Source of the DNA: an uncultured Lachnobacterium sp.
GTDB taxonomy: Bacteria > Bacillota > Clostridia > Lachnospirales > Lachnospiraceae
Direction of reading: 5' to 3'
Assembly: GCA_900550545.1 (NCBI GenBank)
Contig: URSS01000004.1
Coordinates: 52,644 to 116,643 of the forward strand
DNA length: 64,000 bases
The translations under genes and the position numbers were made by a program. Positions 1 to 64,000 of this stretch are shown in pieces. The notes beneath the pieces were generated by a model, which was not told where the DNA came from, searched no databases, and saw only the letters and a program-made list of their open reading frames with translations. Positions within the stretch are counted from its first letter, which is position 1, and the number at the start of each line of letters is the position of its first letter.

Positions 1-149
1 AGAATGGCAGAATTTGTATGTGAGTTTTGTCTGATTTTGTAGATAATGTGGATTTTTTGTAATCAAAGAATCTCTTATAGAACTTCTGACATGAAAAAAG
101 CCGCTGCATGAAATCATGCAACAGCTTCTTTTCGTCTGTAACTATCTCT

Positions 150-1580
150 TTATTTGTATTGTGATTCATTATGTCTCCGGAGGAAATCCTTTGTCTCCTT
201 TACAACAACACCACTCAACGCAAACAACGCGATCATGTTTGGAATTGCCATCAGACCATTGAAGATATCGGCAATCGTCCATACAGCACTTACGGTCATA
301 TATGGTCCGATAAATACAGCCAGAATGTAAATCCAGCGATATACTTTTACGTGCTTCATATTTCCGCCGCTTAAGTACTCCAGACAACGCTCACTGTAAT
401 AATCCCATCCGAGAATCGTTGTGAATGCGAAGAATACCAGACACAGCATCAGAATAAAAGAAGATACCTCTGCCGGGAATGGAAGTCCATTCTGGAATGC
501 ATAAGTTGTAACCTGCACACCTTCTAAGCCTTCTACCTGCCATGCACCGGTCAGTACAATGGAAAGTCCGGTAAGTGTACAGATGACAATGGTATCAATA
601 AATGTTCCTGTCATGCTGACAAGTCCCTGACGAACCGGCTCCTTTGTCTGTGCAGCTGCAGCTGCGATTGGTGCACTACCAAGACCTGCCTCGTTTGAGA
701 AGATACCTCTGGCAACACCTTTTTGCATTGCAACGACCATGCTTCCGACCACACCACCGGTAACTGCTCTTGGATTAAATGCAGCCTTTACAATCGTAAC
801 GATTGCTGCCGGAACTTCTGTAATATTACAGATAACAAGAATAATAACAAATACCACATAAATAATCGCCATAAACGGTACAATGATCTGGCTGACACTT
901 GCGATTCTCTTTACACCACCGATCAGTACGGCAGCTACACAGAATGCAAGGATCAAGGATGCGATCACAACCGACCATGAATATTCTCCAAGGAATGGAA
1001 GGATTTTTACACTGTGCTGATTGTTCGGATCAAAAAATCCATTGACAGCACTGGCAATGCCGTTTACCTGGCTGAATGTTCCAATTCCGAATAAACCTAC
1101 ACACACACCGAAAAATGCGAACAGCTTTGCAAGCCATTTCCATTTTGCACCCATACCACGCTCAATATAATAGAAAGGACCACCAAGACTGTGTCCGTCC
1201 TCTGCTACCACACGATACTTCACAGCAAGCAGACCTTCGGAATACTTGGTTGCCATACCAAAGAAAGCCGCTACGATCATCCAGAACAACGCTCCCGGAC
1301 CACCTGCACCTACGGCAGTTGCCACTCCGACGATGTTACCGGTACCGATCGTTGCGCTTAACGCGGTACATAGCGCAGCGAAGCTGGAAATCTCTCCCCT
1401 GGCTCCTTCTGCCTCTTCCTCATTCTTAATCATCCACTTCAGTGCCAGCGGAAGCTTTCTTACCTGTAAAAGCCCCAGACGCACCGTCAGCAGTAAACCG
1501 CCTGCAAGGATCAGCACCATAAGCGGTACACCCCAGACCAGATTGTCCACCGTGGATAGGAAATCATTAATTGCACTCAT
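150..1580 (-). CDS. Alanine/glycine:cation (Na+) symporter, AGCS family; 476 aa polytopic membrane protein
   Basis: Full-length ORF; N-terminus MSAINDFLSTVDNLVWGVPLMVLIL and length match the AGCS family; preceded by a glycine riboswitch. Confidence 0.85.
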   Translation of the reverse strand: MSAINDFLSTVDNLVWGVPLMVLILAGGLLLTVRLGLLQVRKLPLALKWMIKNEEEAEGARGEISSFAALCTALSATIGTGNIVGVATAVGAGGPGALFWMIVAAFFGMATKYSEGLLAVKYRVVAEDGHSLGGPFYYIERGMGAKWKWLAKLFAFFGVCVGLFGIGTFSQVNGIASAVNGFFDPNNQHSVKILPFLGEYSWSVVIASLILAFCVAAVLIGGVKRIASVSQIIVPFMAIIYVVFVIILVICNITEVPAAIVTIVKAAFNPRAVTGGVVGSMVVAMQKGVARGIFSNEAGLGSAPIAAAAAQTKEPVRQGLVSMTGTFIDTIVICTLTGLSIVLTGAWQVEGLEGVQVTTYAFQNGLPFPAEVSSFILMLCLVFFAFTTILGWDYYSERCLEYLSGGNMKHVKVYRWIYILAVFIGPYMTVSAVWTIADIFNGLMAIPNMIALFALSGVVVKETKDFLRRHNESQYK

Positions 1581-1774
1581 ACTTTTTTACCTCTCGTTTC
1601 TTTTGTATTGTGTGCATTTTTCAAAACTTCTGGAAAATCGGGAGATTCCCTTGATTGGTTCACAGACAGGAAACTTTGTATTTCTGAATCATTGTTCTGT
1701 CTGTATAAATTATCCCATGTATGCAATGCACACATGGGATAGAAGATACGATTTATACTTTGATAAAGATATCT

Positions 1775-1950
1775 TCTCTGTCCTGTTGCCTGAGAGATTC
1801 ATACGCATCGCGTATGTTGCACCTTCGGCCCCTGATCATATCCAGGTGTCTCCAGAGAGTCGATCCATTTACAGTTGCACCGGTCAGCCGGCACCTGAGA
1901 GTGTTACTCCTTCGGTAGACTTGCGTCGTTTTCCTGCAAACTTCATCTCG
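1775..1950 (-). promoter_or_regulatory. Glycine riboswitch (second aptamer clear, upstream aptamer degenerate) in the 5' leader of the AGCS symporter
   Basis: Minus-strand read: CTCTGGAGACACCTGG...GGGGCCGAAGGTGCAA...TCTCTCAGGCAACAGGACAGAG matches the glycine aptamer core (CUCUGGAGA / GCCGAAGG.GCAA / CUCAGGCAA.AGGAC). Upstream block ACCGAAGGAGTAA...CTCTCAGGTGCC resembles a second or ghost aptamer. Hairpin ATCCCATGTGTGCATTGCATACATGGGAT at 1714-1745 may be the expression platform. Confidence 0.7.
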
Positions 1951-1968
1951 AAAATTGCCCTAAAAAAC

Positions 1969-1997
1969 AATATATCGTGTATCAATGTATTTTTCAA
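1969..1997 (-). promoter_or_regulatory. Candidate sigma-A promoter for the riboswitch-symporter transcript
   Basis: Minus strand TTGAAA (1997-1992), 17-nt spacer, TATATT (1974-1969). Confidence 0.35.
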
Positions 1998-2049
1998 GAT
2001 TTTTTTAGATTTTTTGTAAACAATTTACTTAATGCATTTTCAATTACAA

Positions 2050-3903
2050 CTAAGCCACTACATCTTCAAACTGCGAATTGTAAAGGTTTGCATAGAAACC
2101 GTTCGCTGCAAGAAGTTCCTCGTGGTTACCCTGTTCAATAATATCGCCGTCTTTCATAACAAGAATGAGATCTGCATCACGGATCGTGGAAAGTCTGTGG
2201 GCGATGACAAAACTTGTTCTGCCCTTCATCAGATTATCCATCGCTTTCTGAATCTCGATTTCGGTTCTTGTATCGACGGAAGAAGTTGCCTCATCGAGAA
2301 TGAGAATCTTGTTATCTGCAAGAATCGCTCTTGCAATGGTCAGAAGCTGTTTCTGTCCCTGTGATACGTTGCTGGCATCTTCATTTAACTCCATCTGATA
2401 CCCACCCGGAAGTGTCTGAATGAAATGATGCGCTCTGGCAGCTTTTGCCGCTGCAATCACTTCCTCATCGGTTGCATCGAGTCTTCCGTAGCGGATATTC
2501 TCCATGATGGTTCCTTTAAACAGCCAGGTATCCTGCAATACCATACCAAATGCATCGCGCAGTTCTCTTCGGTTGAAGTCTTTGATATTGTGATCATTCA
2601 ACAGAATCGCACCACTGTTTACATCATAGAAACGCATGAGCAGTTTTACCATTGTTGTCTTTCCGGCTCCGGTCGGTCCTACGATTGCGATCTTCTGACC
2701 CGGCTTTACCTTAGCACTGAAATCATTAATAATAATCTGCTCCGGATTATAACCAAAATGCACATGATCAAAGGTAACTTCGCCTGTGACGGTTGTAATA
2801 TCTGCCGGGTTTTCTACAATCTGTACTTCCTCTTCTTCATTCAGAAATTCAAATACACGCTCCGATGCAGCAGACATCGACTGTACCATATTGATGACCT
2901 GTGCAATCTGCTGGATTGGCTGGGTAAAGTTCTTTACATACTGAATGAACGCCTGAATATCACCAATCGTAATTACATTTTTGATTGCAAGTAAACCACC
3001 GGTCAATGCCACACATGCATATCCAAGGTTTCCGACAAACATCATGATTGGATGCATCATGCCGGATAAAAACTGTGACTTCCATGCAGAATCATAGAGA
3101 ATTTTATTTGTTTTCTCAAACTCATCAATCGTATCTTTCTCGCGGTTAAAAGCCTTGATCACAAGATGTCCTCCATAGACTTCCTCGACCTGACCGTTGA
3201 TATGTCCCAGATATTCCTGCTGTGCACGGAAGAATTTCTGCGATTTCTTCGTCACGAATCCGATCAGTCCCATAGAAATAGGAAGAATAACCAAAGCGAT
3301 CAGTGTCATGAGCGGAGAAATGCTCAGCATCATGATCAATACACCGATCAGCGTTGCAACGGAAGTAATAATGGTCGTAATACTCTGGTTCAGTCCCTGT
3401 CCTAACGTATCGACATCATTGGTGATACGGGAGAGAACCTCACCGTACGTACGGCTCTCAAAATACTTCATCGGCATGCGATTGATTTTCTCTGAAATTT
3501 CTTTTCGCAGCTGATAACATACTTTCTGGGTCACACCTGTCATGATCCAGCCCTGAATAAAGCTGAACAATGCACTGCACAGATACAACCCCAATACAAA
3601 CAACAGGATGATTCCAATCTTTGTAAAATCGATGCTTCCCGTTCCTTTGATTTTATCCATTAGGCCCTCAGACAAGGCGGTCGTCGCTTTACCTAAAATC
3701 TTTGGTCCGATTACGGTAAATACGGTAGAGCAGGCTGCACAGATCATAACAATAAAAATGCCGATTTTGTATTTTCCGATATATTGCATCAGCTGCTTAA
3801 TGGACTTCTTTAAATCTTTCGGTTTTTCGCCCGGCTGCATGCCACGTCCCATCGGACCTCTTCTTCTTGGCTGCTGATGTCTGACTTCCTGATTACTGCT
3901 CAT
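2050..3903 (-). CDS. ABC transporter ATP-binding/permease (type I exporter half, partner of the upstream ABC)
   Basis: Six-TM domain then NBD with Walker A GPTGAGKTT, signature LSQGQKQLLTIARA, Walker B ILILDEATS. Start chosen at MSSNQEV (ATG 3903) with RBS GAGGTGG; the track's first Met is 3924. Confidence 0.85.
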   Translation of the reverse strand: MSSNQEVRHQQPRRRGPMGRGMQPGEKPKDLKKSIKQLMQYIGKYKIGIFIVMICAACSTVFTVIGPKILGKATTALSEGLMDKIKGTGSIDFTKIGIILLFVLGLYLCSALFSFIQGWIMTGVTQKVCYQLRKEISEKINRMPMKYFESRTYGEVLSRITNDVDTLGQGLNQSITTIITSVATLIGVLIMMLSISPLMTLIALVILPISMGLIGFVTKKSQKFFRAQQEYLGHINGQVEEVYGGHLVIKAFNREKDTIDEFEKTNKILYDSAWKSQFLSGMMHPIMMFVGNLGYACVALTGGLLAIKNVITIGDIQAFIQYVKNFTQPIQQIAQVINMVQSMSAASERVFEFLNEEEEVQIVENPADITTVTGEVTFDHVHFGYNPEQIIINDFSAKVKPGQKIAIVGPTGAGKTTMVKLLMRFYDVNSGAILLNDHNIKDFNRRELRDAFGMVLQDTWLFKGTIMENIRYGRLDATDEEVIAAAKAARAHHFIQTLPGGYQMELNEDASNVSQGQKQLLTIARAILADNKILILDEATSSVDTRTEIEIQKAMDNLMKGRTSFVIAHRLSTIRDADLILVMKDGDIIEQGNHEELLAANGFYANLYNSQFEDVVA

Positions 3904-6217
3904 TTTCAGCCACCTCACTTTCATTCAGTCCAAGCTCACTTGCAGATAACTGGGATTTTGCAATTTCCTGATATACGCTGCAATTCTTTAACAGTTCCTC
4001 GTGTGTTCCTTTTCCGACAATGCGACCGTCATCCAGTACCAGGATCTGTTCTGCATGAAGAATCGTACTGATTCGCTGCGCTACGATAATCACCGTGCTG
4101 TCCTTTACATTTTCTGCAAGTGCCTTGCGGAGTGCCGCATCTGTTTTCAAATCCAGTGCGGAAAAACTGTCGTCGAAAATAAATATCTTCGGATCTTTTG
4201 CAATGGCTCTGGCAATTGCAAGTCGCTGCTTCTGTCCACCGGAAACATTGCTTCCGCCCTGCGCAATCGATGAATCATATTTATCATCTTTTGCCTCGAT
4301 AAACTCAGTTGCCTGTGCGATTTCTGCTGCTTTTTTAATCTGCTCATCGCTTGCATCGTCTTTACCAAAGCGTAAGTTCGATGCGATCGTTCCGGAAAAC
4401 AATACACCCTTCTGTGGTACAAAACCAATCTCCTCACGCAGATCTGCCATCGTAATATTGCGGATGTCTTTGCCATCCAGTGTAATCTGTCCACCCGTCA
4501 CATCATAGAGACGCGGAATCAGGTTGACCAGCGTGGATTTACCGCAACCGGTACTTCCAATGATTGCCGTCGTCTTTCCAGGTTCTGCCACGAAATCAAT
4601 ATCATGTAATACATCTTCCTCTGCCCCCGGATATCTGAAGTTTACATGTTCGAAACGAACAACTCCATCATGTACCGTCAGTTCTTCCGGAGCTTTTGGA
4701 TCCTGAATGGAAGACTCTGTATGGATAACTTCATCGATACGCTCTGCTGCAACAGCTGCACGCGGAAGCATGATCGACATCATTGTCAGCATCAAAAATG
4801 ACATAACAATCATCATTGCATAAGTGATAAATGCAGTCATTGCACCGACCTGCATCGTCCCTGCATCAATCTTGTGCGCACCTACCCATACAATTCCTAC
4901 GGTAAGTACATTCATGATCATCATCATACCAGGCATCATAAATGTCATGACACGGTTTGTAAAAAGCATAGTCTTTGTCAACTCTTTATTCGCACCGTCA
5001 AAACGTTCTTCTTCTTTTTTCTCACGGCCAAATGCACGAATAACGGAAAGTCCGGTAAGAATCTCACGCGAAACCAGGTTGATATTGTCGACCAGTTTCT
5101 GCATCAGTTTGAATTTTGGCATAGTCACAGACATCAGTACCATGACATAACCAAGTATCACAAGAATTGCCAGAACAATGATCCAGCCCATTCCGGCTCC
5201 GGTCTGCATAACTTTGATCACACCACCGATACCAAGGATCGGTGCATAGGCAACCATACGAAGAAGCAGCACAGATACCATCTGGATCTGCTGAATATCG
5301 TTCGTGCTTCGTGTGATTAAGGATGCTGTAGAAAAGCGGTCCATCTCTGCATTGGAAAATCCAACGACCCGTTTGAACACACCATCGCGCAGATTCATAC
5401 CGATTCCTGCACCGATACGGGATGCAAAGAATCCAACGAGAACCGTAACCAGTCCCATCAGAAGTGCCATGCCGACCATTTTCAGTCCTGCACTGAGCAG
5501 ATAGGATTTCTGAATCTTATCCACATTCACACCTGCGTCTTTGTCCGCTGCTACCGCATAGGCAATGCCCATAGATTTCACAAGAGAACTTCCCATCGTA
5601 TCAATGGTATCCTCCATCGTGTCACGCATGGAAAGAATCTGGTCTTTGTCCATCGCACCGCTTGCCAGCATATTGGCAAATATCGGTCTTACGTCCACAC
5701 AGTCGACTTTGACTTTGTTTCCGTCATCATCCTCTTTCTCCTGCTTGAAACTTTTCAGGTCCACATGCATCATTGCACCGATATCTTCCACACTCATGTC
5801 AGCAAAAGCCGATACATCTTTTCCCATCTGCTTTGCGATTGTCTCCTTAAAAGTGTCCACTTCCATCGCACGCATCTGGTAGTTCATAATGAGCGGAATC
5901 GTAAGTTCCTCATCAATATCATTCAGTTCCTTATTGGATAAATCTTTTAACTCATACAGATCATCTTTCTTTTCATAGATGTCTTTCCATGTATTCGTTT
6001 CCTTATCCGTCATAATAAACTGTGCTGTATCAAATTCATCTGCAGTCATCTTTTCCGGCACAACATGCTCCACACCATTGTTCTGGATTCCCACATCGAT
6101 GATATCCGACGTATATACCGGAAGTGACAGGTCACACCATGCCTGGACGAACAGCAGCGCAATGATAATTATGACTGCTTTCCAGTAGGGAAGCATATTT
6201 TTAAAAATCCTACTCAT
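3893..6217 (-). CDS. ABC transporter ATP-binding/permease with ~230-aa extracytoplasmic insertion after TM1
   Basis: NBD motifs GSTGCGKST, LSGGQKQRLAIARAI, IFIFDDSFSALD. Start taken at MSRIFKNM (ATG 6217); the upstream EKSRT-repeat extension is the alternate frame of marR. Stop overlaps the next ABC start by 11 nt. Confidence 0.8.
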   Translation of the reverse strand: MSRIFKNMLPYWKAVIIIIALLFVQAWCDLSLPVYTSDIIDVGIQNNGVEHVVPEKMTADEFDTAQFIMTDKETNTWKDIYEKKDDLYELKDLSNKELNDIDEELTIPLIMNYQMRAMEVDTFKETIAKQMGKDVSAFADMSVEDIGAMMHVDLKSFKQEKEDDDGNKVKVDCVDVRPIFANMLASGAMDKDQILSMRDTMEDTIDTMGSSLVKSMGIAYAVAADKDAGVNVDKIQKSYLLSAGLKMVGMALLMGLVTVLVGFFASRIGAGIGMNLRDGVFKRVVGFSNAEMDRFSTASLITRSTNDIQQIQMVSVLLLRMVAYAPILGIGGVIKVMQTGAGMGWIIVLAILVILGYVMVLMSVTMPKFKLMQKLVDNINLVSREILTGLSVIRAFGREKKEEERFDGANKELTKTMLFTNRVMTFMMPGMMMIMNVLTVGIVWVGAHKIDAGTMQVGAMTAFITYAMMIVMSFLMLTMMSIMLPRAAVAAERIDEVIHTESSIQDPKAPEELTVHDGVVRFEHVNFRYPGAEEDVLHDIDFVAEPGKTTAIIGSTGCGKSTLVNLIPRLYDVTGGQITLDGKDIRNITMADLREEIGFVPQKGVLFSGTIASNLRFGKDDASDEQIKKAAEIAQATEFIEAKDDKYDSSIAQGGSNVSGGQKQRLAIARAIAKDPKIFIFDDSFSALDLKTDAALRKALAENVKDSTVIIVAQRISTILHAEQILVLDDGRIVGKGTHEELLKNCSVYQEIAKSQLSASELGLNESEVAENEQ

Positions 6218-6731
6218 GCTCTCTTTCCTTTCTGTCCTTGATTTTTCTGTCCTTGATTTTTCTGTCCTTGATTTTTCTGTCCTTGATTTTTCTAGCCTCA
6301 AGTTCCTTTTCTGCAATACTGTAAATGTTATTCAGGTACAAGATCAGTTGATTCATTTCCTGCTCATCCAACTTTGCCATCACAGTTTTTCCAAAGTCAC
6401 GCATTTCCCGTTGTACTGCGCTGGTCTGCTTTTTGCCCTCCTCCGTCAGTTCCACGTATGTATTGCGTCGGTCATTTTTGTTGATGGTACGTTCCACGTA
6501 TCCTTTTTCTTCCAATCCTCTCAGCGTTCTTGAGATTGCTGACGGGAGCATTCTTGCCGTAGAAGCCAGCTTTGAGATCGTCATCTTGTCATCCTGTCCC
6601 TTTTTCATTATCACATTCATTACGATGAAGTCCGCTTTGTTCATGTTTTGCATTATGTCACCGAATTTCAGCTTATGAAACTGATTCATGGCGCGAAACA
6701 TATCTTCATAAAGATCGTCTCTGGTTTTCAT
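6210..6731 (-). CDS. MarR family transcriptional regulator with C-terminal (KIKDR)4 repeat tail
   Basis: 173 aa; winged-helix core (...TISKLASTARMLPSAISRTLRGLEEKGYVERTINKNDRRNTYVELTEEG...) typical of MarR. Its stop overlaps the ABC start by 8 nt (ATGAGTAG). Confidence 0.8.
   Translation of the reverse strand: MKTRDDLYEDMFRAMNQFHKLKFGDIMQNMNKADFIVMNVIMKKGQDDKMTISKLASTARMLPSAISRTLRGLEEKGYVERTINKNDRRNTYVELTEEGKKQTSAVQREMRDFGKTVMAKLDEQEMNQLILYLNNIYSIAEKELEARKIKDRKIKDRKIKDRKIKDRKEREHE
6232..6291. repeat. Perfect tandem repeat, 15-bp unit (tctgtccttgatttt) x4, inside the marR 3' end
   Basis: Read directly from the sequence; translated on the minus strand each unit encodes KIKDR in frame. Confidence 0.95.
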
Positions 6732-7002
6732 AGTTACACTCCTTATTTTTCAATTATATGATTAAAGGGTCAAAAGGTATCATCGATGCATGCTTGCATG
6801 CAATTCGATGTATACCTTAGTGACCCGCACTACACCGAGAAAGTAGCAATTTACTGCTGAAACGCAGAAAATTAGCGGATTTCGAGGTGGAGTCAGATTA
6901 CGGGAATGCGTAGCATGTAGTAATCTGATTAATCATAAATGAGGGGCAAAATACCTTTTGACCCTCATATCATTATATAACATTGTTAAGTATTTGCGTG
7001 TG

Positions 7003-7052
7003 TTAAATAATAACACCGGCAAATTACTTCGTCAAGCAATCTGCCGGTGTTT
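7003..7052 (-). terminator. Hairpin terminator downstream of the galactanase gene
   Basis: ACACCGGCA (7012-7020) pairs with TGCCGGTGT (7042-7050); T-rich flank. Confidence 0.45.
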
Positions 7053-7079
7053 ATATTTATTTCATATTTTGTTTAGAAA

Positions 7080-10000
7080 TTACTTTACTTTTACCTTCAT
7101 TGTTACGGTCTTTTTCTTACCACTCTTTAAGGTAACGGTTGCTTTTACAACCGCAGTTCCCTTTTTCTTTGCAGTAATCTTTCCGTTCTTTGCTACTTTT
7201 ACAACAGATTTCTTTGTCGTTGTATAAGTAACGCTCTTTACGTTGTCCATGTCAAGCTTGCTGCTTAACTGGATTTTTGTTGATTTTCCTTTCTTTACTG
7301 AAACAGATGTTTTCTTTACTTCAACAGTTTTTAAAACAGCCTTCTCGACTTTCTCTACCTCTTTTGCTGTAACAAGCTGATACTCACATCCCTTTGGAAG
7401 ACTTACAGAAATTGTACCGTTTTCATCTACCTTATATGACTTTGCATTGACAAGTTTCTTCTCGCCCGTTTTCTTGTCTACGGCAAGAACCTTAAGTGTA
7501 TTTTCAGCTGTAAGGTCCTTTGCATCAACGGTAACTGTGTACTGTGTATTTCCTTTTGCATCCGTAACCTCGGTTGTGATGACAACGCTGTCTGTTCCTG
7601 CTGCCTCAACAATCTTTGCTGCAACATCTGTGGAAATTTCCGGTTTTGTACTTTTAACCGTTGCACCTGCATCTGTTACATTTCCGTTACTGTCCTTCGT
7701 GATTGTAACCGTTGCTTCTACCTTTTCTCCAGAAGGTGTGGCAGCTGTTACATTCTTGATTTCTGTTGTATCCTTGTCCGTTGGTGTCACTACGGTTGTA
7801 TTGCTGGAAGAACCGGAATCCGATCCATTATTATCCTTATTATCCCCAGAAGCTCCTTCCTGATGCAAATACAATACATCCACAGATCCCCAACCTGCTG
7901 CTTTATTTTCAACAGCAATACGGAATTTTACGCTAGTCTCTTTGTCGAGTGTAAATGTTACCTTTGGTGTTTTCCATTCGTTCCATCCGGTTACTTCTGT
8001 CGCATCTCCGCTGGATAAAACGCTGTCATTCTCTACATTTAACACCTGCATAATCACACTTGCATCTTTTCCTTCTGCATATGCTTCAAATGTATAGCTA
8101 CCCTTTGCTAGAGTAATTGCTTCATTGTAAGTAACAGAACCGGTTGCCTCTGCTGCACTATACCAGCTCATGCTGTGTTTTCCACTCTTTGGATTTTCTG
8201 TAGATGGAATATTCTTAAACATTGTTCCATCAATGGTAAATACAGAACCGTCATCAAACTCTACCGCTGCCTCATTTGTAATCAGATTGGCCTGCTTTAC
8301 CTTTAAAGTCAGGGTTACCTCTGCACTCTTCTTTCCTTTATATGTACCTCTGGTAATCTCTTTGCTGAATGTAACCGTTCCTGCGACCTGATAAATACCT
8401 GCCTTTGTTGTATCAATTTTCTTTACATCTGTTTCATTCCATGTAATCTCTTCTGCTTTTGTCTCATCGGAATACATAACATCCAAAGTCTTTGGAAGCT
8501 CAAATGTACTATTTGCAAGAACTTCCTGTGTCAGATCAGCCCCCATTCCCTCGACGCTGACCTCATTGGATACTGCACCTGTCTTTACATAGTTCCATAC
8601 ATGAAGAGAAGGACTTGCAGTTCCATCCGGATAAAACATTGCTTCGTTGTCTACGGCAGAACCGCCAAACCATACGCCTGCATCTTTTGCATCAAACTCA
8701 CTTGCATAGCTGGATGCCCAGCCGCTTCCATATTTTTCCCATTTTTCCTTGTTTGCTGCTACCTGCTTGTCATATGCTTCTCCGGTCAGCCCTGTGGTGT
8801 CTCCTACCGTCAGCCATGCCGGTTCCCAGTAGTAAACGCCAAGACCACCGGCATTGTTTACGGTGTTGATCAGGTTTCTGATTGCCGTAGCCTGTCCCTG
8901 CTCGGTAAACGGCTCCGTTGCATTGTCTGCGGTATCATTGTTTCCGACACGAACAGTATTGCTGTGACCATCGCTGTCCTCTAAGGTATAAGCGTAACTG
9001 GTCTCTGCTACCATAACATCTTTTCCATAAGTATTTTTTACTGTTTCCAGCTGTGTCTTTAAATTATCCAAAGTTCCATGCCAATATGGATAATAGCTGG
9101 TTGCAAGAATATCATAGTCTACTTTATTCTCATCCAGACGTTTTGCCCATCTTGTCATGTTTGCTTTTTCCGGGTTGGTCAGATGAATAACCACTTTGAC
9201 TTCATTGTTGTATGCCTTCACACCTTTTGATCCAGCTTCAAAAAGAGTACACATATTTGCGACATCGGTTTCTCCAATAAATCCGTTTGTTGTCTCATTT
9301 CCTACCTGTACCATGTCAACGACATCTTTTGTCGGATCAATCGTATTTAAAGAATCCTCAAGAAAAGCGGTAAGCGCTTCTGCCTTCTGCTCTACGGTGT
9401 AACCCTTCCACGCCTTTGGCACATACTGTTTTCCAGGATCGGTCCACAGATCGGAGCAGTGAAAATCAACAAGCATCTTGATTTCGGCCTTCCGGCAGGC
9501 ATCTGCAAACTGTTTTGCTTTTTCCACATCATTGTTTCCACCACCATAGCCATTTCCATTCGTATCGTACGGATTGTTCCATACGCGGATACGAATATGG
9601 TTGATTCCCTGATCTGCAAGGAATTTGCAGATATCATCAAGTGTTTCCAGTTTGTTTCCTTCATAATCCCGATAAACAACACCACTTTCCAGCTCGGAAA
9701 TCATAGAAGAAATATCCATACCCATAATAAAATCGGAAGATAATTCCTTGTCTGTTTTCTTTACGTTTACAGTTGCATCGGTTACGGTGGATGCTGCCTG
9801 CTTTACCTGAATTTTGATGGTAAGATTGTCAATGATCTTCTTCCAGTTATCATCCTGCAGATTGATCTGAATCTCATTGTCTCCGGCCTTCTGTGGCTGC
9901 ATCTTCATGGTAAGCACGCGACCGCCATCTGAGCCTTCGGATATATAATCTATAAATTCACTCTGACTTTCTGTAGTATTATTCCACCAGTAAATGTGAT

Positions 10001-10658
10001 ATCCGGCTTTTGTCAGGTCTGTAATTTCCTGTCCGTCCTTCTGTAAGGAAACGGTAAATGTAACGGTATCACCAACAGTTACTTCTGTCTGATCGGCGGT
10101 AAGCTTTAATGTATATCCATCTTTTGTCACTTCAGAGCTATTCGTTTCTCCCTGGTCCTGACCTTTAATAGTAAGTCCTGCTTCTGAGAGATTTTCATAT
10201 ACTTTTCCATCCTTGATGGCATAAGCATTTTTTGCTCCACTTACAAATGCTGCATACTGCTGTGTGTTATTCCACTGGTTGTCATACTCCGCCTTTTTGT
10301 TGTTGGAATCGTTCTGATAGATGGTAAATCCATCATTTGCTGCAGCATCCTTGATCTGGAACGTCGCACTGTACCAGTTCGTATTTCCTTCCACTGCTGT
10401 CATCTTTGTCTGCTTATTTTCCCATCCAAACGTAGAATTCAGATCGTTTCCCTCCGCAAAGGTAAGCCCGGCCCAGTTCCATATATCCACATACAGTGGA
10501 TCTTTGCTCTCATTGTAGTAATACAGCGTAAAGCTGTCATTTTCTGCCGCCTGTACACTCTCCTTTCTGGCATTCCACACACTAAACTGTGTCAGCACCA
10601 TCGTAAATACAAGCACTATGCTAAGTACTCTTTTTTTCCATGTCCTTTTCTTTTCCAT
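7080..10658 (-). CDS. Secreted multidomain glycoside hydrolase family 53 endo-beta-1,4-galactanase (1192 aa) with N-terminal carbohydrate-binding-like domains and a C-terminal Big_2 Ig-like domain
   Basis: Signal peptide MEKKRTWKKRVLSIVLVFTMVL. GH53-like block MGMDISSMISELESGVVYRDYEGNKLETLDDICKFLADQGINHIRIRVWNNPYD...YYPYWHGT...ETSYAY. C-terminal lysine-rich Big_2-like repeat. RBS GGGAGGA. Confidence 0.75.
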   Translation of the reverse strand: MEKKRTWKKRVLSIVLVFTMVLTQFSVWNARKESVQAAENDSFTLYYYNESKDPLYVDIWNWAGLTFAEGNDLNSTFGWENKQTKMTAVEGNTNWYSATFQIKDAAANDGFTIYQNDSNNKKAEYDNQWNNTQQYAAFVSGAKNAYAIKDGKVYENLSEAGLTIKGQDQGETNSSEVTKDGYTLKLTADQTEVTVGDTVTFTVSLQKDGQEITDLTKAGYHIYWWNNTTESQSEFIDYISEGSDGGRVLTMKMQPQKAGDNEIQINLQDDNWKKIIDNLTIKIQVKQAASTVTDATVNVKKTDKELSSDFIMGMDISSMISELESGVVYRDYEGNKLETLDDICKFLADQGINHIRIRVWNNPYDTNGNGYGGGNNDVEKAKQFADACRKAEIKMLVDFHCSDLWTDPGKQYVPKAWKGYTVEQKAEALTAFLEDSLNTIDPTKDVVDMVQVGNETTNGFIGETDVANMCTLFEAGSKGVKAYNNEVKVVIHLTNPEKANMTRWAKRLDENKVDYDILATSYYPYWHGTLDNLKTQLETVKNTYGKDVMVAETSYAYTLEDSDGHSNTVRVGNNDTADNATEPFTEQGQATAIRNLINTVNNAGGLGVYYWEPAWLTVGDTTGLTGEAYDKQVAANKEKWEKYGSGWASSYASEFDAKDAGVWFGGSAVDNEAMFYPDGTASPSLHVWNYVKTGAVSNEVSVEGMGADLTQEVLANSTFELPKTLDVMYSDETKAEEITWNETDVKKIDTTKAGIYQVAGTVTFSKEITRGTYKGKKSAEVTLTLKVKQANLITNEAAVEFDDGSVFTIDGTMFKNIPSTENPKSGKHSMSWYSAAEATGSVTYNEAITLAKGSYTFEAYAEGKDASVIMQVLNVENDSVLSSGDATEVTGWNEWKTPKVTFTLDKETSVKFRIAVENKAAGWGSVDVLYLHQEGASGDNKDNNGSDSGSSSNTTVVTPTDKDTTEIKNVTAATPSGEKVEATVTITKDSNGNVTDAGATVKSTKPEISTDVAAKIVEAAGTDSVVITTEVTDAKGNTQYTVTVDAKDLTAENTLKVLAVDKKTGEKKLVNAKSYKVDENGTISVSLPKGCEYQLVTAKEVEKVEKAVLKTVEVKKTSVSVKKGKSTKIQLSSKLDMDNVKSVTYTTTKKSVVKVAKNGKITAKKKGTAVVKATVTLKSGKKKTVTMKVKVK

Positions 10659-10680
10659 AGAATCCTCCCTCTCTGTGTTC

Positions 10681-10697
10681 TGACAAATGTTTTGTCA
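10681..10697. promoter_or_regulatory. Perfect palindrome TGACAAA-tgt-TTTGTCA in the galactanase 5' UTR (candidate operator or RNA hairpin)
   Basis: 7-bp inverted repeat with 3-bp spacer, about 23 nt upstream of the ATG. Confidence 0.3.
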
Positions 10698-11463
10698 AAA
10701 CAATGCTGGCAATTTCTCCCTTTGATTTTATCTCTTTATCCAGCTTTGTTTTGCGCAACCGTTTGCGTTTTTTGATGTACATAGTGTACCATATTGATTT
10801 TCAGAGATTCAATTCGCACTATTTCTAATTATTTTTCAGAATTTTATGAAAAATGAACAGACATATTTTTAGACAAAAAACAATTGTGCATAAAAAAGAA
10901 AAGTGCGCAACCAATCTGTGTTTGCGCATTTTTACTACTAATTATTCAATTTTACCAATGATTTTTCGTTAGATACATGAAACTGCTTTCTTTTGTGTCG
11001 TTTTCACGCATTTCTTAAGCTGCTTTCTGTATACAAATTTACGCCCCCAAAAGCAAACCTCCGTACAATATGTTACCACTTCATCAACTGCACTCTCAAA
11101 CTTCATCGGTATACAGATAAAACTCATGGAATTGTGAGTTCTGTTCATAATTCCTCGCATTCCTCGTGATTTGTTGCTGATGTCAGGCATGACATCAAAT
11201 ATGAAATATTTGAGTTTTGCGGACATGGAATTACGTAGTTGTTCTCATCATCTGTCAACCACTGTACTATCTTTTAATCATAAAAATTTATTCATATATC
11301 CTCTGCCGCCCCTAACACCTCATCATTTTCACTTTTGTGGACATATACAATTTTTTCTTAAATAATATCCTTACTTTTTCCTTATATTGGACATATATAT
11401 TGAACGTCTAAAATTAAATCCAAAAAAATATGTGTTTAAAGAACATTTTTTGCAATATATTCT

Positions 11464-11660
11464 ACATATGTCCAATCTTTTTATATTTTGTGGACATTAC
11501 ACTTCTATTTTTTGCATATGTCCATTTTTTTATATTTTATGGACATTACACTTCTTTTTTTTTACATATGTCCATTTTTTATATTTTGTGGACATTACAC
11601 TTTTTTTTTTGCATATCTCCATTCGCTTCATTTTTTCGGACATTATGTTTCTATTTTTAG
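11464..11660. repeat. Tandem array of ~50-bp AT-rich units (3 near-identical, degenerate flanking copies), each with the palindrome ATGTCCA-N16-TGGACAT
   Basis: Units beginning 11464, 11516 and 11566 (acatatgtccattttttatattttgtggacattacacttctatttttt(t)gc); degenerate copy at 11613-11660; a related ttggacatat upstream near 11385. Confidence 0.9.
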
Positions 11661-11664
11661 TTCC

Positions 11665-11703
11665 CACATAAAATGAGTCCCCGGCATTTCTGCCAGGGAC
11701 TCA
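11665..11703 (-). terminator. Terminator of the GGDEF gene
   Basis: GAGTCCCTGG...CCGGGGACTC hairpin (11675-11702) followed on the minus strand by a T-rich tract. Confidence 0.5.
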
Positions 11704-11804
11704 AGCTATAGAGACCAGTATAACTCATATCTGAAAGCCTTTTACTGTCACTGTATAAATTTTTTGCATTAAATCCTGTAACATCGACATCGATTGATAC
11801 TCGA

Positions 11805-13157
11805 TCAGCGAACCCGTCGGTCAATTCCTGATTGTCTATAATAAGCTTCTTTGTCTTTGTACATCCACCTCTCTGCTTCTGTCATCAATTCATCAAGGCT
11901 GGCTGACGCGTCCGGTTTCCAGACATAACCGATAGCCATTGTCACATTTGCCTCTGCCATATAAGACCGCAAGTCACTTATCTTTTCTTTGAGCATTTTT
12001 TTTGTCATTTCCGGACACAGAACAAGAAGCTCATCTCCTCCGATACGGAAAAGCCCATTCTTCTGATTCTCAAACGCCTGCTCCAGACAATCCGCAGCAT
12101 TCATAATAAACTTATCTCCTGCGATATGTCCCTGACTGTCATTCACACGTTTCAGTCCTGTAATATCACAAAATACAACACCTATGCTCCTACGTCTGTC
12201 CACTTGTGTCGCGTAGTTTTCCAATGCGAAACGATTTCCAAGTTTCGTCAACTGGTCATGGAAACTGATTTCCCGTAATTTGCGCACAAGATTTCTTTGT
12301 TTCATTGATGATACGAAAAAATATCCTGTCATCTGTAACATACTCTGCGTGTATTCAAAGGAAATATTTTCTGCAATATTATCCAGACCAAAAAAAGCAA
12401 TCACTTTGCCATTGTCATATAACGGAACCACCACCAGCGAATGAATGCTTTGTTTCTCCAATACTTCATAAAGGATCGGATCTTTTTCCCTGATATCCTC
12501 CAGTTGATGAATGACCACACACCGGTTATCCTGAAACTTTTTGTACCAATGCGCGCACACTTCCGGTGGAAGATTCTGAAGTTCTTCTTTCTCCGGGACA
12601 ACTCCATCCGCCACCCACTCATAGGTATTATTATCATATCCTCTTTCATCCTTTTCAAAGATGTAGGTACGATCGCCATGTAAAGTTTTTCCCAGATATT
12701 CCAACATAACTTCAATGGACTGGTCCGGTGTCGGCGCAAGCAACGCGATACGAAGTCCCTCATTAATGATTGTTTCCAGATTCTGAAAATTCTCGATCAC
12801 ATTTCCCTGCCGGACTTCCTCTCCCACATCCATAGCAATTTCTATACGATAATCTTTACCTGTTTTCTCATCATGTAGCAGCGTATCTTTAAGCAACAGA
12901 TATTTTTTCAGAATAGGATTATAATAACGCCATTCCTGAAAATGCTCCGGTTGCAGTATTTTGTTATTGCACATTTTACATGGCATGGATGAATTCTGTA
13001 GTATCTGATAACATTTCTTTCCTTTGATCTGTTCTAACGAATGATATCCATAAGTTTCCATTGTCTTACGATTCATATAAATCAGCTCATTGGTTTTTAC
13101 ATCAGTAACATACACATATTCATCGAGATTTTCAAAAAATTCCCATACCTTTTTCAT
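11805..13157 (-). CDS. Diguanylate cyclase (GGDEF domain) with N-terminal PAS and GAF-like sensor domains
   Basis: C-terminal GGDEF fold: RSIGVVFCDITGLKRVNDSQGHIAGDKFI...LFRIGGDELLVLC (A-site reads GGDEL). Confidence 0.8.
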   Translation of the reverse strand: MKKVWEFFENLDEYVYVTDVKTNELIYMNRKTMETYGYHSLEQIKGKKCYQILQNSSMPCKMCNNKILQPEHFQEWRYYNPILKKYLLLKDTLLHDEKTGKDYRIEIAMDVGEEVRQGNVIENFQNLETIINEGLRIALLAPTPDQSIEVMLEYLGKTLHGDRTYIFEKDERGYDNNTYEWVADGVVPEKEELQNLPPEVCAHWYKKFQDNRCVVIHQLEDIREKDPILYEVLEKQSIHSLVVVPLYDNGKVIAFFGLDNIAENISFEYTQSMLQMTGYFFVSSMKQRNLVRKLREISFHDQLTKLGNRFALENYATQVDRRRSIGVVFCDITGLKRVNDSQGHIAGDKFIMNAADCLEQAFENQKNGLFRIGGDELLVLCPEMTKKMLKEKISDLRSYMAEANVTMAIGYVWKPDASASLDELMTEAERWMYKDKEAYYRQSGIDRRVR

Positions 13158-13186
13158 CGCATCCGGTTCCTTTTAATACTTACTTT

Positions 13187-14089
13187 TTAAGAAACTACAC
13201 CAATCAGTTCTTTGATATCTTTGACATGATATTTCTTCATATATTCCCCGATACCAGCTACAATCTTCTCCGTCACAGTCGGATCTGTGAAATTTGCAGT
13301 ACCAACCGATACTGCTGTGGCTCCTGCAAGAATCATTTCAATTGCATCATCCGCATTCATGATACCACCCATTCCAATAATCGGGACATTGACTGCCTTT
13401 GCAGTCTGGTACACCATACGTACGGCAACCGGATGAATGGCCGGGCCTGACATGCCACCTGTCTGGTTTGCCAAAACAAATTTACGGCGATTGACATCAA
13501 TCTTCATTCCGGTAATAGTATTAATCAGTGATAATGCATCTGCACCGCCTGCTTCTGCTGCACGCGCCATCTCTGTAATGTCCGTAACATTCGGACTCAG
13601 TTTCATGATCACCGGCTGCTTTGCATGACGCTTCATTTCTTTTGTAATCGTCTCTACGGCTTTTGGATCCTGTCCGAATGCGATACCGCCTTCTTTTACA
13701 TTCGGGCAGGAAATATTGATCTCAAGTAAATCGACCGGCTCATCAGCAAGTCTTTCCACAACTGCTACATATTCTTCGGTAGAATGTCCACATACATTGA
13801 CAATAATCTTTGTATCATATTGTTTTAAAAACGGAATATCACGTTTGCAGAACAATTCAATTCCCGGATTCTGCAGTCCGACCGCGTTGAGCATTCCGCC
13901 GTACACCTCTGCAACACGTGGTGTTGGATTACCTGCCCATGGCACATTTGCCACACCTTTTGTCGTGACTGCTCCAAGCTTATTTAAATCTGCAAATTCA
14001 CTGTATTCCGCACCTGAACCAAATGTTCCGGAAGCAACCGTTACCGGATTTTTCCATTCAACTCCGGCTATATTCACTGACATATTCAT
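13187..14089 (-). CDS. pyrD: Dihydroorotate dehydrogenase catalytic subunit (class 1B)
   Basis: MNMSVNIAGVEWKNPVTVASGTFGSG...; 300 aa; follows pyrK with a 1-nt overlap. Confidence 0.9.
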   Translation of the reverse strand: MNMSVNIAGVEWKNPVTVASGTFGSGAEYSEFADLNKLGAVTTKGVANVPWAGNPTPRVAEVYGGMLNAVGLQNPGIELFCKRDIPFLKQYDTKIIVNVCGHSTEEYVAVVERLADEPVDLLEINISCPNVKEGGIAFGQDPKAVETITKEMKRHAKQPVIMKLSPNVTDITEMARAAEAGGADALSLINTITGMKIDVNRRKFVLANQTGGMSGPAIHPVAVRMVYQTAKAVNVPIIGMGGIMNADDAIEMILAGATAVSVGTANFTDPTVTEKIVAGIGEYMKKYHVKDIKELIGVVS

Positions 14090-14892
14090 TACAGTTCTAC
14101 CTCCTTTGCATTAAATACAGGTCCCTCTTTGCAGATACGTTTGTTCTTCACATTTGAATGTGCATCTTTTTCCGTAGAATTACATACACAGGCAAGACAA
14201 GCTCCGATTCCGCATGCCATACGTTCCTCCATGGAAACATAGCATGTCATGTTCTGTTCTTCGGCATACGCTTTCAGGGCACGCAGCATTGGTGTCGGTC
14301 CACATGCATAGATAACATCCGCATCCAGATGGTTTTCGCGAATTGCATCCAGTACATTTCCTTTGGTTCCAACACTGCCATCCTCAGTTGCCACAAAGCT
14401 TTCACCCTGTTCTTTAAATTCATCCAGAAGAAAAGTTCCGGCATCACGATATCCCATCACAATCTGGAAATTTTCTCCGGCATCTTTCATTTCCTTTGCC
14501 AGCTGTAACATTGGCGGTACGCCGATACCTCCACCAATCAGAAATGCTTTCTTACCTTTTTCCACCGTAAATCCATTGCCCAGCGGTCCCATAATTTTCA
14601 TGGTATCTCCCGCCTGAAGTCTGGAAAACTCTTCGGTTCCGGTATGTTCCCCGGTCACGCGGTAAACCAGGCGCAATGTACCTGCTTTGCGGTCAATTCC
14701 GCACAGACTGATTGGACGAGGTAAAAGCTTGCTTGCATCGTTACTGTATACCGAAACAAACTGTCCAGCTTTCGCTGCCGCTGCAATCTCCTTTGTCTGA
14801 ATGGTTAAATCATATATTCCCGTACCGATCTGTTTTTGTGAGACAACGGTCACGGTCTCCTGAAACTTTTCGCTCATTTTTCTCTCCTGCAT
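14089..14892 (-). CDS. pyrK: Dihydroorotate dehydrogenase electron-transfer subunit (FAD/2Fe-2S)
   Basis: C-terminal Cys cluster CGIGACLACVC; ferredoxin-reductase-like fold; pyr operon context. Confidence 0.85.
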   Translation of the reverse strand: MQERKMSEKFQETVTVVSQKQIGTGIYDLTIQTKEIAAAAKAGQFVSVYSNDASKLLPRPISLCGIDRKAGTLRLVYRVTGEHTGTEEFSRLQAGDTMKIMGPLGNGFTVEKGKKAFLIGGGIGVPPMLQLAKEMKDAGENFQIVMGYRDAGTFLLDEFKEQGESFVATEDGSVGTKGNVLDAIRENHLDADVIYACGPTPMLRALKAYAEEQNMTCYVSMEERMACGIGACLACVCNSTEKDAHSNVKNKRICKEGPVFNAKEVEL

Positions 14893-14925
14893 TCTGCTTC
14901 CAATATAAATGTTCCCACGGTCAGA

Positions 14926-15858
14926 TTACTTAGATGCCAAAGCTCCTGCAATATCTGCGATCATATCTTCAACCGCCATACGGGATGCATCTGCAAAGTT
15001 CTCCGGTGTGATTCCCTGCTCTTTGTATTTATCCTGCTTATAAGCTGCAATAATACCACGGGAAGAATTGATAATTGCTCCTAATCCATCTTCGTTAAAG
15101 AAATGAACCAGATCCTTACCCTTTCCGCCCTGTGCGCCGTAACCCGGAACAAGGATAAATGACTTTGGCATGATCTTACGAAGGATCTTACCCTGCTCCG
15201 GATAAGTTGCTCCGACAACTGCTCCGACATAACTATAAGACTCTCCCATACACTCACTTCCCCACTCAGCAACTTTCTCACCTACGATTTCATACAGCGG
15301 GCGGCCGTCGATCAGACGATCCTGGAACTCGCCACTGGACGGATTAGATGTCTTGACAAGAATGAAGATACCTTTATTTTCTTCCTTACATACATCAACG
15401 AACGGCTTGATACCATCCGTTCCAAGGTATGGATTTACAGTTGCAAAATCCTCATTAAACGTAGAGTAACTCTTGCTTCCGATCTGTACTTTTCCAAGAT
15501 GTCCGGTTGCATAAGCAGCAGATGTCGATCCAATATCTCCACGCTTTACATCACCGATGACAACCAGATCCTTTTCGTGACAGTAATCTACCGTCTTCTG
15601 GAATGCCTTTACACCTTCGATACCAAACTGCTCATACATAGCGATCTGTGGCTTTACGGCCGGAATCAGATCATAAGTTGCATCTACGATTGCCTTGTTA
15701 TACTGCCAGATAGCTTCTGCTGCACCTGCCGGTGTCTCACCGAACTCTGCAAATGCAGCTTTTTGAATATGCTCCGGTACATAGGAAAGCATTGGGTCTA
15801 ATCCTACAACGATTGGTGCATTGGTTTCCTTGATTTTGTCTACTAATTTGTTGATCAT
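14926..15858 (-). CDS. pyrF: Orotidine-5'-phosphate decarboxylase (long type 2)
   Basis: 310 aa; N-terminus MINKLVDKIKETNAPIVVGLDP; operon context. Confidence 0.85.
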   Translation of the reverse strand: MINKLVDKIKETNAPIVVGLDPMLSYVPEHIQKAAFAEFGETPAGAAEAIWQYNKAIVDATYDLIPAVKPQIAMYEQFGIEGVKAFQKTVDYCHEKDLVVIGDVKRGDIGSTSAAYATGHLGKVQIGSKSYSTFNEDFATVNPYLGTDGIKPFVDVCKEENKGIFILVKTSNPSSGEFQDRLIDGRPLYEIVGEKVAEWGSECMGESYSYVGAVVGATYPEQGKILRKIMPKSFILVPGYGAQGGKGKDLVHFFNEDGLGAIINSSRGIIAAYKQDKYKEQGITPENFADASRMAVEDMIADIAGALASK

Positions 15859-15877
15859 GTCTTTTTCCTCTTATCTT

Positions 15878-17218
15878 TTATTTTGTTTTATTCTTAATTT
15901 CATTAAATACTACATTTCCATCACAGATCGTGCATTTGACACATCCGGTCACTTTTCTTCCGTGGAACGGTGTGTTTCTTCCCTTCGATGCAAATTTATT
16001 CTTGTCAATCGTATAAGTTTCCTTCGGGTCAAAAATTACGATATCCGCCTTCTTTCCCGGCTGAATATCACCTTTGTCGATTCCTACGATCTTTGCAGGA
16101 TTGTAACTCATCTTCTCAGCCATCTGCATCGGTGTCAGATATCCGCCCAATACAAGTTCCGAATAAGTCAGACATGCAGCTGTCTCCAATCCAACAATGC
16201 CAAAAGGCGCTTTCTTCATGGATGTATTCTTGTCATCAAATGTATGTGGTGCATGGTCTGTAGAAATCACATCCATAATGTTGTCACGCAGACCTTCCTT
16301 TAATGCTTCCACATCTTCTTTGGTACGAAGCGGTGGATTCATCTTGTAGTTCGTATCTGCATCGGTTTCTTTTGGAATCAGAATACCTGCTTCAATCTGT
16401 GGCACATATTCCGTAATATCATCGGATGTAAGTGTAAAATGATGCGGACAAACCTCTGCAGAAACATGAAGTCCCTCTTCTTTTGCAATCCGTACCATCT
16501 CTACAGAATCTTTTGTGGAACAATGGCACAAATGCAGCTGTGCACCGGTATCTTTACTGAGCACAATATCTCTCGCAATAATGACATCCTCCACGGAATT
16601 CGTGATACCCGGCATACCAAGTTCTTTTGCCTTGGCATCCGCATTCATTACCCCTCCGTGTACCATATTAATGTCCTCACAGTGTGCCAGTACAGGAATA
16701 TGATATTTTGCTGCCTCAAGCATTCCCTCGCGATACACTTCTGCATTCATAACCGATTTACCATCTTCACTGATTGCAGGGATTCCGGCTTCTACCATTC
16801 CCTTGATATCAGCAAGCTCCTTGCCCATCTGTCCCTTGGTGACAGCTCCAACCTGTAATACATGGATGCAGTTACCTGCCTTTGCTTTGTTGTGTACATA
16901 ATTTACAACATCTGCGTTGTCGACAACCGGTTTTGTGTTCGGCATCGTCAGGACCGTCGTATATCCACCGTGAGCCGCTGCTTCCATTCCGGTATAAATA
17001 TCTTCTTTCTGCTCAAAGCCTGGATCACGGAAATGCACATGCATATCAATGAATCCCGGCATAACATAACAGCCGCTTGCGTCTAATACACGATCTGCTT
17101 TTTCTTCTATGTTCTTTTTCATTTCTACAACCTTGTCTTCTTCGATCAACACATCGGCTTCTTCTTCCATCTGTGTTGCCGGATTGATGACGCGGCCGCC
17201 TTTTATCAATATTGACAT
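15878..17218 (-). CDS. pyrC: Dihydroorotase
   Basis: MSILIKGGRVINPA...GFIDMHVHFRDPG metal-binding HxH motif; 446 aa. Confidence 0.9.
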   Translation of the reverse strand: MSILIKGGRVINPATQMEEEADVLIEEDKVVEMKKNIEEKADRVLDASGCYVMPGFIDMHVHFRDPGFEQKEDIYTGMEAAAHGGYTTVLTMPNTKPVVDNADVVNYVHNKAKAGNCIHVLQVGAVTKGQMGKELADIKGMVEAGIPAISEDGKSVMNAEVYREGMLEAAKYHIPVLAHCEDINMVHGGVMNADAKAKELGMPGITNSVEDVIIARDIVLSKDTGAQLHLCHCSTKDSVEMVRIAKEEGLHVSAEVCPHHFTLTSDDITEYVPQIEAGILIPKETDADTNYKMNPPLRTKEDVEALKEGLRDNIMDVISTDHAPHTFDDKNTSMKKAPFGIVGLETAACLTYSELVLGGYLTPMQMAEKMSYNPAKIVGIDKGDIQPGKKADIVIFDPKETYTIDKNKFASKGRNTPFHGRKVTGCVKCTICDGNVVFNEIKNKTK

Positions 17219-17243
17219 CTGATAAATCCTTTCTATTTATATT

Positions 17244-19022
17244 TTATCGTTTTGTTGTTGCTTTCTTTATATCAGAAAGTGCTCCTGCCACGGATTTCTT
17301 TCCATTCGTCTTGCAGGCGCGTACTTTATAATAATAAGTCTTTCCTTTGGAAAGTTTTTTATCGGTATAATGTTTTCCTTTTACGATTGCAACTTTTTTG
17401 TAGGTTCCCTTCTCTGAAGTTGCACGATATACTTCGTAAGTCTTTGCGGAAGCTACTTTGCTCCAGGAAATGCGCATACTGGTTTTTCCAGCTTTCGCAC
17501 GCACCGACTTTACTTTTCCGATGCTTGTTCCTGTCTTATCCGTGTATGCTTTAATGCAGAGATTTCCAATGCCTGTGTATTCTGCCAAATCTGCCAGATC
17601 TCTCCATGATCCGTTGCTATAAACAAAACTCTGCCCATAATCAGAAAAAGCAGTAATTGACAGATGCTGATTTTTTCCGGAGCACTCCATATCCACACCT
17701 TTATTCTTTTTATTGAATTCTACTACAACTGCATATTTCGTACCCTTGGGAATAGATACTGCTTTCTTCAACGGAATCGTATAGACTCCGGCATAGCTTG
17801 TCTTACCGGTAACTTTGGCTGCAAGAATACCACTTGTCGGTTTCTTTGCACTAGCAATATTGGTGTAAATCTTAATTGTATATGGAACATTTGCATCCTG
17901 CATCATGGAGATGGACACAGCTCTCAGTTGCTGATTTGCAGATCCTTTTACTAAAAATACATTGGCCTCTTTCGGATAGGACTTTACCTTATATGCATAG
18001 ACGGCTCCATCATACTGATAATTGTAATCGTAATTATCTCCCGGTTCAAAATCAAAAACCCAAGATGCATCCTCCAGACTGGCATCCTCATACGACATCC
18101 AGAAATAGCTGTAATAACTGTTGTCTGACAAATCCGACCATGAATTACGAACCAGCCATGCTCCATTTTTCTTTGCCGGGTATTTGAAAGCAGATGCCGG
18201 AAAATTGTCATCCCATCCCACAACAATTGCCTGGTGATCTACTGTCGCCTTTTTGTCACAGCGGTATGTTGCAACCATCCCCCCTTCCGGACCATAATAG
18301 ACCATCTGGTCATAAACATTTTTATCTACTGCCGTAAACCCAATGCTCGCCGCTCCATGTGCAATAATTGCTTTCTTCACCGAAGAAGGATTTTTATGAA
18401 TATTCATCAGATATACATTCTGTAAATGCGCTACATCTTTTTGATATGCAAGACTGTCAGATATAGTTCTCGTGACATTTGTATAGGGAGCATCCGATTC
18501 CCTGACCAGTCCCTTCCACTGCATCAAAGCGCGTGATAAATAGTACATATTGCCACCACACGACATATAATTTCCGGATAACAGCGACACATCATCTGCA
18601 AGCATTCCCCCGAACGCATCATCCACCGAATGATAGGTAAAATAAGCAGCCTGCAGCTCACTCAAATCAATGCTTTTGTCCGCAACCTTGTCATCCGTAA
18701 TCAGATCAAACTCTGCCAGTCCGACACCACTGAAAGCCCAACAGGTATTGTAATTCCCCTGCGAACGTGTTGCAGGATACAATGCATGAAGCTCCGCCGT
18801 TGTGTTATGATATGCAGATGGAACCTGAGCTGCTCCTCTCATGCCATCCGAAGAAGTATTCTCCTCGACCGCAGGCACCTCTGCGTCATAAATATCAAGT
18901 GTTCGGCTTTCGATTTCACTTGCCTGCACCTGTGTTGTTCCTACAAGATTTCCAGCAAACACAATGGCTGCAAGCATAACAGGTATTAATTTTTTCATTC
19001 TATTTTTCATAGCATACCTCAT
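17244..19022 (-). CDS. Secreted papain-like (C1 family) cysteine peptidase with C-terminal fibronectin type III domain
   Basis: Signal peptide; catalytic Cys in QGNYNTCWAFSG, His in HQAIVVGWDD, Asn in WLVRNSWS; C-terminal FN3-like KTSMRISWSKVASAKTYEVYRATSEKGTYKKVA. Confidence 0.7.
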   Translation of the reverse strand: MRYAMKNRMKKLIPVMLAAIVFAGNLVGTTQVQASEIESRTLDIYDAEVPAVEENTSSDGMRGAAQVPSAYHNTTAELHALYPATRSQGNYNTCWAFSGVGLAEFDLITDDKVADKSIDLSELQAAYFTYHSVDDAFGGMLADDVSLLSGNYMSCGGNMYYLSRALMQWKGLVRESDAPYTNVTRTISDSLAYQKDVAHLQNVYLMNIHKNPSSVKKAIIAHGAASIGFTAVDKNVYDQMVYYGPEGGMVATYRCDKKATVDHQAIVVGWDDNFPASAFKYPAKKNGAWLVRNSWSDLSDNSYYSYFWMSYEDASLEDASWVFDFEPGDNYDYNYQYDGAVYAYKVKSYPKEANVFLVKGSANQQLRAVSISMMQDANVPYTIKIYTNIASAKKPTSGILAAKVTGKTSYAGVYTIPLKKAVSIPKGTKYAVVVEFNKKNKGVDMECSGKNQHLSITAFSDYGQSFVYSNGSWRDLADLAEYTGIGNLCIKAYTDKTGTSIGKVKSVRAKAGKTSMRISWSKVASAKTYEVYRATSEKGTYKKVAIVKGKHYTDKKLSKGKTYYYKVRACKTNGKKSVAGALSDIKKATTKR

Positions 19023-19138
19023 TCGTACCTTATAGCAATGTACAATTAAGAATATTATATGATTTTTTTATAAAGCATGTCAACAAAATCACCATAAAAA
19101 AAGCCGAGCACACAAAGTGTTCGACTTTCCTTATGATT

Positions 19139-19900
19139 TTATTTTGCAGCAATGACATCTGCCATATCATAATGTCCTGCACCTTTTCCGTTTAAGAACT
19201 TCGCTGCCTCTACTGCGCCCTTGGCAAATACAGCCTTAGAGTATGCTGTATGCTTGAATTCGATTACTTCATCCTGACCGGCGAAAATCACTTCATGCTC
19301 ACCGACGATGTTGCCGCCACGGACTGCAGAAATACCGATTTCATACTTGTCTCTCTTCTTGCGCTCCTGGCTTCTGTCATACTTGTAAGTATAAGCATCC
19401 TCCAGTGCATCGTTCATGGAATCCGCAAGTGCAAGTGCCGTACCGCTTGGTGCATCTAATTTCTGATTATGATGCTTCTCTACGATCTCCATATCAAATC
19501 CTGCCGGTGCAAATACCGTTGCCGCCTTCTTGAGAAGTTCCATCAAAGTGTTGATTCCCAATGACATATTTGCAGACTTAAGAATTGCAACTTTCTCATA
19601 TGCCTGCTCGACTTTCTGTAACTGTTCCTCAGAAAGTCCTGTCGTACACAATACAACCGGAATCTGCTTCTCCACACAGTAATCTACCAGTGCATCCACT
19701 GCCTTTGCATTGGAAAAATCAATAATTACATCTGCATCTACTGTACATTCTGCAAGGCTTGCAAATACCGGATACGTATTTTTAATACCATCATACATAT
19801 CGATTCCTGCAACAATTTCAATATCCGGATCCTGGGCACAGATCTGTGTAATGCACTGTCCCATCTTTCCGTTACAGCCATTCATAATCGCTCTTGTCAT
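19139..19900 (-). CDS. dapB: 4-hydroxy-tetrahydrodipicolinate reductase
   Basis: MTRAIMNGCNGKMGQ Rossmann N-terminus; 253 aa; immediately downstream of dapA. Confidence 0.9.
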   Translation of the reverse strand: MTRAIMNGCNGKMGQCITQICAQDPDIEIVAGIDMYDGIKNTYPVFASLAECTVDADVIIDFSNAKAVDALVDYCVEKQIPVVLCTTGLSEEQLQKVEQAYEKVAILKSANMSLGINTLMELLKKAATVFAPAGFDMEIVEKHHNQKLDAPSGTALALADSMNDALEDAYTYKYDRSQERKKRDKYEIGISAVRGGNIVGEHEVIFAGQDEVIEFKHTAYSKAVFAKGAVEAAKFLNGKGAGHYDMADVIAAK

Positions 19901-19947
19901 TTTCGTCTCTTATCCTTTCGTTCACCGAACATCTTCCGATACTTTTC

Positions 19948-20835
19948 TTATTTCAATAAACCGTAGTTCTTCATTACTTCTGCAAGTTTTGCGGCATTAG
20001 TCTCGCCCATCTCACAAAGTGGGGAACGAAGTGGTCCAACTTCCATGCCCATCAGATTCAATGCCTTCTTAACCGGGATTGGATTTACTTCTGAGAATAA
20101 TGCATCTACCAGTGGAAGTCCCTCTAACTGAATCTTTCTTGCTGTCTCAATGTCGCCCTTGAAAAAGCTGTCACACATCTGATGAACTTTTGCAGGTGCT
20201 ACATTACTCCATACAGAGATCACACCGACTGCACCGATAGATAACAACGGAACAACCAGTCCGTCCTCTCCAGAATACATATCGATCTTGCCGTCAGTAA
20301 GTGCCATTGTTTTGCTTGCCTGTGCCATATTACCGGTAGCTTCTTTTAATCCCACGATGTTCTCTTTTGCAGAAAACAGTGTTGCAACGGTCTCCGGAAG
20401 AAGATTACATCCGGTTCTTCCCGGTACATTGTACATGATGATCGGGCATTTTGTGCTGTCTGCGATCTGTGAATAGTGGCTAACCAGTCCGGCCTGTGTT
20501 GCCTTGTTGTAATATGGCGTTACGACCAGTAATCCGTCTACACCGGCCTCTTCTGCTTCCTGTGACAGCTGGATTGCTGTGCGTGTGCAGTTCGAACCGG
20601 TTCCTGCAACAACCGGAACACGGTGCTTTGTAAACTCAACAGCAGCCTTGATAACGTCGTGATGCTCCTCCATGGTAAGTGTAGAACTCTCACCTGTTGT
20701 GCCTGCGATAACAATTGCATCCGTACCTGCATCGATCTGTTGATTAATCAGCTCCTCTAACTTGTCATAATTTACATCCTGATTGTCTTTCATTGGTGTA
20801 ACGATTGCAACACCAGCTCCTTTAAATATTGCCAT
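19948..20835 (-). CDS. dapA: 4-hydroxy-tetrahydrodipicolinate synthase
   Basis: MAIFKGAGVAIVTPM...AIVIAGTTGESSTLT; 295 aa. Confidence 0.9.
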   Translation of the reverse strand: MAIFKGAGVAIVTPMKDNQDVNYDKLEELINQQIDAGTDAIVIAGTTGESSTLTMEEHHDVIKAAVEFTKHRVPVVAGTGSNCTRTAIQLSQEAEEAGVDGLLVVTPYYNKATQAGLVSHYSQIADSTKCPIIMYNVPGRTGCNLLPETVATLFSAKENIVGLKEATGNMAQASKTMALTDGKIDMYSGEDGLVVPLLSIGAVGVISVWSNVAPAKVHQMCDSFFKGDIETARKIQLEGLPLVDALFSEVNPIPVKKALNLMGMEVGPLRSPLCEMGETNAAKLAEVMKNYGLLK

Positions 20836-20849
20836 TTGCTCTCCCTTCC

Positions 20850-21075
20850 ATAAAAAAACCAGCTCTCATCTGAGCTGGTCTAATCTACATTGTTGTATAT
20901 TATAGATTCGATAGCTCTCCAACTTTGTAAGTTGACAGTCATACGGTTCTTCACCCTATGCCCAGAAATAAAATTACAGTTCTTTTATCTCTTCGGCGCT
21001 CGCCCCTTTCTCCTATGTTCCACTGTGTCTGTCACATCCCACAGAATACTCTTAGCTTGCGCGACCTCTATCTGA
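20850..21075 (-). promoter_or_regulatory. Lysine riboswitch (L-box) with intrinsic terminator, in the leader of dapA-dapB
   Basis: Minus-strand read: AGAGGTCGCGCAAG...TGGGATGTGACAG...GAGAAAGGGGCGAGCGCCGAAGAG...GACTGTCAACTT...TGGAGAGCTATCG, then terminator hairpin GACCAGCTCAGATGAGAGCTGGTC + TTTTTTT (20852-20880), then RBS GGAAGGGAGAG and ATG. Confidence 0.65.
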
Positions 21076-21112
21076 GTTATTTGCTTCTTTTTTGATAATA
21101 GCACCATGTGTA

Positions 21113-21667
21113 CTATTCGTCAATCCTTATTTTTTCCGGTGCAATATTATAAATCTCATCGGCATATGGACGAATGCTGTCCTCAAGGACACGTCCGGTA
21201 CAGACAAGTGTCATATCGTCCGGTTTATTTTCAAACAGTTCCTGCATCTCCTGTGGTGTAACCACCTTCTCATCAATCACACCCAGCACCTCATCAAGAA
21301 TCAGCATATCACAGGCGGCCGTCGTTACAACCTTCTTTCCATAGTTGAATCCGTTTCGCAGATTCATTGCCTCCTCCTGCTGCTCCTGCTCCGACAGCTC
21401 TTCAAAACTTTCATCGGATTTTGCAAATCGAAAGATCTTGATTTCCGGCTCAAGACGATTCAAAAAAGCCAGTTCATTCTCATTTTTCCCTTTTAAAAAT
21501 TCGATGATTATCACACTTTTGCCTTCGCTTGCATAACGGATTGCATTACCGATTGCAGCGGTTGACTTGCCGTGGCCCTCACCATAATAAATCTGTATAA
21601 TACCTTCGTTCATAATTGCCTCCAAAATAAAACCGAAGCCCTTTTCGTGTCTCCGATTTACTTTCAC
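21113..21667 (-). CDS. Cob(I)yrinic acid a,c-diamide adenosyltransferase (CobO/BtuR P-loop family)
   Basis: 184 aa; YGEGHGKSTAAIG P-loop; ...DEVLGVID... Confidence 0.65.
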   Translation of the reverse strand: MKVNRRHEKGFGFILEAIMNEGIIQIYYGEGHGKSTAAIGNAIRYASEGKSVIIIEFLKGKNENELAFLNRLEPEIKIFRFAKSDESFEELSEQEQQEEAMNLRNGFNYGKKVVTTAACDMLILDEVLGVIDEKVVTPQEMQELFENKPDDMTLVCTGRVLEDSIRPYADEIYNIAPEKIRIDE

Positions 21668-21743
21668 GCCTTATACAAAGAATCTTAAGTAAGATACCAC
21701 AAACAGGTCAAATAATCAAGTATGCCTCTTTTTTTTGTAGTTT

Positions 21744-22373
21744 TTACGACTCCAGAAATTCGATTTTGCTCACAGAGACTTCATAAGCAACCCTCTGTTC
21801 TACTTCTGTCTCACTAAGCTTTTTTACGTACTCACGACTTTGGATTCTTCCCCAGATCTGCACGTGGCTACCCACTTCAAATCCTGCTGCAAAACGCGCA
21901 TTTCTTCCCCAACAGATACACGGAATATAATCCGATTTGCCATAAGACCGGTTGACTGCTACAAGCAAATCCGCAATCTCTCTTCCAAGTGGAGTCTTCC
22001 TGTAAACGCTGTCTTTGCAAATAAAGCCATCAAGAAAAATCTGGTTCGTCTCATGATCCTCTTCCGGTGCCTCCACAAGTTCAAACTCTCTCGCAAATAC
22101 AGAAAGTACAAGACGGTTTTTGTGCTCCTCATGTCGATTAAAGGATCGGAACTGTCCGGTCACATACACATACTGACCATTGCAGTCGGATTTTACATCA
22201 ATCAGACGCTCCGATACCATGACCGGTATGTAATCTACGAAGTTGGAGAGGCGGTTTACTGATACTTCTACCATATAAAAGCCTTCTCCATACACTTCGT
22301 GACTAAACACAAAATCTGATACAATTTCTCCGATAATCGTTACCTGGTTGTTTTCAAACATTTTATCTGCCAT
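21744..22373 (-). CDS. OB-fold single-stranded DNA-binding-like protein (SSB-like, two OB repeats)
   Basis: 209 aa; weak resemblance to the short SSB-like proteins of Clostridia; no definitive motif seen. Confidence 0.35.
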   Translation of the reverse strand: MADKMFENNQVTIIGEIVSDFVFSHEVYGEGFYMVEVSVNRLSNFVDYIPVMVSERLIDVKSDCNGQYVYVTGQFRSFNRHEEHKNRLVLSVFAREFELVEAPEEDHETNQIFLDGFICKDSVYRKTPLGREIADLLVAVNRSYGKSDYIPCICWGRNARFAAGFEVGSHVQIWGRIQSREYVKKLSETEVEQRVAYEVSVSKIEFLES

Positions 22374-22524
22374 GAATTTTCTCCCTTCCTTTTGTGGAAA
22401 TATTTGTTAGGGTTATGTTTTACCATTTATTCATTGCAAGAAATCATCAAAGTATGTCGATAAAAAAACAGATGTGAACAGCAACATTTTTCGCTATATT
22501 TTTTATTAAACATAGAAGAAACTC

Positions 22525-22552
22525 TTGCGAAAATGCATTTTTATGATAAAAT
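22525..22552 (+). promoter_or_regulatory. Candidate sigma-A promoter of typA with extended -10
   Basis: TTGCGA (22525-22530), 16-nt spacer, TGaTAAAAT (22544-22552). Confidence 0.4.
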
Positions 22553-22605
22553 GGTACAGGTTATAATACACAAAGAGATATGTATAATAGAAAAGAAGGT
22601 AAATT

Positions 22606-24450
22606 ATGGTAACAACAAGAGATGATATTCGTAATATAGCAATTATCGCCCATGTCGATCATGGTAAAACGACTCTGGTCGATGAATTGTTAAAACAAAG
22701 CGGTGTGTTCCGTGCCAATCAGGAAGTGCAGGAGCGCGTCATGGACTCTAACGATATCGAGCGTGAGCGTGGTATCACTATCTTGTCCAAAAATACTGCC
22801 GTATTTTATAAGGATACAAAAATCAACATCATAGATACTCCAGGACATGCCGATTTCGGTGGTGAAGTTGAGCGAGTTCTTAAGATGGTAAATGGTGTTG
22901 TTCTCGTAGTAGATGCGTTCGAAGGAACCATGCCACAGACAAAATTCGTACTGATGAAAGCACTGGCTTTGAATCTTCCGGTTATTGTCTGCATCAACAA
23001 AATTGACCGTCCGGAAGCCAGACCTGCCGAAGTTATCGATGAAGTATTAGAGCTTTTCATGGATCTGGATGCTTCCGACGAGCAGCTTGACTGCCCATTT
23101 ATTTATGCATCCGCAAGAGACGGATACGCAATGTACAACCTCGATGATGAGAAGAAAGATATGACACCTCTCTTCGAGACGATCGTAAACTATATTCCTG
23201 CACCAACCGGTGATCCGGATGCCAGCACACAGGTACTGATCAGTACGATCGATTACAATGAGTATGTCGGACGTATCGGTATCGGTAAAGTAGACAACGG
23301 TTCCCTGAAAGTCAATCAGGAAGCAGTCGTTGTCAACCACCATGATCCTGACAAGCTTGAAAAAGTGCGTATCAGCAAACTTTATGAATTCGACGGACTA
23401 AATAAGGTAGATGTCACAGAAGCAAAGATTGGTTCGATCGTAGCAATCTCCGGTATTGCGGATATCCACATCGGAGATACTATCTGCTCACCGGAAAACC
23501 CACAGGCGATTCCGTTCCAGAAGATTTCTGAGCCGACCATTTCCATGAATTTTATCGTAAACGACAGTCCTCTCGCCGGACAGGAAGGAAAATTTGTCAC
23601 TTCCCGTCACATCCGCGACAGACTGTTCCGCGAATTAAATACGGATGTATCACTTCGTGTCGAAGAAACGGACAGCCCAGACAGCCTGAAGGTTTCTGGC
23701 CGTGGTGAACTTCACTTATCCGTCCTGATTGAAAACATGCGCCGTGAAGGTTATGAGTTCGCAGTCAGCAAAGCCGAAGTTCTTTATCACTATGATGAAA
23801 ATGGCAAGAAACTTGAGCCAATGGAGCTTGCTTATGTCGATGTTCCAGACGAATTTACCGGAGCTGTTATATCCAAGCTGCAGCAGCGTAAAGGTGAACT
23901 TCAGAATATGGGTTCTATCGCCGGCGGCTATACAAGATTAGAATTTAAGATTCCATCCCGCGGTCTCATCGGTTATCGTGGAGAGTTCATGACCGATACA
24001 AAGGGTAATGGTATCATCAATACAATGTTCGATGGCTATGAGCCATTCCGTGGAGAAATTGCTTACCGTTCCACTGGCTCTCTGATTGCTTTCGAGACGG
24101 GTGAATCCGTAACTTACGGTCTGTTCTCCGCTCAGGAGCGTGGTACACTCTTCATCGGACCTGGTGAGAAAGTTTATTCCGGTATGATCATCGGACAGAG
24201 TTCGAAAGCTGAAGATATCGAACTGAATGTATGTAAGAAGAAGCATCTGACCAATACACGTTCTTCTTCCGCTGACGAAGCACTGACACTGGTTCCACCA
24301 CGTAAGTTAAGTCTTGAGCAGGCATTGGATTTCATCGATACCGACGAACTTCTTGAAGTTACCCCGGAAAGTCTCCGTATCCGTAAGAGAATCCTTGATC
24401 CTACCATGCGTAAAAGAGCATCAATTGCAAGAAAGAATGCAATGAAATAA
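22606..24450 (+). CDS. typA: Translational GTPase TypA/BipA
   Basis: IRNIAIIAHVDHGKTTLVDELL G1 motif; 614 aa. Confidence 0.95.
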   Translation: MVTTRDDIRNIAIIAHVDHGKTTLVDELLKQSGVFRANQEVQERVMDSNDIERERGITILSKNTAVFYKDTKINIIDTPGHADFGGEVERVLKMVNGVVLVVDAFEGTMPQTKFVLMKALALNLPVIVCINKIDRPEARPAEVIDEVLELFMDLDASDEQLDCPFIYASARDGYAMYNLDDEKKDMTPLFETIVNYIPAPTGDPDASTQVLISTIDYNEYVGRIGIGKVDNGSLKVNQEAVVVNHHDPDKLEKVRISKLYEFDGLNKVDVTEAKIGSIVAISGIADIHIGDTICSPENPQAIPFQKISEPTISMNFIVNDSPLAGQEGKFVTSRHIRDRLFRELNTDVSLRVEETDSPDSLKVSGRGELHLSVLIENMRREGYEFAVSKAEVLYHYDENGKKLEPMELAYVDVPDEFTGAVISKLQQRKGELQNMGSIAGGYTRLEFKIPSRGLIGYRGEFMTDTKGNGIINTMFDGYEPFRGEIAYRSTGSLIAFETGESVTYGLFSAQERGTLFIGPGEKVYSGMIIGQSSKAEDIELNVCKKKHLTNTRSSSADEALTLVPPRKLSLEQALDFIDTDELLEVTPESLRIRKRILDPTMRKRASIARKNAMK

Positions 24451-24463
24451 TATAGATGATTAC

Positions 24464-24503
24464 AAAAAACCCCGGCAGGCAAAAGCCTCCCGGGGTTTTT
24501 TTG
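24464..24503. terminator. Bidirectional rho-independent terminator shared by typA and minE
   Basis: AAAAAA-CCCCGGCAGGC-AAAA-GCCTCCCGGGG-TTTTTTT. Confidence 0.85.
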
Positions 24504-24527
24504 TATCCGATTGATTATGCTTTTATC

Positions 24528-24809
24528 TTATCTTGGTTCCGGACGATGTTTCATATCACGAATAGGGATATTTGCAACAAGTGCAGGAACTGTTCCGTTA
24601 TTGGAATCGGATTCCGTCTCTGTAATTTTCACATCAAGTGCTTCCGCATCAATATCCATATAACGGGATATGACCTCAATGATATCATTTTTCATCATTT
24701 CCATCATCTCAGAGGAACAGTTGGCGCGGTCTGAAACGAGCACCAGCTTCAAGCGGTCCTTTGCGACATTGCCTGAAGTTTTCTTTTTAAATAAATCCAT
24801 TATTCCCAC
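24528..24809 (-). CDS. minE: Cell division topological specificity factor MinE
   Basis: MGIMDLFKKK...; 93 aa; follows minD. Confidence 0.85.
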   Translation of the reverse strand: MGIMDLFKKKTSGNVAKDRLKLVLVSDRANCSSEMMEMMKNDIIEVISRYMDIDAEALDVKITETESDSNNGTVPALVANIPIRDMKHRPEPR

Positions 24810-24824
24810 AATAAATATCCCCCT

Positions 24825-25616
24825 TTAATTTTTCTTAAACATATCTTTCAACTTTTCGAAAACTCCATGCTTTTGGTTCAGATCCAGTAATGGAACCTCT
24901 TCACCCAATATGCGGTGACATATATTCATATATGCCTTTCCTGCCAGACTGTTTGTACCAACAAGTGGCTCTCCACGGTTTGTAGAAACAACGATCTGTT
25001 CATCATCCGGTACGGCACCGATCAGATTGACGGCAAGAATTTCCGTAACATCATCTACATTCATCATATCTCCACGTTTTACCATATCGACACGCAGACG
25101 GTTGACAATCAAGTCAATGCGTTTCATCTCATTTGCTTCAAGCAAACCAACAATACGGTCTGCATCACGGATTGCAGACACCTCAGGTGTTGTAACAACA
25201 AGTGCACGATCTGCTCCTGCAACTGCATTTTTGAATCCCTGCTCAATACCTGCCGGACAATCAAGCAAGATATAATCAAACTCTTCACGAAGCTCATTGA
25301 TAAGTTCTACCATCTGCTCCGGTGTAACCGCATCCTTATCTCTGGTCTGTGCAGATGGAAGAAGACAAAGCTCCGGGTATTTCTTATCCTTGATCAGTGC
25401 CTGACGAATACGGCATTTTCCTTCAACAACGTCCACCAGATTATATACAATACGATTTTCCAGACCCATAACAACATCCAGATTGCGCAATCCGATATCC
25501 GTATCAATCATAACAACTTTTTTATTTAACTGTGCAAGACCTGTACCTATATTTGCTGTGGTTGTGGTCTTTCCTACACCACCCTTTCCCGATGTGATAA
25601 CGATTACTTCGCTCAT
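24825..25616 (-). CDS. minD: Septum site-determining ATPase MinD
   Basis: MSEVIVITSGKGGVGKTTTTANIG deviant Walker A; 263 aa. Confidence 0.95.
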   Translation of the reverse strand: MSEVIVITSGKGGVGKTTTTANIGTGLAQLNKKVVMIDTDIGLRNLDVVMGLENRIVYNLVDVVEGKCRIRQALIKDKKYPELCLLPSAQTRDKDAVTPEQMVELINELREEFDYILLDCPAGIEQGFKNAVAGADRALVVTTPEVSAIRDADRIVGLLEANEMKRIDLIVNRLRVDMVKRGDMMNVDDVTEILAVNLIGAVPDDEQIVVSTNRGEPLVGTNSLAGKAYMNICHRILGEEVPLLDLNQKHGVFEKLKDMFKKN

Positions 25617-25638
25617 TAAATTCTTTCCTCCTACGTTT

Positions 25639-26370
25639 CTAAATGGTATTTAAAATATTTTTTGTAATTGGTTCAATATAAATATTTCCATCTTTTGCAA
25701 TGGCAATCTGTGCTTCATTTTCCGTCTGTTTTTTCTTACGGCGCGTACGTTGCTTCTGTTCTGCCTGATCCGGACTCTTCGCAATCAGATCACCAATCTG
25801 AATCTGAATCGGCTTCATATCCAATGCAAAAACAAAACAGCTTCTGTCTCCCGTACATCCTGCGTGAACGTTACCTTTGAGTGCACCAAGAATTATGATA
25901 TTTCCCTGTGCAATAATTTTTGCACCTGGATTCACATCTCCTATGATCGTAACACTTGATTCACTGGAAATCACCTGTCCAGATCTGAGCGTGCCGCGGT
26001 AAAACTGCTCCGGAACACTAATCGGTGCTGTATTCTCACATTCCTGCTGCACTGCGCCATAAAAAGCCTCGACCTGCTCTTTCATGATTGCTTCCTGCTT
26101 TGTTCCTTTTTCCACAATGCATAAAATCTCTATTGTAGTATTTTTTTCTATGGCTGCAATAATCTGTTGTTCCTCATCATCTGAAAGTGCTCTTCCCTCA
26201 AATGCAAGTGCAAGTTTCGCATTTTTAAAAAAACTGCTGGATGCTTTAAATTTTTCAACAACATCCTTTAACAAATCGTCAAATGCAACATCCGGATTTA
26301 AAACCAGATTGATTCCATATTTATTACTCTTTATTGTAACCGACTGTGACATGAATACCTCCAATTTCAT
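25639..26370 (-). CDS. minC: Septum site-determining protein MinC
   Basis: 243 aa; C-terminal beta-helix repeats (GDVNPGAKIIAQGNIIILGALKGNVHAG); min operon context. Confidence 0.8.
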   Translation of the reverse strand: MKLEVFMSQSVTIKSNKYGINLVLNPDVAFDDLLKDVVEKFKASSSFFKNAKLALAFEGRALSDDEEQQIIAAIEKNTTIEILCIVEKGTKQEAIMKEQVEAFYGAVQQECENTAPISVPEQFYRGTLRSGQVISSESSVTIIGDVNPGAKIIAQGNIIILGALKGNVHAGCTGDRSCFVFALDMKPIQIQIGDLIAKSPDQAEQKQRTRRKKKQTENEAQIAIAKDGNIYIEPITKNILNTI

Positions 26371-26451
26371 TTAAAATGAAATTCATTACCCCTCATTATA
26401 CATTTTTATGACTGTTCGTGCAACCTTTCAAAACTGTTATTCCATTCACAG

Positions 26452-27696
26452 TTATAGTTTTCCATATACCTCCATCGGAACATATGCCTTGATTTCGATT
26501 CCTTCCGGTACATATTCCTCGGAAACAAGTTCTCCTTTCTCCCGGACAAGTTGTATGATACCTGCCTGTGCATAGGGGATAACACGTTCAATATAAACTT
26601 TGTCTTCGCGCAGCATTTCCTGCAAGAGAGCCTTGATTTCATCCAATCCCTGATTATTCGCTGCCGATATCTGTAGAATATGGTCTGCACGGAAATCCTG
26701 CAAAGGTTCTTCCTCAGTGCGCTGATCCATTTTGTTGAACAGCGTGACCATCTTCTTATTCTTTACTCCGAGATGATCCAATGTCTCATAAACTATATGC
26801 ATCTGTTTGTCCATCTGCGGATTCGAAGCATCTACAACATGGAAAATATAGTCTGCATATTTTGCCTCTTCAAGTGTGCTTTTAAACGCCTCGATCAAAT
26901 GGTGCGGAAGCTTACGGATAAATCCTACCGTGTCTGTCAAAAGCACCTGCTGATGTCCATCCAGTTCCAACATACGGGTGGTCGGGTCGAGTGTTGCAAA
27001 AAGCTTATCTTCTTCAAGTACCTCTGCATCGGTCAGATGATTTAACAGTGTCGATTTGCCAGCATTCGTATAACCGACGATTGCCACAACCGGTACTTCG
27101 CTTTTGGCTCGTTTTGCGCGGGTAATCTCACGATGTTTGACCACTTCCTTCAATTCACGATTTAGCTGGGCAATGCGGTCATTAATCAGTCGACGGTCAA
27201 TCTCCAGCTTCTTTTCTCCTGGTCCTCTCGTTCCAATACCACCACCAAGACGAGACATCGTTTTTCCAAGACCGCTAAGCCGGCTGAGCCGGTACTTTAA
27301 CTGTGCCAGTTCGACCTGTATTTTTCCTTCACTAGTCGTTGCACGCGCTGCGAAAATATCCAGAATGATCAATGTACGATCCATGACTTTGGTATCTAAC
27401 ATGTTTTCAAGATTGCGAAGCTGCGCCGGAGACAATTCATCATCGCACACAATGCCAGTAGCTCCTGTCTGTGCAATAAGCAGCGCAATCTCTTCTACTT
27501 TTCCGGTTCCCACATAAGTGCCCGGATGTATGGTCTCACGCTTTTGAATCAACGTGCCCACAACGGTAGCGCCAGCAGTCTTGACCAGTTCCGCAAGCTC
27601 TGTCACGGAATCTTCCGCATCATCGCCCTCCTGCTCGCTGACTCCTACTAAAATTACTTTTTCTTCAATTTCTTCGATTTCCTGTGGTTTTGCCAT
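26452..27696 (-). CDS. hflX: GTPase HflX
   Basis: HflX N-domain then G domain (VAIVGYTNAGKSTLLN, DTVGF); 414 aa. Confidence 0.9.
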   Translation of the reverse strand: MAKPQEIEEIEEKVILVGVSEQEGDDAEDSVTELAELVKTAGATVVGTLIQKRETIHPGTYVGTGKVEEIALLIAQTGATGIVCDDELSPAQLRNLENMLDTKVMDRTLIILDIFAARATTSEGKIQVELAQLKYRLSRLSGLGKTMSRLGGGIGTRGPGEKKLEIDRRLINDRIAQLNRELKEVVKHREITRAKRAKSEVPVVAIVGYTNAGKSTLLNHLTDAEVLEEDKLFATLDPTTRMLELDGHQQVLLTDTVGFIRKLPHHLIEAFKSTLEEAKYADYIFHVVDASNPQMDKQMHIVYETLDHLGVKNKKMVTLFNKMDQRTEEEPLQDFRADHILQISAANNQGLDEIKALLQEMLREDKVYIERVIPYAQAGIIQLVREKGELVSEEYVPEGIEIKAYVPMEVYGKL

Positions 27697-28649
27697 TATC
27701 TAGTCTCCAAAAATGTACTTTCTTTCTGTGCATCCTCATCGGACGGATACTCTTCCAGATAATCTTTGAGCATCGTTTTGGCGGAATCAAAATCTCCGCT
27801 ATACTCGTATGCAGTAATCGCACTTTTCATAAGATTCTGCTTATTCGGAACTTTCTCAAGTGCAAGTCCCGCATTAAAATACGTCAGTGCTTCCTCATAA
27901 TCTCCATCGTTCAATTCCGAACTCCCAAGATCATACAATTCATAAGAAGTAGCAACTCCACTATCGAGATACTCCTTTACATAAGACTGTGCCTTATCGG
28001 TATCTCCCTGTGCTTCATACGTCAGTCCAAGATAATAAGATGCTTTCTGCTGACCATCTTCCTTTGCCTTGGTGAGGTCGGTAACAGCCGTCTTATAATC
28101 CCCTAAAAGATAACTGATCTGTCCCTTGTACAAAAGGTCCTCTGCCTTCTCTCCTTTGATTTCCATAGCCTGATTCAGATATTTCTGCGCATTCTCTTTT
28201 GCTCCATGATTTTTCATGGACTGATAAATTCCAATGTACAATTCGTAATCTTTTTTGTCCTGTTTTACGGCTTCTTCATAATCTGCTAATGCTTTCTTTT
28301 CTTCTCCTATATCATAATAGAGATTTCCACGCAGATAGTATGCCCGTCCATCTTTATTATATTTGATGATTGCATTATAAGTCTCTAAGGCATCATCCTT
28401 TGCACCGCTTAAATACTGTGCCTGCGCCTTGTAAAAACAGATATCGATTTCCTTCTCGCCCACTTTGCCGAGTGACTGGTTCAATGCATTCTGAAATGCC
28501 TTGATCGCATCCTCATAATTTCCACTCTCCAGACAATTGATGCCGTACTGTCGATACGCATCCTGCTCGGTTGTGTCTTTTGATCCGCATGCTGCAAGAG
28601 ACAGCGCAAGAACTGCTGCAAGCATGATTGAAACTATACGCTTTTTCAT
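27696..28649 (-). CDS. TPR-repeat lipoprotein
   Basis: Start taken at MKKRIVSIMLAAVLALSLAAC (lipobox LAAC); multiple TPR-like Y/A/L repeats. Confidence 0.7.
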   Translation of the reverse strand: MKKRIVSIMLAAVLALSLAACGSKDTTEQDAYRQYGINCLESGNYEDAIKAFQNALNQSLGKVGEKEIDICFYKAQAQYLSGAKDDALETYNAIIKYNKDGRAYYLRGNLYYDIGEEKKALADYEEAVKQDKKDYELYIGIYQSMKNHGAKENAQKYLNQAMEIKGEKAEDLLYKGQISYLLGDYKTAVTDLTKAKEDGQQKASYYLGLTYEAQGDTDKAQSYVKEYLDSGVATSYELYDLGSSELNDGDYEEALTYFNAGLALEKVPNKQNLMKSAITAYEYSGDFDSAKTMLKDYLEEYPSDEDAQKESTFLETR

Positions 28650-28852
28650 TCTATGTTCTCTCTTTCTTTTGATAGAGTTCCTTATCAACTGCACTTCTAC
28701 TATCTTATCATATCCAGAATAAAAAAACATCCATATTCCAAAGATTCTGTAAATGTATTTAACGTTCCAAACCTGATTCAATAAATCTACCGCTGCGTAT
28801 GCAATGCTTTCATGTGCATATCAGATTAAATGTTTTTATAACAAATTCATGA

Positions 28853-28890
28853 CATAAAAACACGGGAACCGAACGAACCGGTTCCCGTGT
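28853..28890 (-). terminator. Rho-independent terminator of glgP
   Basis: CACGGGAACCG...CGGTTCCCGTG hairpin (28861-28889) followed on the minus strand by TTTTT. Confidence 0.8.
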
Positions 28891-28938
28891 GAGGAGGAAT
28901 AATTTAAAATATGAATAGAAAATTTACTATAATTTGTT

Positions 28939-31191
28939 TTATGACAGTTTCCAGATCTCTTTGTTGTACTGGTCGATAGTACGGTCAGATGAGAAGAATC
29001 CTGCCTTGCTGATATTTACAAGCATCTTCTTAGCCCATGCTTTGCGATCTGCATATGCATCATATGCTTTCTCTCTTGTCTCGATGTAAGAATCGAAATC
29101 TGGGAAAGTCATGAACCAGTCTTTGTTCAGAAGTTCGTTGTACAGACGCTCTAAGTTCTCAGCGCATCCAACAGACTTCACAGTATCACTTACGATAAAG
29201 TCAACAGCTCTCTTTAAGTTGGAATCTTTCTCGTAGTAGCTTCTTGAATTATAATCGCCTCTTGCATAACGATCGATGACGGTCTGAGAATCCTCACCGA
29301 ATGTAAAGATGTTATCATCTCCAACAAGTTCTGCGATCTCTACGTTTGCACCATCCATCGTTCCCAATGTGAGTGCTCCGTTTAACATAAACTTCATGTT
29401 ACCTGTTCCGGATGCTTCCTTGGATGCGAGTGAGATCTGCTCGGAGATATCACATGCCGGAATCATCTTCTCAGCCATGGTTACATTGTAGTTTTCTACC
29501 ATAAATACTTTTAAGTATGGGCTTACTTCCGGATCATTGTTGATGATCTGCTGTAAGCAGAGAATCAAGTGAATGATATCCTTTGCGATGATGTAAGCAG
29601 GTGCTGCCTTTGCTCCAAAGAATACAGTGATTGGAGTTGCAGGCTTTTTGCCCTCTTTGATCTCAAAATATTTATGAATGACATAGAGTGCATTCATCTG
29701 CTGTCTCTTGTACTCATGAAGTCTCTTAACCTGAATATCATAAATGGAATTCTCATCAATATCAAATCCCTGCTTCATATTAAGGTAATTCTTCAGATCT
29801 GCTTTCTTTCCAGCCTTTACTGCAAGAAGACGATCTAATACTGCATCATCATTGACATAGTTGCCAAGTTTCTCTAACTCGTTTGCATCTTTCTTCCAGC
29901 CATCCCCGATGAGCTCTGTAATCATTGCAGATAATTCAGGGTTGCAGGACATAAGCCAACGACGGAATGTAATACCGTTTGTCTTATTGTTGAACTTCTC
30001 CGGATAAAGCTTGTAGAAGTTATTTAACTCACTGTTCTTTAAGATTTCTGTATGAAGGTAAGCAACACCATTTACGCTGTATCCGTAATGGATATCCATG
30101 TGTGCCATATGAACCAGACCATCTTTGATAATATAAGTACTCTCATCACTTACTTTTGCACGTACACGGTTGTCTAATTCACGAATAATTGGCATCAACT
30201 GTGGAACAGCCTTGTCTAAGAAGTAAATTGGCCATTTCTCCAATGCTTCTGCAAGGATTGTATGGTTGGTGTATGCACATACCTTTGCAACAATATCAAT
30301 TGCCTCGTCCATCAGGATTCCTCTTTCCTGAAGGAGACGGATCAGCTCCGGAATAACCATGGAAGGATGGGTATCGTTAATCTGTACAGTTGCATAATCA
30401 GCTAAATCATGTAAGTTAGATCCCTTTGCAACAGCCTCGTCAAGAATCAGTCTTGCAGCATTGCTTACCATAAAATACTGTTGGTAAACACGGAGCAGAC
30501 GACCCTTCTCATCGGAATCATCCGGATATAAGAACAAAGTCAGGTTCTTCTGGATATCTTCCTTATTGAAATCAATGGTGTCTCCAACAATGCTCTCATC
30601 TACAGTCTCAATATCGAAAAGACGAAGCTTTGTTGTACGGTTGTTGTAACCAACAACATCAATATCATATAATCTGGACTGTACGGTAAATCCACCGAAC
30701 TGTACCGGATATGTGATATCTGTCTTTGTCAGCCAGCTGTCCTCTGTAATCCATGGATTTGGTGTTTCTTTCTGCAGGTTGTGATCGAATACCTGCTTAA
30801 ATAATCCATAATGATAATTTAATCCTACACCATCACCATTCAAACCAAGTGTAGCAATAGAATCAACAAAACATGCTGCCAGACGGCCAAGACCACCGTT
30901 TCCAAGTGAAGGCTCAAGCTCGATTTCCTCAATCTCTCCGATGTTCTTTCCAGATGCCTCTAACTCGGATTTTACATCATCATAAATTCCAAGGTTGATC
31001 AGGTTGTTGGATAAAAGCTTTCCAATTAAGAACTCTGCGGAAATGTAATACAGTTTCTTCTTTCCTTCGTTACTTACTTTATCTTCAGCCATCTGCTTTG
31101 TCATATCAAGCAGTGCAAAATAGATTTCTTCGTTGCTGCACTTTTCGATTGTTTTGTTATACTTCATCGATACTGCTTTCGCTAATGTCAT
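28939..31191 (-). CDS. glgP: Glycogen/alpha-glucan phosphorylase (paralogue 1, 750 aa)
   Basis: PLP-site motif [27 protein letters not shown]; ...[13 protein letters not shown]... Confidence 0.9.
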
Positions 31192-31434
31192 TTTTCTTTC
31201 CTCCCTAATTAAAACCTCACGACCCCTATCCGTGTTTTATTTGATAGTCTAAGTATATTCACTTTTGCATTTTTATTCTTGTCATATTCACGCAAAAACT
31301 AATACTATTCTATCATTTTTCATATACTACGCAATGGGTTCTGTTATTATTCACCAATTTCACCCCTTGATAATTAGTAAATAAGCACAAAAGCCGGCAA
31401 AAGAATTTACAAACAATTCTGCTTTTGCTAAGAT

Positions 31435-32337
31435 GTGGATATGAATATACTTGAATATGAAAATTACCATGAAAATGTAACACACGGAGATATCATTTTC
31501 CCTTACAATACGTATCTGTGCTCTATTCCGCTTGACTTTCCACGGGTACCTCTGCACTGGCATGACGAGGTGGAACTTATTTATATAAAGAAAGGACGGG
31601 GTGCTGTGACAGTAGACTTCCACCAATACAAATTGCAGGGACCAACACTGCTTCTCATTCTCCCCGGTCAGCTCCATTCCATCGAACAATATGAAAATGA
31701 TGCGATGGAGTACGAAAATATCATTTTTCATCCAAGCATGCTGATTTCCAAACAGGCGGACACCACCGCTACCGGATTTCTTCTGCCACTGTTTGCCGGT
31801 CAGGTCACAGTTCCTACTGTTTTCACGCCTGTCTATCCATACTACACAGATGTGGTAGCACCGATCGATGCCTGTGATGAAATCTGTAAAACCATGCCAC
31901 AGGGATATGAGCTTTATATCAAAAGCAAGCTCTACGAATTCTTCTTTATCCTGGATAACCGCTGCCGGAACTTAAGCACCACCAAAGGAAACCGTAAAAC
32001 TCTGGACAAAATAAAAGTTGTCCTCAAATATATTGAGAACAACTATATGAACCGGATTTCCATCGCCGATATCTCCACGACCATCGATTTCTCGGAATCT
32101 CACTTTATGCGTTATTTTAAAGAAACGATGGGAACTTCCTTTGTGGATTATCTGCGCGACTATCGTCTGACGATGGCATCCCGCCTTCTGACTACATCCG
32201 ATTCCGCGATTCTTGACATTGCCTCCGAGACCGGATTTGACAATCTCTCCTATTTTAATCGCGTGTTCAAAAAAAAATACGGCATGACACCGCGCCAGTT
32301 CCGCTCCGAGAGTTTTCCGGATAAGGAAGACAATTAA
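31435..32337 (+). CDS. AraC family transcriptional regulator (cupin sensor + HTH), divergent from glgP
   Basis: C-terminal AraC HTH (...ISIADISTTIDFSESHFMRYFKETMGTSFVDYLRDYRL...FDNLSYFNRVFKKKYGMTPRQFR). Confidence 0.85.
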   Translation: MDMNILEYENYHENVTHGDIIFPYNTYLCSIPLDFPRVPLHWHDEVELIYIKKGRGAVTVDFHQYKLQGPTLLLILPGQLHSIEQYENDAMEYENIIFHPSMLISKQADTTATGFLLPLFAGQVTVPTVFTPVYPYYTDVVAPIDACDEICKTMPQGYELYIKSKLYEFFFILDNRCRNLSTTKGNRKTLDKIKVVLKYIENNYMNRISIADISTTIDFSESHFMRYFKETMGTSFVDYLRDYRLTMASRLLTTSDSAILDIASETGFDNLSYFNRVFKKKYGMTPRQFRSESFPDKEDN

Positions 32338-32819
32338 AAGAAATAGCCGGAAAAGAGCAATGCACAGGCAGCTGCTGCCACGACATCACTGATGCTGTGC
32401 ACACCGGAAATCACACGAATCACCGCAATCCCTGTCGCACATACAATCATTGCAATCCCTATTGGCATATTGACTGGAAAAAACACCAGCGCAATGATTG
32501 TTGCAGAAAACACATGACGGCTTGGCCAGGAATGTCCCTTTGTATCTTTCGGGATTACGGGTGGCATCCCAAACCTCTCATAGGGTCTTGGGAAATTTAA
32601 GATTGCCCGTACAACTGTCACGCAGATAAATCCATTCATCGGATAAATGATTGTATCTGTCAGCCTTGGATCTTTTTGCCACAACATCCAGAGCAGCAGG
32701 CACGGATAGGCGATAAAAACCAGTCCGGTCAGTATTTTATTTGCCATATGTAATGACTTAGCCAGTTTCGGATTATCACGAAACGGCTGAGTCATTTTCA
32801 TATAAGTTTCTTTTCTCAT
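32334..32819 (-). CDS. PAP2-family phosphatase (membrane)
   Basis: PSRH...SGHS-like motifs (WPSRHVFSAT, GVHSISDVV); 161 aa. Confidence 0.7.
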   Translation of the reverse strand: MRKETYMKMTQPFRDNPKLAKSLHMANKILTGLVFIAYPCLLLWMLWQKDPRLTDTIIYPMNGFICVTVVRAILNFPRPYERFGMPPVIPKDTKGHSWPSRHVFSATIIALVFFPVNMPIGIAMIVCATGIAVIRVISGVHSISDVVAAAACALLFSGYFF

Positions 32820-32834
32820 AAGTAATCGTTCTTT

Positions 32835-33269
32835 CTAACGGCTGGTTGTATTGTTTGTATTATTCTTCGTCGTATTGTTGTTGGTTTTGTTGTCTGTGGT
32901 ATTTTTTGAATTGTTGTTTCCATTGGTATTGTCTGCATCATCTCCATCCACCATATCTTCCACACCATCAACCACTGCATCTCCGGCATCCTTGACGCCG
33001 TCTACCACACCATCTCCGACATCTTTGATATCATCCCCGACATTATCCACATCGTTCTTTACATTGTTGCCGTTATTGGTGTTATTTCCATTTGTAGTTC
33101 CATTGTTTGTTCCGTTGTCAACCGTACCGTTGTTTGTGTCATTTGCGTTGGTATCCATCATCGTATTCTGGGTATCGTTTGTATTGTTATCGTTTGTTCC
33201 ACAGGCTGCAAACAATCCCATGCTTCCAACTAACAGACAGCATACCATAAATAGTTTCCATTTTTTCAT
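32835..33269 (-). CDS. Lipoprotein with N/T/D/G-rich low-complexity region
   Basis: MKKWKLFMVCCLLVGSMGLFAACG lipobox; the rest is compositionally biased. Confidence 0.5.
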   Translation of the reverse strand: MKKWKLFMVCCLLVGSMGLFAACGTNDNNTNDTQNTMMDTNANDTNNGTVDNGTNNGTTNGNNTNNGNNVKNDVDNVGDDIKDVGDGVVDGVKDAGDAVVDGVEDMVDGDDADNTNGNNNSKNTTDNKTNNNTTKNNTNNTTSR

Positions 33270-33391
33270 TTTAAATATCTCCTTTTTATTATATTACGAA
33301 GGTAGTATGAACGCAAACGTTTCCTTTTATGCACAATATTCCAATTTACTTGAAGATTTTTCCACATACGTCCTTACTCTTGTACCAGCAT

Positions 33392-33751
33392 CTAATGTTT
33401 CTTCATCTTTGGCTGTGTGATCAGCGATGCAATATAGGAAAAAACAAGCGCTGCCGAAAGGCCTGCTGCACAGTTCTTAAATCCTCCAAGAAATATTCCT
33501 AAGAAACCTTCCTTATCCACCATTTCTTTTACACCTTTCCAGAGATTATTTCCAAATCCAAGCAATGGTACATTTGCTCCCGCTTTCGCCCATTTTGCAA
33601 ATGGTTCATACAGACCAACTGCACCGAGCACAGCACCCAGGCATACCAGCAGTACCATGATACGGCCCGGCATCATTTGCGTTTTTTCCATAAGGATCTG
33701 GCAGAGTGCGCATATGGCACCACCTACAACAAATGCAATTACATAATCCAT
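33392..33751 (-). CDS. spoVAEb: Stage V sporulation protein AEb (SpoVAC/SpoVAEB family)
   Basis: Start taken at MDYVIAFVVGGAICALCQ (ATGA overlap with the spoVAD stop); about 119 aa membrane protein of the family. Confidence 0.65.
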   Translation of the reverse strand: MDYVIAFVVGGAICALCQILMEKTQMMPGRIMVLLVCLGAVLGAVGLYEPFAKWAKAGANVPLLGFGNNLWKGVKEMVDKEGFLGIFLGGFKNCAAGLSAALVFSYIASLITQPKMKKH

Positions 33752-33752
33752 C

Positions 33753-34796
33753 TTATTTTCCTCCCGATTCAAGTACCACGCCGTGTGCGATGCCCGGTAT
33801 GCTCTGTCCTTCATTGAAACTTACGGTAGACAAAAGGGCACCTGTTGGCACAAACAGTATTCTTTTCATGGTTCCATCCTGCAGTCTCGGAAGGAAATGC
33901 GCGCTCAGTGTAGAGGCCGCACAGCCACATCCAGAGCCACCGGATCCGGTTCCCTGTGTTTTGTTATCATAAATCAGCATCCCACAATCCTGATGGACCT
34001 TGCTGATGTCATACCCTTTTTTGTTAAGCAGATCTATGAGTATCTCATGCCCGACTTCTCCCAGATCTCCGGTAACAATTGCATCATAGTCTTCTGGCTG
34101 CCGGTCAAAGTCAGTCAGATTCTGCGCGATGAGTTCTGCCGCTGCAGGTGCCATGACAGCTCCCATGTTCATGGAATCTTTGATTCCATAGTCAACGATT
34201 TTTCCGGTCGTGACACCTGCAATTTTTGCAAGTGCCTTATATGCATTTTCTTCCTTTTGCTTTTTTGCAGATGCCAGAATAAAGGCTCCCGCTCCGGTGA
34301 CCGTCCATGTTGCAGAAACCGGACGCTGGTTCGCATATTCAAGTGGAAACCGAAACTGCTTTTCCGCGCTCGCAAAATGACTGGAAGTAACCGCCGCCAC
34401 ATGATCCGCATATCCTGCAGCAACTGTCATGGATGACAATGCAAGTGCCTCCCCACAGGTCGAACATGCGCCATACAAACCAAACAGGGGAATCTCAAAT
34501 GTCTTTAATCCGAAGGAAGATGCTATCAGCTGTCCAAGAAGATCTCCCGCAAACAGGTAACGCATGTCCTCCGGCTTTTTGTCCGCCTTGCCCAAAGCAA
34601 GCGTCAATGCCTCCTGCTGCAGACTGCTCTCCGCCGCCTCCCAGGTGTCCTGTCCAAATTTGTCATCCGAACCGATGCAGTCAAATTCTTCTGCCAGCGG
34701 CCCTTCTCCCTCTTTTGTACCAACCACCGATGCTGTACCAATAATAAAAGGAGCCTCTGAAAAACAGAGACTCCCTTTTCCAATTTGCTGGTTCAT
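33753..34796 (-). CDS. spoVAD: Stage V sporulation protein AD (thiolase-like)
   Basis: 347 aa; FSEAPFIIGTASVVGTKEGEGPL...; thiolase-like; next to spoVAEb. Confidence 0.8.
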   Translation of the reverse strand: MNQQIGKGSLCFSEAPFIIGTASVVGTKEGEGPLAEEFDCIGSDDKFGQDTWEAAESSLQQEALTLALGKADKKPEDMRYLFAGDLLGQLIASSFGLKTFEIPLFGLYGACSTCGEALALSSMTVAAGYADHVAAVTSSHFASAEKQFRFPLEYANQRPVSATWTVTGAGAFILASAKKQKEENAYKALAKIAGVTTGKIVDYGIKDSMNMGAVMAPAAAELIAQNLTDFDRQPEDYDAIVTGDLGEVGHEILIDLLNKKGYDISKVHQDCGMLIYDNKTQGTGSGGSGCGCAASTLSAHFLPRLQDGTMKRILFVPTGALLSTVSFNEGQSIPGIAHGVVLESGGK

Positions 34797-34877
34797 ACAA
34801 TCTCTCCTTTCTGCCTGCCAGAACTTAACATTCTGCCAACTTTCAATTTGGAGATAGTATGTCGCAAACCAGATTAT

Positions 34878-35420
34878 TTATGCACCTTCAAACTGTACAA
34901 CCGAATCTACTTTGTAATCGGAAAGAACTTCACGTCCGTTAAGATCACTCAGTTCGATCAAAAACAGCGCTTCCACAACTTCACCGCCCAGCTCTTCAAC
35001 CAGTTCTGCAGCAGCTTTCATAGTTCCACCGGTTGCAATCAGATCATCCAAAAGAACCACTTTTTCGCCCTTTTGGATTGCATCCTTGTGAATCTCGATG
35101 GTTGCTGTGCCGTACTCTAAATCATAGGTCTTAGAAACCGTTTCACATGGAAGTTTGCCTTTCTTGCGAATTGGAACAAATGGCTTATGAAGCAGATAAG
35201 AAAGTGGCATACCAAAAAGGAATCCACGGGATTCTGCACCTGCGATCACATCAAAATCCACGCCCTCTAATTTCTTTGCAAGCTCATCAATTGCAAGCTT
35301 GAGTCCATCTGCGTCCTGCAGAATACTTGTCACATCACGGAATATAATTCCCTTCTCTGGAAAATCCGGAATATTTCGAATGTACTCTTTTAATTCTTTC
35401 ATAATGTCCCTCTCAATCAA
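34878..35420 (-). CDS. apt: Adenine phosphoribosyltransferase
   Basis: 180 aa; PRPP-binding VVLLDDLIATGGT. Confidence 0.9.
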   Translation of the reverse strand: MIERDIMKELKEYIRNIPDFPEKGIIFRDVTSILQDADGLKLAIDELAKKLEGVDFDVIAGAESRGFLFGMPLSYLLHKPFVPIRKKGKLPCETVSKTYDLEYGTATIEIHKDAIQKGEKVVLLDDLIATGGTMKAAAELVEELGGEVVEALFLIELSDLNGREVLSDYKVDSVVQFEGA

Positions 35421-35517
35421 GAAATTTATTGTATCTAAGCCTCATTATAGAACTTTCTTCCAGCAATCGCAAGCTACAGACTATCGCATTTGTCCATGAA
35501 CCATAATCAACCTATAT

Positions 35518-36216
35518 CTATTTTACCGGTTTCCATCCGTCTTCCGCCCGCCGGATCACATCCTTTACCGTCAGAACATCATTTTGGAAAACAAAGCGGA
35601 TATCATATGCATCGAATGCCATGCCATAAATGTAATCCGGCTTTTTGTTGTATGCCGCCCGCGGATCCTGCGCCAGCACTTCGATTGCTGCCTTCTGCAA
35701 TGTTTCCGGAATTCTTGCAAGAAGTTTCGGCGGGAAATCTACCTCTATCCGGTCAGACTGATGACGATCCGCAAATCCTCCCTTTGCATCTGGATGCGCA
35801 TCCGCATAAGGCAGATACGGTTTGATATCATAAATCGGTGTCCCATCTAATAAATCCACACCGGAAACCACAAGAATGGGACCATCATTCTCATTGATCC
35901 GCACCTCTTCGAGCTTTACACAGGAAAGACCTATGGAATTCGGTCGAAATGGAGACCTTGTTGCAAACACGCCTTTTTTCTCTTTACCTCCGAGCCGCGG
36001 TGGTGCTACCGTAGCATGAAAAGTATCCTGCTTTGCCTTGGAAAACTCCCACAAAAGCCACAGATGTGAAAACTCTTCTATTCCTTTTACTGCATCCGGA
36101 TTGCGGAATTTCGGTTCAAAAACAATGGTTCCTTTTGCATTGGTAGCCAGTCCGCTCTGTCTGGGAATGCCGAACTTTTCCGGAAACGGGGTGTGAATAT
36201 GTGCAATATATTCCAT
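35518..36216 (-). CDS. trmO: tRNA (adenine37-N6)-methyltransferase TrmO (TsaA/YaeB family)
   Basis: MEYIAHIHTPFPEKFGIPRQSG...; 232 aa. Confidence 0.8.
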   Translation of the reverse strand: MEYIAHIHTPFPEKFGIPRQSGLATNAKGTIVFEPKFRNPDAVKGIEEFSHLWLLWEFSKAKQDTFHATVAPPRLGGKEKKGVFATRSPFRPNSIGLSCVKLEEVRINENDGPILVVSGVDLLDGTPIYDIKPYLPYADAHPDAKGGFADRHQSDRIEVDFPPKLLARIPETLQKAAIEVLAQDPRAAYNKKPDYIYGMAFDAYDIRFVFQNDVLTVKDVIRRAEDGWKPVK

Positions 36217-36227
36217 GTTTTTCTCCT

Positions 36228-36336
36228 ACTTGACACACTTTTGAACATCAGCCCATCTATAGTCGCCTTCGGCGAGGGCTGACGCTATATGTCAAGTTTT
36301 CATAAAAAACTTGACACACTTTTGAACATCAGCCCA
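36228..36336. repeat. 28-bp perfect direct repeat (acttgacacacttttgaacatcagccca) x2 flanking a small hairpin
   Basis: Copies at 36228-36255 and 36309-36336; between them TCGCC-ttc-GGCGA hairpin; each copy carries TTGACA. Confidence 0.9.
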
Positions 36337-36338
36337 CT

Positions 36339-38531
36339 TTACATCTCATAATATTTCATGTTTTCGAGCAGTCCCGGTGTCAGCTGTGCACCGGTCGCCT
36401 CATATTTATCATACATTGCCCGCAGTTTCTTGCGCTTTCGTTCATTGTCAGCTTCAAGCTTCATGAAACCTTTCTGATACTGTGGATTCGCCATCAAGGC
36501 ACTGCGCACTTCTTTTGCAAACGGGCAGTATTTCATCAGAATGCTCCGCGCCACTTTGTTCAGTCGGAAACTTCCCTGCGACTCATATTTCATCCAATTG
36601 TCATAATCTTTGACAAACACTTCCTTCTGGCTGTTGCGGCAACGGGCCAGATCTGTTTTTATCTTATCCTTTGCCTCGGCAGACAATTCACTGTTTTTGC
36701 GATAAAACTGCATATAATCACAATATTCCGAAGTCAGGGACGGTTCCCTTAGATCATTCCAGTAAACGCCCTGAATCTTCCGGCAGATTTCCCAACGGTA
36801 ACGGGCAATGGTCTCACGCATGAGATCTTCCAGATCCACACTAGTAAACATCGGGAAAAGAAAGCGGGCCGGTGTATCATTTTTGACCCCTGCGGTCTCC
36901 TGCCACATGAGTGCACGCGATCCGACATTCGGCATAAGGATAATGTCCGGCAGGACTTCTTTCATAATCCATTCCTGCTTGATTCCATGCTCCGGGTCGG
37001 TAAACATGACCTCACGGTAAAAAGCAGAATAATCCAGGCAACGGACACTGTTGATCGCGGCCTCGATTTTCTCGACCGTGACCGCCATCTTCTCAATATT
37101 TCCAATGAAATCACTCTGTTGAATCACCGGACAGAAATCGTGCAGATGACCGCTGGTCACACGATTCGCTGTGCGGAACATATTCTGAACTTCATAGGCA
37201 ACTTTCTGTCTTCCATCGGCCTTTGCCGCTCTCATCTGTTCTTCTGTAATGTTGCCCTGCTTAAACTGTTGTTGCAAAGCGCCCGCATAATCCATGTTCA
37301 TCTCATTGATGCAAGGCTCACAGTCTCCATGATAAATGCGAAGCAGCCAGTCATACATTGTATATACATGCTGCGACTGAAACAGCCCGATGGAATCTAC
37401 GAGATTATACAAGGCATTCGTAAGATTCTCCCCGAGATTTTCCGCATCCATAAACCCAAAATCCAGAAACATCTGAATCATCGGTGATGGTTTGATCAGA
37501 TCCTCCGTCGAACGCAAAAAAGTCCGCAGATAAATTTCATAGAACTTCCGGCCGACTTCTCTTGTATTCTGCTCCTTTAATGCCGTCCGGAATGCATAAA
37601 TGTCTTCATTTGCATAACCCGCATATTCCATAATGCGCGCAACACAATCCTCTTTTGCCACATAAACTCTGTCCACAGATAAGCCTTCAAAATTACTGCC
37701 GGCACATCTTTGTTGTGCCTCTTCCATGCAGTCTCCATAGACACCAAGTTTCTGCATCACTTCTACGATGGCAATCATCTGCCCCTTTTCCCATGTGATA
37801 TCATTTCCTTTTCGGGAACGGGCAACGGTCAGATCATAATACAAATGAAACAGATCATCCTTCGTCTCGGCAAACAAAATCTCCTTATTCCGAAGAATAT
37901 AATTCACCATCTCGCCAATGCCCAACGTCACACGATGCATCTGCGCCGACGCTTCCATGATGGCACCGACACATAGGTTGTCGTCTTTGATCATCAGCTG
38001 CATATATTCTTTTAGATAATTTTTTACCAGGCTATCACTGTTTCGAAGCTCCCAGTCCTCCGCACGATGCTGCAGATTCAGTGCCTCAAAATATTCCATT
38101 CGGGCAAACGGCTGCTCATCCACAAGCAGCTGGCTGCACCGGTTCTTATAATCATTATAAAATTCTTCTGTTTTTGCATGCAAAAGCTGTACTTTGCGAT
38201 ACAGATCCGTATACAGACACAACGCCTGCTGGCGCTGTTCTATCGCGGTCCTCAAAAATACCGGACGGAAATTTTCATTTTTGGCAAGTATATTGGATAA
38301 ATCCTGCGAATTTTTACATGGAATCGTAATGACAGTCGTATCTTCCCTTGCCACATAATCACAACCGAACCATCCGGTCTCTAAAATTCCGATAATGGAA
38401 TTGCGTTTCATGACGATTTTCACAAAAGAAAACCGGCACTCTACGCTTCCCTCCTGAATGAGATACCATTCCATTACTTTATCCTGTCTTCTGGCAATCA
38501 GGCCGCCTTTTTTTACTTTTAATACTTTCAT
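36339..38531 (-). CDS. Hypothetical 730-aa protein with N-terminal cyclic-nucleotide-binding (CAP effector)-like domain and a long uncharacterised helical C-terminal region
   Basis: N-terminus LKVKKGGLIARRQDKVMEWYLIQEGSVE...IIGILE fits the cNMP-binding beta-roll pattern; no HTH, HD, EAL or kinase motif recognised downstream. Confidence 0.45.
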   Translation of the reverse strand: MKVLKVKKGGLIARRQDKVMEWYLIQEGSVECRFSFVKIVMKRNSIIGILETGWFGCDYVAREDTTVITIPCKNSQDLSNILAKNENFRPVFLRTAIEQRQQALCLYTDLYRKVQLLHAKTEEFYNDYKNRCSQLLVDEQPFARMEYFEALNLQHRAEDWELRNSDSLVKNYLKEYMQLMIKDDNLCVGAIMEASAQMHRVTLGIGEMVNYILRNKEILFAETKDDLFHLYYDLTVARSRKGNDITWEKGQMIAIVEVMQKLGVYGDCMEEAQQRCAGSNFEGLSVDRVYVAKEDCVARIMEYAGYANEDIYAFRTALKEQNTREVGRKFYEIYLRTFLRSTEDLIKPSPMIQMFLDFGFMDAENLGENLTNALYNLVDSIGLFQSQHVYTMYDWLLRIYHGDCEPCINEMNMDYAGALQQQFKQGNITEEQMRAAKADGRQKVAYEVQNMFRTANRVTSGHLHDFCPVIQQSDFIGNIEKMAVTVEKIEAAINSVRCLDYSAFYREVMFTDPEHGIKQEWIMKEVLPDIILMPNVGSRALMWQETAGVKNDTPARFLFPMFTSVDLEDLMRETIARYRWEICRKIQGVYWNDLREPSLTSEYCDYMQFYRKNSELSAEAKDKIKTDLARCRNSQKEVFVKDYDNWMKYESQGSFRLNKVARSILMKYCPFAKEVRSALMANPQYQKGFMKLEADNERKRKKLRAMYDKYEATGAQLTPGLLENMKYYEM

Positions 38532-38534
38532 CGT

Positions 38535-41288
38535 TTAATCTTCAAATACAGGAATACTCTTACGATATCGTAATGTAATATTGTCAATCTCAAGTCCTGT
38601 TGCTCCAAAATAAATTTTAATATAGTGACACGATCCAAATACTGTTCCAAATGCTCTCTTATCCGTAAACCATTCTCCCTCCGATCCACGGAAAGAAATC
38701 ATCTCTTTGAATACGTTATCGTAATACAATGTGATCGGCAACTGTGACAGTTCTCCCAATGGCGAACGGGCAGTAATCTCAATGTCATACTCTGCACTCT
38801 CTGCATTGATGCCGAATACAATCGTTGCCCCCATCTGGGTATCCCAGTCTTTTCCCGGAATATAAACATCACCGTTTGCATCCGACTCATAGTAAATGAT
38901 GTCATCGATTGCCGCATCTTCCTCGGTATCACCCTTGCGATCTTCTAACTCTTCATCGGATATCATATCCATTTCATAGAGCATGGCCGGAGATTTCAAA
39001 ATAAATCCGAGAATATTTCTGGCGTTTCTCTGCAACTGTCCGCGGGTGATACGCCCATCCGCCAAAGCTTCTATCAGATTATCCTGTGTCTGATCGGAAG
39101 CATCGGAAGTAACCATATACAAATCATTCTGTGCCATTACCATCGCCGCATGATTCTTCATGTTCGATGGCTCACCCTCGGTGTTTGCTGCTGCCCACCA
39201 GTCACTCATTACAATTCCTTCAAAGCCCCAGTCTTTGCGTAGCACAATCGTATTTAAATCATAGTTTCCTGCTGTCCACAGACCATTTATCGGTCCATAT
39301 GTAGTCATCACGGAACGCGCCTTACCCTCTTTAATAGAAATCTCATAGCCTTTGAAATAAATTTCACGAAGGGCCCGTACGGATACTACAGCCTCAACTT
39401 CACGTCGATGTGCCTCCTGATTGTTGGTAGAAAAATGCTTGATTGTTCCAGTCGAACCTACAATGCCAAGTCCAATGATCTGTACTGCCCCCATCTTTCC
39501 GGTAAGGAGTGGATCTTCAGAAATATATTCAAAATTTCTTCCATTCAACGGGCTTCTGTGAATATTTAATCCCGGTCCCAACAGCGCATCCACACGATTC
39601 TTGCGTAGTTCAAGTCCCGTCATCTCGTATAACTTTTCTACCAGTTCCAGATGAAACGTACATCCCAGGGATGTTCCGTTTGGCAGTGAAAATGCTTTCG
39701 TTCCACAATCCAGCCGGAGTCCGGAAGGTCCATCGGTCGTACATGCCGCCGGAATACCAAACCCACGAAGAGACTCTGTCAATCCTCCAAACGCCGAACC
39801 AGTTCCCGGCGTAACCTTCGGGCTGCACATTCCCTCACCACGGAAAAGCATCATAAGATCTTCATTCGACAACTGTGCAATAAATTCGTCCATGGTAATC
39901 TTATCGTGGTACACATCTGCAAGTTTGTATCCCCTGTCACCGGTATATGCGATCGCCGGAATTTCTTCTATGCGGTCATACGGACCAACTGTGCGTTTAG
40001 GTACCTGTGTATAAGTAATGCTTCCATCCTTTGCGCGTGTCATACGCTCATAAGATTCTGTCGGAGCACACACCTCTTCCAACTCCTCAATTACCAGAAG
40101 CTCCTGCACATATTCTGCCACACGCTCCGCGCTGCGGACATCTGCGCCGACATAGATTCCATACTTTCCAGCCTCTAGCAAAAAGCAATCCTTATGTCCG
40201 GTTGCTCCGGTATCATCGTATGAAGCATAGGTTGATTTTGGAATCGTAATCGTAACCGTCTGCATCTCCCCCGGTGCCAGTTCCTTTGTCTTGGCAAATC
40301 CGGCAAGCACTCGCGCCGGCTTGTCCAAAGCCACCTGCGGTGCTTCAATATACACCTGAACAACCTCTTTTCCAGCCAGGTCTCCAGTATTCTTAACGGT
40401 TGTTTTTAATTCAATGGAATCTTTCTGCTCTGCAAATACAGATTCCATGGAAAATGTCGTATAAGAAAGTCCATATCCGAACGGATAGATAACCTTATCT
40501 TTTGCAAAAGTTTCAAAATAACGATATCCTACATAGATGTCTTCTTTGTAATAATTGCACTTCGCGTCTCCAAAATTTGCTGTACACGGATAGTCTTCAA
40601 TATTCTCTGCTATCGTATCCGTAAGCTTTCCGCATGGATTCACACGGCCGGTGATTACATCACATACACCATTTCCGCCTTCCTGCCCTCCCTGCCATGC
40701 ATAAAGCACAGCGGACGGTTGTAATTCTTCTGCCCACTTCATATCAATGATGTTTCCGACATTGAGAATCACTGCGGTGCGTTTAAATTTTCTGCTTACC
40801 TTTGCAATCATCTCCCTCTCAACATCCGTCAAAAGGTAACTGCCCGCTTCATTGGCATTGTCCTGATCCTCTCCCGCAGTCCGGCCAATGATGACAAGTG
40901 CAATATCATCATCTTCTGCCACGGTCAATGCATCATCCACCGGCATCTCTTCCTGCGACCATGGCACAAGTCCCCAGCCTGCTCCGGCATCATACGGATG
41001 CTCCTTGATCCAGTCCTCATACACCTGTAATACCTTCTCATCCAGCGAAATATCGCTTTCCTTCTTCAGTGCATCAAGAATGCCAACCACATATCTGGTG
41101 TTTACCAGCCCGCCAGATCCCAGACCACTTTTGTAATAGTGAAAGGCCATCCGTCCAAAGACTGCCACCTTATCTCCCTTACGCAAAGGAAGTGTCTGAT
41201 TTTCATTTTTAACCAGCACACAGCCTTCTGCCACGGCCTGTCTTGCCAGTGCCGCATACCTCTCACTATCTACTGCATATTTCCCCAT
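38535..41288 (-). CDS. Glycoside hydrolase family 3 beta-glucosidase, domain-permuted (917 aa)
   Basis: N-terminus resembles the GH3 alpha/beta-sandwich domain (CVLVKNENQTLPL); the nucleophile region GIVMSDWWAA lies in the C-terminal half; cytoplasmic (no signal peptide). Confidence 0.75.
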   Translation of the reverse strand: MGKYAVDSERYAALARQAVAEGCVLVKNENQTLPLRKGDKVAVFGRMAFHYYKSGLGSGGLVNTRYVVGILDALKKESDISLDEKVLQVYEDWIKEHPYDAGAGWGLVPWSQEEMPVDDALTVAEDDDIALVIIGRTAGEDQDNANEAGSYLLTDVEREMIAKVSRKFKRTAVILNVGNIIDMKWAEELQPSAVLYAWQGGQEGGNGVCDVITGRVNPCGKLTDTIAENIEDYPCTANFGDAKCNYYKEDIYVGYRYFETFAKDKVIYPFGYGLSYTTFSMESVFAEQKDSIELKTTVKNTGDLAGKEVVQVYIEAPQVALDKPARVLAGFAKTKELAPGEMQTVTITIPKSTYASYDDTGATGHKDCFLLEAGKYGIYVGADVRSAERVAEYVQELLVIEELEEVCAPTESYERMTRAKDGSITYTQVPKRTVGPYDRIEEIPAIAYTGDRGYKLADVYHDKITMDEFIAQLSNEDLMMLFRGEGMCSPKVTPGTGSAFGGLTESLRGFGIPAACTTDGPSGLRLDCGTKAFSLPNGTSLGCTFHLELVEKLYEMTGLELRKNRVDALLGPGLNIHRSPLNGRNFEYISEDPLLTGKMGAVQIIGLGIVGSTGTIKHFSTNNQEAHRREVEAVVSVRALREIYFKGYEISIKEGKARSVMTTYGPINGLWTAGNYDLNTIVLRKDWGFEGIVMSDWWAAANTEGEPSNMKNHAAMVMAQNDLYMVTSDASDQTQDNLIEALADGRITRGQLQRNARNILGFILKSPAMLYEMDMISDEELEDRKGDTEEDAAIDDIIYYESDANGDVYIPGKDWDTQMGATIVFGINAESAEYDIEITARSPLGELSQLPITLYYDNVFKEMISFRGSEGEWFTDKRAFGTVFGSCHYIKIYFGATGLEIDNITLRYRKSIPVFED

Positions 41289-41354
41289 AATATACCTCTC
41301 TTTTTAATACAAATATCAGTCCATGCAATATCTTCATAAATTATAGCAAAAACA

Positions 41355-41390
41355 ATATAAAAAATGAAGTGGATTTTATCCACTTCACTC
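41355..41390 (-). terminator. Hairpin terminator after the 63-aa ORF (bidirectional context)
   Basis: GAAGTGGAT-ttt-ATCCACTTC (41366-41386) with A/T runs on both sides. Confidence 0.55.
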
Positions 41391-41392
41391 TC

Positions 41393-41584
41393 TTATTTTC
41401 CTCTTCCAATTTCTGCAATACTATTCACAAACTGCTGCATTTCTTCCTTGGAACCAATGCCCCGCGCCGCATCTATAACCTGCTTCTTTTCATCTTCCTC
41501 TAATGACGAAAAACCGCGCATCGCATTCTCATTCATCGCAAGTCCGAATCCCAGTCCCAACGGAAGTCCATCTTCTTTTACCAT
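41393..41584 (-). CDS. Small acidic hypothetical protein (63 aa)
   Basis: RBS GGAGG 6 nt upstream of the ATG; own terminator downstream; 10-bp IR hairpin CTTGATCTTG/CAAGATCAAG (41597-41652) immediately 5' of the RBS. Confidence 0.4.
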   Translation of the reverse strand: MVKEDGLPLGLGFGLAMNENAMRGFSSLEEDEKKQVIDAARGIGSKEEMQQFVNSIAEIGRGK

Positions 41585-41710
41585 ACACTGCCTCCTTGAT
41601 CTTGCCTATCGCTTATTAAAAACGCCTTATCACTTACAAGATCAAGTATGCGCAGTTTATTCTTTTTTATTCTTTGTGTGCTGTAAGCAACGCCCAATGT
41701 GTTCTCTTAT

Positions 41711-42073
41711 TTATTGAAGTTCACGAATAGAAGAAACCGTCACGTCATAGTCAGACTCTAACTTTTCCATCATCTCCGGTGTTACATCATTTTTTCCGTT
41801 TCGTAATACCTCTGTCACATCATAGCTGGATTTGTACAGGCGATCCAGTCCCAAATTCTGACATACACCTTTTAAGGTATGGGCTGCACGAAATGCTTCT
41901 TCGAGATTCTGTGCTTCAAGATTTTTTATAATATTTGCATAGCTCTCATCTGCGAGAAATTTAATCAGAAACTTCTCAATCAATGCATCATTCTGTAAAC
42001 GATCTTTTACGGATGCATAATCGCTATCCATGTTCTTGTATACCTGCTCAACTGTCATTGTTTTCTCCATCAT
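41711..42073 (-). CDS. Hpt (histidine phosphotransfer) single-domain protein
   Basis: AAHTLKGVCQNLGL matches the Hpt phospho-His motif (AHxLKG...G); 120 aa, all-helical. Confidence 0.6.
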   Translation of the reverse strand: MMEKTMTVEQVYKNMDSDYASVKDRLQNDALIEKFLIKFLADESYANIIKNLEAQNLEEAFRAAHTLKGVCQNLGLDRLYKSSYDVTEVLRNGKNDVTPEMMEKLESDYDVTVSSIRELQ

Positions 42074-42126
42074 TATATAGTTTGTAAAGATATATTTATT
42101 ATATCTTTACAAATGTTTTCTGTCAA

Positions 42127-42645
42127 TTAAACTATACAAAACATACCTAAAATCCAGTAAATAAGGCCCAGTACCCAACTCGAAAAAATACCATACAAAA
42201 TTACAGGCCCTGCTATTTTAAAAATCTGGCATCCAATTCCAAATACCTGACCTTCCTTCTGAAATTCGACCGCCGATGCACAGACACCATTGGCAAATCC
42301 AGTAATTGGGACCAAAGCCCCGGCGCCTCCCCAGTTTGCCAGAAGCCCATAGACATTAAAACTCGTAAGAATTACCGAAAGCAATACCAATATCAGGCTG
42401 CACCACAACGCCGCGTCATCCTGCTTTGCTCCAAACACGCCCATTGCAATGTTTAAAATGATCTGTCCCAAAAGGCAGATTACACCTCCCATCACAAAGG
42501 CTTTCCCCATATTTGTCAACAGATTATGGGTAGGTGTCACCTGTTTGACATATGCATTGTACTGTTCATTTCGTTCCTGTTGCTTCTGATCCATTTGTTG
42601 CTGTTTTTGATTCATTCTCTGCTCCTTCCGCAACGACATCTGCAA
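42127..42645 (-). CDS. spoVAC: Stage V sporulation protein AC (SpoVAC/SpoVAEB family) with Q-rich N-terminal extension
   Basis: ...MGKAFVMGGVICLLGQ...GGAGALVPITGFANG... family signature. Confidence 0.7.
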   Translation of the reverse strand: MQMSLRKEQRMNQKQQQMDQKQQERNEQYNAYVKQVTPTHNLLTNMGKAFVMGGVICLLGQIILNIAMGVFGAKQDDAALWCSLILVLLSVILTSFNVYGLLANWGGAGALVPITGFANGVCASAVEFQKEGQVFGIGCQIFKIAGPVILYGIFSSWVLGLIYWILGMFCIV

Positions 42646-42664
42646 AGAAACGGATCAAATCGCT

Positions 42665-43006
42665 TTACATAGTTGGATGAAAGCTCGTTTTTACCTGCCA
42701 CAGATCCGGCTCCTGCTCGCCCCATGCGAACAGTTCCTTCATCTGCTCATCATGCTCTGGAAGTGGTTCATATCCTTTGACCATCTTAATCAGATATGCT
42801 TCCTTTTCATCCTTTGGCGAAAGCGTGTCCACAACACTCAACAGGTATTCTGATAACGCCTCCGGTTCCATATCTGCATCTGCCGATACATTAAATAATT
42901 TTTTTAAAAGTCCTGCGATATAATAAAATTCATAATTGCCAAGCAATACCGATTTTTGCATATTGCATTTTAAAATTACGCTCTGACGTGCAATGGATGT
43001 TACCAT
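42665..43006 (-). CDS. Hypothetical protein (113 aa) inside the spoVA cluster
   Basis: Complete ORF with no recognisable motif; placed by context only. Confidence 0.35.
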   Translation of the reverse strand: MVTSIARQSVILKCNMQKSVLLGNYEFYYIAGLLKKLFNVSADADMEPEALSEYLLSVVDTLSPKDEKEAYLIKMVKGYEPLPEHDEQMKELFAWGEQEPDLWQVKTSFHPTM

Positions 43007-43075
43007 AAATATTTCCTCTTTTCCTTTCTCTTTTGTATGTTCTACTGTCTGTTATTGTACCACAATCCATACGCT

Positions 43076-43573
43076 TTACCAGTACTTTGGCAGGCCATAC
43101 CCACAGAAAAAGTAATACATCGAACCAGCCAGTTTTCCAAATGCCATGGCAATCATGACCCAGCTCAATCCCCGGTTGATATACAGCCGTCGAAACAAAA
43201 TCGGAAATGTATTTAAAATTTCCGCCAGAGCCACTGCGATGCAGCCAACAAAGATTCCAGCTGCCAAACCATAGATGGCAATCATCACATGCGCCATCCA
43301 AGAAATCGGAAAACGCGCTTTCCACTCAAAAACAGAAAATATCGCTCCAACCATTACGCCGAAAACAATGCTGTTCTCAATCTCGAAAATATGATTTCCC
43401 ATATTATTTTTTTTGATCATACGCGGAACTACACCAATGACCAGAATGAAGGCAAATGTTCCGGCAGACACAGCAATTCCACAGGCAATTGCAAGCAGGC
43501 CTATCAGTATGTGGCTAATTAACATCATGCTCATGTCCTTTCCGCCCTGCATTCTCAATAAAGGTGGTATCAA
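43076..43573 (-). CDS. spoVAB: Stage V sporulation protein AB
   Basis: Membrane protein; ...GIFVGCIAVALAEILNTFPILFRR... resembles SpoVAB. Confidence 0.6.
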   Translation of the reverse strand: MIPPLLRMQGGKDMSMMLISHILIGLLAIACGIAVSAGTFAFILVIGVVPRMIKKNNMGNHIFEIENSIVFGVMVGAIFSVFEWKARFPISWMAHVMIAIYGLAAGIFVGCIAVALAEILNTFPILFRRLYINRGLSWVMIAMAFGKLAGSMYYFFCGYGLPKYW

Positions 43574-44168
43574 TGTCTTTTTCGTACTTACGCATTTCTA
43601 CCTGAATCGGTGTCGGATCTGATGTAATTTTCTTTTTGCCAATATGATTAAAGAACACCAGAATTCCAACTGCCAGACCAAGTCCATAACAGATTTCAAT
43701 TTCTGACACAGTCGGTTTTTTCTGCCCGATCACCTGTCCATAGAACCGATCAAACACTTCCCCGATGGAAATGTCATTGTTAAACGCCATAATTGTAAAT
43801 GCAGATCCTAAAAAAATGGTAATGCACAACAATGTCACTTTGAAATACTCTCTCCATTTTGGTGCGATTGGAGATGCGATATATTCCACAACAAAATCCT
43901 GTTCTCCATAACTTACAACCTCCACATTTGGATAATCCTGCTGAATCAGATCAATCACATTCAATATGGAAAATACCTCGATGCGCTTCTTTTTCTTTCC
44001 GACATCCTTTTTAAAGGTATATAGTGTTTTATTCTTTACACCGGCGGCAATGGCTGGATCACTGCATTGTACCGACATCACATCCATGATTTTTATCTGC
44101 GGTTCGTAGCAGACACTGTTCATATCTGCTTTCACATATACCGTTTCATGCTTTTCCTTCATATTCAC
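43515..44168 (-). CDS. spoVAA: Stage V sporulation protein AA
   Basis: 217 aa; size, position upstream of spoVAB and TM C-terminal half fit SpoVAA; overlaps spoVAB by 59 nt. Confidence 0.5.
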   Translation of the reverse strand: MNMKEKHETVYVKADMNSVCYEPQIKIMDVMSVQCSDPAIAAGVKNKTLYTFKKDVGKKKKRIEVFSILNVIDLIQQDYPNVEVVSYGEQDFVVEYIASPIAPKWREYFKVTLLCITIFLGSAFTIMAFNNDISIGEVFDRFYGQVIGQKKPTVSEIEICYGLGLAVGILVFFNHIGKKKITSDPTPIQVEMRKYEKDIDTTFIENAGRKGHEHDVN

Positions 44169-44454
44169 AATTGCTCTTTACAAGCGTTCCTTCCTTCGGC
44201 GTTGCATTTTTGCTGCAGGACAGCATATACCAGCCTGCCAGTGCGATGATAACGACAAGGGCGATGCCCAATATGATACGGTAGCAGCGTACACCATTAC
44301 CTGTGTGTTTCTTTTTGCTTTGTTGTTCCATGCGCGCCTCCTTTTCTTCTGTGCTAGTATGTACCTTTTTTTACGCATTATTCCAAATTTTCAAAGTATG
44401 CCAAAAGATGATTGACAGGTTCTCCTTTTGGACATACATTAAGAGTAGATGTGA

Positions 44455-44935
44455 GGTATCAAAGTTCGTGTTGCCGCTGCTCTGCGTGGGTGCTCTTCTT
44501 TTCAGGTTAGTTATCCAGAATTTGAATTTTCAAAAAATTCCCCACTGACTCCTTTTATGATTTCCGTCCGTTCAAGTTTCGACAAGGCACAGTCACTGTC
44601 CGTCTCTCACAGATGACGTCTGAAGTATTTTGTGACGGTCTTAGTGATGGGGTAAAGAATACCGTGCCCACGGGTCGCATTTGCGCCCTCGTTCTACCAT
44701 AGGCATATGAAGTTTTACGGTGGGCGACACAATGGAGAGTGGGCACAATAAAATTTCTGAACCCCACCACTTAGACCGGCTAAAAATGCTGAACGCATCT
44801 GTGAGAGACGGACAGTGACTGTGCCTTGTCGAAACGCGAGCCGGACAGAAAATTTGAGTCAGTGGGAAACTTCATGAAAATATCAAAATTCTGTCTAAAA
44901 CCACCTGAAAAAAAGAGCACCCACGCAGAGCAAGG
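44455..44935. repeat. Approximately 480-bp palindromic element: 40-bp perfect inverted repeats (44578-44617 / 44798-44837) nested in ~120-bp imperfect arms around a ~180-bp core
   Basis: The exact reverse-complement match was verified by eye. Outer blocks ctgctctgcgtgggtgctctt / aagagcacccacgcagagca and cccactgactc / gagtcagtggg. Core has nested pairs gtgcccac (44664) / gtgggcac (44739) and ggtggg (44719) / cccacc (44763). Confidence 0.9.
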
Positions 44936-44994
44936 AAACAACAACTTTGAAGGGCCTCCGACAACCAAGTATTATGTGAAAGGAACTGCATTCT

Positions 44995-45774
44995 ATGGTG
45001 CAAACGAAAGAAATTATGACACTTGCCGTAGAAATCGGTGACATCATGCTGCGAAGCGGCGCCGAACTCTACCGCGTGGAAGACTCTCTCATACGAATAC
45101 TCGAAGCATACGGCATCGAAGACTTTGACGTGTATGTTCTCTCGAATGGTATCTTTGCCAGCGCCAACGAAAGCCGCGACGATGCCTGCAGTATGATCCG
45201 GCATGTGCCGCTCTCTGGTGTAAATCTCAGTAAAGTGGCAGCTTTAAATCAGCTGACAAGAGACATCTGCGATCACACCTGTTCCATCGCTGAAGCAAAT
45301 GTACGGCTGGCAGAGTGCAAAAAGCTCCCGCCTTATCCGAGGCCTCTGCTTATCGGTGGATGCGCGATTGCCTGCGGATGCCTCTGTTATCTCTTTGGCG
45401 GTACCCATGTGCTCGACATGCTTTTTGCCACGATCATCGGGGGACTCGAGGAAGCGTTTCTCCTTGCGTGCCAGAAGCACCGCATTACGCGTTTTCTCAC
45501 GACCATCTATGCAAGTATTTTTGTGGCAGTACTGACCATTCTTGTTTTTATGACCGGACTTCCGATTCATTATGACAAGATCATTATCGGTGATATCATG
45601 CCACTTGTTCCGGGAATTGTTTTTACGACTTCGATCCGCGATTTTTATAACAGTGATTATCTGTCCGGAACGATTCATCTCATTGATGCACTGCTCACGG
45701 CACTGTGTATTGCAGTAGGTGTTGGTCTTCCGATTATTCTGTTCCGCTACATGGGAGGAGGTTTTCCTTTATGA
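44995..45774 (+). CDS. Threonine/serine exporter family protein (ThrE, DUF1212 half)
   Basis: 259 aa, membrane; N-terminal soluble region then TM segments typical of the ThrE family. Confidence 0.65.
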   Translation: MVQTKEIMTLAVEIGDIMLRSGAELYRVEDSLIRILEAYGIEDFDVYVLSNGIFASANESRDDACSMIRHVPLSGVNLSKVAALNQLTRDICDHTCSIAEANVRLAECKKLPPYPRPLLIGGCAIACGCLCYLFGGTHVLDMLFATIIGGLEEAFLLACQKHRITRFLTTIYASIFVAVLTILVFMTGLPIHYDKIIIGDIMPLVPGIVFTTSIRDFYNSDYLSGTIHLIDALLTALCIAVGVGLPIILFRYMGGGFPL

Positions 45775-46211
45775 CATATGTGATTCAATTTGTGTTCGCA
45801 ATGATTGCAACGATTGCTTTTGCGCTTTTGTTCTGCGCCCCTAAAAAAGAACTCGTTTTCTGTGGATTATCCGGCGCACTCGGCTGGATCGTATACTATA
45901 TTCTCATTCAGCTAAATGGCAATGTGGTACTCGCCTCTTTGGTTGCCACTTTTATTCTGGCCGTTTTTTCAAGGACCATGGCTGTCGTGCGGCGCAATCC
46001 TGCCACGGTATATCTATTATGTGGAATTTTCCCTTTGGTACCTGGCGCCGGCATTTATTATACTGCGTACTATCTGATCACAAATGAAAGCTCGCTTTTT
46101 TCCGCAAAGGGACTTGAAACATTTGAAATTGCTTTGTCGATTGTATTTGGAATTATTTTTGGATTTGCAATTCCGGAAGCGCTTTTTCACCGCTCCCGGA
46201 ATCAGAAATAG
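45771..46211 (+). CDS. Threonine/serine exporter family protein (DUF3815 half)
   Basis: Start MTYVIQF overlaps the upstream stop (ATGA); 146-aa 4-TM protein. Confidence 0.6.
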   Translation: MTYVIQFVFAMIATIAFALLFCAPKKELVFCGLSGALGWIVYYILIQLNGNVVLASLVATFILAVFSRTMAVVRRNPATVYLLCGIFPLVPGAGIYYTAYYLITNESSLFSAKGLETFEIALSIVFGIIFGFAIPEALFHRSRNQK

Positions 46212-46216
46212 AAATC

Positions 46217-47508
46217 TTATTGGATTGCATCAAGTGCATTGGAAATATCTGCAATCAGATCTTCCTTGTCCTCAAGACCAAGGCTGATTCGAATCAGTTC
46301 TGCAGGTACACCTGCTTCCTTAAGCTGTTCGTCATTCAACTGTCTGTGTGTTGATGTGGCCGGGTTGAGGCAGCAGGTTCTTGCATCTGCTACATGTGTC
46401 TCGATTGCGCCCAATTTCAGTGTCTTCATAAAAGTAGAAGCCGCTTCACGTCCGCCCTTTAATCCAAAGGAAACGACACCACATCCGCCATTCGGCAGAT
46501 ATTTCTGTGCTCTCTTATAATATTTATTGGATGGCAGTCCGGAATAATTGACATAGGCAACTTTTGGATGACTTTCCAAAAATTCAGCCACAGCCTGTCC
46601 ATTTTCTACATGTTTTGGCATACGCACATGCAAAGATTCCAAACCAAGATTGAGAATAAAGGCATTGTGTGGTGACTGCATAGAACCAAAATCACGCATC
46701 AGCTGCGAGGTACACTTCGTAATAAAAGCTCCTTCTTTTCCAAATTTTTCTGCATAGGTAATTCCATGATAGCTCTCATCCGGTGTACAAAGTCCCGGAT
46801 ACTTGTCTGCATGTGCCATCCAGTCAAATTTACCGCTATCTACGATTGCTCCACCTAACGCAGCACCATGTCCATCCATGTACTTTGTCGTAGAATGTGT
46901 AACAATATCTGCGCCCCATTCGAATGGACGGCAGTTTACCGGTGTCGGGAATGTGTTATCCACGATCAGCGGTACTCCATGCTCATGTGCCACTTTTGCA
47001 AAAAGTTCAATATCCAGAACGGTCAGTGCCGGGTTTGCAATCGTCTCACCAAACATCAGCTTGGTATTCGGCCGAAATGCCGCATTGAGCTCTTCTTCCG
47101 TTGCATCCGGTGATACGAACGTTGCTGTAATTCCCATTTTTGCCATCGTTACAGCGATCAGGTTAAAAGTGCCTCCATAAATAGAGGAAGATGCTACGAT
47201 ATGATCTCCACATTCACAAATGTTAAACATGGCAAAGAAATTTGCAGCCTGTCCGGATGAGGTAAGCATAGCTGCGGTACCACCTTCCATCTCTGCAATC
47301 TTTGCTGCCACAAGGTCGTTTGTAGGATTCTGCAGACGGCTGTAAAAATATCCTTCTGCCTCTAAATCAAACAATTTTCCCATATCTTCGCTTGTGCTGT
47401 ATTTAAAAGTTGTAGACTGTACAATCGGAATCTGTCTCGGTTCCCCATTTCCCGGTGTATACCCTGCCTGTACACATTTCGTCCCCATTCTATATTCGCT
47501 CATTTTAT
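46217..47508 (-). CDS. metY: O-acetylhomoserine aminocarboxypropyltransferase (sulfhydrylase)
   Basis: Start MSEYRMGTKCVQAGY with RBS GGAGA; PLP-dependent Cys/Met-metabolism fold; 430 aa. Confidence 0.85.
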
Positions 47509-47602
47509 TTTCTCCTTTCGTCTTCGGATTCCACTTTCCATATGAATCCCATAGGATTATAGTAGCATTTCTGTATCTTATTTGCAATAAAAGGATTTTT
47601 CT

Positions 47603-47650
47603 GTATAGTAAAAAGACTGTAAAAACAAAATTGTTCCTACAGTCTTTTCA
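47603..47650 (-). terminator. Terminator of the small alarmone synthetase gene
   Basis: AAGACTGTA...TACAGTCTT hairpin with inner AACAA/TTGTT pairs, followed by a T-run on the minus strand. Confidence 0.65.
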
Positions 47651-47655
47651 TATCC

Positions 47656-48339
47656 TTATTTACTTTCTTCTGAAGCCTCACTCTGAAGTTTCTTTTCTTC
47701 CTCCATCTTTGCCTTTTCCTCAAGAATTGCCGTATTCAGCTGAAGCATCTTTGCATCCAGATTCGATACGATTTCTGCACATTCCCTCAAATCACGACTG
47801 ATATAATCCGGCGCATTTCCCTCGAATTTGTAATAAATTTTATGTTCAAGGCTTGCCCAGAAATCCATAGCAATGGTCCGGATCTGAATTTCCACCATCG
47901 TATCTACTACACGATCCGATAAAAAGATCGGCAGCGATACCTGCATGTGAAAACTTTTATATCCGCTGGCCTTCGGGTGCTTGATGTAATCCTTAATGGA
48001 TACGACGGTCAGGTCGTTCTGCTTTCCGATCATCTCAGCTAGACGATAGATATCCGAGGTAAATGAACATACGATGCGGATTCCCGCGATATCTTTAATG
48101 TACTTAACCATATTTTCAATTGTGACTTCATAATTGTCACGTTTGAGTTTCTTAACGATACTCTCTGGTGTCTTAATACGCTTCTTAATGTATTCTATCG
48201 GATTATACTTATGTATGTGTACAAACTCATCGTTGAGAATATCCAGCTTCGTGCCAACTTCCTTCAAGGCGGAATTGTACAAAAACATGGCAGTCTCCCA
48301 ACTGTCGATGTCTTCATTCATAATCTGTGTTGTATCCAT
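47656..48339 (-). CDS. Small alarmone synthetase (RelA/SpoT-domain GTP pyrophosphokinase, RelQ/RelP-like)
   Basis: 227 aa; ...GIRIVCSF...YKSFHMQVSL...EIQIRTIAMDFWASLEHKIYYK synthetase-domain motifs. Confidence 0.85.
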   Translation of the reverse strand: MDTTQIMNEDIDSWETAMFLYNSALKEVGTKLDILNDEFVHIHKYNPIEYIKKRIKTPESIVKKLKRDNYEVTIENMVKYIKDIAGIRIVCSFTSDIYRLAEMIGKQNDLTVVSIKDYIKHPKASGYKSFHMQVSLPIFLSDRVVDTMVEIQIRTIAMDFWASLEHKIYYKFEGNAPDYISRDLRECAEIVSNLDAKMLQLNTAILEEKAKMEEEKKLQSEASEESK

Positions 48340-48436
48340 ATGTACCCTCCATTCTTATCTATTATACCATATTTTCCGTATAAAATAAGCAATGGCCACC
48401 ATATTTTAGAAAATCTTAAGTTTCTGTACAGGCCCT

Positions 48437-48727
48437 CTAATCTTCTTCCAACACCTGCATTTCCATATAGTCAAAATCAATTTCTTCCACAAAATTGTCT
48501 TTCCCGAAACGGGTCTTCGACCGCCTCTGAAATTCCTTGACATTGGCATCTAACCAGATTGGTTTTCCAAGGTCGAACCGAAGGCATGCTTCCTCCAAAG
48601 CCTGGAAAATTTTGTGGGTGCGTGTATCGTCATCTTCTATCTCAATGGTTTCGGACTTCACAAGTCTCGTGTCTGTCCACAATTTGAACCAGATTTTCAT
48701 TACTTCTTCCTCCTCTGGCGATTGCAC
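48437..48727 (-). CDS. Hypothetical acidic protein (96 aa)
   Basis: Complete ORF overlapping the upstream trmH-like gene by 28 nt; no motif recognised. Confidence 0.4.
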   Translation of the reverse strand: MQSPEEEEVMKIWFKLWTDTRLVKSETIEIEDDDTRTHKIFQALEEACLRFDLGKPIWLDANVKEFQRRSKTRFGKDNFVEEIDFDYMEMQVLEED

Positions 48728-49479
48728 TCATACATCAAAAGCGTTGCAGAAATGGCCGCATTTAAAGATTCCACTTTTCCCTCCATCGGAATGCGAATAT
48801 AAGTATCTGCGCAATCTGCAATTTCTTTGCTCAGACCATTTCCTTCGTTGCCGATCAGGAAACCACACGCTTTCGTATAATCAAAAGCATCATACATAGC
48901 CGTTCCTTTCAGATGCGCGGCGTACAGCTGCACGCCCTTTCCCTGCAACATAGCAAGCGTCTCTTCAAGGTTATCCGTAATATAATAAGGCATACGGTAA
49001 ATACTTCCCATCGTAGAACGAATTGTCTTTGGATTAAACAGATCCACCGTGGTGCGATTCATAATAATTCCACTGATACCGGCACCTTCTCCAGTCCGCA
49101 CCATCGTTCCAAGATTGCCCGGATCCTGAACACTCTCCAAAATCAGTAAATGTGTCTTTTCCCCACAAAGCATGTCGGAAAGTTCATACGTCGGAATCTT
49201 AACTACCGCAAGAATCCCCTGTGGTGTCTGCGTATCGGATACACTCCGAAAAACAGCATCTGCAACGACTTCATACGTATACTCCTGCAAAAGTTTTTTA
49301 TGTTCTTCCTCCTGTAAAAAACTTTCGGAAACATAGACACTTATCAACCACTCTTTCGGAGCTTCTAAGAACATCTTGATGCCTTCCACAACAAAAGCAT
49401 TCTGCTTTTTGCGCTCCCTCGCTTTTTTTATCAAAGCAGTGAGGTTTTTCATCTGCTGATTGGATGTACTTGTGATCAT
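48700..49479 (-). CDS. TrmH/SpoU-family RNA 2'-O-methyltransferase
   Basis: SPOUT motifs ...LLILESVQDPGNLGTMVRTGEGAG...LIGNEGNGLS...ESLNAAISATL... Confidence 0.8.
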   Translation of the reverse strand: MITSTSNQQMKNLTALIKKARERKKQNAFVVEGIKMFLEAPKEWLISVYVSESFLQEEEHKKLLQEYTYEVVADAVFRSVSDTQTPQGILAVVKIPTYELSDMLCGEKTHLLILESVQDPGNLGTMVRTGEGAGISGIIMNRTTVDLFNPKTIRSTMGSIYRMPYYITDNLEETLAMLQGKGVQLYAAHLKGTAMYDAFDYTKACGFLIGNEGNGLSKEIADCADTYIRIPMEGKVESLNAAISATLLMYECNRQRRKK

Positions 49480-49565
49480 ACGTGGTTTTCTCCCTCCTTT
49501 TTAGGTGCAGGTGCCATAAAAATACGACGATTTCATCATCGTGGCATCTGCATAAGTCATAAGGC

Positions 49566-49600
49566 ATAAAAAAGGGACAGTCGGAAACCCGACTGCCCCG
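49566..49600 (-). terminator. Rho-independent terminator after pfkA
   Basis: GGGGCAGTCGGGTTTCCGACTGTCCC + TTTTTT on the minus strand. Confidence 0.8.
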
Positions 49601-49613
49601 CATCGACAAATGA

Positions 49614-50585
49614 TTAAACCAGAGATTTAGAAATCTGATACATATACTCGTCAACACCTTTTTTCATTGCAAGTGCTTCGTCGATATCGAAATCAACAAA
49701 TGCGCCACCCTTGTGTGCAATTACACGGTTGCTCTTGCCCTCGCAAAGAAGATCAACTGCCATAGCACCCATAGTTGTTGCATATACACGATCCTTACAT
49801 GTTGGGCTTCCACCACGCTGCATATGTCCAAGAATGGTAGCACGGGTCTCGATACCTGTAGCTTCCTCAATTCTCTTTGCCATGCTCTGTGAATGTCCGA
49901 TTCCCTCAGCATTGATGATAATGTAATGCTGCTTTCCATTCTTACGTGCATTGACAACCTGGTCGATCAGTCGCTGCTCATCATAATCATATTTCTCAGG
50001 AAGTAATACTTCCTCTGCTCCATTTGCAAGACCACACCATAATGCGATATGTCCTGCGCCACGTCCCATAACCTCAATAATGGAACATCTCTCATGGGAA
50101 GTAGATGTATCACGAACCTTGTCAATTGCTTCCATAGCAGTATTGACAGCGGTATCAAATCCAATTGTATAATCGGTACATGCAATATCCAGATCGATTG
50201 TTCCCGGAAGACCGATTGTATTGATTCCAAGTGCAGCTAACTTCTGTGCTCCCTGGAAAGAACCGTCTCCACCGATAACAACGATTGCGTCGATGCCATG
50301 CTTCTTACAAATATCAGCACCCTTCTGCTGACCTTCCGGAGTAACGAACTCCATGCAGCGGGCTGTCTGTAAAATGGTACCACCACGGGAGATTGTATCG
50401 GATACACTCTTAGAATCCATGTCGATAATCTCTTCGTTCAGAAGTCCTGCATAGCCTCTCTTAATTCCTTTTACTTTTTTTCCTTTGGAAAGAGCCTGTC
50501 TTACTACAGCACGAATTGCTGCATTCATTCCTGGTGCATCTCCACCACTGGTAAGAACACCAATTGTGTTTATCTCTTTTGCCAT
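49614..50585 (-). CDS. pfkA: ATP-dependent 6-phosphofructokinase
   Basis: Start MAKEINTIGVLTSGGDAPGMNAAIRAVV with RBS GGAGGA; 323 aa. Confidence 0.95.
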   Translation of the reverse strand: MAKEINTIGVLTSGGDAPGMNAAIRAVVRQALSKGKKVKGIKRGYAGLLNEEIIDMDSKSVSDTISRGGTILQTARCMEFVTPEGQQKGADICKKHGIDAIVVIGGDGSFQGAQKLAALGINTIGLPGTIDLDIACTDYTIGFDTAVNTAMEAIDKVRDTSTSHERCSIIEVMGRGAGHIALWCGLANGAEEVLLPEKYDYDEQRLIDQVVNARKNGKQHYIIINAEGIGHSQSMAKRIEEATGIETRATILGHMQRGGSPTCKDRVYATTMGAMAVDLLCEGKSNRVIAHKGGAFVDFDIDEALAMKKGVDEYMYQISKSLV

Positions 50586-50647
50586 CGTTACATCCTCCAT
50601 ATATTAAATAATAATCAATTCCCTTAATCTGTTTTATTTTATACTTA

Positions 50648-53600
50648 TTAGGCGCGGTTTTCAATGCTTTTTTCAATAACTTTTACATTTTTTTCGCCAA
50701 GAAAATTCGTCAAAGTGGTCAAAAGCTCCGAATTTGCGCAAACGGTAAGGTTTCTTCCCAGCCTTTTTACTGCTTTCGGATTTGCTACATAAATGACAAC
50801 CTCATCGTTTCCATCGGAATCGTGAAGTTTTGCCATCAGTTCCTGCTCCTGCGACAGATACTCCTCTTTTGTCGGGAACTGGAGCCAGATTTCTCTTTGT
50901 GTATCGTCAAACGGAATGATGCGCTCGCAGATAATTTTACCATTCTGCTCATCCTCTACCGTGGCATGCCCGACAACAAACACCTTCGCATCTTCATTCA
51001 AAAAGCGGCTGTATCTCTCATAATCTTTTGGAAATATGATAACTTCCACATTCCCGGTCAGATCCTCCACCGTAATGAATGCCATCGCCTTATTATTTCT
51101 GGTAAATTTCACGGTCTTTGCCGTGATGATTCCACCAACGATCACATGTGCATTGTCCTGCACTTTGACAGCACCGGTCTCTTCCTCACGGATGAAATCG
51201 AGTGCATTTGCAGTGACACTTTTTTTCATCTTGTCCATGTACTCTTCGAGCGGATGTCCGCTGAGATAAATGCCGAGCACTTCTTTTTCGAATCCCAGAA
51301 GCATCTCTTTATCAAACTCACCCACATTCGGATACTGCACTTCGTAATCTTTTTTATCTTCCTCCGATACCAGATCAAACAGGCTCATCTGCCCGGACAT
51401 CGTATTTTTCTTCTGATGTACCACCTGATCCACGATTGATGCATAGACCATGGTCATCTGCTTTCTCGTTCCGTCGAGACTGTCACACGCCCCCGCCTTG
51501 ATCAGATTTTCAATGGCACGCTTGTTGACATCCCGCTCCGCGGTACGCTCAATGAAATCCTGCAATGTGCGGTATGGTCCTCCCAGCTCGCGTTCTTCGA
51601 TAATTTTGTCAATGACCGGACGTCCCAAAGCTTTGATCGCATAGAGTCCATAGCGGACATTTTCTCCTTCTGCGGTAAACTCACCACGTCCGACATTGAT
51701 ATCCGGCGGCAATACCTGGATTCCCATATCCTTGCAGTGGAACAGATACTCTGCCGCTTTTGCCGAGTTATCAATGACAGATGTCATAAGCGCTGCCATA
51801 AATTCTACCGGATAATAATATTTTAACCATGCGGTCTGTACCGAAATGACCGCATAAGCTGCCGCATGGGACTTATTGAACGCATACTTGGCGAAGTCTA
51901 CCATGGAATCATATATACTATTTGCAGCCTTTTCATCAATGCCATTTGCCACGCAGCCCTTAATACCACGCGTTTCATCTCCATACACAAAGCTCTGCCG
52001 TTCGGCATCAATGACATACTGCTTTTTCTTACTCATGGCACGACGGATATTATCCGCTTGTCCCATCGTATAACCGGCAAGTTTCTGCACGATCTGCATA
52101 ACCTGCTCCTGATAGACGATACATCCGTAGGTCGGCTCGAGAATCGACTCCAGCTCCGGTGTCACATAGGAAATCGTGTCCCTATTGTTTTTTCCCTTGA
52201 TATAGTTTGGAATAAAATCCATCGGACCCGGCCGGTATAAAGAAATTCCGGCTACAATGTCCTCGAAATTCTGTGGTTTTAATTCCTTCATGAAGTTCTG
52301 CATTCCCGCAGACTCCAGCTGGAATACACCCTGAGTCTTTCCAGAACCGATGAAATCAAGTACTTCTTTGTCATTCAGGTCAATGTGATCGATATCGATA
52401 TCAATTCCTTTGGTCGCCTTTACATTTTTTACCGCATCTTTGAGTACCGTCAGGGTCCGAAGCCCCAGAAAGTCCATCTTCAAAAGGCCCAGTTCCTCTA
52501 ACTGTACCATATTGTACTCTGCCGTCGGGCTGCCATCACTCGCTCTGCCAAGCGGCACATAATCACTTGCAACGCCCGGATAGATCACGACGCCCGCCGC
52601 ATGCACCGAAGTATGGTTCGGCAGTCCTTCCAGACGCTTTGCCATATCAATGAGTTCATGCATCCGCGCATCTCCCTCGTAGATACTGCGGAATTCCGGA
52701 TTTACCTGAAGTGCCCGGTCAATCGTCATATTCAGCTCCATCGGCACCATCTTTGCCAGACGGTCCATCTCTGCGTATGGAAAATCAAGTGCTTTTCCGA
52801 CCGCTTTGATGACACCTCTTGCTGCCATCGTACCGAATGTCACAATCTGCGTCACAGAATCCTGACCATATTTTTCTGCCACATATTCGATCACGCGGGA
52901 ACGCTCCGCATACTCAAAGTCCACATCGATATCGGGCATGGATACACGCTCCGGATTCAGGAAACGCTCAAACAGCAGATTGTAACGTACCGGATCGATA
53001 TTCGTGATTCCTGTACAGTAACATACACGGCTTCCGGCACCGGAACCTCGTCCCGGTCCTACCCAGCAGTCATGCGTCTTCGCCCAGTTGATATAATCCC
53101 ACACAATAAGAATATATTCCACAAATCCCATGGTCTCTATGATACCAAGCTCATATTCCATATCCTTATAGATGGCGTCGCACTGTTCTTTGGTATAAGC
53201 TGCATTGTTCGTATATTTTTCTGCAAAGCCCTTGTCACACAACGCCCGCAAAAACTCACTGGCTGATGCATAGCCTTCCGGCACTTCATATTTTGGAATC
53301 TTATAATTGCCAAACTCTAAAGTAACGTGACAACGGTCTGCAATCTTCTGGGTATTGTCTACTGCCTCCTGTGCATATGGGAAAAGTGCCCGCATCTGTT
53401 CCTCGCTTTTTACAAAGAACTGACCGCCCTCGTAGCGCATACGGTCCTCATCCGTAATTTTCTTTCCGGTCTGGATACAAAGCAGGACATCGTGTGCCTC
53501 CACATCCTCTTCGTATGTGTAATGCACATCGTTTGTACACACAAGACCAATTCCAAGTTCCTGGCTCATCCGAAGCAGCTGCTGATTGACAAGCTTCTGG

Positions 53601-54147
53601 TCTGAGATTCCGTGATCCTGCAACTCAAGGAAAAAATTATCCTTTCCAAAACAGTTCACATACTTTTGCGCGATCTCCTTTGCCTCTTCATAAAAACCGC
53701 GGACAATATAACGCGGAATTTCTCCGGCAAGACAGGCAGACAAACAGATCAGCCCCTCATGATACTTTTCGAGGGTCTCAAAATCTACCCTTGGGCGGTA
53801 ATAATATCCCTCTGTAAAACCGATGGAAACGATCTTCATAAGGTTCGCATACCCCTTGTTGTTTTCCGCAAGGAGAATCAAATGGTAATATCGGTCCTCT
53901 CCATGGCTGGTCTCCCGGTCAAAACGGGAATTTGGAGCCACATAGACCTCACATCCGATGATTGGATTAATGCCTGCGGCCTTGGCCGTCTTATAGAATT
54001 CCACCACGCCGTACATCACACCGTGGTCCGTGATTGCCGCACTGTTCATCCCCAGTTCTTTCACCCGGGCTACATATTCTTTTATTTTGTTGGAACCATC
54101 TAAAAGGGAATATTCCGTATGGGTATGAAGATGTGCAAATGCCATGA
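50648..54147 (-). CDS. dnaE: DNA polymerase III alpha subunit
   Basis: Start MAFAHLHTHTEYSLLDG (PHP domain) with RBS AAAGGAAG; about 1165 aa; dnaE-pfkA synteny as in other Firmicutes. Confidence 0.95.
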
Positions 54148-54221
54148 AACTGCTTCCTTTCTCTCTTAAAAACGCTGTCTCCATTATACGTTTAACGCCC
54201 CAAAAAGGCAAGCTTTCCAAA

Positions 54222-55022
54222 CTAAATACCTAAGCCCAATCCCCATGCGATCAGTGCCAGTAAAAGCAGATGCAGCGGATAGAAAGCATAGAAGAAATAC
54301 TTGTGCTGTTTTCCTCTTGTTCCATTATATAAATGCAGAGGAATCAGCATGAGTAATGCAAGAAGTTCCAACGAACCGGACAGCATACCAAGCGAAATCA
54401 CTGCAAATGCAAATCCCAGTTCCCGGTTTTTGCGTAATAAATACATGATATAAATCGCGATCACACCACTTGCTCCGTAATCACTGGAAAACACATAGGA
54501 GGCAAGTGCACATCCCACGATTCCAATCACTACAAGCAAAATAATCCGTCCGATTTCACTTGTCATTTTGTCTGAGGAAAAATGCTCCATCACCCAGTCT
54601 GCCGCCATAATTACCAAAAGTCCGAGAAACAGTGTAAAAAACACATTGTTATAAGACAATTCCAGCACGCTCTGATTGAGTGCCATATCAAACGGCACTT
54701 CTGAAATCAAAGCAAACACAAACAGGCGGAAGGCATACTTTCTGCGGCTGTGTGTGTAATGAAATCCCTCAACAAGCAAAAAACAATAGATTGGAAATGC
54801 CATGCGACCGATTCCGCGCAACAACAGATCCAGCCGGTACCACTGTTCCCAGTTATCCACTGTAACCGGTGCCCAGGACGGCATCTGTGCCAGAATACGT
54901 TCCAGAATCGTGGCAGCTGAATGATCAATGAGCATTGTAATTACAGCTATCATTTTAAGCCAGTAGCCGGAGATTCCACGTTCTCCGGCTACTGACTGAT
55001 TGTTCATCACATTATTTTCCAT
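54222..55022 (-). CDS. TraX-family membrane protein
   Basis: 266-aa polytopic protein; ...YWLKMIAVITMLIDHSAA... resembles the TraX family. Confidence 0.5.
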   Translation of the reverse strand: MENNVMNNQSVAGERGISGYWLKMIAVITMLIDHSAATILERILAQMPSWAPVTVDNWEQWYRLDLLLRGIGRMAFPIYCFLLVEGFHYTHSRRKYAFRLFVFALISEVPFDMALNQSVLELSYNNVFFTLFLGLLVIMAADWVMEHFSSDKMTSEIGRIILLVVIGIVGCALASYVFSSDYGASGVIAIYIMYLLRKNRELGFAFAVISLGMLSGSLELLALLMLIPLHLYNGTRGKQHKYFFYAFYPLHLLLLALIAWGLGLGI

Positions 55023-55023
55023 T

Positions 55024-57492
55024 TTAGAATCCTGACATATTTACAGTGATCTTATCCAGTTTCCAAATATCATCTACATATTCCTGAATGGTTCTGTCAG
55101 ATGAGAATTTTCCTACATGTGCAACATTTAAGATTGCTGATTTTGCCCATGCGCTCTTGTTCTGGTAATATGCAGAAATCTTCTTCTGTGCATTTGCGTA
55201 TGCACGGAAGTCAGCAAGAATAAAGTAACGATCTGCCACCTGTCCCTGCTGTGGATTTAACAATGCATTGTAAAGTTCACGGAACAACTCACGATCATTC
55301 TGTGAGTAGGTTCCATCTACAAGCTGGTTGAGTACCTGGCGGATTTCCGGATCATTATTGTAAATATCTACCGGATTGTAATCTCTGTTGTTTTCATGTG
55401 CAATGACCTCATCTGCGCTCATACCAAAGATAAAGATATTGTCTGCACCAACTTCCTCGTACATCTCAACGTTGGCTCCATCCATGGTTCCGATTGTAAT
55501 TGCGCCATTTAACATGAACTTCATATTACCGGTTCCGGATGCTTCTTTACTTGCAGTTGAAATCTGCTCGCTGACATCTGCTGCGGCAAAGATCCACTCA
55601 GCGATGGATACTCGGTAATCTTCGATAAATACAACTTTAATCTTACCATTGATGGATGGATCGTTGTTGATCACATCTGCAACGGAGTTGATCAGCTTGA
55701 TCGTCTTTTTCGCTGTACGATATCCGGCTGCTGCCTTTGCACCAAAAATGAATGTTCTTGGATAGAAATCCATATTTGGATTTGCCTTTAACTGATTGTA
55801 CAGATACATAACATGTAAAATATTCATCAACTGTCTCTTGTACTCATGCAGACGCTTTACCTGTACATCGAAAATAGAATTTGGATCTACATCGATACCA
55901 TTGTGCTCTTTGATATATTTTGCAAGACGCACTTTGTTCTGATACTTGATTTCCATAAACTCTTCCTGTGCCTTTGGATCCTTTGCCAGAGGAATCAGTC
56001 CGGAAACCTTTGACAGATTAGTAATCCACTCTTTTCCAACATGCTTGGTTACCCAGTCGGAAAGCAATGGGTTCGCATGTGCAAGGAAACGTCTCTGTGT
56101 AATACCGTTTGTCTTATTGTTGAATTTCTCCGGGAACATTTCATAGAAATCACGAAGTTCCTGTTTTTCAAGAATTTCTGTATGAAGTCTTGCTACACCA
56201 TTAACAGAGTAACCTGCAACGATTGCCATATTTGCCATCTTTACCTGTCCATCATAGAGGATTGCCATCTTGCGGATTTTCTCCTCATTTCCCGGATAGC
56301 GGTTCTGGATTTCAAGTACAAAACGACGGTTGATTTCTTCTACGATCTGATATACACGAGGAAGTAATCTCTGGAAAATGTCAATTGGCCACTTTTCAAG
56401 AGCCTCCGCCATAATCGTATGGTTTGTGTATGCAACACAATGTGTGGTAATATCCCACGCATCATCCCAGGAAAGTTTCTCTTCATCCACAAGAATACGC
56501 ATCAACTCTGCGACTGCAACCGTTGGATGTGTATCATTCATCTGGAATGTCACTTTCTTTGGCAGATCATGCAGATCACTATGATGCTTTTTGAATCTTG
56601 CAAGCGCACGCTGGATACTTGCAGATACGAAGAAGTACTGCTGCTTTAAACGAAGTTCCTTTCCTTTTACATGGTTATCGTTTGGATATAATACTTCAAC
56701 AAGGTTACGGGCAAGGTTCTCCTGCTCCACCGCCTGATCATAATCACCGCGGTCAAAAGAATCCAGGCTGAACTCTTCCTTCGGCTGTGCATCCCAAATC
56801 ATCAGGGAATCTACTACATGATTGCCATATCCTACGATTGGCATATCATATGGTACTGCCAGTACAGACTGGTAATCTACCTGCTGAAAAGAAAGCTGAC
56901 CATCTTCAGATGGAAGCTGCTCTACGCGTCCTCCAAACTTGATTTCGTAACAGTACTCCGGTCTGCGCAATTCAAATGGATATCCATCTTTTAACCAGTT
57001 ATCCGGTACCTCTACCTGGAATCCATCAATAATCTGCTGCTTGAACATACCATAACGATAGCGGATACCGCATCCATAAGCGGCATAGCCAAGTGTTGCA
57101 AGGGAATCCATAAAGCAGGCTGCCAGACGTCCTAAACCACCATTACCAAGTGCCGGATCCGGTTCCTGATCCTCGATGACACTGATATCAAGACCGATTT
57201 CTTCTAATGCTTCCTTCACTTCTTTGTATGCACAAAGATTGATCAGGTTATTTCCCAAAGCACGGCCCATCAAAAACTCCATGGACATATAGTACACGGT
57301 CTTTGGATCATCATGCTCGATAACCTGCTGGGTTGCCATCCACTCGTCCATGATAATATCTTTTACTGCAAGCGAAACCGCCTGAAAAATTTCCTGCTGG
57401 CTTGCTTCTTTCAAAGTCTTACGATACATGGTCTTTACGTTTTCTGTAATTGCTTTGATAAATTCCTTTTTACTGAACACTTTATCTCTCAT
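55024..57492 (-). CDS. Glycogen/maltodextrin phosphorylase (paralogue 2, 822 aa)
   Basis: [31 protein letters not shown]-site motif; [13 protein letters not shown]. Confidence 0.9.
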   Translation of the reverse strand: MRDKVFSKKEFIKAITENVKTMYRKTLKEASQQEIFQAVSLAVKDIIMDEWMATQQVIEHDDPKTVYYMSMEFLMGRALGNNLINLCAYKEVKEALEEIGLDISVIEDQEPDPALGNGGLGRLAACFMDSLATLGYAAYGCGIRYRYGMFKQQIIDGFQVEVPDNWLKDGYPFELRRPEYCYEIKFGGRVEQLPSEDGQLSFQQVDYQSVLAVPYDMPIVGYGNHVVDSLMIWDAQPKEEFSLDSFDRGDYDQAVEQENLARNLVEVLYPNDNHVKGKELRLKQQYFFVSASIQRALARFKKHHSDLHDLPKKVTFQMNDTHPTVAVAELMRILVDEEKLSWDDAWDITTHCVAYTNHTIMAEALEKWPIDIFQRLLPRVYQIVEEINRRFVLEIQNRYPGNEEKIRKMAILYDGQVKMANMAIVAGYSVNGVARLHTEILEKQELRDFYEMFPEKFNNKTNGITQRRFLAHANPLLSDWVTKHVGKEWITNLSKVSGLIPLAKDPKAQEEFMEIKYQNKVRLAKYIKEHNGIDVDPNSIFDVQVKRLHEYKRQLMNILHVMYLYNQLKANPNMDFYPRTFIFGAKAAAGYRTAKKTIKLINSVADVINNDPSINGKIKVVFIEDYRVSIAEWIFAAADVSEQISTASKEASGTGNMKFMLNGAITIGTMDGANVEMYEEVGADNIFIFGMSADEVIAHENNRDYNPVDIYNNDPEIRQVLNQLVDGTYSQNDRELFRELYNALLNPQQGQVADRYFILADFRAYANAQKKISAYYQNKSAWAKSAILNVAHVGKFSSDRTIQEYVDDIWKLDKITVNMSGF

Positions 57493-57554
57493 GTTTTCCT
57501 CCTCTATGATACTTTTACATTGTTTCTACATAAACTTTAAAAAAATTTCTCATT

Positions 57555-57596
57555 ACAAAAAGAAAAAGGGAGCGAAGCGATTTGCTTTGCCCCCAT
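57555..57596 (-). terminator. Terminator after ileS
   Basis: GGGGGCAAAGC...GCTTCGCTCCC imperfect hairpin + TTTTTCTTTTT on the minus strand. Confidence 0.6.
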
Positions 57597-57601
57597 ATAT
57601 T

Positions 57602-60600
57602 CTATTGTTTTTCTACAGCAAGTGTTACTTTCTCGCCATTGATACTCCATTCTTTCTCGTATCCGGTTAATGTTCCTGCTGTAATCTTATCGGCAAGTAC
57701 CTCGGAACGAATCTCATCTCCATACTTCTCGAAAATACCAGTTACCTTCTCATCTGCGGTATATGATACTGCAATATGATCCATAACTTCGAATCCAGCC
57801 TCTTTTCTCATCGTCTGAATCTTACTGATCAATTCGCGGACAAATCCTTCCTCAATCAGTTCCGGAGTTAATTTCGTATCCATAACAACGGTAACGTAAT
57901 TATCGCCTTCCGTTACAAATCCTTCTGCCTGTGTCATGGTAATGAGCAAATCCTCTTCTAATAATACAACCTCATCACTCACACTGTCAAGTTTCAGACA
58001 ACCGTTTGCTTTCAGTTCTGCCATCGCCTTATTGCCATCCAGATCTGCAAGTGCAGCCTGAATCTGTTTCAGATACTTGCCGTACTTTGGTCCTACGGTA
58101 CGAAGCTGCGGTTTGAACTGATAATCGGTGTAGTTGCTGACATCATCGGTAAATGTAACCTTCTTTACATTCAACTCATCCGCAATAATATTGACATAAA
58201 AATCACTGAGTACTTCCGGTGCCTTCACATACATCTGGCCAATTGGCTGACGGTTCTTGATGTTTGCACTGTTACGGCATGCACGACCCATAACAACAAT
58301 TTTGAGTACCTCATCCATTGCCTTCTCAAGATCCTTATCGATCATCTTCTCATCGACCTTCGGGAAGTCACATAAATGAATACTTTCCGGTGCGGAAGGA
58401 TCAATCGAGCATACCAGATTACGGTAAATATCCTCAGTCATAAATGGAATCATTGGTGCTGCGGCCTTACAGATGGTAACCAGCGCAGTATATAATGTCA
58501 TGTAAGCATTGATCTTGTCCTGCTCCATTCCCTTTGCCCAGAAACGCTCACGGGAACGACGTACATACCAGTTACTCATATCATCAACGAACTCTTCGAG
58601 TGCACGGGCAGCTTCCGGAATACGATAATTTCCAAGGTTGTCATCCACTGCTGCTACTGCAGAATTCAGCTTGGACAAAAGCCACTTATCCATAACACTT
58701 AATTTGTCATAATCCAATGTATATTTTGTTGCATCAAAATTATCAATATTTGCATACAGTACAAAGAATGCATAAGTGTTCCACAGAGTTCCCATGAACT
58801 TGCGCTGTCCTTCCTGTACAGCCTTACCGTGGAAACGGTTAGGAAGCCATGGTGCACTGTTGATGTAGAAATACCAGCGGATAGCATCTGCACCGTACTT
58901 CTCCAGTGCATCAAACGGATCTACGGCATTTCCCTTGGACTTACTCATCTTCTGTCCGTTCTCATCCTGTACATGTCCAAGAACGATAACGTTCTGATAA
59001 GGCGCCTTGTTGAATAACAAGGTTGACTCCGCCATCAGAGAGTAGAACCATCCACGTGTCTGGTCAACAGCCTCAGAAATAAACTGTGCCGGGAACTGCT
59101 GCTCGAACAGATCCTTGTTCTCAAACGGGTAATGATGCTGTGCAAATGGCATTGCTCCGGAATCGAACCAGCAGTCAATAACTTCCGGTACACGCTTCAT
59201 TGTGCCACCACATTTATTACACTTAAATGTAACCTGGTCAATATATGGACGGTGAAGTTCCACCTTGGCTGCGTCAGGGTTGCCGGAACGCTCTGCTAAC
59301 TCAGCGCGGCTTCCGATCGACTCCTGGCATCCACAGCCTTCACACTCCCAGATATTGAGAGGTGTTCCCCAGTAACGGTTACGGGAGATACCCCAGTCCT
59401 GAATATTCTCCAGCCAGTTTCCGAAACGTCCTTCACCGATGGACTTTGGAATCCAGTTTACCGTCTTATTATTAGCAACCAGTTCATCACGAACCTCGGT
59501 CATCTTGATGAACCAGGATTCCCTTGCATAGTAGATCAGAGGTGTATCACATCTCCAGCAGTGTGGATACTCATGTTCGAACTTCGGAGCATCGAATAAC
59601 TGTCCTCTTGCATCCAAATCTTTCAAAACTTCCGGGTCTGCTTTCTTTACAAATAATCCGGCAAATGGAGTTTCCTCAGTCAACTCACCTTTTCCGTTTA
59701 CAAACTGTACGAATGGCAGATCATAATTGCGTCCGACATTGGCATCATCCTCACCAAATGCAGGTGCGATATGAACGATACCAGTACCGTCTGTCATAGT
59801 AACATAAGTATCGCATGTTACGAAAAAGCCTTTCTTGTGCTGCTTGTCGGCAACTGTCTTTGCACAATCATAAAGCGGCTCATATTCCTTATACTCAAGA
59901 TCTTTACCTTTGTATGTCTCAAGTACTTCGTACGCTTTCTGCCCCTCCTCTTTTGCAAGCGGGGAAAGTACCTTATCGGCAAGTGCCTCAGCCAGATAAT
60001 ATGTGTATCCGTCTACGGCTTTTACCTTAATATAAGTATCATCCGGGTTCACACAAAGAGCCACATTACTTGGAAGTGTCCATGGTGTTGTGGTCCATGC
60101 GAGGAAGTAAGCATCTTCTCCGACAACCTTGAAACGAACGATTGCAGAACGCTCCTTGACGGTCTTGTATCCCTGTGCAACTTCCTGAGAAGAAAGCGGA
60201 GTTCCACAACGAGGGCAGTAAGGTACGATCTTAAATCCCTTGTACAGAAGCTTCTTGTCCCAGATTGTCTTGAGTGCCCACCACTCAGACTCGATGAAAT
60301 TGTCATCGTATGTGACATATGGGTTATCCATATCAGCCCAGAAACCAACAGTTCCTGAGAAATCTTCCCACATTCCTTTGTATTTCCATACGGACTCCTT
60401 ACATTTCTTGATGAAAGGCTCCATACCATACTCTTCGATCTGCTCCTTGCCGTTAAGTCCGAGCATTTTCTCAACTTCAAGTTCTACCGGAAGACCGTGG
60501 GTATCCCAGCCTGCCTTACGAGGAACATATTTGCCCTTCATCGTCTGGTATCTAGGAATCATATCCTTAATAACACGTGTCAGAACGTGTCCGATATGTG

Positions 60601-60760
60601 GCTTTCCGTTTGCAGTTGGTGGTCCGTCATAGAAGGTGTAAGTCTCTCCTTCCTTACGGTTCTCCATAGATTTCTTAAAAATGTCATTCTCACGCCAGAA
60701 TTTTTCAGTTTCTTTCTCGCGCTCGACAAAGTTCATGTTGGTATCAACTTTGTTATACAT
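57602..60760 (-). CDS. ileS: Isoleucine--tRNA ligase, type 2 (eukaryote-like, 1052 aa)
   Basis: HIGH region PTANGKPHIGHVLT; KMSKSKGN; RBS GGAGG; preceded by a T-box leader. Confidence 0.95.
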   Translation of the reverse strand: MYNKVDTNMNFVEREKETEKFWRENDIFKKSMENRKEGETYTFYDGPPTANGKPHIGHVLTRVIKDMIPRYQTMKGKYVPRKAGWDTHGLPVELEVEKMLGLNGKEQIEEYGMEPFIKKCKESVWKYKGMWEDFSGTVGFWADMDNPYVTYDDNFIESEWWALKTIWDKKLLYKGFKIVPYCPRCGTPLSSQEVAQGYKTVKERSAIVRFKVVGEDAYFLAWTTTPWTLPSNVALCVNPDDTYIKVKAVDGYTYYLAEALADKVLSPLAKEEGQKAYEVLETYKGKDLEYKEYEPLYDCAKTVADKQHKKGFFVTCDTYVTMTDGTGIVHIAPAFGEDDANVGRNYDLPFVQFVNGKGELTEETPFAGLFVKKADPEVLKDLDARGQLFDAPKFEHEYPHCWRCDTPLIYYARESWFIKMTEVRDELVANNKTVNWIPKSIGEGRFGNWLENIQDWGISRNRYWGTPLNIWECEGCGCQESIGSRAELAERSGNPDAAKVELHRPYIDQVTFKCNKCGGTMKRVPEVIDCWFDSGAMPFAQHHYPFENKDLFEQQFPAQFISEAVDQTRGWFYSLMAESTLLFNKAPYQNVIVLGHVQDENGQKMSKSKGNAVDPFDALEKYGADAIRWYFYINSAPWLPNRFHGKAVQEGQRKFMGTLWNTYAFFVLYANIDNFDATKYTLDYDKLSVMDKWLLSKLNSAVAAVDDNLGNYRIPEAARALEEFVDDMSNWYVRRSRERFWAKGMEQDKINAYMTLYTALVTICKAAAPMIPFMTEDIYRNLVCSIDPSAPESIHLCDFPKVDEKMIDKDLEKAMDEVLKIVVMGRACRNSANIKNRQPIGQMYVKAPEVLSDFYVNIIADELNVKKVTFTDDVSNYTDYQFKPQLRTVGPKYGKYLKQIQAALADLDGNKAMAELKANGCLKLDSVSDEVVLLEEDLLITMTQAEGFVTEGDNYVTVVMDTKLTPELIEEGFVRELISKIQTMRKEAGFEVMDHIAVSYTADEKVTGIFEKYGDEIRSEVLADKITAGTLTGYEKEWSINGEKVTLAVEKQ

Positions 60761-60765
60761 ATTTG

Positions 60766-61090
60766 CCTCCTGAAATACTAAAATCTAAAAAACCCCCGAC
60801 ATCCTTGTAATTAGGACGCGGGGGACACGTTATACCACCTGATTACCATGTACTTAAATCTCTGTCTGCCATACATACAAAAGATTTGCATACTTCGTTT
60901 CCGTAACGTGGAAAATACGTCGGACTCTACTCTCATCTTTACGATTTCGGTCCGCAACTCGGAAGTGATGTTCACTGTAAGATTACTTGTACCGGCTTCC
61001 ACCTGTCTGAAATTATCCTTGATAACTTCTCCGGCTCTCTGTGACGTTCACATTACAGTTACTGTCTTCGTCTTCGTTTTTTGCCTTTGT
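60766..61090 (-). promoter_or_regulatory. T-box riboswitch leader (probable Ile specifier) of ileS
   Basis: Minus strand: T-box sequence AATCAGGTGGTATAACGTG overlapping the 5' arm of terminator CCCCCGCG...CGGGGG + TTTTTT (60787-60826); upstream stem-I-like region with AGAGA and a loop containing AUC/AUU codons (GAAGTTATCAAGG). Confidence 0.65.
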
Positions 61091-61095
61091 ACTTA

Positions 61096-61124
61096 AGTAT
61101 AGTAAGGTTTTCTACAGATGTCAA
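61096..61124 (-). promoter_or_regulatory. Sigma-A promoter of the ileS T-box leader
   Basis: Minus strand TTGACA (61124-61119), 17-nt spacer, TATACT (61101-61096). Confidence 0.55.
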
Positions 61125-61147
61125 GTCAGATTTTCGGCGCTTTTACT

Positions 61148-61621
61148 TTAATTTCCCTGCGAACAGTTTGCTGCATCAATCGCAACGACAAGCATAAGAG
61201 CCGGAATTTCATCCTGCGGATTCATGATATCCAATACATAAGTGTCTCCCCAGTGGAACAATTCTTTTGAGATATGGACGACCGCAGTACATGCCGCATA
61301 GACATCATAATTCCAGTTCATAAAATCGCCTTCACATCGCCATCCATTATAATCGATTTCATACCGTGGTTTGAAAAAAGTGAATTCCTTCTGGATGCTT
61401 CCCATCTCCCTGCCACCAATCTCTATGTCAAAGCAAGGCAAAAGAGTAAACACTCTCTGCTTGATCATTCCGATTTCATTACCTGCTGCATCGTACACAT
61501 GAATCTGATGTCCAATACGAAACATTTCGGTTTTTACAAAATACTTTCGATTTTCATTTTCATCATATATATCATATGTATCTGTCCATGAAAACACTCT
61601 CTGCTTAATCAATAATTTCAT
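61148..61621 (-). CDS. LURP-one-related / YxjI (DUF567, tubby-like) family protein
   Basis: 157 aa; MKLLIKQRVFSWTDTYDIYDENEN...IGMIKQRVFTLLPCFDIE... pattern of the family. Confidence 0.6.
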   Translation of the reverse strand: MKLLIKQRVFSWTDTYDIYDENENRKYFVKTEMFRIGHQIHVYDAAGNEIGMIKQRVFTLLPCFDIEIGGREMGSIQKEFTFFKPRYEIDYNGWRCEGDFMNWNYDVYAACTAVVHISKELFHWGDTYVLDIMNPQDEIPALMLVVAIDAANCSQGN

Positions 61622-61802
61622 CGCTATCTCCTCATATATTTAGTTTTTATTAAATAATTATAATATCTGCACCAGATGAAAACAAGAGTATGAACTTTTT
61701 GTGTACTGCGAAAAATACACAATTACATAGGAAAATAACTCATAAATGATTTGAATCGGAGGCTATTATCTATGGGAAAAAATTAACAAACCGAAAATCA
61801 CA

Positions 61803-62231
61803 GTGGAAACTTTCAACCGTGCAATACATACTTACCAACAACTTGTTGCTTTACAAAACATGGAGATTCTTCAGGCTGTCGCTAAAGAAGAATCACACTT
61901 AAATCCACAAATGTTTGCAAAGCAATCGGATTCCTCACAGAGCAAAGTTTTTGTAAACCAGTGTCTTATGAAATTCCGCAAACATTTTCAATATGAAGAT
62001 GAAAATGTCTGTGACACTTTATTCACGTTAGCCTGCCAATGTGACTGTGTCGGCATGCTTCGCTTTTTAATGGAACAGCATAAAGCCGAGAAACGTTATG
62101 CCGAACTTGGCAGCTACTCTTTGGATATTTTAAAAACCATCAAAGATGTTCCTTCCGGCTCTCTGTCTTCAGACGATCTGGTCCGCCTTTACTTTTCTGC
62201 TGCTACCACTGATGATCATGAAAAGAAGTAG
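61803..62231 (+). CDS. Hypothetical protein (142 aa)
   Basis: Complete ORF, no motif recognised. Confidence 0.4.
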   Translation: METFNRAIHTYQQLVALQNMEILQAVAKEESHLNPQMFAKQSDSSQSKVFVNQCLMKFRKHFQYEDENVCDTLFTLACQCDCVGMLRFLMEQHKAEKRYAELGSYSLDILKTIKDVPSGSLSSDDLVRLYFSAATTDDHEKK

Positions 62232-62428
62232 GATTTGCTTTTTCTTCTGGTTCGGGAAAAATGATAACGATACAGTTTCTTCTACAGAATCCGTTGAGAA
62301 CACCCAAAAATAATTTCCAACATTTACATTTTATTTTACATACAAGTCTGATGATTTTTCATGCAACAAAATTCTCCGCAAATGACACTATAAAAATGAC
62401 AGAAAAATCATATAGGGAGGATTTGCTT

Positions 62429-62983
62429 ATGAAAAAATTATATGTTGCAGCTTTATTAACCATCAGCCTTCTATTGACCGCCTGTGGTGCATCCAATACA
62501 CCGGAAACAGAAAATGATCTGATAGCCCCCCCGATAGAAAAGACTTTGGATTCCACAGAAAGCCAAAATGATCCATTGGAGAAAATCACTCAATCCGGTC
62601 CTTGTGGAACCATCTGCCTGTCTCTTCCAAAAGGCTGGAGTTATATCATGCGAAATGTAGACGATGAGAAACTAACCACATGCGACTATGGTATTCAGAT
62701 TCGTCCTGACGATGCGAAAAGCGGCTATGTGGAAATTGGCTATTCTTCTACCTTTGGTCTGTGCGGAACAGGGCTTGAAACAAAATATGTTACCCTTTCC
62801 GGAAAAAGCGCAGAAGTATGTTACTATGATAAATCCCCGATCTGGAGTTTCGTGATTTTCGGTGACACGAATCATACACTGATTGCCTCGACAATTGACA
62901 CGGAAAGCTGGTGGGATACTTATGAAAATGAATTGATGTCAATTTTGGATTCGGTTCGTCTGGACAATACCAGTTGTTCCTGA
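62429..62983 (+). CDS. Lipoprotein (184 aa)
   Basis: Start MKKLYVAALLTISLLLTACG with RBS GGGAGG; lipobox LTAC. Confidence 0.6.
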   Translation: MKKLYVAALLTISLLLTACGASNTPETENDLIAPPIEKTLDSTESQNDPLEKITQSGPCGTICLSLPKGWSYIMRNVDDEKLTTCDYGIQIRPDDAKSGYVEIGYSSTFGLCGTGLETKYVTLSGKSAEVCYYDKSPIWSFVIFGDTNHTLIASTIDTESWWDTYENELMSILDSVRLDNTSCS

Positions 62984-63003
62984 GCTATTGGCATTTAATC
63001 ATT

Positions 63004-63046
63004 AAAAATCCCGCTTTTTTTCAAAAGCGGGATCTCTTTATTTCAT
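63004..63046. terminator. Bidirectional rho-independent terminator
   Basis: AAAAATCCCGCTTTTTTTCAAAAGCGGGAT + T-rich flank. Confidence 0.8.
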
Positions 63047-63053
63047 CTTTTTC

Positions 63054-63380
63054 TTATAATCCTAATACTCTTTTCTTTGCTGCAGCAAACTCATCTTCCG
63101 TGAGAATGCCATCATCCAGCATTTGTTTCAGTTTCATGATTTCTCTGGATGTGGAACTGTATTCTTCTTCCGGTCGTTCCATGCTTTCCTCACTTTTGAT
63201 GTAGCTGGCCTGAAATTCTGCGTTGATCTGGGAAATTTCTTTCTCACCTTTGATGTATGCATCATACATATCAAACAGATCAATTCCGCTTCCTTCCACA
63301 CAGTCATCCGGTTCCTGCCAGGAACGTATGAGTGCAATGCGTTCCTCTTTGGTTGTATCTTTAATCAAATATCCACTCAT
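63054..63380 (-). CDS. SHOCT-domain protein
   Basis: C-terminal LKQMLDDGILTEDEFAAAKKRVLG is the SHOCT motif; 108 aa. Confidence 0.65.
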   Translation of the reverse strand: MSGYLIKDTTKEERIALIRSWQEPDDCVEGSGIDLFDMYDAYIKGEKEISQINAEFQASYIKSEESMERPEEEYSSTSREIMKLKQMLDDGILTEDEFAAAKKRVLGL

Positions 63381-63411
63381 AAGTTATCCTTCCTAGTAAC
63401 CTTATCTCATA

Positions 63412-63942
63412 TTACATATAATCTTCATACTCGCTTGTATACTCATCCATGTACTCTTCGTAATATTTGTACAATGGTGAAGACGGATCCTCTAATTGTC
63501 CTGCAAGCGAAAATCCAAATACCCACATAAGCGTTGCGATCACAATAGAAATTCCGGCTGTCACAATACCTCCGATTGCGAGTCCTTTTCTCTTATTGGT
63601 AACAATCTGCACAATACCAAAGATAATTGCAAGAATCGCAAGAATATAGTTTACGCAACATGCAAACAGAAAGATGGATGCAATACCAAGAATCAGAGAG
63701 GCAATACCAAATCCGATGGAATCTCCTTTCTGTTTCTGGGTTGCCTGCCCGTATACCGGCTGCTGATAAGCATTTCCATTATAGTACTGCTGGTTATTAT
63801 ACCCGTTGGTATTATTGTATCCGTTCTGACCACTGTAGGTATTCGTGTTGTTATATGTCTGATTTCCATATCGCTGCTGACTGTTATACATATCCTGTCC
63901 GTACATATTGGCATCGCCATATCTCTGCTGGCTATTGTACAT
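63412..63942 (-). CDS. DUF4190-like membrane protein with Q/N/Y-rich low-complexity N-terminus
   Basis: Two TM helices (GFGIASLILGIASIFLF...ILAILAIIFGIVQIV); N-terminal tandem YNSQQRYG repeats; near the window edge. Confidence 0.5.
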   Translation of the reverse strand: MYNSQQRYGDANMYGQDMYNSQQRYGNQTYNNTNTYSGQNGYNNTNGYNNQQYYNGNAYQQPVYGQATQKQKGDSIGFGIASLILGIASIFLFACCVNYILAILAIIFGIVQIVTNKRKGLAIGGIVTAGISIVIATLMWVFGFSLAGQLEDPSSPLYKYYEEYMDEYTSEYEDYM

Positions 63943-64000
63943 GTCAGAACTTCCATAATTCTGATTGACAGTTTCTTCCTGCGATGCAGCTTTCTGATTA

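Follow-up and report, generated by a model that had tools for sequence, protein, structure and literature searches.

In the 64-kb window (the whole stretch of DNA analysed, 64,000 nucleotides), a gap at 10659-11804 separates the stop of a GAF/GGDEF diguanylate cyclase gene from the start of a GH53 endo-galactanase gene (Table 1). The gap is free of genes, as the original prediction had stated, and contains an element of about 340 bp (E) composed of seven phased ~50-bp units, u0 to u6. The array has minus-strand orientation, follows the GGDEF terminator and lies 0.66-1.0 kb upstream of the galactanase start. Pfam assignment of 30 genes of the window, from 150 to 41288, gave housekeeping and carbohydrate genes only, and no cas gene; no recombinase gene was found in the window, and no replication, partition, recombinase or regulator gene adjoins any copy of the array. 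Three plus-strand ORFs cross the array (11387-11671, 11430-11660 and 11488-11676). For neither these nor an 85-aa minus-strand ORF was there a significant match to a Pfam or NCBIfam family (lowest Pfam E ~0.03-0.08), and differences in A/T-run length shift the frames between strains. A coding reading was therefore rejected, and the plus-strand ORFs are repeat artefacts, as had been supposed.

Table 1. Genes, relics and repeat units at the array locus, in window coordinates
Feature	Position	Strand	Evidence
GH53 endo-galactanase gene with Big_4 and Big_2 domains, downstream neighbour	7080..10658	-	Pfam PF07745 1.8e-102
PDDEXK_2 coding relic, residues 163-203 of intact homologue P0013	11059..11184	-	tblastn E = 4.9e-4
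Relic of upstream module of PDDEXK_2 (Rpn-like) gene	11110..11238	-	alignment to L032 1245-1364
Whole repeat element E, ~seven phased ~50-bp units	11318..11657	-	block in common with second genomic locus
Unit u6, left half-site ATGTCCA	11338..11344	-	half-site scan
Unit u5, ATGTCCA-N16-AGGATAT	11365..11394	-	site with ≤3 mismatches
Unit u4, degenerate, ATGTTCT-N17-TGGATTT	11416..11446	-	sequence read
Unit u3, exact, ATGTCCA-N16-TGGACAT (canonical 30-bp geometry)	11468..11497	-	pattern match
Unit u2, exact, ATGTCCA-N15-TGGACAT	11518..11546	-	pattern match
Unit u1, exact, ATGTCCA-N14-TGGACAT	11568..11595	-	pattern match
Unit u0, degenerate, ATGTCCG-N15-TGGAGAT	11615..11643	-	sequence read
Strong intrinsic terminator of GGDEF gene, directly upstream of E	11674..11703	-	13-bp stem, 8 GC pairs, T-rich tail
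GAF/GGDEF diguanylate cyclase gene, upstream neighbour	11805..13157	-	Pfam PF00990 3.9e-23, PF01590 1.9e-07

Tandem repeats with a period of 49 bp were identified at 11465-11658 by TRF (4.0 copies, 83% matches, score 242), with 88% matches among the best three copies. The pattern ATGTCCA-N14-18-TGGACAT matches the window exactly three times (u1-u3) and nowhere else in its 64 kb, and there were no matches in 100 dinucleotide shuffles of the window. When up to three mismatches are allowed, the sole extra good palindrome site in the window is u5, which lies inside the same element. The palindrome array that had been proposed is thus genuine and non-random. It had been described as three units with degenerate flanks; the three exact sites stand, and the array is longer than this, with seven phased units. 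GGACAT half-sites occur at 11220, 11338, 11388, 11491, 11540, 11589 and 11637, at multiples of ~50 bp. A common spacer of 16 nt had also been claimed, which is correct for u3 and incorrect for u2 and u1 (15 and 14 nt); N16 is canonical in related copies. Each unit presents one 30-bp site, ATGTCCA-N16-TGGACAT, with a 28-bp TGTCCA-N16-TGGACA core.

The element has a modular build, in which the head u0 is followed by two or three core units and then by a constant tail, u4-u6. Strain variants of u0 have a canonical TGGACAT right arm (L008, L023) or an ATGCCCG left arm (L002, L007), and the partner arm of u5 is GGACAT in L025 and L027. The right arm of u6 is gone in the window and is retained as GGGACAT at a second locus (see below), and E stops just downstream of it. 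Unit length is 48-50 nt, A-runs vary, and the units of the tail are degenerate. There was no clear signal of a 10-11-bp periodicity of phased A-tracts in the array, the only periodicities being 49 and ~24 bp, and intrinsic DNA curvature from this source was rejected.

Variation between strains had been predicted, and was found. Among 22 other Agathobacter contigs, four units (as in the window) are present in three, three units in 17 and none in two; the array is completely gone in L003 and L005. A/T runs within it differ by 1-2 nt between strains. The zero-unit form retains one hybrid unit, ATGTCCGAAAAAATGAA joined to ATTCC, which matches the expectation of unit-to-unit recombination. The array is dispensable in some strains. 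Between strains with identical flanking GGDEF proteins, the spacer in front of the galactanase gene varies in length by as much as 660 bp.

Deletions and gene relics form a patchwork in the ~1.1-kb spacer around the array. The upstream-module relic aligns locally to its L032 counterpart with a score of 66 (shuffles 20 ± 2.7), opens with an additional half-site, ATGTCCG at 11220-11226, and is missing from the 907-bp strain form. The PDDEXK_2 coding relic has an orthologous pseudogene in L025 (tblastn E = 2.5e-76), and PF12784 is present in some PDDEXK_2 homologues. An obligatory link between array and PDDEXK_2 gene was rejected, as the intact homologues P0013, P0084, P0059, P0001 and P0016 have no upstream array, and the second locus has no PDDEXK_2 gene. 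The terminator and ~35 nt before it are kept at the orthologous locus of UMGS1467 despite a different upstream gene (homology L025 254-354). In all three contexts in which we found the array, a terminator directly precedes it.

The second context is a paralogous array (locus 2), in the order LacI gene, array, patatin gene. Locus 2 (L027) is 76.7% identical to the window over 344 bp (blastn), and the nhmmer profile match in the window spans 11657-11325. Copies at locus 1, that of the window, and at locus 2 coexist in one assembly, OLSQ01 (L023 and L027). Two loci are present in each of OLSQ01 and UMGS1467, and one copy lies in the 64-kb window; an nhmmer profile search of 2.0 Mb of sequence returned only the two known loci, and the scan of a genome collection used the strict unit pattern only. 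The array is known at two loci per genome, in three taxa. With two loci and conserved palindromes, it is not the generic many-copy repeat that had been considered as an alternative. Locus 2 is empty in relatives with patatins 80% and 75% identical, in which the LacI-patatin gap is 274 and 241 bp with no half-sites, versus 633 bp with 12. Inspection of the ends of both copies revealed no terminal inverted repeats or target-site duplications, the empty sites of relatives being too diverged to align. A copied block of array plus promoter was rejected, as a 13-nt match past the right end of the element is within the shuffle range. It had been argued that absence from close relatives with intact flanks would mark the array as a recent local duplication of no function. 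The array is indeed missing from some such relatives. The degenerate form of u4 is kept at the paralogous locus, where the blocks AAAATGTTCT and TTTTTGGATT are invariant, and this indicates an old array rather than a fresh expansion.

A further array was found in Acetatifactor by searching for the motif itself. It has the same arms, N16 spacing and a period of ~51 bp in otherwise unrelated sequence, and it was not detected with a sequence profile of the element; only the arms and the geometry are thus in common. This array sits between two convergent genes, the downstream one encoding a pectinesterase. The same spacer is array-free in strains whose flanking gene is 98%, 90% or 88% identical, and equivalent spacers in other strains hold different tandem or inverted repeats, which suggests that such places collect junk DNA.

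We found that the arms are more conserved than the sequence around them. Between the paralogues, arm identity is 93%, versus 73-75% in other columns (P = 0.0009 and P = 0.0024, with arms defined on the window only), and within the Acetatifactor array the arms are 86% identical, versus 41% for loops and linkers (P = 5.6e-7). Across copies, N16 is present in 19 of 26 distinct units and the period is 48-52 bp; exact 50-bp phasing extends over seven units in L016. Among eight ATATCCA left arms, seven retain an unchanged TGGACAT-type partner (in one case TGGACAG, in another GGGACAT), and the only compensated pair is ATATCCA/TGGATAT in L027. With seven of the eight uncompensated, covariation of an RNA hairpin was rejected; the arm sequence is kept rather than covarying, and this favours recognition by a protein over pairing in RNA. 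The palindromes have the character of constrained sites, and this fits a putative protein-binding platform, the appearance that had been noted for the array at the outset.

Several classes of element can be set aside. A CRISPR array was rejected because the linkers between palindromes, at ~20 nt, are too short to be spacers and are similar to each other, and because there are no cas genes among the 30 window genes assigned with Pfam. An array of intrinsic terminators was rejected because the stems are 7 bp with loops of 14-16 nt, and a scan of the minus strand finds only the GGDEF terminator. A phage or plasmid origin was likewise rejected: blastn of the element against 72,556 plasmids and 50,697 phages gave no match, and the strict unit pattern has two matches in IMG/VR, both chance singletons inside coding sequence. 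Loose motif scans of viral contigs yielded TGTCCA(C) iteron clusters beside replicases, which have nothing else in common with the element.

Among known systems, by analogy, the element is best read as being of the same kind as composite intergenic repeats or arrays of the iteron/sopC type. Pneumococcal BOX elements and similar composites (BIME, NIME) are likewise non-coding and AT-rich, with ~45-50-bp tandem modules that vary in number and are flanked by constant ends, a build also seen in the window element; in BOX, strain length variation is similarly proportional to the tandem part, spacers downstream of genes are preferred and there is stem-loop potential (PMC3049150). However, BOX is present in more than 100 copies and the present element at two known loci per genome, many dispersed copies as in BOX or MITEs being found neither in the 64-kb window nor in the profile search of 2.0 Mb. 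The present element also has no terminal inverted repeats or target duplications that we could see and no sequence similarity to BOX, and here every unit is a spaced palindrome of which the arms rather than the whole unit are conserved. In the F plasmid, the sopC centromere consists of 12 direct 43-bp repeats, and in each of them a 16-bp inverted repeat, the SopB site, docks a protein dimer, so that many dimers assemble on one array (PMC3177203). The likeness to sopC and iterons lies in 40-50-bp tandem direct repeats with one short inverted repeat each; in contrast, the present element is chromosomal, its half-sites are 16 bp apart and not adjoining, and no sopAB/parAB or rep gene adjoins it. 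In res sites of serine recombinases, crossover site I of the Tn3 type is 28 bp, the same as the TGTCCA-N16-TGGACA span, and, as here, a few hundred bp hold several dimer sites. These are dimer sites of inverted half-sites which in Tn3/gamma-delta start with TGTC, as in Tn3 site III, TGTCTGATA...TAAGGTACA (doi 10.1101/2021.12.07.471667). Only four half-site bases agree, however, no resolvase gene is near the present element and res comprises three sites with different spacings, whereas the N16 spacing here is uniform; a res site was rejected on the latter ground and because the window has no recombinase gene. A text search for the consensus returned nothing.

Unit gain, loss and absence between strains, together with the second genomic copy, make a dispensable and portable docking array the most likely explanation. 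We tentatively favour, as quite possibly correct, the reading that the array is a portable, accessory set of putative binding sites for a dimeric protein, and not a dedicated gene switch. Each palindrome would dock one dimer of a sequence-specific DNA-binding protein, and the evenly spaced sites would build a multi-dimer nucleoprotein complex, like iteron arrays, the sopC centromere or recombinase accessory sites. The array would be independent of any particular gene and placed in 'safe' spacers just after terminators; the block would have reached two or more loci by copying or insertion, and recombination or slippage among its units would account for its loss or change in size. A protein presumably binds the sites, and we infer that the complex would act in cis for a mobile or maintenance function, present or former, and not as a promoter operator. 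These proposals need to be weighed against the N14 and N15 spacers in two of the three exact window units, which a strict dimer site should not tolerate, and against the hosting of unrelated repeats by the same spacers and the dispensability of the element in some strains. Also adverse are the lack of a regulator, recombinase, replication or partition gene beside the copies, the small number of known loci and taxa, the motif-based discovery of the Acetatifactor array, and the failure to see terminal inverted repeats or target duplications. A more specific and rather unlikely possibility is that the arrays are the cis part of a new Lachnospiraceae accessory system, a non-coding module that can be transferred as a block and forms a centromere-, res- or iteron-like platform which a dimeric protein, encoded elsewhere and acting in trans, moves or maintains. 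Such a system would account for the same arms, spacing and ~50-bp period across genera with unrelated sequence, and for arrays coming and going between strains.

On balance we doubt, while taking it seriously, that the array is a neutral minisatellite, i.e. a functionless AT-rich unit, prone to form hairpins, that multiplied through replication slippage in a permissive spacer after a terminator, next to a PDDEXK_2 gene in decay, with locus 2 as a segmental copy. The strain-variable unit number and homopolymer lengths, the total loss in L003 and L005, the patchwork surroundings, the different repeats in the equivalent Acetatifactor spacer and the relaxed geometry of the N14 and N15 units would all be expected of such a repeat. 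It sits poorly, however, with arms and spacing that are kept between paralogues differing at ~25% of other positions, with Acetatifactor units that are only 41% identical outside the arms, with a degenerate u4 kept as such at both loci, and with the recurrence of arms, spacing and period in another genus in the absence of other sequence similarity. A gene-specific operator or enhancer, through which a cooperative transcription factor would control the downstream promoter (at locus 1 that of the galactanase or the former PDDEXK_2 gene, at locus 2 that of the patatin gene), is distinctly improbable. The arms are constrained and both arrays lie upstream of, and co-oriented with, the downstream gene; inverted half-sites 16 bp apart are used by some AraC-family dimers, e.g. 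RhaS, a spacing that by analogy could suit such a regulator; and every unit has a weak sigma-70-like pair, TGGACA with TGTAAT placed 17 bp behind it by the linker. But TGTAAT is without the A that is key at position 2 of a -10 hexamer, and a promoter scan gave no excess of promoter-like sites. The distance to the galactanase start codon, with a pseudogene relic in between, also argues against an operator, as does the lack of the array in two of the 22 other conspecific contigs and in strains with identical flanking genes. The paralogue precedes an unrelated gene, related species with the same LacI-patatin pair have no array there, the Acetatifactor array between convergent genes has no promoter to serve, and no further site of this type is present in the 64-kb window. 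An operator dedicated to the galactanase promoter is accordingly unlikely.

We consider it very unlikely that the array is a cluster of DnaA boxes (datA- or DBC-like), in which left arms of the form AT(G/A)TCCACA would be near-consensus boxes that titrate the replication initiator. The DnaA-box consensus is TTATCCACA, and its actinobacterial form is TTGTCCACA. ATATCCACA, present in three copies at locus 2 of L026, is one mismatch from the former, and ATGTCCACA one mismatch from the latter; in the window, ATGTCCACA occurs three times, two mismatches from TTATCCACA, and the right arms have 3-4 mismatches. Extra-origin clusters do exist in intergenic regions of B. subtilis, where the short motif ends in TCCACA and clusters are singly dispensable (PMC3245932), and dense TGTCCA(C) clusters lie beside three unrelated replicase types on viral contigs, although these were selected by the search pattern itself. 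A strict N16-spaced palindrome is, however, not a DnaA-binding feature; the best-conserved part of the unit is the right arm TGGACATATG, a poor box (3-4 mismatches as ATGTCCATT or ATGTCCAAT), and the Acetatifactor arms ATGTCCAAA have no CACA core. That the units are transcribed and act as a type III antitoxin array (ToxI/CptI-like) or sRNA seems least credible of all. Such arrays are known in relatives of Eubacterium rectale, and a tandem array of 36-50-nt repeats in a genome of the Lachnospiraceae, with a terminator hairpin nearby, resembles them (PMC3401426). The predicted fold of the element is also more stable than the folds of shuffles (z = -6.45 for the minus strand and -3.54 for the plus strand), but low folding energy is typical of any inverted-repeat array, and the pairing in this fold is between arms of separate units. 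None of the copies is followed by a toxin ORF; a PDDEXK_2 relic, the patatin gene (syntenic in array-free relatives) or a convergent gene is found instead. A type III antitoxin array (toxI/cptI/tenpI) was rejected because no ToxN, CptN or TenpN ORF lies directly downstream, because the only terminator precedes rather than follows the array, and because the units are unequal (48-50 nt), with a degenerate tail and only the arms conserved. The 85-aa ORF, as a toxin candidate, has no Pfam match below E = 0.05. In an Rfam covariance-model search of 10400-12100 in E-value mode, the best matches were far below the gathering score and none was in the array; arm variants are, moreover, mostly uncompensated.

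If the arrays are docking platforms, they would offer a handle for finding a new DNA-binding protein and may reveal a new way in which non-coding blocks spread in abundant human-gut Lachnospiraceae; if the array is instead a neutral minisatellite, it is an ordinary variable intergenic repeat beside a decaying gene. In either case, the spacer upstream of a gene for a galactan-degrading enzyme is strain-variable, a point of importance for promoter comparisons among metagenome-assembled genomes, and the 0/3/4-unit polymorphism is a ready strain marker.

Tandem Repeats Finder resolves the repeat, at a score of 242, into an array of 49-bp period and 4.0 copies (88% matched in the best three), and a pattern scan for ATGTCCA-N14-18-TGGACAT found exactly three matches in the window and none across 100 shuffles of it. 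The tandem palindrome array is thus real. The three near-identical palindromes of the original prediction stand, but the N16 spacer given for all of them does not, as their spacers measure 16, 15 and 14 nt. A tolerance of three mismatches adds one site within the array region, and the exact units and further GGACAT half-sites are spaced at multiples of ~50 bp. The earlier observation is confirmed and extended. Plus-strand ORFs do span the array and are artefacts, as had been supposed, because homopolymer lengths alter their frames from strain to strain. Both flanking genes lie on the minus strand, so the order in transcription is GGDEF gene, terminator, array, ~0.66 kb of relic DNA and galactanase. 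The terminator and the ~35 nt before it are conserved in 'Lachnobacterium sp. UMGS1467'; the gene ending there is a Big_2-domain surface protein gene in UMGS1467 and the GGDEF gene in the window species, which places a rearrangement breakpoint right at the stop codon.

Positions of the array, its surroundings and compared features
Feature	Sequence	Positions	Strand	Remark
GAF/GGDEF gene	window	11805-13157	minus	3' end at 11805
Conserved ~35 nt before terminator	window	11735-11769 region
Strong intrinsic terminator of GGDEF gene	window	11703-11674	minus
Terminator and preceding ~35 nt, UMGS1467	L025	~6080-6180
49-bp period array	window	11465-11658
Exact palindromes	window	11468, 11518, 11568		starts
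Three-mismatch site	window	11365-11394
GGACAT half-sites	window	11220, 11338, 11388, 11637
Part aligned with locus 2	window	11657-11318
PDDEXK_2 relic	window	11059-11238	minus
Part aligned with upstream module	window	11238-11110
Homopolymer inside relic	window	11044-11048		C5 on plus strand, G-run on minus
LacI-type-looking palindromes	window	10753-10768 and 10899-10933		GCGCAACCGTTTGCG and TGCGCAAC..GTTTGCGCA
CodY-box-like site	window	10831-10845		ATTTTTCAGAATTTT
GH53 galactanase gene	window	7080-10658	minus	start at 10658
PDDEXK_2 pseudogene, UMGS1467	L014; L025	3250-3960; ~4880-5850
Duplicated PDDEXK_2 module	L032	540-1140 and 1220-2355
GGDEF gene at locus 2	L027	3137-5002
Acetatifactor-like spacers	L251; L253-L255; L259	2338-3161; 2338-2950; 2338-2478
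Example viral clusters	L068; L210; L223; L211	7160-7480; 1470-1660; 3980-4270; 5640-5860

UniRef lists the adjacent dihydroorotate dehydrogenase under Agathobacter sp. Contigs encoding the identical GGDEF protein or a cluster member provided 19 loci, and a metagenome pattern scan a further three of locus 1 (the GGDEF-galactanase spacer). Depending on contig, the gap is 1145-1147, about 907, 657 or 487 bp. Four units (195 nt) are present in the window, L001, L004 and L006, three (147-148 nt) in 17 contigs, and none in L003 and L005. The array-free form keeps one hybrid unit, ATGTCCGAAAAAATGAA joined to ATTCCATGAG, the product expected if the first unit had recombined with the last or slippage had occurred between them; its crossover interval, TGAA, takes in the palindrome centre and is also the last identity block, so that a site-specific deletion cannot be told from a homology-driven one. 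L005 has an extra ~170-bp deletion between two TGCGCAAAAC repeats, which probably removes the galactanase promoter region; together with the array loss this indicates that the entire spacer is deletion-prone. Linker A-runs vary by 1-2 nt among otherwise identical arrays, a difference taken from metagenome assemblies that may include assembly error. Homopolymer length, as had been supposed, thus seems to vary between strains, and unit number varies too. Two LacI-type-looking palindromes lie ahead of the galactanase gene, and a site upstream of it resembles the CodY box AATTTTCWGAAAATT, agreeing at 12 of 15 positions.

The element appears to be a low-copy family rather than a local accident. We scanned 185,579 species genomes once with the strict pattern TAATGTCCA-N13-17-TGGACATATG and obtained eight matches, five of them isolated chance matches and three arrays: two in UMGS1467, at the orthologous locus (L014) and at a different one (L016), and one in an Acetatifactor MAG (L012). 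A metagenome scan with the last unit-tail junction as query yielded five contigs, all at one or other of the two loci already seen in UMGS1467; a single assembly contributed both L023, which represents locus 1, and L027, which represents locus 2. With one strict pattern per genome and metagenome collection, the copy number and the range of taxa are both minimum values. A profile search of the 2.0 Mb of collected comparison sequence found no further copies. Locus 2 has the order LacI-family gene, terminator, array, patatin-like gene. The two loci are 76.7% identical across 344 bp, their homology ends at both array borders, and the succession of units is the same, including a fifth unit kept in degenerate form (ATGTTCT-N17-TGGATTT); the array was thus copied as a block already differentiated. 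With two loci known and the palindromes conserved, the unit is no generic repeat of many copies. Relatives with 80% or 75% identical patatin retain the LacI-patatin synteny with no half-sites in spacers of 274 and 241 bp, against 12 in the 633-bp spacer of L027, which indicates a lineage-specific gain at locus 2; absence beside kept flanks, previously proposed as a mark of recent duplication, thus occurs there as it does in L003 and L005. Both element copies are near a GGDEF-domain gene, directly upstream at locus 1 and, at locus 2, the next long ORF past the patatin gene, where the GGDEF domain is joined to a sensor resembling periplasmic binding proteins; as such genes are numerous, the proximity may be coincidental.

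The Acetatifactor MAG carries three complete palindromes (ATGTCCA/ATATCCA-N16-TGGACAT/TGGACAG/CGGACAT) and a fourth left arm without partner, repeated with a period of 51-52 bp in the spacer of a convergent gene pair; the loops and linkers resemble neither one another nor their Agathobacter counterparts. Acetatifactor-like spacers lie between convergent sugar-phosphate isomerase and pectinesterase genes. In related strains the spacer holds an 824-bp inverted-repeat insert (flanking gene 98% identical), a different 35-bp tandem repeat (x5) with a 48-bp one (x3; flanking gene 90% identical), or nothing (141 bp; flanking gene 88% identical). These post-terminator spacers are hypervariable, the palindrome array being one among several possible occupants.

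With arm columns defined from the window sequence alone, arms of the paralogous loci are 93% identical as against 73-75% in other columns (Fisher p 0.0009 and 0.0024); the Acetatifactor array, compared unit with unit, gives 86% for arms and 41% for the remainder (p 5.6e-7). Exact N16 is found in 19 of 26 distinct units. Among eight left arms of ATATCCA form, seven retain a partner of TGGACAT type without change, and one pair is compensated (ATATCCA/TGGATAT); arm variants preserve sequence, not pairing. RNA of the element folds better than shuffles (z -6.45 and -3.54), as expected of any inverted-repeat array, with predicted pairs linking arms from different units. Judged from sequence, this is an accessory, portable, strain-variable spaced-palindrome array whose arms and geometry are under constraint, and two sequence-conserved inverted 7-mers at fixed distance are the pattern that a DNA-binding protein acting as a dimer would leave. 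We tentatively read it as a putative multi-dimer protein-docking array, iteron-, sopC- or accessory-site-like in working, a reading that is plausible if somewhat short of probable; the main rival, a functionless minisatellite, we regard as unlikely. That it is a non-coding module mobilised or maintained in trans and common to Lachnospiraceae genera is distinctly improbable.

A gene-specific operator is contradicted by the distance from the galactanase start, the convergent genes in Acetatifactor and absence from strains and relatives with the same genes. The left arms, AT(G/A)TCCACA, are 1-2 mismatches from the DnaA-box consensus, but the better-conserved right arms are not near it and Acetatifactor arms are without CACA. 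Tn3 resolvase half-sites, like those of the array, start with TGTC, and the 28-bp span is suggestive of a resolvase site; however, the array keeps one spacing throughout and has no recombinase gene near it. CRISPR is rejected, since the linkers are short and alike and cas genes are absent, as is a plasmid or phage relic, for which there was no match in collections of plasmids and phages; no phased A-tract curvature was seen. The element belongs to a known kind, that of composite intergenic repeats whose tandem module varies, or of tandem binding-site arrays; we know of no described family with its sequence, and it matched no RNA family. [quoted passage not shown]

DNA from the array to the galactanase promoter is the remains of a PDDEXK_2 (Rpn-like 'nuclease/transposase') gene. 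The orthologous spacer of UMGS1467 holds a nearly full-length but frameshifted copy matching residues 12-288 of the intact homologue P0013 (E = 2.5e-76), and the window relic comprises ~40 codons (P0013 residues about 163-203, E = 4.9e-4) and part of the upstream module. The latter segment, absent in the 907-bp gap form, can be aligned to the module that precedes an intact gene of the family in L032 (score 66 vs shuffles 20 +/- 2.7). The array was not found at intact PDDEXK_2 genes elsewhere, so this neighbourhood is circumstantial. In L032, an Agathobacter-type contig, the ~280-bp module is duplicated, one copy ahead of a 3' gene fragment and the other ahead of an intact gene (P0059), suggesting that module and gene duplicate as a unit; the module starts with TTGACAG-N16-CTACGTTATTCT, then a half-site-like ATATCCACAAA. 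The G-run inside the relic reads G5, G6, G7 or G8 by strain, and GGGGGTTATTTTCG instead in one third of contigs; the length differences could be genuine slippage or assembly noise.

Dense intergenic TGTCCA(C)/(G)TGGACA clusters, 8-13 per 400 bp, also occur in IMG/VR contigs (39 viral loci in all, GC 0.44 to 0.71). They adjoin replicases of three types that are unrelated to each other (Prim-Pol/DUF927/Cch-HTH, VapE-like primase-helicase and Toprim+AAA_25) and look like replication origins, with iterons that are possibly DnaA-box-like.

What the first reader, a model, noticed from the sequence alone, without database searches (positions are those of the whole stretch)
44400..44994. ~480-bp palindromic element with 40-bp perfect inverted repeats forming the 5' leader of a ThrE-family exporter operon
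Positions 44578-44617 are the exact reverse complement of 44798-44837 (40/40). These sit inside longer imperfect arms, about 44491-44553 versus 44857-44933, that share several complementary blocks. The ~180-bp core has its own nested complementary pairs (gtgcccac/gtgggcac, ggtggg/cccacc), which suggests pseudoknot-like RNA structure. A plausible plus-strand promoter (TTGACA 44412-44417, 17-nt spacer, TACATT 44435-44440) would transcribe the whole element as a roughly 550-nt leader into the ThrE-family genes at 44995. I could not match it to 6S, RNase P, tmRNA, T-box or any riboswitch class I know. Three models remain open: (a) an undescribed long structured cis-regulatory RNA; (b) an invertible DNA switch, since perfect inner repeats with diverged outer arms are what repeated site-specific recombination would leave; (c) a MITE-like relic. 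No recombinase is nearby.
Basis: seen in the sequence. Interest (0 to 1): 0.78.

Follow-up and report, generated by a model that had tools for sequence, protein, structure and literature searches.

The report
Invertible foldback DNA element in thrE leader
The palindrome is real, but it is not a new riboswitch: it is one copy of an undescribed family of ~0.5-kb hairpin-shaped DNA repeats in Roseburia-group gut bacteria, whose middle flips and which is missing from some strains.

Summary
It sits inside a ~490-bp nested palindrome (fold z about -21).

It is one copy of a dispersed family: more than 120 copies in human-gut metagenomes, at 12 or more unrelated intergenic sites. Roseburia faecis JCM 17581 has two.

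Each copy has a conserved ~395-bp quasi-palindromic unit (window 44508-44902). The unit is bracketed by outer inverted repeats that differ between loci but are near-perfect within a copy.

Among strains with near-identical flanks at this locus, the unit occurs in both orientations. In three contigs the whole 502-bp element (44463-44964) is absent, leaving ...GGTATCAA|CCAAG....

The element starts 22 nt after the -10 of the thrE promoter-like site, so it is inside the thrE leader. Other copies lie beside unrelated genes, including convergent pairs.

The arms co-vary by double changes, with almost no G-U intermediates and no strand bias. That points to DNA-level copying rather than RNA selection. 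There is no Rfam match, no recombinase in the window, and no paper on it.

Verdict: a new MITE-like foldback element with an invertible interior. Its regulatory effect on thrE is plausible but untested.

The parts
44463..44964 (.). Whole element as defined by the empty allele: a 502-bp segment present or absent between ...GGTATCAA and CCAAGTATTATG.... CAA occurs at both junctions (44460-44462 and 44962-44964).
   Evidence: Contigs L150, L153 and L155 lack it. Contigs L151, L152, L154, L156 and L158 carry 501-502 bp at the same junctions. Left flanks are 99.3-99.9% identical to the window.
44478..44507 (.). Left outer inverted repeat (locus-specific). It has one mismatch, C44498, against its partner.
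   Evidence: I2, 30 nt, 97%; flipped and unflipped alleles are identical up to ...TTTTCAGGT and diverge from 44508.
44903..44932 (.). Right outer inverted repeat, partner of 44478-44507.
44508..44902 (.). Conserved invertible unit of ~395 bp (TAGTTATCCAGAAT ... ATTCTGTCTAAAACC): L arm, inner repeat, core, inner repeat, R arm.
   Evidence: Alignment of 23 sequence types. Profile HMM hit 1-393, score 372. Found in both orientations at this locus.
44508..44575 (.). L arm (ATCCAGAAT type, carries the extra GATGATT-like block). It is paralogous to the R arm but consistently different from it.
44576..44615 (.). Left inner perfect repeat: GTTTCGACA, then a 12-nt variable block (AGGCACAGTCAC), then TGTCCGTCT, then CTCACAGATG.
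44616..44795 (.). Asymmetric core of 180 bp. It is conserved at 67-100% across the family and defines the orientation of the unit.
44796..44835 (.). Right inner perfect repeat, reverse complement of 44576-44615.
44836..44902 (.). R arm (AGACAGAAT type on the complementary strand).
44566..44570 (+). GTCCG box 1. The boxes are at 44566-70 and 44598-602 on +, and at 44809-13 and 44842-46 as CGGAC. GTCCG/CGGAC is the most over-represented 5-mer in the unit, at fixed positions 32-33 nt apart in each arm.
   Evidence: four or more boxes in all 19 types, at conserved positions. That they bind a protein is an inference.
44412..44440 (+). Promoter-like site TTGACA-17-TACATT in the left flank, reading into the element and thrE. 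In the empty allele it lies 52 nt upstream of the thrE ATG.
   Evidence: Pattern match only; transcription was not tested.
44377..44404 (-). Divergent promoter-like site TTGGCA-16-(TG)AATAAT, reading towards the 61-aa gene and the spoVAA-spoVAB genes.
   Evidence: gene content.
44995..46211 (+). thrE (44995-45774) and thrE_2 (45771-46211), the genes downstream of the element.
   Evidence: PF06738, PF12821.
44146..44331 (-). 61-aa gene, first gene of the divergent spoVA cluster. It was used to retrieve the filled, flipped and empty alleles.

Best explanation
The feature is one copy of an undescribed family of ~0.5-kb non-coding foldback DNA elements. The family is scattered in intergenic regions of Roseburia/Agathobacter-group Lachnospiraceae of the human gut.

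Anatomy (shown). Each copy has a conserved ~395-bp quasi-palindromic unit. The unit has two paralogous but distinguishable arms around an asymmetric ~180-bp core. Each arm carries phased GTCCG boxes and a GTTTCGACA-N12/13-TGTCCGTCT module. The unit is bracketed by outer inverted repeats that differ from locus to locus but are near-perfect within a copy.

Behaviour (shown).
1. The window copy (44463-44964) is present in some strains and absent from others. It lies 22 nt downstream of the -10 of the thrE promoter-like site, so it is inside the thrE leader.
2. The unit between the outer repeats (44508-44902) occurs in both orientations among strains whose flanks are 99.3-99.9% identical to the window's left flank.
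3. Copies at different loci recombine through their cores and give large chromosomal inversions.

Mechanism (inferred).
- The arms are kept complementary by DNA-level copying of one arm from the other (gene conversion or replication template switching within the palindrome), not by selection on an RNA.
- Flipping happens at the inner edge of the outer repeats. It uses either a short-homology, replication-based switch or an unlinked recombinase that reads the conserved boxes.
- For thrE, any transcript from the flank promoter must cross a 0.5-kb hairpin whose sequence depends on orientation. Filled, flipped and empty alleles are therefore expected to differ in thrE expression.
For: Family and dispersal:
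- A 24-base pattern from the inner module finds 6 places in reference genomes, including two in R. faecis JCM 17581 at 2.71 and 3.00 Mb.
- These give 25 flank families, that is 12 or more distinct sites, beside unrelated housekeeping genes. The neighbouring genes are co-directional, divergent or convergent.

Inversion:
- Window locus: 3 contigs one way and 4 the other. In a second sample, 4 one way, 3 flipped and 3 empty, with left flanks differing by 2-10 of 1517 nt.
- R. faecis locus A: 10 versus 7. The closest opposite-state pairs differ by 2/933 to 6/2071 nt in their flanks.
- R. faecis locus B: 3 versus 28.
- The breakpoints fall at the outer repeats.
- Contigs built at k=119-141 show either state although the repeat is only 30 bp. 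This rules out assembler ambiguity.

Insertion/deletion: the empty allele reads GGTATCAA|CCAAG, and the filled alleles carry 501-502 bp at the same point.

DNA-level rather than RNA-level maintenance:
- 81 of 148 pairs show double changes, with essentially no one-sided (G-U) changes in the variable stems.
- G-U-type mismatches number 116 on one strand and 146 on the other.
- The 12-13-nt variable block is identical on both arms in 11 of 23 types. Most of the other 12 are hybrids that combine arms from two elements. The block differs between types.

Inter-copy recombination: the reciprocal junctions (F2+,F1-) and (F0-,F3+) are those expected from a 290-kb inversion between R. faecis copies A and B. 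The crossovers lie inside the core.

Negative results: no Rfam family matches, and no paper was found in six literature searches.
Against: - No transposase or recombinase is linked to any copy. Both mobility and flipping therefore lack an identified enzyme.
- The outermost ends are not conserved between subfamilies, and only one locus has an empty allele. The 3-bp CAA could be a target duplication, or microhomology used in a hairpin-stimulated deletion. The element is also present at this locus in a lineage about 7% diverged (L047 type), and a diverged copy lies upstream of thrE in another species (L143). Both observations favour deletion over recent insertion.
- The sample is biased. The search pattern required three exact 8-mers, so the 'invariant' boxes are partly imposed. 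L143 shows a copy with degenerate boxes and an imperfect inner repeat.
- Orientation was read from consensus contigs of different samples. Heterogeneity within one population was not tested.
- Some inter-locus hybrids are on low-coverage contigs and could be chimeras.
- There are no expression data, so the effect on thrE is inference only.
Confidence: 0.7

Rival explanations
1. It is a programmed phase-variation switch (inverton). An unlinked site-specific recombinase binds the conserved boxes and flips the unit at many loci. This turns flanking genes (thrE, pth, relQ and others) on or off through an orientation-dependent promoter or terminator, as RecV does at cwpV and flgB in Clostridioides difficile. 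This overlaps with the best explanation; the difference is that flipping would be the selected function.
For: - Both orientations occur among near-identical strains at four loci.
- The mismatch marker C44498 stays with the left flank in both states. That places the exchange within the inner 9 bp of the outer repeat, which is too short for ordinary RecA crossover.
- The GTCCG boxes are phased and conserved.
- The window copy sits between a promoter-like site and thrE.
- About half of the subfamilies have a good outward-facing TTCACA-17-TAAAAT at the R end.
Against: - No recombinase is in the window or recurrently near any copy.
- The R-end promoter-like site is poor in the window copy (TTCATG-19-TAAAAC) and in R. 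faecis.
- No terminator-like site is present on either strand.
- Copies also lie between convergent genes, where a promoter switch has no obvious target.
- The nested palindromy of the cargo is not explained by this model.
- Mixing of orientations within one population was not shown.
Confidence: 0.22
2. It is a long structured RNA: a cis-regulatory leader or a stand-alone non-coding RNA folding into a ~250-bp rod. Covariation would reflect selection on RNA pairing.
For: - Very stable fold on either strand.
- 81 of 148 consensus pairs show compensatory changes.
- Internal loops are conserved and asymmetric, and there are a few conserved U-G pairs and a U-U pair in the CTTAG/CTTAG block.
- The copy is positioned in the thrE leader, and a diverged copy lies upstream of a 75%-identical thrE in another species.
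Against: - No Rfam family matches, even at E up to 10.
- There is no strand bias in G-U-type mismatches, and no one-sided changes in the variable stems.
- Inner repeats are perfect Watson-Crick over 39-43 bp in most sampled types.
- Either strand can face the same gene.
- The element is dispensable in some strains.
- Genomic contexts are unrelated.
- No promoter or terminator is conserved within the unit.
Confidence: 0.06
3. The two orientations and the hybrids are assembly artefacts of an inverted repeat. The element would then be a static palindrome.
For: - Short-k assemblies do break at the 40-bp inner repeat.
- One public record (MT839852.1) folds back on itself at the element.
- Several hybrid contigs have coverage of 1-2x.
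Against: - The flips are bounded by the 30-bp outer repeat (20+9 perfect), not by the longest perfect repeat.
- Flips are seen in contigs assembled at k=119-141 and in contigs of 50-260 kb.
- The same breakpoints recur in dozens of independent samples.
- The reciprocal A/B junctions include a 28.9-kb contig.
Confidence: 0.02

Closest known systems
Invertons in 5' leaders: Clostridioides difficile cwpV, flgB and cmr switches flipped by RecV; E. coli fimS; Bacteroides invertible promoters (recalled from established literature, not retrieved here)
   Same: An intergenic segment of a few hundred bp, bracketed by inverted repeats and found in both orientations. Here it lies between a promoter-like site and the first gene of an operon. 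The recombinase need not be adjacent.
   Different: - The invertible cargo is a conserved, multi-copy, internally palindromic unit rather than a locus-specific promoter fragment.
- The outer repeats are locus-specific and 30-57 bp long.
- No recombinase has been identified.
- No promoter or terminator is conserved in the cargo.
- Copies also lie at 3' ends of genes and between convergent genes.
- The whole element can be absent.
Bacterial MITEs and palindromic intergenic repeats (Correia/NEMIS, RUP, BOX, ERIC/IRU, REP/BIME)
   Same: Non-coding, dispersed, intergenic and hairpin-forming. They are often co-transcribed with neighbouring genes, vary in presence between strains, and act as substrates for genome rearrangement.
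   Different: - Three to ten times larger (~500 bp against 35-160 bp).
- Only about 2-4 copies per genome detected.
- Copies in one genome are diverged.
- The conserved part is internal, while the terminal repeats vary.
- The interior inverts.
- No parent insertion sequence is known.
Foldback elements of eukaryotes, and the flip/flop hairpins of parvovirus and poxvirus telomeres
   Same: Long inverted arms around an asymmetric centre that exists as two inverted-complement isomers. Arms are kept alike by copying one from the other.
   Different: These copies are internal chromosomal sites in bacteria. They are not replicon ends, and there is no terminal-resolution machinery and no evidence of hairpin-primed replication.
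Large structured bacterial RNAs (6S, OLE, GOLLD, ROOL)
   Same: Size range, rod-like or ornate predicted fold, and covarying stems.
   Different: No covariance-model match, no strand asymmetry, invertible, dispensable, and no conserved transcription signals.

Membership tests
Inverton (invertible DNA switch) | Segment bracketed by inverted repeats | tested here: met
   Outer repeats 44478-44507 / 44903-44932, 29 of 30 complementary. They are 47-57 bp in other copies.
Inverton (invertible DNA switch) | Both orientations occur in nature between the same flanks | tested here: met
   Window locus: 3 versus 4 contigs, and 4 versus 3 among contigs whose left flanks are 99.3-99.9% identical to the window. 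R. faecis locus A: 10 versus 7. Locus B: 3 versus 28.
Inverton (invertible DNA switch) | Orientation mixture within one clonal population (phase variation) | not testable with these tools
   Only consensus contigs are available. No read mapping is possible.
Inverton (invertible DNA switch) | Dedicated site-specific recombinase | tested here: inconclusive
   None appears in the Pfam lists covering about 1.8-64 kb of the window. No protein family recurs near copies. A recombinase acting in trans cannot be excluded.
Inverton (invertible DNA switch) | Orientation-dependent promoter or terminator in the invertible segment | tested here: inconclusive
   An outward R-end promoter-like site is good in about half of the types but poor in the window copy. 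No terminator-like site is present on either strand.
MITE / non-autonomous transposable element | Several dispersed copies at non-orthologous sites | tested here: met
   25 flank families, 12 or more sites, and 2 copies in each of two reference genomes.
MITE / non-autonomous transposable element | Presence/absence polymorphism with discrete ends | tested here: met
   Empty allele GGTATCAA|CCAAG against a 501-502-bp insert. One locus only.
MITE / non-autonomous transposable element | Conserved terminal inverted repeats shared by all copies | tested here: not met
   The outer repeats and outermost ends differ between loci and subfamilies. The conserved sequence is internal.
MITE / non-autonomous transposable element | Target-site duplication | tested here: inconclusive
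   CAA occurs at both junctions. This fits equally a 3-bp duplication or a microhomology used for deletion.
MITE / non-autonomous transposable element | Related autonomous element that encodes a transposase | not tested
The plasmid and phage collections gave only one chromosomal fragment.
Riboswitch / cis-regulatory leader RNA | Constant position and strand upstream of one functional class of genes | tested here: not met
   Neighbours include pth, relQ, eno, purB, hom, aroG-like genes, ABC transporters and pyrI. The element sits at 5' ends, at 3' ends and between convergent genes, and on either strand.
Riboswitch / cis-regulatory leader RNA | Strand-specific RNA-type covariation (G-U tolerated on one strand) | tested here: not met
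   116 versus 146 G-U-type mismatches on the two strands. No one-sided changes in the variable stems.
Known RNA families (6S, RNase P, tmRNA, T-box, riboswitches, large ncRNAs) | Match to the curated covariance model | tested here: not met
   Nothing at gathering score in the window at this site. The best E-value hits (1.2-8) are unrelated families far below threshold.

The most novel reading that the evidence does not exclude
The elements would be portable flip-flop modules serviced by one unlinked recombinase or transposase. The enzyme would read the phased GTCCG boxes and the GTTTCGACA-N12/13-TGTCCGTCT modules. The locus-specific outer repeats and variable spacers would act as identity codes that restrict exchange to the two arms of the same copy. 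Together the copies would form a multi-locus phase-variation regulon over housekeeping and stringent-response genes (relQ, pth, thrE, eno/purB) in dominant butyrate-producing gut commensals.
Probability: 0.13. Interest if true: 0.85.

Novelty: new variant of a known kind. Interest (0 to 1): 0.6.

Why it matters
Roseburia and its relatives are among the most abundant butyrate producers of the human gut, yet almost nothing is known about their mobile or phase-variable DNA.

This family gives three kinds of strain-level variation next to core genes: element present or absent, interior flipped, and inter-copy chromosomal inversion. It also breaks short-read assemblies, and one public 'phage' record is in fact a fold-back artefact at such an element.

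If orientation or presence changes expression of neighbours such as thrE, relQ or pth, this would be a new route to heterogeneity in these commensals. If a dedicated enzyme exists, its sites (conserved boxes with free-form spacers) would be of interest as a recombination system.

If neither holds, the family is still a clean natural example of concerted evolution keeping a long palindrome perfect.

Tried and rejected
- Rfam at gathering score for the whole window, and at E up to 10 for 43800-45600. Nothing relevant was found.
- BLAST of the element against plasmids gave nothing. Against phages it gave one hit, which proved to be an R. faecis chromosomal fragment.
- A viral-contig scan with the arm motif gave only single-arm chance matches.
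- Coding potential. ORFs inside the element are mirror-image artefacts of the palindrome, are not conserved between copies, and the alignment has 1-, 4- and 5-nt indels.
- Inner 40-bp repeat as the recombination site. Rejected as the usual site because arm type stays linked to core orientation in about 95% of copies. Rare exceptions are L042, L076, L091 and L120.
- Strand bias in fold energy or in G-U mismatches as a sign of an RNA. It is inconsistent between copies.
- Conserved promoter in the core (GACACA-17-TAAAAT). The -35 is weak, only about half of the types have it, and it was not pursued.
- Hammerhead-like, parS-like, dif-like and LexA-box-like readings of the conserved motifs were considered from memory. 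None fits.
- A protein family recurrently linked to copies. Only relQ and a Cys/Met enzyme are shared, which shared synteny between the window locus and R. faecis locus B explains.
- Empty sites from thrE orthologues of other species were too diverged to align across the junction.
- Six literature searches found no description of the element.
- Species identification from PFK homologues only narrowed the source to Agathobacter/Roseburia-like Lachnospiraceae.
Full report
**1. The observation.** The perfect inverted repeat exists, at 44576-44615 and 44796-44835 (40/40, 180 nt apart). It is nested inside further complementary blocks: 44478-44507 / 44903-44932 (29 of 30), 44526-44551 / 44856-44881, 44511-44530 / 44879-44898 and 44459-44475 / 44934-44950. 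About 490 bp therefore folds into one rod. The fold energy is -283 kcal/mol on the + strand and -306 on the - strand, with z about -21 and -23 and no shuffle as good. It is the only long inverted repeat in the 64-kb window and the only copy there. The promoter-like TTGACA-17-TACATT at 44412-44440 and the ThrE and ThrE_2 genes from 44995 are confirmed as pattern and Pfam matches.

**2. It is a family, not a one-off.** No Rfam model matches. BLAST against phage records gave one 71%-identical hit, MT839852.1. That record is really a Roseburia faecis chromosomal fragment (glgC-glgD-spoVG) ending in a homologous palindrome.

Comparing the two copies showed conserved blocks (GTTTCGACA, TGTCCGTCT, CAGAAT, core segments) separated by blocks that differ between copies yet stay complementary within each. 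A 24-base pattern built from these blocks found 6 places in reference genomes:
- two in R. faecis JCM 17581, at 2.71 and 3.00 Mb
- two in Lachnospiraceae MGYG-HGUT-00136
- one in 'Lachnobacterium' UMGS1467
- one in a Lachnospiraceae MAG

This gave 128 copies, 99 of them complete, falling into 23 sequence types at 96% identity. Because the pattern demanded three exact 8-mers, the invariance of those boxes is partly imposed. A copy found independently (L143) has degenerate boxes and an imperfect inner repeat.

**3. Anatomy.** The alignment of the 23 types shows a conserved unit of ~395 bp, window 44508-44902, running from TAGTTATCCAGAAT to ATTCTGTCTAAAACC.
- The unit has two paralogous arms that differ consistently: the L arm has ATCCAGAAT and an extra GATGATT block, and the R arm has AGACAGAAT.
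- The centre is an asymmetric 180-bp core.
- GTCCG/CGGAC is the most over-represented 5-mer. It occurs at fixed positions 32-33 nt apart in each arm.

Outside the unit lie outer inverted repeats. They are unalignable between most loci but near-perfect within a copy: 30 bp with one mismatch here, and 47-57 bp elsewhere. The 12-13-nt variable block is identical on both arms in 11 of 23 types and has at least ten different sequences. Most of the other types are hybrids that combine arms from two elements.

**4. The interior inverts.** I oriented every copy by its core and clustered the flanks. The same pair of flanks then appears joined to the unit in both orientations:

| Locus | One orientation | Other orientation |
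|---|---|---|
| Window (spoVA side / thrE) | 3 | 4 |
| R. faecis A (spoVG-pth) | 10 | 7 |
| R. faecis B (cysK-relQ) | 3 | 28 |
| F7/F12 | 4 | 1 |

Pairwise alignments show identity up to the inner edge of the outer repeat, then the reverse complement of the unit, then identity again. A second, independent sample came from the identical 61-aa flank protein. It gave 4 contigs in the window orientation, 3 flipped and 3 without the element, with left flanks differing from the window by only 2-10 of 1517 nt. At R. faecis locus A the orientation is uncorrelated with flank divergence, and the closest opposite-state pairs differ by 0.2-0.3%.

This is not assembler ambiguity. The flip is bounded by a 20+9-bp repeat rather than by the longer perfect inner repeat, and it is seen in k=119-141 assemblies and in contigs of 50-260 kb.

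Arm type stays linked to core orientation in about 95% of copies, so the inner 40-bp repeat is not the usual crossover site. A few variants do have the core flipped relative to the arms, or two L arms.

The mismatch marker C44498 stays with the left flank in both states (window and L158 versus L050 and L154). No (T,C) allele was seen. This places the exchange in the inner 9 bp (TTTTCAGGT), or implies a mechanism without a classical crossover. The number of independent events behind this marker is small.

**5. The element can be absent, and it lies in the thrE leader.** Three contigs read ...GATGTGAGGTATCAA|CCAAGTATTATGTGAAAGG.... Filled alleles carry 501-502 bp at that point, window 44463-44964, with CAA at both junctions. 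The junction is 22 nt after the -10 of the flank promoter-like site.

Insertion or deletion is open. A lineage about 7% diverged has a different allele of the element at the same junctions. A species whose ThrE is 75% identical has a diverged copy upstream of thrE, next to a different left neighbour. More distant relatives have none. That pattern favours long residence with occasional precise loss. Empty alleles are not a single clade.

**6. Not thrE-specific.** Neighbours of other copies include pth, relQ, cysK, spoVG, eno, purB, an ACT-domain/homoserine dehydrogenase operon, a DAHP synthase, ABC transporter genes and pyrI. The element lies between co-directional, divergent and convergent genes, usually filling the intergenic space. 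No recombinase or transposase is encoded in about 1.8-64 kb of the window. No protein family recurs near copies except through shared synteny: relQ and a Cys/Met enzyme link the window locus to R. faecis locus B.

**7. DNA or RNA?** The consensus fold has 148 pairs, and 81 of them show double changes. In the variable stems there are no one-sided changes at all. Over 15 types, G-U-type mismatches number 116 on one strand and 146 on the other, against 3115 Watson-Crick pairs and 442 transversion mismatches. Which strand folds better also varies between copies.

An RNA under selection should tolerate G-U on one strand. A DNA palindrome whose arms are copied from each other should look like what is seen here. 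Together with invertibility, dispensability and the varied contexts, this argues against a dedicated structured RNA. The element will still be a huge hairpin in any transcript that crosses it.

**8. Copies recombine with each other.** Many contigs join flanks of different loci. For R. faecis, the junctions (F2+,F1-) in L068 and L136 and (F0-,F3+) in L042 are the reciprocal products expected from inversion of the 290 kb between copies B and A. Diagnostic positions place the exchange inside the core, where the copies are most alike. Some hybrids are on low-coverage contigs and may be chimeras. L136 is on a 28.9-kb contig.

**9. Mechanism: what is shown and what is inferred.**

Shown:
- a dispersed family
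- the conserved unit and the locus-specific repeats
- inversion at the outer repeats
- presence/absence at this locus
- inter-copy exchange
- symmetric covariation

Inferred:
- The arms are homogenised by gene conversion or replication template switching within the palindrome.
- Flipping uses either such a short-homology route or an unlinked recombinase that recognises the boxes.
- Transcription from 44412-44440 must traverse the element, so the three alleles should differ in thrE expression. No conserved promoter or terminator was found in the unit. An outward R-end TTCACA-17-TAAAAT is good in about half of the types but poor here.

**10. Comparison and novelty.** The element works partly like the leader invertons of Clostridioides difficile and partly like bacterial MITEs or foldback elements. 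It fails defining tests of each: there is no identified recombinase or conserved regulatory cargo, and there are no conserved termini or known parent. Six full-text searches found no description of it.

I rate it a new variant of known kinds, of moderate-to-high interest. The main open questions are the enzyme, if there is one, and whether orientation matters to the host.

Noticed in passing
window 6759-6935 (+), 20904-21078 (-), 1768-1865 (-): Rfam gathering-score hits elsewhere in the window: Clostridiales-1 RNA (130 bits), a lysine riboswitch (110 bits) and a glycine riboswitch (59 bits).
   Followed up: no
L001 = GenBank MT839852.1, 3611-4219: This record, deposited as 'Bacteriophage sp.', is a Roseburia faecis chromosomal fragment (integrase fragment, glgC, glgD, spoVG). 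Its 3' end repeats the reverse complement of its own left flank for 123 nt. That is a fold-back assembly artefact at the palindrome, not a phage.
   Followed up: partly
L015-L022 (Logan contigs); window 44749 and 44806: Assemblies at k=31 end inside the element. Two contigs start at 44806, which is the last 30 nt of the right inner perfect repeat. Six start at 44749, and I could not explain that break point. Elements of this family will fragment short-read assemblies.
   Followed up: partly
window 44995-47587 versus L147 2310-4472: In a relative whose ThrE is 68% identical, the genes run colinearly: PFK, SpoU, 87-aa gene, RelQ, ThrE, ThrE_2, 61-aa gene, SpoVAA. In the window the ThrE pair is inverted relative to both sides. 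The element is at one breakpoint and a Cys_Met_Meta_PP gene is at the other.
   Followed up: no
L115 about 196 and about 6768: One metagenome contig carries two family members 6.5 kb apart. The second is partial or rearranged: model positions 161-393 on one strand and 11-155 on the other.
   Followed up: no
L151 (same locus as window 44478-44932): One flipped allele has a left outer repeat of the diverged L047 type and a right outer repeat of the window type. It is a hybrid between two alleles of the element at the same locus, so its outer repeats are no longer complementary.
   Followed up: no
window 44525-44539: AATTTTCAAAAAATT in the L arm is one mismatch from the CodY-box consensus as I recall it. 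It is not conserved in other copies, so it is probably chance.
   Followed up: no
L012, L036, L100, L120, L125 outer ends: Several copies of one subfamily are flanked on both sides by TTTTTTGATGC preceded by a GC-rich hairpin. These look like terminators of the neighbouring genes. Either these copies sit right beside terminators or they bring terminator-like ends with them.
   Followed up: no
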